A DNA stretch of 34,781 bases. Origin: an uncultured Clostridium sp. GTDB taxonomy: Bacteria > Bacillota > Clostridia > TANB77 > CAG-508. The notes under the pieces were generated by a model. The model was not told the DNA's origin and ran no database searches. It saw only the letters and a program-made list of their open reading frames with translations. Shown here one piece after another: positions 1 to 34,781 of this stretch (position 1 is the stretch's first letter; every line of letters starts with the position of its first letter). The position numbers were made by a program, and so were the translations under genes. The stretch lies in NCBI GenBank assembly GCA_946495905.1, contig CAMMEP010000002.1:1-34781 (forward strand), given 5' to 3'.

Positions 1-318
1 CATAAAAGAAATAATTAAATATAAAATTGATTTATGATTTCTTGTAATTTTCTTACTCATTGACTATTGTTTAAAAAAATAATATAATAAGAACGAATAA
101 TGTATAAAAAGATAATTTATACATTTGATTATATTTGGTAATAGAATATAATGAGTGTGGTAAACGGATGTTGACATTGTCCACGATTTGTCCACAGAAA
201 AATGATATTTATAATAAAAATAATACTAATAATACTGATAATTTTAATGTTACTTAGTCCTCAAAAAGCCTGGAATATCAATAATATTATAAATATTAAA
301 TATATTGATAATACATAA

Positions 319-378
319 GCAGCTACTTCATGCGGAAGTGGTAAGAAATATAAGAATTGTTGTGGAAGAAACCAGTAA
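319..378 (+). pseudogene. SEC-C (SecA-tail-like CGSGKKYKNCCG) motif remnant, copy A
   Basis: Frame 1 reads AATSCGSGKKYKNCCGRNQ-stop, but an in-frame TAA sits at 316-318 and there is no start or RBS. Paralogous to 6859..6945. Confidence 0.4.
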
Positions 379-431
379 TATCAATACTTTTAGAGATTAA
401 TAAAGTAAACATAAATATGAAAACACACTAA

Positions 432-455
432 ATTGTTTGCATTTTGTTTGCAAAA
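432..455. repeat. attL-like core: ATTGTTTGCATTTTGTTTGCAAAA, left copy of a perfect 24-bp direct repeat
   Basis: Identical 24-mer at 6753..6776. The integrase gene starts 150 nt inside this copy. Confidence 0.7.
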
Positions 456-604
456 TGTTTTCATATGTTAAAATAGAACCTCTGAATCTCTTGAAAATAA
501 AGTGATATAGGCTTGCAAACAAAGTGAATACAAAGTAAAAGAGTGTTAACATTCGTGTTGATGCTCTTTTAGTTTACATTCGAATTTTGAAAGGAGAATG
601 TAAA

Positions 605-1878
605 ATGTCAAATGTAACAATTCAAAAAAGAGGAAAATTCTATCAATACAAATTTGAAATTGCAAAAGTTGATGGAAAAAGAAAATTCATAAGCAAATCA
701 GGATTTAAAACAAAGACTGAAGCAGAAAAGCAGGAAATATTGCATATACTGAATATTTAAATACTGGTTTAGTTTTTAAAGAAAAAGAAATTTCTTTTAG
801 TGATTATTTAGATTATTGGTATGAAAATTACTGTGAAGTGAATTTAAAATATAATACTAGAAGAACTTATAAAACAATAATGGACAAGTATTTAAAACCT
901 GAAATTGGAAAATATAGATTAAGTTCGTTAACAAGTGTTAAGCTAAATTCATTTATTGCTGAATTATGCAATAAATATAATTTTAAAAAAGCATATTATA
1001 ATAATATTTTAAAGGTATTAAAGAATTGTTTTAGAATTGCAACTGATGTATATGGATTTATTAGATATAATCCAGCATTAACTTTAAAATTTCCTAAAAT
1101 TGAAGATAGTAATGATTTTCAAAAACATTTATACAATAAAAATGAAATTAATATGATTTTAGAAAGATTTAAAGATGATGATGCTTTTACTTGTGCTTTT
1201 ATTACGAGCTGTTTTACAGGAATAAGAACAGGGGAGGTTTGTAGCTTAACATGGGAGGATATAGACTTTAAAAATAGAGTTATAAATGTTAAGCATACAG
1301 TATATGATAAACCAGATGATGGGAAAGGTAGATGGTATATTGGAACTACTAAAACAAAACAAGGAACAAGGCAAATTAATATGAGTATTACTCTATATAA
1401 TGCTTTGATTAATTATAAAAAGAAACAACAATATTTGAAGAAAGTATTTGGAAGTGAATATTACACATACCATTTTGAAGATGTATTAAATAAATATGGA
1501 AAAGTAATGGAACAAAGAATTGTACAAAACAAGGGAAATATTCTTCAAATAAAAAAAGCTGATATGGTATTTACAAGACCTAATGGGAAATTTGTTGGCA
1601 GAAATATATTGAATTATCCATTTAAAATAATTCATAAAGAATTAGGTATTAAAAATTGTAGATTTTATGATTTAAGAGGAAGTTATGCAACTATTAATTT
1701 AAGAAATGGTACTGAAATTAGAGATGTTGCAGATATTTTAGGTCATAAATATATAGAAACTACAGAAAATTTTTATATATCAAGTACTGATGAAAACAAG
1801 AAAAATGTAAGTGATGTTTTTGACAGAATAATGAGTTCAGATGTTATTGAAAATATTATAAGGTATGAAGTAGAATGA
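605..1878 (+). pseudogene. int: phage-type tyrosine integrase (AP2-like arm-binding N-terminus + catalytic core), interrupted by a -1 frameshift near 730
   Basis: ATG 605 has SD AAAGGAG and encodes MSNVTIQKRGKFYQYKFEIAKVDGKRKFISKSGFKTKTEAEK. Frame 1 then continues AGNIAYTEYLNTG...NLKYNTRRTYK into the 838..1878 ORF. The C-terminus has R...HxxR...Y-type motifs (LRGSYAT, LGHKYIETTENFY). Confidence 0.85.
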
Positions 1879-1908
1879 TTAACGACGAAAAAATTAACAT
1901 AATACGTA

Positions 1909-1937
1909 TTGACAGATATTAAAATATATGCTAAAAT
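1909..1937 (+). promoter_or_regulatory. sigmaA-type promoter of the GNAT operon (TTGACA-17-TGcTAAAAT)
   Basis: -35 TTGACA at 1909-1914, 17-nt spacer, extended -10 TG at 1929-1930, TAAAAT at 1932-1937. Confidence 0.5.
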
Positions 1938-2033
1938 GAAAAACATATTTAAGAGTATATCTAAAAATGAAAATTTGAGCGATATAGGATAACCTGTAAT
2001 AGATGGTTGTTTACACGATGTATAGATTTTTAT

Positions 2034-2084
2034 AGTCTTGCAAAGGAGTCTTAAGGATTTCTTTTGCAAGACTTTTATTTTAAA
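2034..2084 (+). terminator. intrinsic terminator-like hairpin inside the 5' leader of the GNAT operon (possible attenuator)
   Basis: AGTCTTGCAAA (2034-2044) pairs with TTTGCAAGACT (2063-2073), extendable with G-U pairs, followed by TTTATTTT. It lies about 90 nt after the predicted TSS and about 30 nt before the first GNAT start. Confidence 0.5.
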
Positions 2085-2112
2085 AAAAATTAATTTTAAG
2101 GGGATGATAAGA

Positions 2113-2661
2113 ATGATAATAGAAAGTAAAAGATTAATATTAAGAAATTGGGAAGATTCAGATATTCAAGATTTAGTTGAAGGATTAAATAATATAAATG
2201 TGTCAAAATGGATGACTTCTGTTCCATTCCCATATACAGAAAAAGATGCTAAAAATTTTATAGAACATATAAAAAAACAAGATGAAAATCATAAAATTTC
2301 TTTAGCAATTGTATTAAAAGAAAATAACAAAGTAATAGGTGGAACAGAAATTAGAAATATAGATAAAAGAAATGGTACAGCAGGTGGAGGTATATGGATT
2401 AATGAAAAATATCAAAAAAATGGATATGGAACTGAAGCATTTTGTATAAGAAATAGATATATTTTTAATGAAATGAATTTAAGAAGAATTGAAAATGGTT
2501 ATTTTAAAGATAATGAAAAATCACATAAAATGCAATTAAAATTAGGATATAAAGATGAAGGAATAAAAAGAAAGAAATTTTTATGTATGGCAACAAATGA
2601 ATATGTAGATGAATGTATAACAGGATTATTAAAAGAAGAATTTATAGATATTTATAAATAA
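2113..2661 (+). CDS. GNAT N-acetyltransferase, RimJ/RimL-like (Acetyltransf_3 type)
   Basis: MIIESKRLILRNWEDSD..., QKNGYGTEA motif. SD AAGGGG is 9 nt upstream of ATG 2113. The track's 2038 start would run through the terminator hairpin. Confidence 0.85.
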   Translation: MIIESKRLILRNWEDSDIQDLVEGLNNINVSKWMTSVPFPYTEKDAKNFIEHIKKQDENHKISLAIVLKENNKVIGGTEIRNIDKRNGTAGGGIWINEKYQKNGYGTEAFCIRNRYIFNEMNLRRIENGYFKDNEKSHKMQLKLGYKDEGIKRKKFLCMATNEYVDECITGLLKEEFIDIYK

Positions 2662-2675
2662 AAGGAAGTGGTGAA

Positions 2676-3176
2676 ATGAATGAAATTATAATTAGAAATG
2701 TAGAACTAAAAGATTTAAAATCTGTATCAGAAATTACAATTAGAGGTTGGCAAACAGCTTATAGAGGAATTGTAGATGATGATTATTTAGACAGTTTAAG
2801 TATTGAAGAAAATTATCAAAAGCGAATTAAAGATTATAAGGAAAATGGTTTTATTGTAGCAGAGCAAAATGGAGAAGTAGTCGGATTTTGTAGATATAGA
2901 ATTGGAAATAATTATCAGGCTGAATATCCAGAGGTGGATTGTGAGTTATGTGCTTTATATGTAAAGCCTGAAGAAAAAAGAAAAGGTATAGGTAGAGCTC
3001 TTGTAAATTATGTTAAAAATGAATTTAAGAAAGCTAAGTTAAATAAAATGATTATTTGGTGCTTTAAGGAAAATTATTTATCTAGAACATTTTATGAAAA
3101 AATGGGTGGAATATATTGTGGAGAAACAACTTGTATAAGAGGAAATAAAGAATATGTTGAAGTAGGATATATATGA
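2676..3176 (+). CDS. GNAT N-acetyltransferase
   Basis: RKGIGRALV acetyl-CoA binding motif; SD AAGGAAGTGG upstream. Confidence 0.85.
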   Translation: MNEIIIRNVELKDLKSVSEITIRGWQTAYRGIVDDDYLDSLSIEENYQKRIKDYKENGFIVAEQNGEVVGFCRYRIGNNYQAEYPEVDCELCALYVKPEEKRKGIGRALVNYVKNEFKKAKLNKMIIWCFKENYLSRTFYEKMGGIYCGETTCIRGNKEYVEVGYI

Positions 3177-3189
3177 TTTAGAAAGTGAA

Positions 3190-4218
3190 TTGGAATTAGT
3201 ATTTCCAACAAAAGAACACAAAAAACAAGTAGAAGAATATTTAAAAGAATTTTTTGATAATGGGGAGTTTGAAATTGCAGGAGATGGTGGCTTAGACAGA
3301 ATTCAAGATTTTGATGAATGGTTACAAAAAGTTAAAAATGATTTATCTGAAGATAATATTGAAGATAGTAGAATTCCTGCTACCTTAAATTTGACAATCA
3401 GAAAATCAGATAAAAAAATAGTAGGAAATGTTCAAATAAGACATAAACTTAATGAAAAACTATTACTTTATGGTGGACATATAGGAGATAGTATTAGACC
3501 ATCTGAAAGAAGAAAAGGATATGCTACTGAGCAAATAAGATTAGCATTATTAAAATGTAAAGAATTAGGTATAGATAGAGTTTTAATGGATTGCGATAAA
3601 AATAATATAGGATCAGCAAAAAGCATTATAAGAAATGGCGGGATTCTTGAAAATGAAGTTTTAATTGATAATGAATTGGTACAAAGGTATTGGATTAGTT
3701 TAAAAAAAAGATATGCTAATAGATACGAATTTCAAGATAGTACAATTTATAAGAAAAGATCAATTAAAAGTGATGAATTTACAGGAGATATTTGTTATTA
3801 TAAGTTTAATTCAGTAAATAAAAAAATTTATATACCTAATGGTACTTGTATAATGGATAATGATTATGAATGGCTAGAGTTTTATGATTATAATTCTAAA
3901 ATTAAATTATCAGCTTTATATAATCAGAATAAAGAAATAATAGAATGGTATTTCGATATTACCAAAGTAATTGGAAAAGAAAATGGAATACCATATGAAG
4001 ACGATTTATATTTAGATGTAGTTGTAAATCCTGAAGGAGAAATAATTTTATTAGATGAAGATGAATTAAAAGCAGCATTAGATAGATTAGAAATTTCGAA
4101 AGAAGATTATAATATGGCATATAATGAAGCTAATATGTTAATGAATAAATTAAAAGGAAATAAATGTAAATTAGAAGCTTTTACAAATAAATATTTAAAT
4201 GAAATGAGGGAAGAGTAA
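3190..4218 (+). CDS. fusion protein: N-terminal GNAT (COG3981-like) + C-terminal DUF402 (FomD/Ntdp-like nucleoside di/triphosphatase fold)
   Basis: N-half has RRKGYATEQ (GNAT motif A). C-half has WYFDITKV...YEDDLYLDVVVNPEGEIILLDEDEL, typical of DUF402. TTG start. Confidence 0.7.
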   Translation: MELVFPTKEHKKQVEEYLKEFFDNGEFEIAGDGGLDRIQDFDEWLQKVKNDLSEDNIEDSRIPATLNLTIRKSDKKIVGNVQIRHKLNEKLLLYGGHIGDSIRPSERRKGYATEQIRLALLKCKELGIDRVLMDCDKNNIGSAKSIIRNGGILENEVLIDNELVQRYWISLKKRYANRYEFQDSTIYKKRSIKSDEFTGDICYYKFNSVNKKIYIPNGTCIMDNDYEWLEFYDYNSKIKLSALYNQNKEIIEWYFDITKVIGKENGIPYEDDLYLDVVVNPEGEIILLDEDELKAALDRLEISKEDYNMAYNEANMLMNKLKGNKCKLEAFTNKYLNEMREE

Positions 4219-4781
4219 TGCCAAAATTTATAATAATAGTTGGTCCACAAGCAGTAGGGAAAATGACTGTTGGGCAAGAATTAGCTAAAATAACAAATTT
4301 AAAATTACTACATAATCATATGACAATAGAATTATTAACCAAGATATTTGATTATAGTAAAGAAGCATATACAAAACTTAATTTAAATTTTAGAACACAA
4401 ATATTTGAAGAATTTTCTAAGAGTAATGAATATGGATTGATTTTTACTTGTTGTTTTGATTTTGATGTAAAAAAAGAATGGGAAATAGTAGAAAAATGGA
4501 GAAATATATTTAAAGAAAAAGGTGAAGAATGTTATTTTATTGAATTAGAAACAACATTAGAAGAAAGAATAAAAAGAAATAAAACAGATAATAGATTAGC
4601 TCATAAACCTTCAAAAAGAAATTTGGAATGGAGCGAGAATGACATTATTAAATCAATAGAAAAACATAGGTTAAATTCTAATCCAAATGAAATACCATTT
4701 GAAAATTATCTAAGAATTGATAATACAAATATATCTGCAGAAGAAACTGCAAAAATGATAAAAGAAAAATTTAGTTTATAG
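4218..4781 (+). CDS. P-loop NTPase, small-molecule/nucleotide kinase-like (AAA_33/shikimate-kinase-like fold)
   Basis: Walker A GPQAVGKMT at residues 9-17. The start overlaps the previous stop (TAATG), suggesting translational coupling. Confidence 0.7.
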   Translation: MPKFIIIVGPQAVGKMTVGQELAKITNLKLLHNHMTIELLTKIFDYSKEAYTKLNLNFRTQIFEEFSKSNEYGLIFTCCFDFDVKKEWEIVEKWRNIFKEKGEECYFIELETTLEERIKRNKTDNRLAHKPSKRNLEWSENDIIKSIEKHRLNSNPNEIPFENYLRIDNTNISAEETAKMIKEKFSL

Positions 4782-4798
4782 AAAGAGGTGGATATAAC

Positions 4799-5374
4799 AT
4801 GAAATATTTTAAGAAATTAATAGGAGATAGAATATATCTTGCACCAAAAGGTATATCTGAAGAAGAAATTGAAAAATTTACAGAATGGATGAACGATTTT
4901 CAAGTAACGGATTATACAGGAAGAACTAGTCAAATAACAACTTATGGTGGCGAAAAACAATATTTAGAAAATGCAGTAAAAGATGCTAATAATAGAAGTT
5001 TTAATATTGTAGAAATTGAAACAGATAAACTAATAGGAACAGTTGGTCTAGAACATTTTAATTGGGTTGAAAGAAGTGCAGTTTTAGGTATCTTTATAGG
5101 AGAAAAAGATTTTAGAAGCAATGGATATGGAACAGAAGCAATTAAAATAATATTAGAATATGGATTTAAATATCTAAATCTTCATAGCATAAGATTGGAT
5201 TTGTTATCAATTAATGAAAGAGCTCATAAATGTTATTTAAAATGTGGATTTAAAGATACAGGAGCAAGTAGAGAACAAATATTCTTGAATGGAAAATATT
5301 ATGATAAACTACATATGGACATACTTGAAAATGAGTTTGAGGGTACTTATATTAGAAATAAAAATATACAATAG
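4799..5374 (+). CDS. GNAT N-acetyltransferase, RimJ/RimL-like
   Basis: RSNGYGTEAIK motif; SD AGAGGTGG upstream. Confidence 0.85.
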   Translation: MKYFKKLIGDRIYLAPKGISEEEIEKFTEWMNDFQVTDYTGRTSQITTYGGEKQYLENAVKDANNRSFNIVEIETDKLIGTVGLEHFNWVERSAVLGIFIGEKDFRSNGYGTEAIKIILEYGFKYLNLHSIRLDLLSINERAHKCYLKCGFKDTGASREQIFLNGKYYDKLHMDILENEFEGTYIRNKNIQ

Positions 5375-5386
5375 GAGATGATATTA

Positions 5387-5854
5387 ATGGAAAAATTAAA
5401 AATAATACAACCTACCATAGATGAATGGTCCAAAATAAATGAATTAGCAAAACAAGTTCATAAATTACATATAAACTGGAATTCAGATTTATTTTTAGAT
5501 GTAGAAGAAGTTATTTCTATGGAAAGATTAAATAAATTATTAGAAACTGATAGTATATATGTTGCAAAAGTTAATGGTGAAATTGTTGGTTATATAATAA
5601 TAGATATAAAAGAAAAAGATAATGGTTTTATGAGGTATAGAAAATTACTGAGTATAGATACATTATGTATTGATGAAGATTTTCGTGGACAGGGTATAGG
5701 AACAAAAATACTGGAATTTGCTAAAAATATAGCAAAAGAAGAGAATTGCACAGATATGCACTTGACAGTAAATCCAAATAACGAAAATGCAATTAAAGTA
5801 TATGAAAAATTTGGTATGAAAGTTTATAATTTGTCATATATGATGAAATTATAG
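5387..5854 (+). CDS. GNAT N-acetyltransferase
   Basis: FRGQGIGTKIL motif. ATG 5387 lies 9 nt after AGGAG; the 5378 ATG abuts the SD. Confidence 0.8.
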   Translation: MEKLKIIQPTIDEWSKINELAKQVHKLHINWNSDLFLDVEEVISMERLNKLLETDSIYVAKVNGEIVGYIIIDIKEKDNGFMRYRKLLSIDTLCIDEDFRGQGIGTKILEFAKNIAKEENCTDMHLTVNPNNENAIKVYEKFGMKVYNLSYMMKL

Positions 5855-5922
5855 AATTTGTAGAAATATATGTATTTTTGCTAAAAGATGTGATAAAATA
5901 TGCACCAAGGAGTGATAACAAC

Positions 5923-6595
5923 ATGAAAATATATGTATATCTAGATGAAAGTCGGATCAATTCATAAAAATAGTAAAACGAGATATTTTGCAGTAGGTGG
6001 ATATTTTTGCTTTGAAGAAGATAGAGTGAAGATTAGAGCAAAATATAAAAAAGAAAATTTAAAACTAAAGAAAGCAAAGAAATTAGACTTGGATACTGAA
6101 ATAAAGTCATATGATATGACTGAGGATGAAAAAATACAAGTTTTTAACAAGATACAAGATATTGAAACTTTTCATGGTTGCGTTAAGGTATTTGATAAAA
6201 AATATATGAAAAAGGAAATAGTTGATTCAAATATATTTTTTAATTATGCAGTAAAAGTTTTAATTCAAGATTGCATACTACCAGAACTTAACTTGCAAGA
6301 AAACGATGAGCCAATAGAGTTTATTATAAGTATAGATAATAGAAATATAAGAGTAGGAGAATTGAACAATCTAGAAACATATTTAAAAACTGAATTTTGT
6401 ATTTATGATGATGATTTCAAAATTACATATTATGATTCTAAATCAAATTATGGAATTCAATTAGCAGATTTAACTGTTAATACATTTTACAATTCTTATA
6501 AAAATATAAGCCTAGTTGAAAATATTATAAAAGAATTAAAATCCAAAAATTTTAGAGTAAGTTTATTTCCAAGAAATAGTAGGAATAAAAAATAA
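5923..6595 (+). pseudogene. DUF3800 family protein, split by one extra C (in-frame CGG 5953-5955); pseudogene or +1 recoded
   Basis: ATG 5923 with SD AAGGAG encodes MKIYVYLDES, then CGG ATC AAT TCA TAA. The +1 frame from GGA 5954 gives G-SIHKNSKTRYFAVGGYF... This restores the family DESG motif, and a GIQLADL motif lies near the C-terminus. Confidence 0.8.
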
Positions 6596-6623
6596 AATTG
6601 TTCATAAAATATTAGTAAAATAT

Positions 6624-6652
6624 TTGACATACTATTTTTTGTGTGGTAAAAT
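6624..6652 (+). promoter_or_regulatory. sigmaA-type promoter (TTGACA-17-TGgTAAAAT)
   Basis: TTGACA at 6624-6629, 17-nt spacer, TG at 6644-6645, TAAAAT at 6647-6652. Confidence 0.5.
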
Positions 6653-6658
6653 ATTTAT

Positions 6659-6730
6659 AAAGTAAGACCTAGGTAAGGTAGCTAAATGCTAAGCGTATGT
6701 TAAGTACGCTGCCACCTAGGCATTTTTATT
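6659..6730 (+). ncRNA. candidate ~70-nt sRNA: one long imperfect hairpin ending in a U-run
   Basis: CCTAGGTAAGGTAGC (6668-6682) pairs with GCTGCCACCTAGG (6708-6720). An inner AGCGTA/TACGCT stem follows, then TTTTTATT. It sits directly behind a near-consensus promoter, 22 nt before attR. Confidence 0.4.
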
Positions 6731-6752
6731 ATAATAAAAAATGAATGTAAAC

Positions 6753-6776
6753 ATTGTTTGCATTTTGTTTGCAAAA
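6753..6776. repeat. attR-like core, right copy of the 24-bp direct repeat
   Basis: Identical to 432..455. Confidence 0.7.
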
Positions 6777-6858
6777 AATAGTAAAACATATATAAAATTA
6801 GTACTAATAATATAATAAATATGAAAGGACATAATCCTTGATATTATTAGTAAAAATA

Positions 6859-6945
6859 ATGTTTTATAGTATTGATAATACAGAAATAAAGTCTTCATGT
6901 GGTTCGGGAAAGAAATATAAGAATTGTTGTGGAAAGAACGCGTAA
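6859..6945 (+). CDS. mini-ORF with SEC-C metal-binding motif (MFYSIDNTEIKSSCGSGKKYKNCCGKNA)
   Basis: Open frame from 6835 (alternative TTG at 6838, 8 nt after AAAGGA). The CGSGKKYKNCCG motif matches the SecA C-terminal zinc-finger type. Confidence 0.35.
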   Translation: MFYSIDNTEIKSSCGSGKKYKNCCGKNA

Positions 6946-7062
6946 CTAAAATATAAGAAACTATAATGGATAACTGAAGAGTACAATGTTGTATATGAAA
7001 ATATAACGCAATGGTTTAAAGAAAACAAAGTATCTCTTGAAAGGACTGCAACAGGAAAAAAC

Positions 7063-7221
7063 ATGTATAAAAATATATTAGCTTACATTGTTGTAAAAGG
7101 ATTTGTTCCCGAAAGAACAGATAATGAAAGAGTATATTTAATAAAGGATTATAATAAGATAAAATCAAAAAAAGACTTAAAACGTATTTATAAAGAATAT
7201 GTTAAAAAAGGAGTTCTATAA
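7063..7221 (+). CDS. small hypothetical protein (frame is open from 6967, first ATG at 7063)
   Basis: Frame 1 is open for 85 codons and ends at TAA 7219-7221, followed directly by a terminator hairpin. AGGA lies 7 nt before ATG 7063. Confidence 0.3.
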   Translation: MYKNILAYIVVKGFVPERTDNERVYLIKDYNKIKSKKDLKRIYKEYVKKGVL

Positions 7222-7224
7222 AAG

Positions 7225-7252
7225 AGAGTTGGATAATTCCAATTCTTTTTTA
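7225..7252 (+). terminator. intrinsic terminator
   Basis: AGAGTTGGA / TCCAATTCT stem (one G-U pair) followed by TTTTTTATTT. Confidence 0.5.
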
Positions 7253-7253
7253 T

Positions 7254-7282
7254 TTGACAAATAGTATTTTAAATGATAATAT
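7254..7282 (+). promoter_or_regulatory. sigmaA-type promoter for the PPC-prfB operon (TTGACA-17-TGaTAATAT)
   Basis: TTGACA at 7254-7259, TAATAT at 7277-7282, with TG two nt upstream. Confidence 0.5.
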
Positions 7283-7320
7283 TGTTTCTAGTTAAAGTAT
7301 TCTGAGGAGGAATTTTTGTA

Positions 7321-7725
7321 ATGAGAGAACATGCATTTCGATTAAGAAAAGGGCAAGACTTAAAAATTGAATTAGAAAAATATATTAAGGTTCATAATAT
7401 AATGGCAGGCATTATTGTGTCTTGCGTAGGTTGCCTTTACGAAGCTTCTATTCGTAATGCGGGTGGTGAAAAAATTATCAAATTAGAGAAAAAACTAGAA
7501 ATTGTTTCTTGTACGGGTACTTTTTCTATGGATGGTTGTCATATTCATATAGCTGTATCAGATGAAAATTTAAATACATATGGTGGTCATCTAAAAGAAG
7601 GATGCTTAGTTAATACAACAGCTGAAATAGTATTATTAGAGCTAGAAAATTATATATTTAATAGAGAAATTGACAATGAAACAGGATACAAAGAATTAGT
7701 TATTAAGGAAAATAAAGTTAATTAG
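7321..7725 (+). CDS. PPC (DUF296) domain protein
   Basis: 134 aa with HAFRLRKGQDL...GIIVSCVGCL...GCHIHIAVSD, typical of PPC/DUF296. SD GAGGAGG upstream. Confidence 0.8.
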   Translation: MREHAFRLRKGQDLKIELEKYIKVHNIMAGIIVSCVGCLYEASIRNAGGEKIIKLEKKLEIVSCTGTFSMDGCHIHIAVSDENLNTYGGHLKEGCLVNTTAEIVLLELENYIFNREIDNETGYKELVIKENKVN

Positions 7726-7756
7726 TAGAATATTTAATTAAAAAGGATGTGATAGA

Positions 7757-8864
7757 TTGATCGATTTACAAGAATTAAGTTTAAAACTAGAAGAAATGAA
7801 TCATAAATTAACAAAAATAGGTGATTCACTTTGACATATCTAATTTAGAAAAGGAATTATCGGAATTAGAACTTCAAACGAATCAATCTGATTTTTGGAA
7901 TGATTCTAAAAATAGTTCTAAAGTTCTAAAAAAAATTACAGAACTTAAAAATAAAGTTAATCAGTTTAAAAAAGTAGAAAGTGAACTGAATAATTTATTA
8001 GAAATAAAGAATTTACTACTTCAAGAGGAAGATGAAGAATTAGCAAAAGAACTAGAAGAAGGAGCTGTTAACATAGAGCAATCTATTCAAAAATTAGAGA
8101 TAGCCACATTACTTTCTGGAAAGTATGATAGCAACAATGCCATTGTTACTCTTCATCCAGGTGCAGGCGGAACAGAAGCGCAAGACTGGGTAGAAATGCT
8201 TTACAGAATGTATACTAGGTGGGCAAATGCTAATGGCTATCAAGTAGAAGAATTGGATTATTTAGCGGGAGATGAAGCAGGAATAAAAAGTGTTACTTTC
8301 TTAGTTTCTGGAGATTATGCATATGGATATCTAAAAGGGGAACAGGGGGTACACAGATTAGTTAGAATTTCTCCTTTTGATGCAGGAGGAAGAAGACATA
8401 CTTCTTTTGCATCTGTTGAAGTTCTTCCAGAAATTACAGATGACATTGAAGTAGATATTAATCCAGATGATTTAAAAATAGATACGTACCGAGCATCTGG
8501 TGCAGGAGGACAACATGTAAACAAAACTTCTTCAGCCGTTAGAATCACACATATTCCAACAAATATTGTTGTGGCATGCCAAACCGAAAGATCTCAAATT
8601 CAAAATAGAGAAACAGCAATGAAAATGCTAAAATCTAAATTATTACATCTTAAGGAACAGGAGCATAAAGATACCATTGACGAGCTAAAAGGCATTCAAA
8701 TGGACATTGCGTGGGGAAGCCAAATACGTTCTTATGTATTCTGCCCCTATACATTAGTTAAGGACCATAGAACAAATTATGAAGTAGGAAATGTGCAGGC
8801 TGTTATGGATGGAGATTTAAATGGGTTTATGGATAGCTATTTAAGAAGTATAGTTACAACATAA
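7757..8864 (+). CDS. prfB: peptide chain release factor 2, with programmed +1 frameshift: join(7757..7831, 7833..8864)
   Basis: Frame 0 reads (TTG)[25 protein letters not shown] then TGA. The +1 frame continues [13 protein letters not shown]... SPF (RISPFDAGG) and GGQ ([11 protein letters not shown]) motifs are present. Confidence 0.95.
7819..7835 (+). promoter_or_regulatory. prfB autoregulatory recoding site: SD-like AGGTGA, 4-nt spacer, CTT TGA C
   Basis: AGGTGA at 7819-7824, CTT at 7829-7831, TGA at 7832-7834, C at 7835. Confidence 0.9.
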
Positions 8865-8988
8865 AATAAAATATGCTTTGCTCCGACAAAAAATTGTCAC
8901 TATAATTCTTACAATTAAATAAAATATAATAAGGCAAAATATAAATATATTTACGCTTTGTACATTTATAAGTAGAGGACTGCTTTAT

Positions 8989-10167
8989 ATGGAAACAATA
9001 GTCTTAAAATTTGGAGGAAGTTCACTTGCAGACAATATAAAATTAAATATTGTTGCAAATAAAATTATTGATTTTTACAACAAGAAAAATAAAGTAATTG
9101 TTGTAGTATCAGCACAAGGAAAAACAACAGATAATCTTATTAAAGAAGCAAAGGAATTATCGTATGAGCCAGACAAACGAGAAATGGATGTACTTCTTAG
9201 TACAGGAGAGCAAGTTTCGATTTCTAAACTTGCCATACTCTTAAAAAGACTTGGATACAAGGCTATTTCTTTAACAGGCTGGCAAGCTGGAATATATACA
9301 TCAGATGTTAATGGAGAAGCAAAGATAGAATATATTAATACCGAAAGAATTCAAAAAGAATTAGAAGATGATAACATTGTTATTATAGCTGGTTTTCAAG
9401 GAATTAGTGATAAGAAAGATATTACTACTTTTGGAAGAGGTGGTTCAGATACAACAGCGGTAGCAGTTGCAGCAGCAATAAAAGCAGACCATTGCTATAT
9501 TTTCTCAGATGTAGATGGAGTTTATTCTGCTGACCCTAATAAGGTTACGGATACCAAGAAAATTCAAGAATTATCTTATACAGAAATGCTTGACCTTTCC
9601 AATGAAGGAGCAAAAGTTCTTCATAATCGTTGTGTTGAAATAGCTCAAAAATATGATGTATTAATAGAAACAGGCTCTACCTTTAATAATAATGCAGGAA
9701 CGATAATAAATAATAAATTAGAGGAAAGTACAGTAAAAAGTATTGTGAAAAATGATAACCTATTTTTAATTACATTGAAATATGAAAATTATAATGCAGA
9801 TATGTTAAATAAATTGTATTTTTCATTACTTGAAAATGAAATTGTTCCTACCAATATTATTAATAATAGTACAAATAGTTTTAATATAAGTTTTACAATT
9901 AAAACCTCGGATTTAGGAAAATTCCAAGAGTTATTGGAAACGGAATTAGCAATGTTTAGTTCTTCTTTTACGAATATTTCAAGAGTATCTCTTGTGGGAT
10001 ACGGCATTATGGGTAATAAAGAAATAATAAAAAAGACATTGGAAATTTTAAACCTAAATTCAATTGATATTTTTTCAGTTACGTTAGAAGAATGCAAATT
10101 ATCTTTTATGACAAAAGAAAAGGTAAGCAATAAGTTACTAGAACAATTACACCATGAACTTATCTAA
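8989..10167 (+). CDS. aspartate kinase (monofunctional, C-terminal ACT domains)
   Basis: VLKFGGSSL, GFQG, FGRGGSDTTAVAVAAA and FSDVDGVYSADP motifs. Confidence 0.9.
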   Translation: METIVLKFGGSSLADNIKLNIVANKIIDFYNKKNKVIVVVSAQGKTTDNLIKEAKELSYEPDKREMDVLLSTGEQVSISKLAILLKRLGYKAISLTGWQAGIYTSDVNGEAKIEYINTERIQKELEDDNIVIIAGFQGISDKKDITTFGRGGSDTTAVAVAAAIKADHCYIFSDVDGVYSADPNKVTDTKKIQELSYTEMLDLSNEGAKVLHNRCVEIAQKYDVLIETGSTFNNNAGTIINNKLEESTVKSIVKNDNLFLITLKYENYNADMLNKLYFSLLENEIVPTNIINNSTNSFNISFTIKTSDLGKFQELLETELAMFSSSFTNISRVSLVGYGIMGNKEIIKKTLEILNLNSIDIFSVTLEECKLSFMTKEKVSNKLLEQLHHELI

Positions 10168-10234
10168 GCATATTATAAAATTTAGTAATAACAATAGATA
10201 AAAAACATAGTTACTATTCACGGTGTTTTTGGGC

Positions 10235-10373
10235 CGAAGCAATGTATATTTTAATTTTTATGTTTTCGGCCCCCAACTGCGTACAAACTGTAAAAGCTTC
10301 GCTTAACAGTTTGTGAACTTGTCGGTCCCCACCTTAAGCACTTCAACATAAAATTAAAATATACATTGCTTCG
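10235..10373. repeat. long palindromic intergenic element, family copy 1 (29/30-bp AT-rich arms, conserved C-rich core, inner hairpin)
   Basis: Arms are 10235-10264 and 10345-10373. Core blocks 10267-10292 and 10303-10342 are near-identical to the copy at 22943..23091. Confidence 0.7.
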
Positions 10374-10434
10374 ACATTTTAAAACAAGTTATGAATAATA
10401 ACAAAAAATTAAAAAGAAAGGAAAAATAAGAAAA

Positions 10435-11424
10435 ATGGCATTTTATTCATACATTTTTTCAGCAAATTATTCAAGATTTTTTGATAATCTAAAAAAAGTC
10501 GCAAAAAAGGAAAATAAAAGTTTTATTAAATTGGTATTCGATACTGGATACTGCGTATTTCGCTACGGATTCTGTCTTAGTGATTATTTAAATTACAGAT
10601 TATATAATAAAAAGAAAGCAGAACGTAAACAATATGTAAGTACTAAAACTGAAAATAAATTTTATGAGACTGTATCTCCAAGTGCATATAAGAAGAGATA
10701 TACAGTAAAACCTAATTTTTTAGCAGATTTTAAAAAATATACTAAAAGAGATTTTATTGTGCCAAAAGAAGGAAATTTTCAGGATTTTTTAACTTTTTTG
10801 GACAAGCACGAAGTATTTATGTCTAAACCTTATGATGGCCTTGGCGGAGCAGATGTGAAAAAAGAATATGCAAAAGATATTGAAAATAAAGAAGAATATT
10901 TTAACAAAGCTATTGAAAATAGAATATTCTTGGAAGAACTAGTGGTTCAACATCCAGAAATGAATAAGTTATGCGACAAAAGTGTAAACACTATGAGAAT
11001 TATGACATTTAACGACCATGGCAAATCACGTATTTTATGGATGGGACTTCGTGTAGGTAATGGTATTAATGCAATTGATAATTTTCATGCAAAAGGAATG
11101 GCAGTTAATATAGACATGGAAACAGGAAAATTAATAGGCAATGCTATTGATAAAGACTTAAATGAATATACAGAACACCCTGTAACCCATGTGAAATTTG
11201 ATGAATTTCAAATTCCTTGCTTTGAAGAAGCAAAGAAAATGGTATTAGAAGCTAGTTTGGAAAGTGATAAAATACTAGTAGTAGGATGGGATGTGGCAAT
11301 ATCAAAAGATGGACCTGTTATTATAGAAGGAAATCGTCGACCTGGATTTGATATTGTACAAGTCTTATCTGGTGGAAGAATGGATATTATTAATGATGTT
11401 TTAAGTTGTGTAAATAAAAAGTAA
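10435..11424 (+). CDS. ATP-grasp enzyme, sugar-transfer-associated type (ATPgrasp_ST-like)
   Basis: KPYDGLGGADV, TMRIMTF, NFHAKGMAVNID and VGWDVAISKDGPVIIEGNRRPG resemble the alpha-L-glutamate-ligase-related ATP-grasp family. Confidence 0.7.
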   Translation: MAFYSYIFSANYSRFFDNLKKVAKKENKSFIKLVFDTGYCVFRYGFCLSDYLNYRLYNKKKAERKQYVSTKTENKFYETVSPSAYKKRYTVKPNFLADFKKYTKRDFIVPKEGNFQDFLTFLDKHEVFMSKPYDGLGGADVKKEYAKDIENKEEYFNKAIENRIFLEELVVQHPEMNKLCDKSVNTMRIMTFNDHGKSRILWMGLRVGNGINAIDNFHAKGMAVNIDMETGKLIGNAIDKDLNEYTEHPVTHVKFDEFQIPCFEEAKKMVLEASLESDKILVVGWDVAISKDGPVIIEGNRRPGFDIVQVLSGGRMDIINDVLSCVNKK

Positions 11425-11476
11425 AATTGGATAGTAAAAAATTTTCTAGCATAGCCGGAAGATTACTATCGTAAAA

Positions 11477-11510
11477 TTACCCTTTAAGAATTTTCTTAAG
11501 GGTAATTTTT
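11477..11510 (+). terminator. intrinsic terminator
   Basis: TTACCCTTTAAG / CTTAAGGGTAA stem followed by TTTTT. Confidence 0.6.
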
Positions 11511-11668
11511 ATGTAAAGAACGAAATAAATTTTAATTTTAAATTTAAATATTGCCTTTATTTGTTAAAACAGTTAGATTGCTTATTTTTTCTTAGTCAGA
11601 AAGTTCTAAATAAGACAAGTAGTGAATATAATATTTTATAGAGTTTATGAGGTATGGAGGAATTTATT

Positions 11669-11983
11669 ATGACGATTGATGAAAGAAAAACAAATAATAA
11701 CATGGCATCTGGTAATAGCGTTATACAAAATTTAATATTAGAAAATAGAGAAAAACTAAGCATTTCTGGCGTTTTAGATGTGCTCAGTTTTGATGATCAA
11801 ATTGTAATTTTGGAAACAGAACTGGGATTATTAACTGTAAAAGGTGAAAATCTACGAATTAATAAACTCAGTTTAGATACGGCAGAGGTAATTGTTGATG
11901 GAGAAATATATAATCTTGGTTATAGTGAAAAAGATTTAGAAAAGAAGAGTGGAGGAGGTATATTTAACAAGATTTTCAGATGA
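11669..11983 (+). CDS. yabP: sporulation protein YabP
   Basis: LILENREKLSISGVLDVLSFDDQIVILETELGLLTVKGENLRINKLSL is a YabP signature. GGAGG lies 8 nt before ATG 11669. Confidence 0.85.
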   Translation: MTIDERKTNNNMASGNSVIQNLILENREKLSISGVLDVLSFDDQIVILETELGLLTVKGENLRINKLSLDTAEVIVDGEIYNLGYSEKDLEKKSGGGIFNKIFR

Positions 11984-11999
11984 TGAGGAGGTTTGAAGT

Positions 12000-12461
12000 T
12001 TGAGTTTAAATCAATTATCTACTTTACTATATTTTATATTAACAGGTGCTATTATTGGAATTTTATTCGATATATTTAGAATTTTAAGAAAAAGCTTTAA
12101 AACTTCAGATATAATAACCTATATACATGATTTCTTGTTTTGGATTTTAACTGGTGCAATATTATTATTTAGTATTTTCACTTTTAATAATGGAGAACTA
12201 AGAGGATATATATTTATTGGAATTATTTTTGGAATTACTATTTATCTTTTATTATTTAGCAAATATTTTATAAAAATATTAGTTGCAATAATAGGTTTTA
12301 TTAAGAAAATAGTTAGTTATCCTTTAAAAATAATATATCAATTTATTAAAAAATATATATTAAAACCAATACACTCTATTTTTGACAAAATAAAAGAAAA
12401 TATTTCTAAATTAAATCTAAAAATTAAGAAAAATGACAAAATATCTAATAAAATTCAATAA
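12000..12461 (+). CDS. yabQ: spore cortex biosynthesis protein YabQ
   Basis: Multi-TM 153-aa protein directly after yabP. TTG start with SD GAGGAGG. Confidence 0.75.
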   Translation: MSLNQLSTLLYFILTGAIIGILFDIFRILRKSFKTSDIITYIHDFLFWILTGAILLFSIFTFNNGELRGYIFIGIIFGITIYLLLFSKYFIKILVAIIGFIKKIVSYPLKIIYQFIKKYILKPIHSIFDKIKENISKLNLKIKKNDKISNKIQ

Positions 12462-12527
12462 ATAAGAAGGATTTTTTTGAAAAATGTAGAAAAATATAAA
12501 TAGATTAATTCTGGAGTGAAAATACAT

Positions 12528-12809
12528 ATGAAAAATAGAAAAATACAGAATCTATTAAAAAAGATTTTGATAATTGCTTTTATTTTGTATTTTGCCTATA
12601 CATTAATAAAACAGCAACAAACATTAAATACTTATGCGAATCAAAAAGCAAAATACAATGAAGATATAGAAGTAGCTCAAGAGGAACAAGCTGAGTTACA
12701 AGAAATGAAAGAAAATATAAATTCAGATGAGTATATTGAACAAATCGCAAGAGATAAATTAGGAATGTACTATCCTAATGAAAGAGTTTATATTGATGTC
12801 GAAAAATAA
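12528..12809 (+). CDS. divIC: septum formation initiator, FtsB/DivIC family
   Basis: N-terminal TM followed by a coiled coil (QQQTLNTYANQKAKYNEDIEVAQEEQAELQ) and ARDKLGM. Conserved yabP-yabQ-divIC order. Confidence 0.75.
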   Translation: MKNRKIQNLLKKILIIAFILYFAYTLIKQQQTLNTYANQKAKYNEDIEVAQEEQAELQEMKENINSDEYIEQIARDKLGMYYPNERVYIDVEK

Positions 12810-12818
12810 TAATTTTAA

Positions 12819-12852
12819 GAGGCATGAAATATTGCCTCACAATTTGTTTTTT
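12819..12852 (+). terminator. intrinsic terminator
   Basis: GAGGCA / TGCCTC stem with a downstream T-run. Confidence 0.45.
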
Positions 12853-12860
12853 CTTTTTAT

Positions 12861-12890
12861 TTGATTTCTTAATTATTTCAATGATATAAT
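12861..12890 (+). promoter_or_regulatory. sigmaA-type promoter for rho (TTGATT-18-TGaTATAAT)
   Basis: TTGATT at 12861-12866, TG at 12882-12883, TATAAT at 12885-12890. Confidence 0.45.
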
Positions 12891-12933
12891 AAAATATAAA
12901 AAAATAAATATTATAATATATAGGGGGCTAGAA

Positions 12934-14292
12934 ATGGATTTAAATGATTATACTTTAGTAGAATTACGTCAAATTGCTAAAGAAAGAGGGCATAAAAACG
13001 TATCAAAATTAAAAAAAGAGGAATTATTAGATTTACTAAATGACAATTTAAAACAGAACGAAGAAAAAATGAAAGAAACACATAGTAAGAAAACTGAGAA
13101 TTTACAAGAAAATGAAAAAATTGACGAAGAAAGAAGTGAAGAATTCAGCTCTTTAGGATATAAATTGACGAATAATGACGATAAGATTGCAGAGGGAGTT
13201 CTGGAAGTTTTACCGGATGGATATGGATTTTTAAGAGGAGATAATTATTTATCTACCTCAGAAGATGTTTATGTTTCGCCTGTTCAAATAAGAAGATTTC
13301 GATTAGATAAGGGCGATAAAGTAAAAGGAATCGCTAGAATGCCAAAAGAAGGAGAAAAATTTCCTGCTCTAATCTATGTTGGCGAAGTAAATGGAGAAGC
13401 TCCTGAAAAGGCATTTAGAAGAAAGAAATTTGATGATTTAATACCTATTCATCCTAATGAGAGAATTCATCTTGAAACATCTCCTAACGAATATGCAATG
13501 AGAATTATTGATTTAATGTCTCCAATTGGAAAAGGACAAAGAGGAATGATAGTTGCTCCTCCAAAAGTAGGAAAAACTACTTTGCTAAAGAAAATTGCAA
13601 ATTCTATTTCTATTAATAATCCTGAAATCGAGCTAATTGTTTTATTAATAGATGAACGACCTGAAGAAGTAACAGATATGCGCCGTTCTATTAAGGGTGA
13701 TGTTATTTATTCTACTTTTGACGAATTACCAGAACATCATGTAAAAGTAGCAGAAATGGTTCTAGAAAGAGCTAAAAGATTAACAGAACAAAATAAAGAC
13801 GTTGTTATTTTATTAGATAGTATTACTAGACTTGCCAGAGCCTATAATCTTGTTATTCCTTCCTCTGGAAGAACTTTATCAGGAGGTTTGGATCCAAGTG
13901 CACTACATAAACCTAAAAAATTCTTTGGTGCAGCAAGAAATATAGAAAATGGGGGAAGCCTTACCATATTAGCTACTGCACTAATTGAAACGGGAAGTAG
14001 AATGGATGATGTTATTTTTGAAGAATTTAAAGGTACTGGAAATATGGAAGTTCATCTAGATAGAGGATTATCCGAAAAGAGAATATTCCCAGCAATTGAT
14101 ATTAATAAATCTGGTACAAGACGTGAAGAATTACTATTAACACCAAAAGAGCTTGAAGTAGTATTTGCCTTAAGAAAAGCAATGTCAACGAAATCAGTAG
14201 CAGACGTTACAGAAGAATTAATAGAAGAAATGATGGCTACCAAGAACAATGAAGAATTTTTAGATAAGATATCAAATTTTTTGAAATTATAA
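12934..14292 (+). CDS. rho: transcription termination factor Rho
   Basis: Rho_N ([12 protein letters not shown]), RNA-binding OB region (GYGFLR), Walker [12 protein letters not shown]. Confidence 0.95.
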
Positions 14293-14306
14293 TAAAGAAT
14301 ATAAAA

Positions 14307-14356
14307 ATATACCTTTAGTATTAAGTTGTAATATAATATAAAAGGTATATTTTTTA
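14307..14356 (+). terminator. intrinsic terminator after rho (long loop)
   Basis: ATATACCTTT (14307-14316) pairs with AAAGGTATAT (14341-14350), followed by TTTTT. Confidence 0.5.
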
Positions 14357-14628
14357 CAAAATAAATAGAGTGTAATGTCATACGCAACAAAATTAATATA
14401 TTTTTATTATATAATATTATAAATTGAAGAAGAGAAGAGGTGGTGTAAGCATCTTTTTTTAAGATGCTTTATTGCACAAAATCAAAGTTTTGCGCAATAA
14501 GACACAGGAGAAAAATATATAACCACATACATGGCTATTTCTTGTAATCCCTGCTTATTTTTTCTTTAAATTTTCGGAAAACCTTATATTTCAGTATTTT
14601 GCCCATTTTTACAGACAACGAACTATAT

Positions 14629-14719
14629 GGCTAAATTTTAAAAACGCCTTAAAATCGATTCTCGTGCGTCGATTTTTTAGCAATTTTTAGGCGTTTTTTA
14701 AAAGTATTAATCTTTAGCC
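14629..14719. repeat. nested ~90-bp palindrome inside the ORF-free spacer
   Basis: Three nested pairings: GGCTAAA/TTTAGCC, AACGCCTTAAAA/TTTTTAGGCGTT and ATCGA/TCGAT. Confidence 0.5.
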
Positions 14720-15239
14720 ATTTTTAAGTATTTTTACATATTATACATATATCAGTTGTAATATTTTATATAATCTGGACATATATAACTTGTTAAGTTT
14801 ATAATTAAAATGTCTTAAAAACGATTTTAAAGCTTTATAAATTATAATTATATTAGTAAATCCAATTAACTTTTTATAAATGATTTTTTTATTATTAAAT
14901 TTATTTTACTATATTTAATTTTAGTATTTTTATTATTTATTAATATAAATTAATTTTAAAACTGATTAATTTGATTTTATATTATTTATTCCTTTAGAAT
15001 ATTCTGACTAAAGATTTTTTACAATTTTGTCTATTTTTAGTTACTATATATCATTAGTGTGAATTTTATTTATAATTATTTTATTGTTTTAGAAAATTGG
15101 TGAGTCCTCTCTTCCCTTCTTCTTGCATAACATAAAAATATAATTCTTTCAAATTATATTTTTTTTAATTTAATTTACCTAACTATTGCTTTTATTTTTT
15201 TCTTGATATATTATATATATGATAATTTTGTGCAACTAA

Positions 15240-15326
15240 GCCTGTCCCCTTTTGTCAATTTTTCCTAATTGGGGACAGGCACCAATTAGGAAAATCGGGA
15301 CAAAAAAGCCTGTCCCCAATTAGAGG
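15240..15326 (+). promoter_or_regulatory. structured leader with three copies of a 10-mer (GCCTGTCCCC, GGGGACAGGC, GCCTGTCCCC) able to form mutually exclusive hairpins; one reaches the SD of the Xer-like gene
   Basis: 15240-15249 pairs with 15271-15280. Alternatively, 15264-15280 pairs with 15308-15326 (GCCTGTCCCCAATTAGAGG), which overlaps SD GAGGTG at 15323-15328. Confidence 0.4.
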
Positions 15327-15336
15327 TGAAAATTAT

Positions 15337-16330
15337 ATGATAAATCCAGATCAAAATCCTGAATTTGTTAACTCGTTTTTAGATTATTCTATTACTATTC
15401 TAAATAAGTCTCCAAATTCAGTGAAAGAATATAATTATGATTTAAATATGTTTTTAAAATATATGAAAATTCATTTTAAATTAACGGATGAAAAGGACTT
15501 GAAAAAAATTTCAATTAAAGATTTTAGTTTAGATACATTAAAACGAATTACTTTAGATGATATTCATGCCTTTCTTTCCTACCTTGCCCTTAATCAGCGG
15601 GAGTAAGCCTGCTACAAGAGCGAGAAAGATTTCGACAATACGTATTTTTTTCTCTTATTTATCACAAAAGGCAAATTTAATAGAAAGTAATCCTGCTCAA
15701 AACTTAGAGACGCCAAAATTAGATAAGCGTTTACCTAAATATTTATCACTAGATGATAGTAAAAAATTATTGAATGTAACAGAGAAAGACGAAAATGATG
15801 AAAATAAAGAGCGTGATTTTGCTATTATCACTCTATTTCTTAATTGTGGCTTACGTTTATCTGAACTAGTCGGAATTAATTTGCAAGATATTGATTTTAA
15901 TGAATATAAAATGAATGTTATTGGTAAAGGAAATAAAGAACGAACTATATACCTAAATAAAGCTTGTATCGATGCAATAAAGGAATATATTAAAGTTCGC
16001 CCCACGGAAGGTCTTAAAAACGATTCTAAAGCTTCTAATAAAGCTTTATTTTTAAGTAAGCGTCGTGAACGTATTAGCAATAGAACTGTTCAATATATTG
16101 TAGAAAAAGAATTAAGAAAAGCAGGTCTTGATACTTCTAAATATTCTACTCATAAATTAAGACATACGGCTGCTACTCTAATGTATCAATATGGTCAAGT
16201 AGATATTCGTGCTTTACAAGAATTATTAGGACATAAAAGTATATCTACCACTGAAATTTATACACATGTAAGTAATGAACAAGTAAGGAATGCTGTAGAA
16301 AGTAATCCACTATCAGATTTTAATTCATAA
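15337..16330 (+). pseudogene. XerC/XerD-like tyrosine recombinase split by one extra base (in-frame CGG 15598-15600); pseudogene or +1 recoded
   Basis: Frame 1 reads ...IHAFLSYLALNQ CGG GAG TAA. The +1 frame gives G-SKPATRARKISTIRIFFSYL... The catalytic half has LRHTAATLM and LGHKSISTTEIYTHV. Confidence 0.85.
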
Positions 16331-16416
16331 AATAAGAATATTAAATTAACATTCTAATTGTTCATAATTAATTATTAAATATAATAGCAATACATTATTA
16401 TAAAAAGGAGAAACTT

Positions 16417-17754
16417 ATGACAAATAAAATAGAAAAAATAATGAATAAAACAATGTATGGAATACTTTTCTTGATACCCTTACTTATCTTACCACAAGAA
16501 GTAAAAGTCATACCCTATAATATATTAAAATATGTTACTTTACTAATTTGTGGACTTATATTATTAATATTGTTAATTTTAAAACGTAAAGAGTTAAAAT
16601 TTGATTTAATTGATAAAACCTTAATTGCTTTTTATATACTTATAGTTATTAGCACAATTTTTTCAATTGATATTAAAAAATCTATCCTAGGAGAAAGAAA
16701 TAGATTCGAAGGTTTATTAACTTTTACAGTATATTTCTTAACTTATTATTGTGCTAAGTATTATTTTAAATATCATAAAAAATTAATAATATATGCTATT
16801 ATTGTTATTTGCATTACATCAATTATTGGGATTTTGCAATATTACAATATATTTCCACTTTATTATCTTTTTGATGCTTTTCATATTCCTTATTTTCCAG
16901 GATTTGCTTCTTCTACCTTTGGTAATACTAACTTTTTTGGAAGCTTTCTTTCCATGGCTGTTTCTTTTATGATGGCATTATATATTATTAAAGGCAAAAA
17001 GCTTTATTTAATAGTTAGTTATTTATCTTTTTATATGATAATTCTTACCATGACTAGGAGCTCTTGGATTGGAGTTGCTTTTGCTTCCATCTTTGGCCTT
17101 ATTTATGTTATAAAAAATAGAAATAAGGAAATTATAAAAAGAACACTTCATATTATTATTGGTTTTGTTATTATTTTTATTACCATTTTAAATACGCCAG
17201 ATTCTATAACAAATAACCTACCTAATTATTCCAAAATGATGTCTTTAGATAATCGATTAGAAGTAATAAATAATGAATTAAAAGCAACAATAAAAACTGG
17301 TAATGTTGAAGAAGATTTTGGTAGTGGTAGAATTGGAATTTGGAAAATGGTACTAACAGTAACTGCTATGCATCCATTACTTGGAACAGGGCCAGATACT
17401 TTAGCAAAATCCTTATTATATAATTTGCCGGATGTTACTATAAACTTTATTGAAACAACAAATACCTATATTGACAAAGCGCATAATGAATATTTGCAGA
17501 TTGCTGCTACTATTGGTATTCCAGCTCTGATAGTTTATTTAGCGTTTTTGGCACAAATATTATCTAAACAGAAAAATATGTTTCAAGATAATAGTACTTT
17601 TATTTTAGTAATACCAATTATTTCTTATCTTGTTCAGGCCTTCTTTAATATTAGTACAATAGGCGTTGCACCAATCTTTTGGATGCTTTTAGGAATGGTT
17701 CAAAATTCAAAGTTTAAAAATGAATTGTTGCAGCAGAAATTATTAGAAAATTAG
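16417..17754 (+). CDS. O-antigen ligase/polymerase family (Wzy_C) polytopic membrane protein
   Basis: About 10-12 TM segments; TRSSWIG, GSGRIGIWK and AHNEYLQIAATIGIPAL motifs. Confidence 0.8.
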   Translation: MTNKIEKIMNKTMYGILFLIPLLILPQEVKVIPYNILKYVTLLICGLILLILLILKRKELKFDLIDKTLIAFYILIVISTIFSIDIKKSILGERNRFEGLLTFTVYFLTYYCAKYYFKYHKKLIIYAIIVICITSIIGILQYYNIFPLYYLFDAFHIPYFPGFASSTFGNTNFFGSFLSMAVSFMMALYIIKGKKLYLIVSYLSFYMIILTMTRSSWIGVAFASIFGLIYVIKNRNKEIIKRTLHIIIGFVIIFITILNTPDSITNNLPNYSKMMSLDNRLEVINNELKATIKTGNVEEDFGSGRIGIWKMVLTVTAMHPLLGTGPDTLAKSLLYNLPDVTINFIETTNTYIDKAHNEYLQIAATIGIPALIVYLAFLAQILSKQKNMFQDNSTFILVIPIISYLVQAFFNISTIGVAPIFWMLLGMVQNSKFKNELLQQKLLEN

Positions 17755-17844
17755 TATAAATTATAGTTTTTATCTATAATAAAACATAAATTTATTAAGC
17801 AAAGATTGTAGCCTAAGTATCACATAACTTGGTTATTTATGGAT

Positions 17845-17882
17845 AAAAGTCCCTTTCTTTATTTTGTAGAAAGGGACTTTTT
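17845..17882. terminator. bidirectional terminator between convergent genes
   Basis: AAAAGTCCCTTTCT / AGAAAGGGACTTTT stem flanked by A/T runs. Confidence 0.65.
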
Positions 17883-17886
17883 AAAT

Positions 17887-18468
17887 TCATAATAGAATTG
17901 GTTCTATTTGTTCTCTATCTAGAGCTTTTTCGATAGTAGGTATTAAATATTTAAAATCAGCAACAAGTGAACGTGGCTTAGTAATAGGATTATCTTGTTT
18001 AAATGGTACAAAAAAATAATTGTTTCTATTGAGTAATTTACCTATATTTTCTGCACTTCCGGATAATCCGTCATTTGTAGATATAGCAAGTACCACAGGG
18101 TTATTATTTCTTAAATGGGATTTTGCTGCCATAAGAGCTGGAGAATCGGTTATGCCATTAGCAAGCTTTGCAATTGTATTACCAGAGCAAGGAGCAATAA
18201 CCATGATATCTGTTAATTTTTTAGGTCCAATTGGTTCTGCACCTTGAATAGTATGAATAATTTCTTCTTTTTCTGTAATTTCTTTTATTTCTTTGATAAA
18301 TTCCTCTGCTTTTCCAAATTTCGTATCTAAATGATAGGAATTAAATGACATAATTGGAACAATATCTGCTTTTTCTTTTTTTATTTCTTTTAATTCTTCT
18401 ATTACTTTTTTAAAGGTACAAAAAGATCCTGTGAGGGCAAATCCAATTTTCTTTCCTTCTAATTTCAA
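17887..18468 (-). CDS. dpaB: dipicolinate synthase subunit B (flavoprotein family)
   Basis: GFALTGSFCTF, IAPCSGNTIAKLANGITDSPALMAAK, AISTNDGLS and FVPFKQDNP are DpaB/SpoVFB signatures. Likely TTG start at 18468, downstream of AAAGGAAG. Confidence 0.8.
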   Translation of the reverse strand: MKLEGKKIGFALTGSFCTFKKVIEELKEIKKEKADIVPIMSFNSYHLDTKFGKAEEFIKEIKEITEKEEIIHTIQGAEPIGPKKLTDIMVIAPCSGNTIAKLANGITDSPALMAAKSHLRNNNPVVLAISTNDGLSGSAENIGKLLNRNNYFFVPFKQDNPITKPRSLVADFKYLIPTIEKALDREQIEPILL

Positions 18469-18602
18469 AAAACAACACTTCCTTTCTAAAAACATATTTA
18501 TATATAATATGCTATTATGTAAAGTGAAGTGTTGTTTTGTTCGAATTTAGGAGAACTCAATATTGTAAATATTTTTAAAGTCTATACGGTGGATGTTCTA
18601 TT

Positions 18603-20444
18603 CTATGAAATATATCCTTCTATAATATTTTTTACTATTGGCAAAAGATAATGGCTTCCTCCCCTATCTTCTACATTTTCTATCATATTAATGGTAAGTA
18701 ATTGTTCGTTTTCATCATCACTAATTACGATAGCATTAAACCATCCAAGTTCTTCTCCTTCTTCATCTTTAGATGCTTTTAATTCTGCTGTTCCAGTTTT
18801 TCCAGCTATTGTTACCCCATTAATTTGTGCCTCATGACCTGTACCATTACTATTCTCAACTACTTGTATTAAATCCTCTCTAATTTCTTCGGCAGATTCT
18901 TTGGTAAATGCATTTTCTATCATGTATTCTGTTTCGTCTCCATATTCAATGTATGGTTTAATCGCATTGCCATCATTTACAAATGCGGAGTAAATGGAAG
19001 CTACATGTAATGGGTTAACAAGAATTTGACCTTGCCCATATCCTGAATCTGCTAGTTGTACTTCAGAGGAAAATTTATTATCTTCTCCAAATTGAGAACT
19101 AGACATAGAAATTGGAAAATCTAATGTTTTATCAAATCCTATCTTTAATAATTGTTCTGCAAAAGTATCTGTACCAATTTTTAAAGCTGCTTTTGCAAAA
19201 TAAATATTGTCTGAATAAATTAGAGCATTTCTTAAATTTGCTGCACCACTATAGGTTGTAAGTGTTGTTACTTTATAATCTCCCCAGCTAGAATTATTTT
19301 GCCAACTTGTTCCACTTCTTCCAAAATCCTCGTCTGCTGTAAAGCTTTCTGTTGTTAATCCAATAGTACCTGTAATAGGTTTAAAGGAAGAACCTGGAGC
19401 CCATGTACTTTCATATCTGGCAAACATAGGGGTGTTTTCATCTGAACTTAATGTATTCCATTCTTCCTCTGTAAATCCAGTGATAAAATTATTAGAATCA
19501 AAACTTGGAGTACTTACCATTGCTAATACTTCTCCTGTTTTTGGATTCATTGCTACAGAAAAACCATTGTCTCCATCAAATTCATGATAGATATTTTCCT
19601 GTAATTCTATATCTATTGTGGTTCTAATATCTTCTCCGTCTTCTATATCAGTTTCTGCAATAGTATCCAATACATTTTCATTTGCATCTACAATATAAAT
19701 TCCTGTTCCATTTTTTCCCCTTAATCTGTCTTCAAATGCTAGTTCTAATCCTGTTTTTCCTATAATGCTACTTTCGGTATATCCTTCTCCTTTATGTGCT
19801 TCTAGTTCTTCACTACTTATACCTCTTACATAACCTACTAAATGAGCAGCTATTTCTCCATAAGGATACTCTCTTTCTCCATTGAAGTTAGTTGTTGCAA
19901 GAACTTTTCCATTTCGATCTAGGATATCTCCCCTACTTCCTGTTGTAGAATAAACTCTTACTTTATAGCTTTCTTCTAAATCTGGAAAAATTAGATTAGA
20001 ATACCAATTGATATAATATTTATTATCCTCTTGTCTATCAAATGTCATTGTAAATGGATAGGATAATTTACCTGCTAACGTATCAAAAGACATGGTATAA
20101 CTTGCAGTATATGTTTTATTCTTTTTATCTATATTTACAACAATAGTACTAATATCTATATTAGCTACTTCAATACCTTCATAAATGTTTTTATTTCTAG
20201 CTAAATAAGTTTCTTTATCTACTCTGGCCTTTGTTGACTCCGAAAGTAGGTTATACATACCTTCATAATCTTTGTTTGATAAGCAAGCAATATAAGCATT
20301 TAATACTTCATCTGGTGTATTTTGGTCTCTAGTTGCTAGAATATACCATGTAATACCACCTGCAATTAATAGTATTACAATTACGATAACACTAACTATA
20401 ATTCCTACTTTTTTTGAACTTTTTTTATTATTTTCTTCTTCCAT
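18603..20444 (-). CDS. class B penicillin-binding protein with N-terminal NTF2-like (MecA_N-type) domain
   Basis: N-terminal TM; SxxK (GSSFKP), SxN (YSDN) and KTGT (GKTGTAE) motifs. Confidence 0.9.
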   Translation of the reverse strand: MEEENNKKSSKKVGIIVSVIVIVILLIAGGITWYILATRDQNTPDEVLNAYIACLSNKDYEGMYNLLSESTKARVDKETYLARNKNIYEGIEVANIDISTIVVNIDKKNKTYTASYTMSFDTLAGKLSYPFTMTFDRQEDNKYYINWYSNLIFPDLEESYKVRVYSTTGSRGDILDRNGKVLATTNFNGEREYPYGEIAAHLVGYVRGISSEELEAHKGEGYTESSIIGKTGLELAFEDRLRGKNGTGIYIVDANENVLDTIAETDIEDGEDIRTTIDIELQENIYHEFDGDNGFSVAMNPKTGEVLAMVSTPSFDSNNFITGFTEEEWNTLSSDENTPMFARYESTWAPGSSFKPITGTIGLTTESFTADEDFGRSGTSWQNNSSWGDYKVTTLTTYSGAANLRNALIYSDNIYFAKAALKIGTDTFAEQLLKIGFDKTLDFPISMSSSQFGEDNKFSSEVQLADSGYGQGQILVNPLHVASIYSAFVNDGNAIKPYIEYGDETEYMIENAFTKESAEEIREDLIQVVENSNGTGHEAQINGVTIAGKTGTAELKASKDEEGEELGWFNAIVISDDENEQLLTINMIENVEDRGGSHYLLPIVKNIIEGYIS

Positions 20445-20513
20445 TTAAATCCCCCCTTTGCAATTAGGCATTAAATATAAAATATATTTAATGCTTAATG
20501 TAATGTTTCCTAT

Positions 20514-21704
20514 TTATTTCACTAAATCTCTTGTCTCTCTTGCTATCATTAATTCTTCGTTTGTAGGAACGACATATACTTTTACTTTAGAATCTGGTGT
20601 TGAAATTTCTACTTCTTCTCCTCTGCAATTATTCTTTTCTTCATCTATTTTTACACCTAAAAATCCAAGGTAATCACAAATTTCTTTTCTAACATCAATT
20701 CCATTTTCGCCAATTCCAGCTTCAAAAGTAATAACATCTACGCCATTCATTTGAGCAGCATATCTTCCAACAAATCCTGCTACTTGATATACAAAATTAT
20801 CTATAGCAAGCTGTGCTCTTTTATTTCCTTCTTTTGCTGCTGCTTCGATGTCTCTATCATCAATGCTTACACCAGATAAACCTAATTTTCCAGATTTTTT
20901 ATTAAGTAGTGTTTCCATATCTGCTGGTGAAATATTTTCTTTTTCCATTAAGAAAGTTACTACGGATGGATCTAAATCTCCTGATCTTGATCCCATTGGA
21001 ACACCTGCAAGTGGTGTTAGTCCCATAGAAGTATCTACTGATTTACCATTCATTATTGCACACAAACTTGCTCCTTGTCCTAAATGGCAAGAAATAATTT
21101 TTAAATCTTCTATTGGTTTATTCATTATTTCTGCAACTCTTTGTGATACAAATTTATGGGATGTTCCATGTGCACCATATTTACGAATTTTATATTTTTC
21201 ATAATATTCATAAGGGATTGCATACATATATGCTTTTTCTGGCATTGTTTGATGGAAAGCAGTATCAAATACAACTACATTTGGTTTTCCTGGTAATTCT
21301 TTTTGACATGCATAAATTCCTTGTAAGTGTGCAGGATTGTGTAAAGGAGCAAATTTGATTGCTTCTTCAATTCCTTTTATTACTTCGTCATCTACTAATA
21401 CTGATTTAGTGAATTTATCTCCACCATGCACAATTCTGTGTCCTATGGCATCTATCTCATCTAAGCTTGAAATAACACCATAATCTTTATGCAATAATTG
21501 TTCAATAACCAATTCCATTCCTTCCGCATGGTTTTTAATATCTTTTTCTATTTTATATTTTTGTTCTCCTACGCGATGAGTTAGAAAAGAACCATCAATT
21601 CCTATTCTTTCTAAATATCCTTTTGCCATAACTTCTTCTGTTTCCATATCAATTAATTGATATTTTAACGATGAACTTCCACAGTTTACTACTAAAATTT
21701 TCAT
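20514..21704 (-). CDS. ackA: acetate kinase
   Basis: MKILVVNCGSSSLKYQL, HRIVHGG, GAHGTSH. Confidence 0.95.
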   Translation of the reverse strand: MKILVVNCGSSSLKYQLIDMETEEVMAKGYLERIGIDGSFLTHRVGEQKYKIEKDIKNHAEGMELVIEQLLHKDYGVISSLDEIDAIGHRIVHGGDKFTKSVLVDDEVIKGIEEAIKFAPLHNPAHLQGIYACQKELPGKPNVVVFDTAFHQTMPEKAYMYAIPYEYYEKYKIRKYGAHGTSHKFVSQRVAEIMNKPIEDLKIISCHLGQGASLCAIMNGKSVDTSMGLTPLAGVPMGSRSGDLDPSVVTFLMEKENISPADMETLLNKKSGKLGLSGVSIDDRDIEAAAKEGNKRAQLAIDNFVYQVAGFVGRYAAQMNGVDVITFEAGIGENGIDVRKEICDYLGFLGVKIDEEKNNCRGEEVEISTPDSKVKVYVVPTNEELMIARETRDLVK

Positions 21705-21843
21705 TGTAAAATCCTTCCTTTCTTTAGGCTTAATCTATGTTTTTTGAAAGTAGTATCCTTTCAAATTAAACCTCTATTATTATTTCTGTCCAACATGGCA
21801 ATTAATTAAATATAAGCAAGCCAGATGGAACATATAATACAAA

Positions 21844-22839
21844 TTAGCTATTAGCTTGTACTGCTGTTATTGCGACAACACCTACGATGTCGTCACTATG
21901 ACATCCTCTTGATAAATCATTTACTGGCTTTGCAATACCTTGGCAAAGTGGTCCATATGCTTCGGCTTTTGCTAATCTTTGTACCAATTTATATCCAATA
22001 TTTCCAGCATCTAAATTAGGAAATATTAATGTATTTGCTTCTCCTTTTAGTGGGCTTCCTGGAGCTTTACTTGCGTTTATCTCTGGAATAATTGCTGCAT
22101 CTAATTGTACTTCTCCATCACATATTAGGTTTGGCATTTTTTCCTTTAACAATTTAGTACCTTCTACTACTTTTTCAGTTAACTCGGAATGAGCACTACC
22201 ATAAGTAGAATAAGAAAGCATTGCTACTTTTGCTTCTTTACCAGTTAGTTGTTCAAAGCTCTTGCTTGAAGATATTGCTATTTCTGATAATTCTTCTGGA
22301 TTAGGATTTTCTACTAGTCCACTATCTCCAAATACAAAAATACCATTTTCACCATAATTACAATCTGGAACTACCATTAAGAAAAAGGCTGAAACAAGTT
22401 TGGTACCTGGAGCAGTTTTTAATATTTGTAATGCTGGTCTTAAAGTATTTGCAGTTGAGTGGCAAGCACCAGACACTAATCCATCGGCATCTCCCATCTT
22501 TACCATCATTGTTCCAAAATACATATTATCTTTTAACATTTCTCTGGCTTTTTCGATTGTCATTCCTTTAGCTTTTCTTAGCTCATAGAATGCATTTACA
22601 TATTCTTCATATTTTTCTGAAGTTTCTGGATCAATTATTGGTATTCCTGCAATGTTAATATTATTTTCTTTCGCTAATTTATTAGCTTCTTCTTCCTTTC
22701 CAATAAGAATAATATTAGCAAACTCTTCCTCTTTTACCTTTTGGGCTGCTTGTAATACTCTTTTATCTTCACTTTCTGTTAATATTATTGTTTTTATATT
22801 TTTTCTTGCTTTTTCCTTTATTTTATTTATAAATGACAT
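21844..22839 (-). CDS. pta: phosphate acetyltransferase
   Basis: 331 aa PTA_PTB type; GDADGLVSGA, DAGNIGYKL and PVNDLSRG motifs; immediately upstream of ackA. Confidence 0.95.
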   Translation of the reverse strand: MSFINKIKEKARKNIKTIILTESEDKRVLQAAQKVKEEEFANIILIGKEEEANKLAKENNINIAGIPIIDPETSEKYEEYVNAFYELRKAKGMTIEKAREMLKDNMYFGTMMVKMGDADGLVSGACHSTANTLRPALQILKTAPGTKLVSAFFLMVVPDCNYGENGIFVFGDSGLVENPNPEELSEIAISSSKSFEQLTGKEAKVAMLSYSTYGSAHSELTEKVVEGTKLLKEKMPNLICDGEVQLDAAIIPEINASKAPGSPLKGEANTLIFPNLDAGNIGYKLVQRLAKAEAYGPLCQGIAKPVNDLSRGCHSDDIVGVVAITAVQANS

Positions 22840-22942
22840 TAAAAAGTACCTCCCTTAAATTACAATTAACACCTATATTATATATGTAATTTAAGAAAAG
22901 TACAAGTATTTTTTGAATATTATTACTATTCATAGCTCTTTT

Positions 22943-23091
22943 GCAAATAATGTATGTTTTAAATTTTTATTTCCGGCCCCCAACTGCGTACAAACTGTAT
23001 AAAATTCACATTTGTTCATTTTAACAGTTTGTAAACTTGTCGGTCCCCACCTTAAGCACTCCAATAAAAATTTAAAACATACATTATTTGC
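22943..23091. repeat. long palindromic intergenic element, family copy 2 (perfect 29-bp arms, same C-rich core)
   Basis: Arms are 22943-22971 and 23063-23091. The core is near-identical to copy 1; the loop and arms differ. Confidence 0.7.
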
Positions 23092-23117
23092 TTTTATGCT
23101 AGACTGTAAATTGTAAT

Positions 23118-23510
23118 TTAATAATACCTATAATTACTCATATTCTGCATATTGGAATTGTTTGAAAAATTATTATTTGTACTCATATTATTCGTATTAT
23201 TAAAATCAAACAACATATTGTATGGCAAGTTTGATATTGTTATAAATTTAATTGAATACAAGTCTGCATATGTTATAACATCACTTTCTAATGCTCTTAA
23301 AAGTATATAGCTTGCTCCTACATCTATTAAAATTCCAGTTCTATCTACTAAATTATTTGTTCCTATTAAAAATTCGACTCTCATTAATTTTCCTATGTTT
23401 TCTCTCAAAAAAGCTGGTGTATAAATATTGTTAGTAAGCATCTCTGGTGTATTAGAATTAATAACCACATTTCTGTTATCCTGTTGTTTTGTTTCTTTGT
23501 TTTCTTCCAT
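23118..23510 (-). CDS. gerQ: spore coat protein GerQ-like (YwdL family)
   Basis: IGKLMRVEFLIGTNNLVDRTGILIDVGASYILLR...ADLYSIKFI resembles GerQ. It lies directly downstream of cwlJ, as in Bacillus. N-rich tail. Confidence 0.55.
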   Translation of the reverse strand: MEENKETKQQDNRNVVINSNTPEMLTNNIYTPAFLRENIGKLMRVEFLIGTNNLVDRTGILIDVGASYILLRALESDVITYADLYSIKFITISNLPYNMLFDFNNTNNMSTNNNFSNNSNMQNMSNYRYY

Positions 23511-23544
23511 TTTAATCACATTCCTTTCTTATGATATACATTTG

Positions 23545-23666
23545 GTTGAAAAAGAATTAAATTTTGACTAGGAAAACGAGTTTAAAATTTATGAGGCGTA
23601 CTCTGTGTACGTTGATTAAATTTTAAACGAAGTTTGACAACGTCAAAATTGTAATTATTTTTCAAC
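23545..23666. repeat. ~120-bp nested palindrome between cwlJ and gerQ
   Basis: GTTGAAAAAGAATTAAATTTTGAC (23545-23568) pairs with GTCAAAATTGTAATTATTTTTCAAC (23642-23666). Inner GTTTAAAATTTA/TAAATTTTAAAC and CGTAC/GTACG stems. Confidence 0.5.
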
Positions 23667-23721
23667 AGCACCTCCATTCGAGCAAATTTTAGCTCTAATA
23701 AAATTTTATTTGCAAATTATC

Positions 23722-24169
23722 TTAAGTATCTGCATAACTACTAGTTGGTCTGTAAAAGCAATGATCTCCAATTCTTGTATGAAATGTACCAGAACCATTT
23801 GTAGGAAACATACTTCCGACAGGTAGGTCTGAAAGGATTTAAGTACCATAAACATTCACCTATGTCATTAAGCTTATTACCAGCTAAAGCCCAGTCAGCT
23901 ATTTCGTAATGTACATCTGTTGGGTTCATGTTATAAATGTTTTGTGGATTATACTGCCCATTTATTGTTTCTCTCACACAATCAAATTGACCAGGTTGAA
24001 AGATGACATTGCGAATATTTCCTCCTTGTGATACTCTAGCATATTCTCCTTCCACTGCATGAACTCTATTCATGATTACTGTTGCAACTGCCTTCATTCC
24101 ATTATCCCCTTCCCCACCTGCTTCACATTGTACTAATCTTGCGATTAATTCTCTATCAGAATAAGCCAT
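23722..24169 (-). pseudogene. cwlJ: CwlJ/SleB-family spore cortex-lytic hydrolase split by one extra C (in-frame CGG 23818-23816); pseudogene or +1 recoded
   Basis: Frame 0 reads ...CLWYLNPFRPTC CGG..., then non-homologous KYVSYKWFWY. The +1 frame gives G-SMFPTNGSGTFHTRIGDHCFYRPTSSYADT-stop (TAA 23724-23722), the conserved C-terminus. Confidence 0.8.
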
Positions 24170-24296
24170 GAAACCACCTCATATTAATATATGTAATATT
24201 CTCAAAATGGTTAAAATTTTTTTAATAATACTAAGCCTGTCCCCTTTTAGCACTTTTATTTTGCCTCTCTCATATTATGTAAAGAGGTGTATACTT

Positions 24297-24950
24297 ATGT
24301 TATTAAATGCTTTTCTATTAGCATTGTCTGCAAGCATAGATTCTCTAGGAGTTGGTATTACTTATGGCTTGAAACGAACCAAAATATATTTCCCAGCTTA
24401 TCTAGTTTTATTTATACTTAGTATTGTTATTACTAGCTTATCCATCTCTTTAGGAAATATGATAACTTCATTTATTTCTCCTAAGATAACGAGGTTAATT
24501 GGCTCTGTGATATTGCTTGGAATTGGTATTTTTATCCTTTATGAAGCTACCTTAAAAAAAGAAAAAGTACCCAAAAGTACTTTTCCTATAAAGAAAGAAT
24601 ATAATATATTTATAAAATTCTTAGGAATAACCATCAATATTATTAAAGACCCAATAAACTCTGATATGGATAGTTCCAATAAAATAGATATGAAAGAAGC
24701 AATATTCTTAGGCATTGCATTATCTCTAGATTCTTTAAGTATTGGTTTTGGAGCAAGTGCTATTGGAATAAATACTTGTCTTTTTCCATTGTTAATAAGT
24801 ATTTTTCAGATTATATTTTTGAGTGTTGGAAGATTTATTGGTAGCAATATTAGTAATATATCTAAATTACCTAAAAATATTTGGAACATTATTTCTGGAA
24901 TATTACTAATTGGAATTGGGATTTGCAAGCTTTTTTTCTCTAACTACTAG
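24297..24950 (+). CDS. ytaF: sporulation membrane protein YtaF / MntP-family
   Basis: Two DSLxxG repeats (SIDSLGVGITYG, LSLDSLSIGFG). SD AAGAGGTG before ATG 24297. The track's upstream extension overlaps the cwlJ start. Confidence 0.75.
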   Translation: MLLNAFLLALSASIDSLGVGITYGLKRTKIYFPAYLVLFILSIVITSLSISLGNMITSFISPKITRLIGSVILLGIGIFILYEATLKKEKVPKSTFPIKKEYNIFIKFLGITINIIKDPINSDMDSSNKIDMKEAIFLGIALSLDSLSIGFGASAIGINTCLFPLLISIFQIIFLSVGRFIGSNISNISKLPKNIWNIISGILLIGIGICKLFFSNY

Positions 24951-24989
24951 ATTTTTATTTTGCAATACGGTATAATATATCCATCTTAT

Positions 24990-25075
24990 GCGAGTATGCT
25001 GGAACTGGCAGACAGGCACGTTTGAGGGGCGTGTGCTTTAAAAGCGTATGGGTTCAAGTCCCATTACTCGCACCA
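24990..25075 (+). tRNA. tRNA-Leu (anticodon GAG), type II with long variable arm, encoded CCA
   Basis: Acceptor GCGAGTA/TACTCGC, anticodon loop TTGAGGG, variable stem GCTT/AAGC, T-arm ATGGG-TTCAAGT-CCCAT, 3' ACCA. Confidence 0.9.
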
Positions 25076-25104
25076 AAATATAGCAAACAAAATTGGAGAA
25101 AAAA

Positions 25105-34781: not shown

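Follow-up and report, generated by a model that had tools for sequence, protein, structure and literature searches.

Several families of bacterial MITEs form hairpins, among them Correia/NEMIS in Neisseria, RUP in Streptococcus pneumoniae, ERIC/IRU in Enterobacteria and bcr1 in the Bacillus cereus group. REPINs, which are likewise palindromic, have neither TIRs nor TSDs; instead, a conserved REP with a GTAG-type motif is found in each of their arms, and there is a single RAYT gene that is flanked by REPs. Here, we analyzed a stretch of 34,781 nt from an uncultured Clostridium sp. (assembly GCA_946495905.1, contig CAMMEP010000002.1; hereafter, the window), which contains two palindromic elements with a shared C-rich centre. 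These are probably copies of an undescribed, non-autonomous foldback MITE family of AT-rich gut Clostridia, in which the arms of a copy are copied onto each other as DNA and the core can be flipped.

Both elements were found where the preliminary description had placed them (10235–10373 and 22943–23091), in each case on the + strand. They have in common a block of 26 nt (CGGCCCCCAACTGCGTACAAACTGTA; block A), which is identical in the two copies, and a block of 40 nt (block B), in which a single position differs (G versus A; Table 1). Allowing for up to three mismatches, no further match to block A was present in the window, and shuffled sequences gave none. An inner hairpin (ACAAACTGT/ACAGTTTGT) is likewise common to both copies, with apical loops of 14 and 25 nt that are unrelated to each other. 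The limits given previously were correct for the inner parts of the elements only: each span fell ∼25–30 bp short on either side, and the TIRs lie beyond. The arms are 100% complementary over 24 nt in copy 1 (10235–10258 with 10350–10373; ∼29 bp counting one bulge) and over 29 nt in copy 2. Compared with shuffled sequences, the predicted folding was far better on both strands (z = −10.1 for the + strand and −8.7 for the − strand). Neither element contains an ORF, and the architecture of copy 1 agrees with that of 21 family copies that have both TIRs.

Table 1. Position and composition of the elements found in the window
Feature	Position	Strand	Description
Copy 1, full element	10210..10402	+	193 bp; TIR, spacer, arm, core, arm′, spacer, TIR; C-rich strand on +
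Copy 1, left TIR (TIR-A)	10210..10223	+	GTTACTATTCACGG; two mismatches to the consensus GTTACAATTCACAG
Copy 1, left AT-rich arm	10235..10264	+	Stem gains 5 bp beyond a 1-nt bulge (fold)
Copy 1, core block A	10267..10292	+	CGGCCCCCAAC TGCGT followed by the 5′ half of the inner stem (10283–10291); C5 tract at 10270–10274
Copy 1, inner hairpin	10283..10314	+	Stem ACAAACTGT/ACAGTTTGT; short apical loop class (AAGC-TTC-GCTT)
Copy 1, core block B	10303..10342	+	3′ half of the inner stem followed by GAACTTGTCGGTCCCCACCTTAAGCACT; C4 tract at 10327–10330
Copy 1, right arm	10345..10373	+	Complementarity to left arm; fold
Copy 1, right TIR, decayed	10388..10402	+	GTTATGAATAATAAC; aligns with the right end of the 57-bp TIR-bounded remnant of L109
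Copy 2, full element	22922..23117	+	196 bp; C-rich strand on +, antisense to both flanking genes
Copy 2, TIRs	ends of 22922..23117	+	ATTACTATTCATAG and CTGTAAATTGTAAT
Copy 2, left arm	22943..22971	+	29 nt, 100% complementary to 23063–23091
Copy 2, core	22974..23060	+	Block A 22974–22999; inner stem 22990–22998 with 23024–23032; long loop class; block B 23021–23060
Copy 2, right arm	23063..23091	+	Complementarity to left arm
Third TIR-A element	32925..33168		Similar arms, other core; perfect 8-bp TSD CATTAACT

The two copies had been proposed to represent a dispersed family with a conserved asymmetric C-rich core, with the reservation that they might be the only ones in existence. A two-block pattern scan, covering one genome per prokaryotic species, bore out the proposal and removed the reservation, since the two blocks were found at no fewer than 104 loci (≥104). 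Among the matches listed, the hosts were ∼20 species-level MAGs, all of them labelled uncultured Clostridia or Clostridium. The window comes from a bacterium of the chicken gut, and its own sequence was present in chicken-gut metagenomes. Metagenome contigs break at the element, and the summed contig depth over the core was 100–300 times that over the flanks.

A typical family member is composed of 14-bp TIRs (consensus GTTACAATTCACAG), short asymmetric spacers, ∼30-bp AT-rich arms that form a perfect inverted repeat, and an asymmetric core of 70–90 nt. Using a cut-off of ≤3 mismatches, GTTACAATTCACAG and CTGTGAATTGTAAC were detected at both ends of 21 copies, including copy 2 of the window, while copy 1 has one good and one decayed end. 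The 8-mers flanking these 21 copies were identical at 8/8 positions in seven cases and at 7/8 in three, as compared to 8/8 identity in 2% of shuffled flank pairs, and an 8-bp TSD is thus statistically supported. In the window, the flanking 8-mers of copy 2 (TGAATATT / TTAATAAT) match at 6/8 positions, in line with a decayed TSD; those of copy 1 (AAAACATA / AAAAAATT) match at 5/8, a level at which a TSD is not demonstrable for this copy.

We found no autonomous partner with the same TIRs in ∼0.87 Mb of family loci and no transposase gene in the window, be it of the Y1, the RAYT or another type. Plasmid and phage collections contained nothing similar to the element, and IMG/VR gave no two-block match, its three 15-mer matches being chance hits in GC-rich DNA. 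Similarly, the literature searched did not contain the core 15-mers or any account of a MITE of this kind from Clostridia. The preliminary description had also considered that the elements might match a known MITE, and this applies by half: they behave as MITEs with respect to TIRs, 8-bp TSDs and absence from orthologous sites, but the family to which they belong is an undescribed one. The presence of TIRs and of 8-bp TSDs of varied sequence led us to reject a derivative of an IS200/IS605-type (Y1) element. A REPIN/RAYT system was rejected as well, as the arms are not conserved between copies and TSDs are present.

Relatives of the window differ in what they carry at the sites of the two copies. 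Copy 2 is located in the spacer between a gerQ-like ORF and pta. It was present in strain L151, whose pta DNA is 98% identical, and absent at the orthologous position in three species with ∼85% identical pta DNA (L152, L154 and L155/L156). One of these three has a REP-like hairpin in its place and another a solo TIR remnant; L154 does not provide a clean empty site, its spacer having also diverged. Copy 1 is located in the spacer between the aspartokinase and ATP-grasp genes. At this position, L109 (gene DNA 93% identical) has a 57-bp TIR-bounded remnant devoid of arms and core, and other, unrelated palindromic repeats are found in the relatives L105–L111. Taken together, the TSDs and the absence at orthologous sites argue for mobility, and the whole unit could be moved by a putative cut- or copy-and-paste transposase that acts in trans and would generate the 8-bp TSDs.

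As had been noted from the two window copies, the arms differ between copies and nevertheless remain complementary within each of them. Across 114 copies, an arm matched its own partner at 26.7/28 positions and the arm of another copy at 13.3/28, and arm identity was 69% between copies as compared to 95% within. In an alignment of 23 sequences, both-side changes were present at 25 of the 28 pairs of the arm helix. For the whole structure, 178 cells were changed on both sides versus ∼5 one-sided (G-U) cells, a result reached by none of 500 shuffles. Since sequences with near-perfect arms had been chosen for this alignment, the percentage of paired positions is inflated, whereas the lack of G-U pairs is unaffected. 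Orthologous copies from different MAGs showed ∼14 changes in both arms versus ∼9 in one arm, and in the orthologues L059/L069 an insertion of 1 nt was mirrored in both arms.

Such compensation had been interpreted as the result of selection for a hairpin in RNA or single-stranded DNA. In a helix under selection as RNA, G-U intermediates are normally tolerated; strict Watson–Crick pairing with frequent AU-to-UA swaps is typical of an inverted repeat in DNA. The strict Watson–Crick pairing of the arms, the mirrored insertion and the in-place inversion of the core (see below) contradict the earlier interpretation. Instead, given the both-arm changes, the mirrored insertion and the inverted cores, arm covariation looks like the outcome of DNA-level copying from arm to arm and not of RNA selection. 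We also considered a strand-asymmetric wobble in the arm mismatches and rejected it, as 17 of them were of the G·T type and 21 of the A·C type, without strand asymmetry. Mechanistically, the two arms of one copy may recombine or copy each other as DNA, either by intramolecular recombination with gene conversion or by template switching. Such an exchange would erase or mirror any change that arises in one arm, and the same event would invert the core in place. Arm recombination or template switching could thus explain why the arms are perfect, why changes are mirrored and why cores flip.

A broader RNA-based explanation would be that the family encodes structured sRNAs or cis-acting RNAs, in which the hairpin is selected in RNA and the unpaired C tracts act in an anti-Shine–Dalgarno-like manner, as in RsaE/RoxS, possibly after cleavage of the arms by RNase III. 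The fold is indeed strong on both strands, and the conserved blocks are predicted to fall into loops or other unpaired stretches that alternate with variable stems; against this, G-U pairs are nearly absent and the arms show mirrored indels. The C-rich strand is sense in ∼5/6 of the tandem-gene contexts, and the core is far more conserved in place than its flanks. However, the core also flips in place, and ∼1/6 of the copies, including copy 2 of the window, are antisense to their neighbours. Contigs that contain the core of other copies were present in metatranscriptome runs, but no RNA contig covered copy 1, which is weak evidence on transcription because only assembled contigs were considered. 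The gene upstream of copy 1 was weakly covered by such contigs, and a search with the core alone gave no clear RNA run. No Rfam family matched at the gathering threshold, in line with the preliminary description, and the only matches below it, far below, were to generic hairpins (plant miRNA). Furthermore, the elements lack an intrinsic terminator, promoter-like sites are no more common than in shuffled sequences, and the TIRs, the TSDs and the absence from related species also speak against this explanation. We therefore consider it improbable. The specific suggestion of an RsaE/RoxS-like sRNA is not supported, given the missing terminator, the lack of a promoter excess, the lack of an RNA contig over copy 1 and the ∼1/6 of copies that are antisense. 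Overall, the arms lend no support to an RNA interpretation, and for the core it is unproven.

The core has changed far less than the remainder of the element. In six clusters of orthologues with 82–91% identical flanks, it differed at 6/508 positions (1.2%), compared with 12/334 (3.6%) for the arms, ∼11% for the spacers and TIRs, and ∼12% for the flanks, which are mostly coding. Within it, a variable hairpin is flanked by two direct repeats (CGGYCCCCAMC). The loci contained 116 paired occurrences in which block A was conserved, and 33 of 36 metagenome matches that were anchored only on the inner stem contained both C-blocks; of the stem itself, the family has at least four versions, each fully compensated. 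The variants of block A (CGG, CGT and CGA) and block B (GTC and GTT) were uncorrelated. A helix between the two C-blocks (GGCC/GGTC) was rejected for this lack of correlated variation. Block B is also predicted to form a local hairpin (CTTG..GGT-CCCC-ACC.TAAG), the columns of which are invariant, and covariation neither supports nor refutes it. Because the block variants are uncorrelated and this hairpin is invariant, the two C-rich blocks are, as judged from the alignments, conserved as sequence and not as pairs. Two further candidates for the core were rejected: an oriented motif of the Chi/KOPS type, as core sub-motifs are not enriched outside the elements, and a cluster of restriction sites, as GGNCC, CTTAAG and CCGG are not avoided elsewhere.

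In three independent clusters of orthologues, the core alone was reverse-complemented in place, with arms, spacers, TIRs and flanks all collinear. This was the case for L027b versus L067a (flanks 96–99% identical), L027a versus L102b/L067b, and L048 versus L097b. The polarity of the core relative to the asymmetric spacers also distinguishes the window copies from L006, L010 and L028. Inverted repeats around the core and both orientations at orthologous loci are features of programmed invertons. In such a switch, frequent flipping of the core by a site-specific recombinase would regulate the genes nearby, as for fimS or cwpV and flgB of Clostridioides difficile. The window even encodes two tyrosine recombinases (838–1878 and 15337–16330), but these genes are not adjacent to the elements, and the arm sequences vary between copies, which leaves no common recombinase site. 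Moreover, the core has no promoter or terminator. Metagenome contigs showed only the window orientation at copies 1 and 2 in eight run-by-locus combinations, bearing in mind that contigs can hide rare variants; those covering copy 2, from four metagenomes, had no opposite-strand joint, and the same was true of copy 1. A programmed inverton is thus a most improbable explanation for the flips, for which we favour recombination or copying between the arms.

Cores differ not only in orientation but also in their loop. Their lengths fall into two classes of 65–68 and 76–82 nt, with copy 1 in the short and copy 2 in the long class. L151 shares arms and flanks with copy 2 of the window, and the two differ in that L151 has the common short-loop variant (AAAAGCTACGCTT) and the window the common long-loop variant. 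Simple deletion cannot interconvert these variants, which makes ectopic conversion through the conserved blocks likely. Loop-class switches separate other orthologues too, for example L008/L077, and at one orthologous site two MAGs had different versions of both arm and loop. Cores may thus exchange sequence between copies by ectopic conversion, with the conserved blocks as the points of contact.

The same core was also found in shells with unrelated ends, namely TIR-A, a REP-like pair of hairpins (GCAAAAGGGGACGGGC) and others, as well as in TIR-less copies; conversely, TIR-A shells carry other cores or none. A single transposase cannot explain this spread of the core. It would be explained if the arm–core–arm unit, or the core alone, were mobile by means of an enzyme that acts on single-stranded DNA (Y1/HUH or RAYT-like), sees the hairpin with its asymmetric bubble and targets hairpin apices or palindromes. 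Both halves of the mixing, one core in many shells and one shell with many cores, are what such mobility would produce, but recombination between similar AT-rich arms or conserved blocks accounts for the mosaics just as well, and one conversion is documented. At one site, the outer arm of L028b is partly homologous to a host hairpin that is present in L032a. This would fit the insertion of a mobile unit into a hairpin, and, with an arm that is partly host-derived, the origin of the arms may be more complex than conversion alone. The orientation bias described below is compatible with activity on the lagging-strand template. However, no copy was seen with cargo or next to an HUH gene, a Y1 or RAYT gene is likewise missing from the window, and we found neither a fixed flanking tetranucleotide nor a GTAG-type REP motif. 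Separate mobility of the core or of the arm–core–arm unit is therefore unlikely in our assessment.

The orientation of the core is biased with respect to the surrounding genes. After collapsing orthologues, the C-rich strand pointed the same way as the two flanking genes in 51 cases and the opposite way in 10 (p = 1e−7), and it agreed with the coding majority of the locus in 68 of 85 cases (17 against). Copy 2 of the window is antisense to its neighbours, yet it agrees with the majority strand of the window. Since a transposon with symmetric TIRs should insert either way and since the core flips, this bias points to strand-specific selection or directional flipping. GC skew follows the gene strand in these short loci (r = 0.93), and transcription and replication are thereby confounded as its cause; the polarity of core and shell relative to gene direction could be compared in 10 informative copies only. 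In the mechanism that we propose, strand-specific selection would produce the ∼5:1 preference of the C-rich strand for the direction of the genes.

As for the role of the core, we lean towards a functional, strand-specific module that is recognized by a protein or a nucleic acid. Within this reading, recognition in transcripts is a tentative option, and recognition in DNA, or in single-stranded DNA of the lagging-strand template, is slightly more tentative. It is possible, if rather doubtful, that the core is cargo without a function and owes its uniformity to conversion and spread, in which case the bias would arise only from counter-selection of the G-rich, Shine–Dalgarno-like strand (AAGGUGGGG) in mRNAs. 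Some other explanation altogether has a small chance of being correct. The most far-reaching version of a functional core, to which we likewise attach a small chance, would be a working strand-specific module made of the CGGYCCCCAMC repeats at the base of a variable hairpin. This module would be read in transcripts or in lagging-strand-template DNA and selected at the level of the locus, its polarity would be toggled by arm recombination, and the genome would contain dozens of invertible mobile cis-elements. If the core is functional, whether in RNA, replication or mobilization, the family would add a new mobile cis-element to an animal-gut clade of Clostridia that is poorly known. If it is functionless, the family would offer a clean case from nature in which selfish DNA evolves in concert, both inside single copies and from one copy to another. 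In either case, the arms hold a caution for RNA discovery: in dispersed hairpins, perfect ‘covariation’ can result from arm-to-arm copying of DNA. Such copying can be told from selection on RNA by three simple diagnostics: G-U pairs are lacking, indels are mirrored and inversions occur in place.

With invertons such as fimS, cwpV and flgB of C. difficile or the invertible promoters of Bacteroides, the family has in common a short segment that is bounded by inverted repeats and occurs in both orientations. Unlike invertons, it has no common recombinase site, no promoter or terminator as cargo and no heterogeneity among contigs within a sample, and it is present in dozens of copies per genome. 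RsaE/RoxS resembles it in having C-rich tracts that are predicted to be unpaired, and a small hairpin with CCCC in its loop is possible in block B. In contrast to these sRNAs, the element is not a single gene with promoter and terminator; it has no Rfam match, is dispersed, mobile and flippable, and no transcript of it was seen.

The ssoA-type single-strand origins of rolling-circle plasmids carry RS_B (TTATGCCGAGAAAATTT) and CS-6 (TAGCGT), both on one strand (PMC4598088, PMC5703833). Like the element, ssoA is an imperfect hairpin of ∼150 nt that depends on orientation and contains short conserved motifs in unpaired positions, and weak look-alikes of its motifs are present in the element (GCCGAAAA on the G-rich strand and CAGCGT/CTGCGT on the C-rich strand). 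We rejected an ssoA-like origin, as these RS_B-like and CS-6-like strings are on opposite strands; in addition, the element is chromosomal and dispersed and has no plasmid match.

REPINs or REP-BIMEs and their RAYT (TnpA-REP) resemble the family in being extragenic palindromic doublets that form long hairpins, reach high copy numbers, are mosaics of modules and keep their complementarity despite drift. In the present family, by contrast, it is the centre that is conserved, while the arms vary and there are TSDs. Like Correia/NEMIS, RUP, ERIC/IRU and bcr1, the elements are small (100–250 bp), non-coding, intergenic and multi-copy and have no transposase gene; they also share with these families TIRs, TSDs, a hairpin over the whole length and presence or absence between relatives. 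Sequence similarity to named MITE families was not detected, and general knowledge together with the negative searches sets the family apart from them. Its TSD is 8 bp long and its TIR is GTTACAATTCACAG, unlike in those four families. Also unlike them, its most conserved part is the asymmetric centre and not the ends, and this centre is found in unrelated shells, inverts in place and swaps its loop, between arms that are perfected by arm-to-arm copying. The family can thus be described as an inside-out MITE: its ends vary, while its centre, polarity-biased even though it can be flipped, is ∼10 times better conserved than the neighbouring coding DNA across ∼20 uncultured gut species among the matches listed.

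A third MITE of the window carries terminal inverted repeats (TIRs) of the same kind as the TIR-A ends of copies 1 and 2, the two elements under study, and is bounded by a perfect 8-bp target duplication, CATTAACT. Its 31-nt arms are 90% complementary and enclose a GC-rich core of 123 nt, which differs from the C-rich core of copies 1 and 2. This element shows that cores are interchangeable within one shell.

Coordinates of the features (window positions unless loci are named)
Feature	Location	Detail
Third MITE	32925-33168	TIRs GTTACTATTCAGCG ... CGCTGAACAGTAAC
Target duplication	32917-32924, 33169-33176	
Direct repeat, 41 nt	29088-29128, 29244-29284	95% identical
P-type ATPase ORF	29265-31697	minus strand
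Repeat, 76 nt	303-378, 6870-6945	78% identical
Xer-like tyrosine recombinase gene	15337-15606, 15557-16330	two overlapping frames
Phage-integrase-family tyrosine recombinase	838-1878	
GNAT acetyltransferase genes	2038-5854	run of five
Other palindromic repeat families	L107 3683-3870; L152 1387-1500; L110 3683-3876	orthologous spacers
Core copies bounded by REP-like hairpins	L002, L005, L011, L015, L019, L033, L073 and others	

Other repeats are also present in the window. The 41-nt repeat contains a small palindrome (CGAAATC..GATTTCG), and one of its two copies extends into the 3′ end of the P-type ATPase ORF; the 76-nt repeat encodes a SEC-C-like C-terminal motif (..CGSGKKYKNCCG..) that ends two different reading frames. 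The Xer-like gene is split, with its SAM-like N-terminal and catalytic domains in separate frames. The GNAT run and a DUF3800 gene have the phage-integrase-family recombinase at their left edge, and the whole group may constitute an integrated island. Tetranucleotide counts over the window and the core-bearing loci L001-L104 (elements masked, 755 kb) revealed strong depletion of GATC (observed/expected 0.25) and moderate depletion of CATG (0.50) and GGCC (0.55), an under-representation that suggests restriction-modification pressure in the window's clade.

The orthologous spacers of related species, at the sites of copy 1 (L107, L110) and copy 2 (L152), are repeat-turnover hot spots. Among their occupants are a nested palindrome centred on GGAGCTCC, a REP-like GAGAAATTGGGGTCTGTCCCCAATTTCTC hairpin and a GC-rich structured insert. 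Many copies of the foldback MITE core are flanked, in place of TIR-A ends, by two REP-like hairpins (GCAAAAGGGGACGGGCTTGTTTTGC) in mutually inverted orientation, and this outer shell is REPIN-like.
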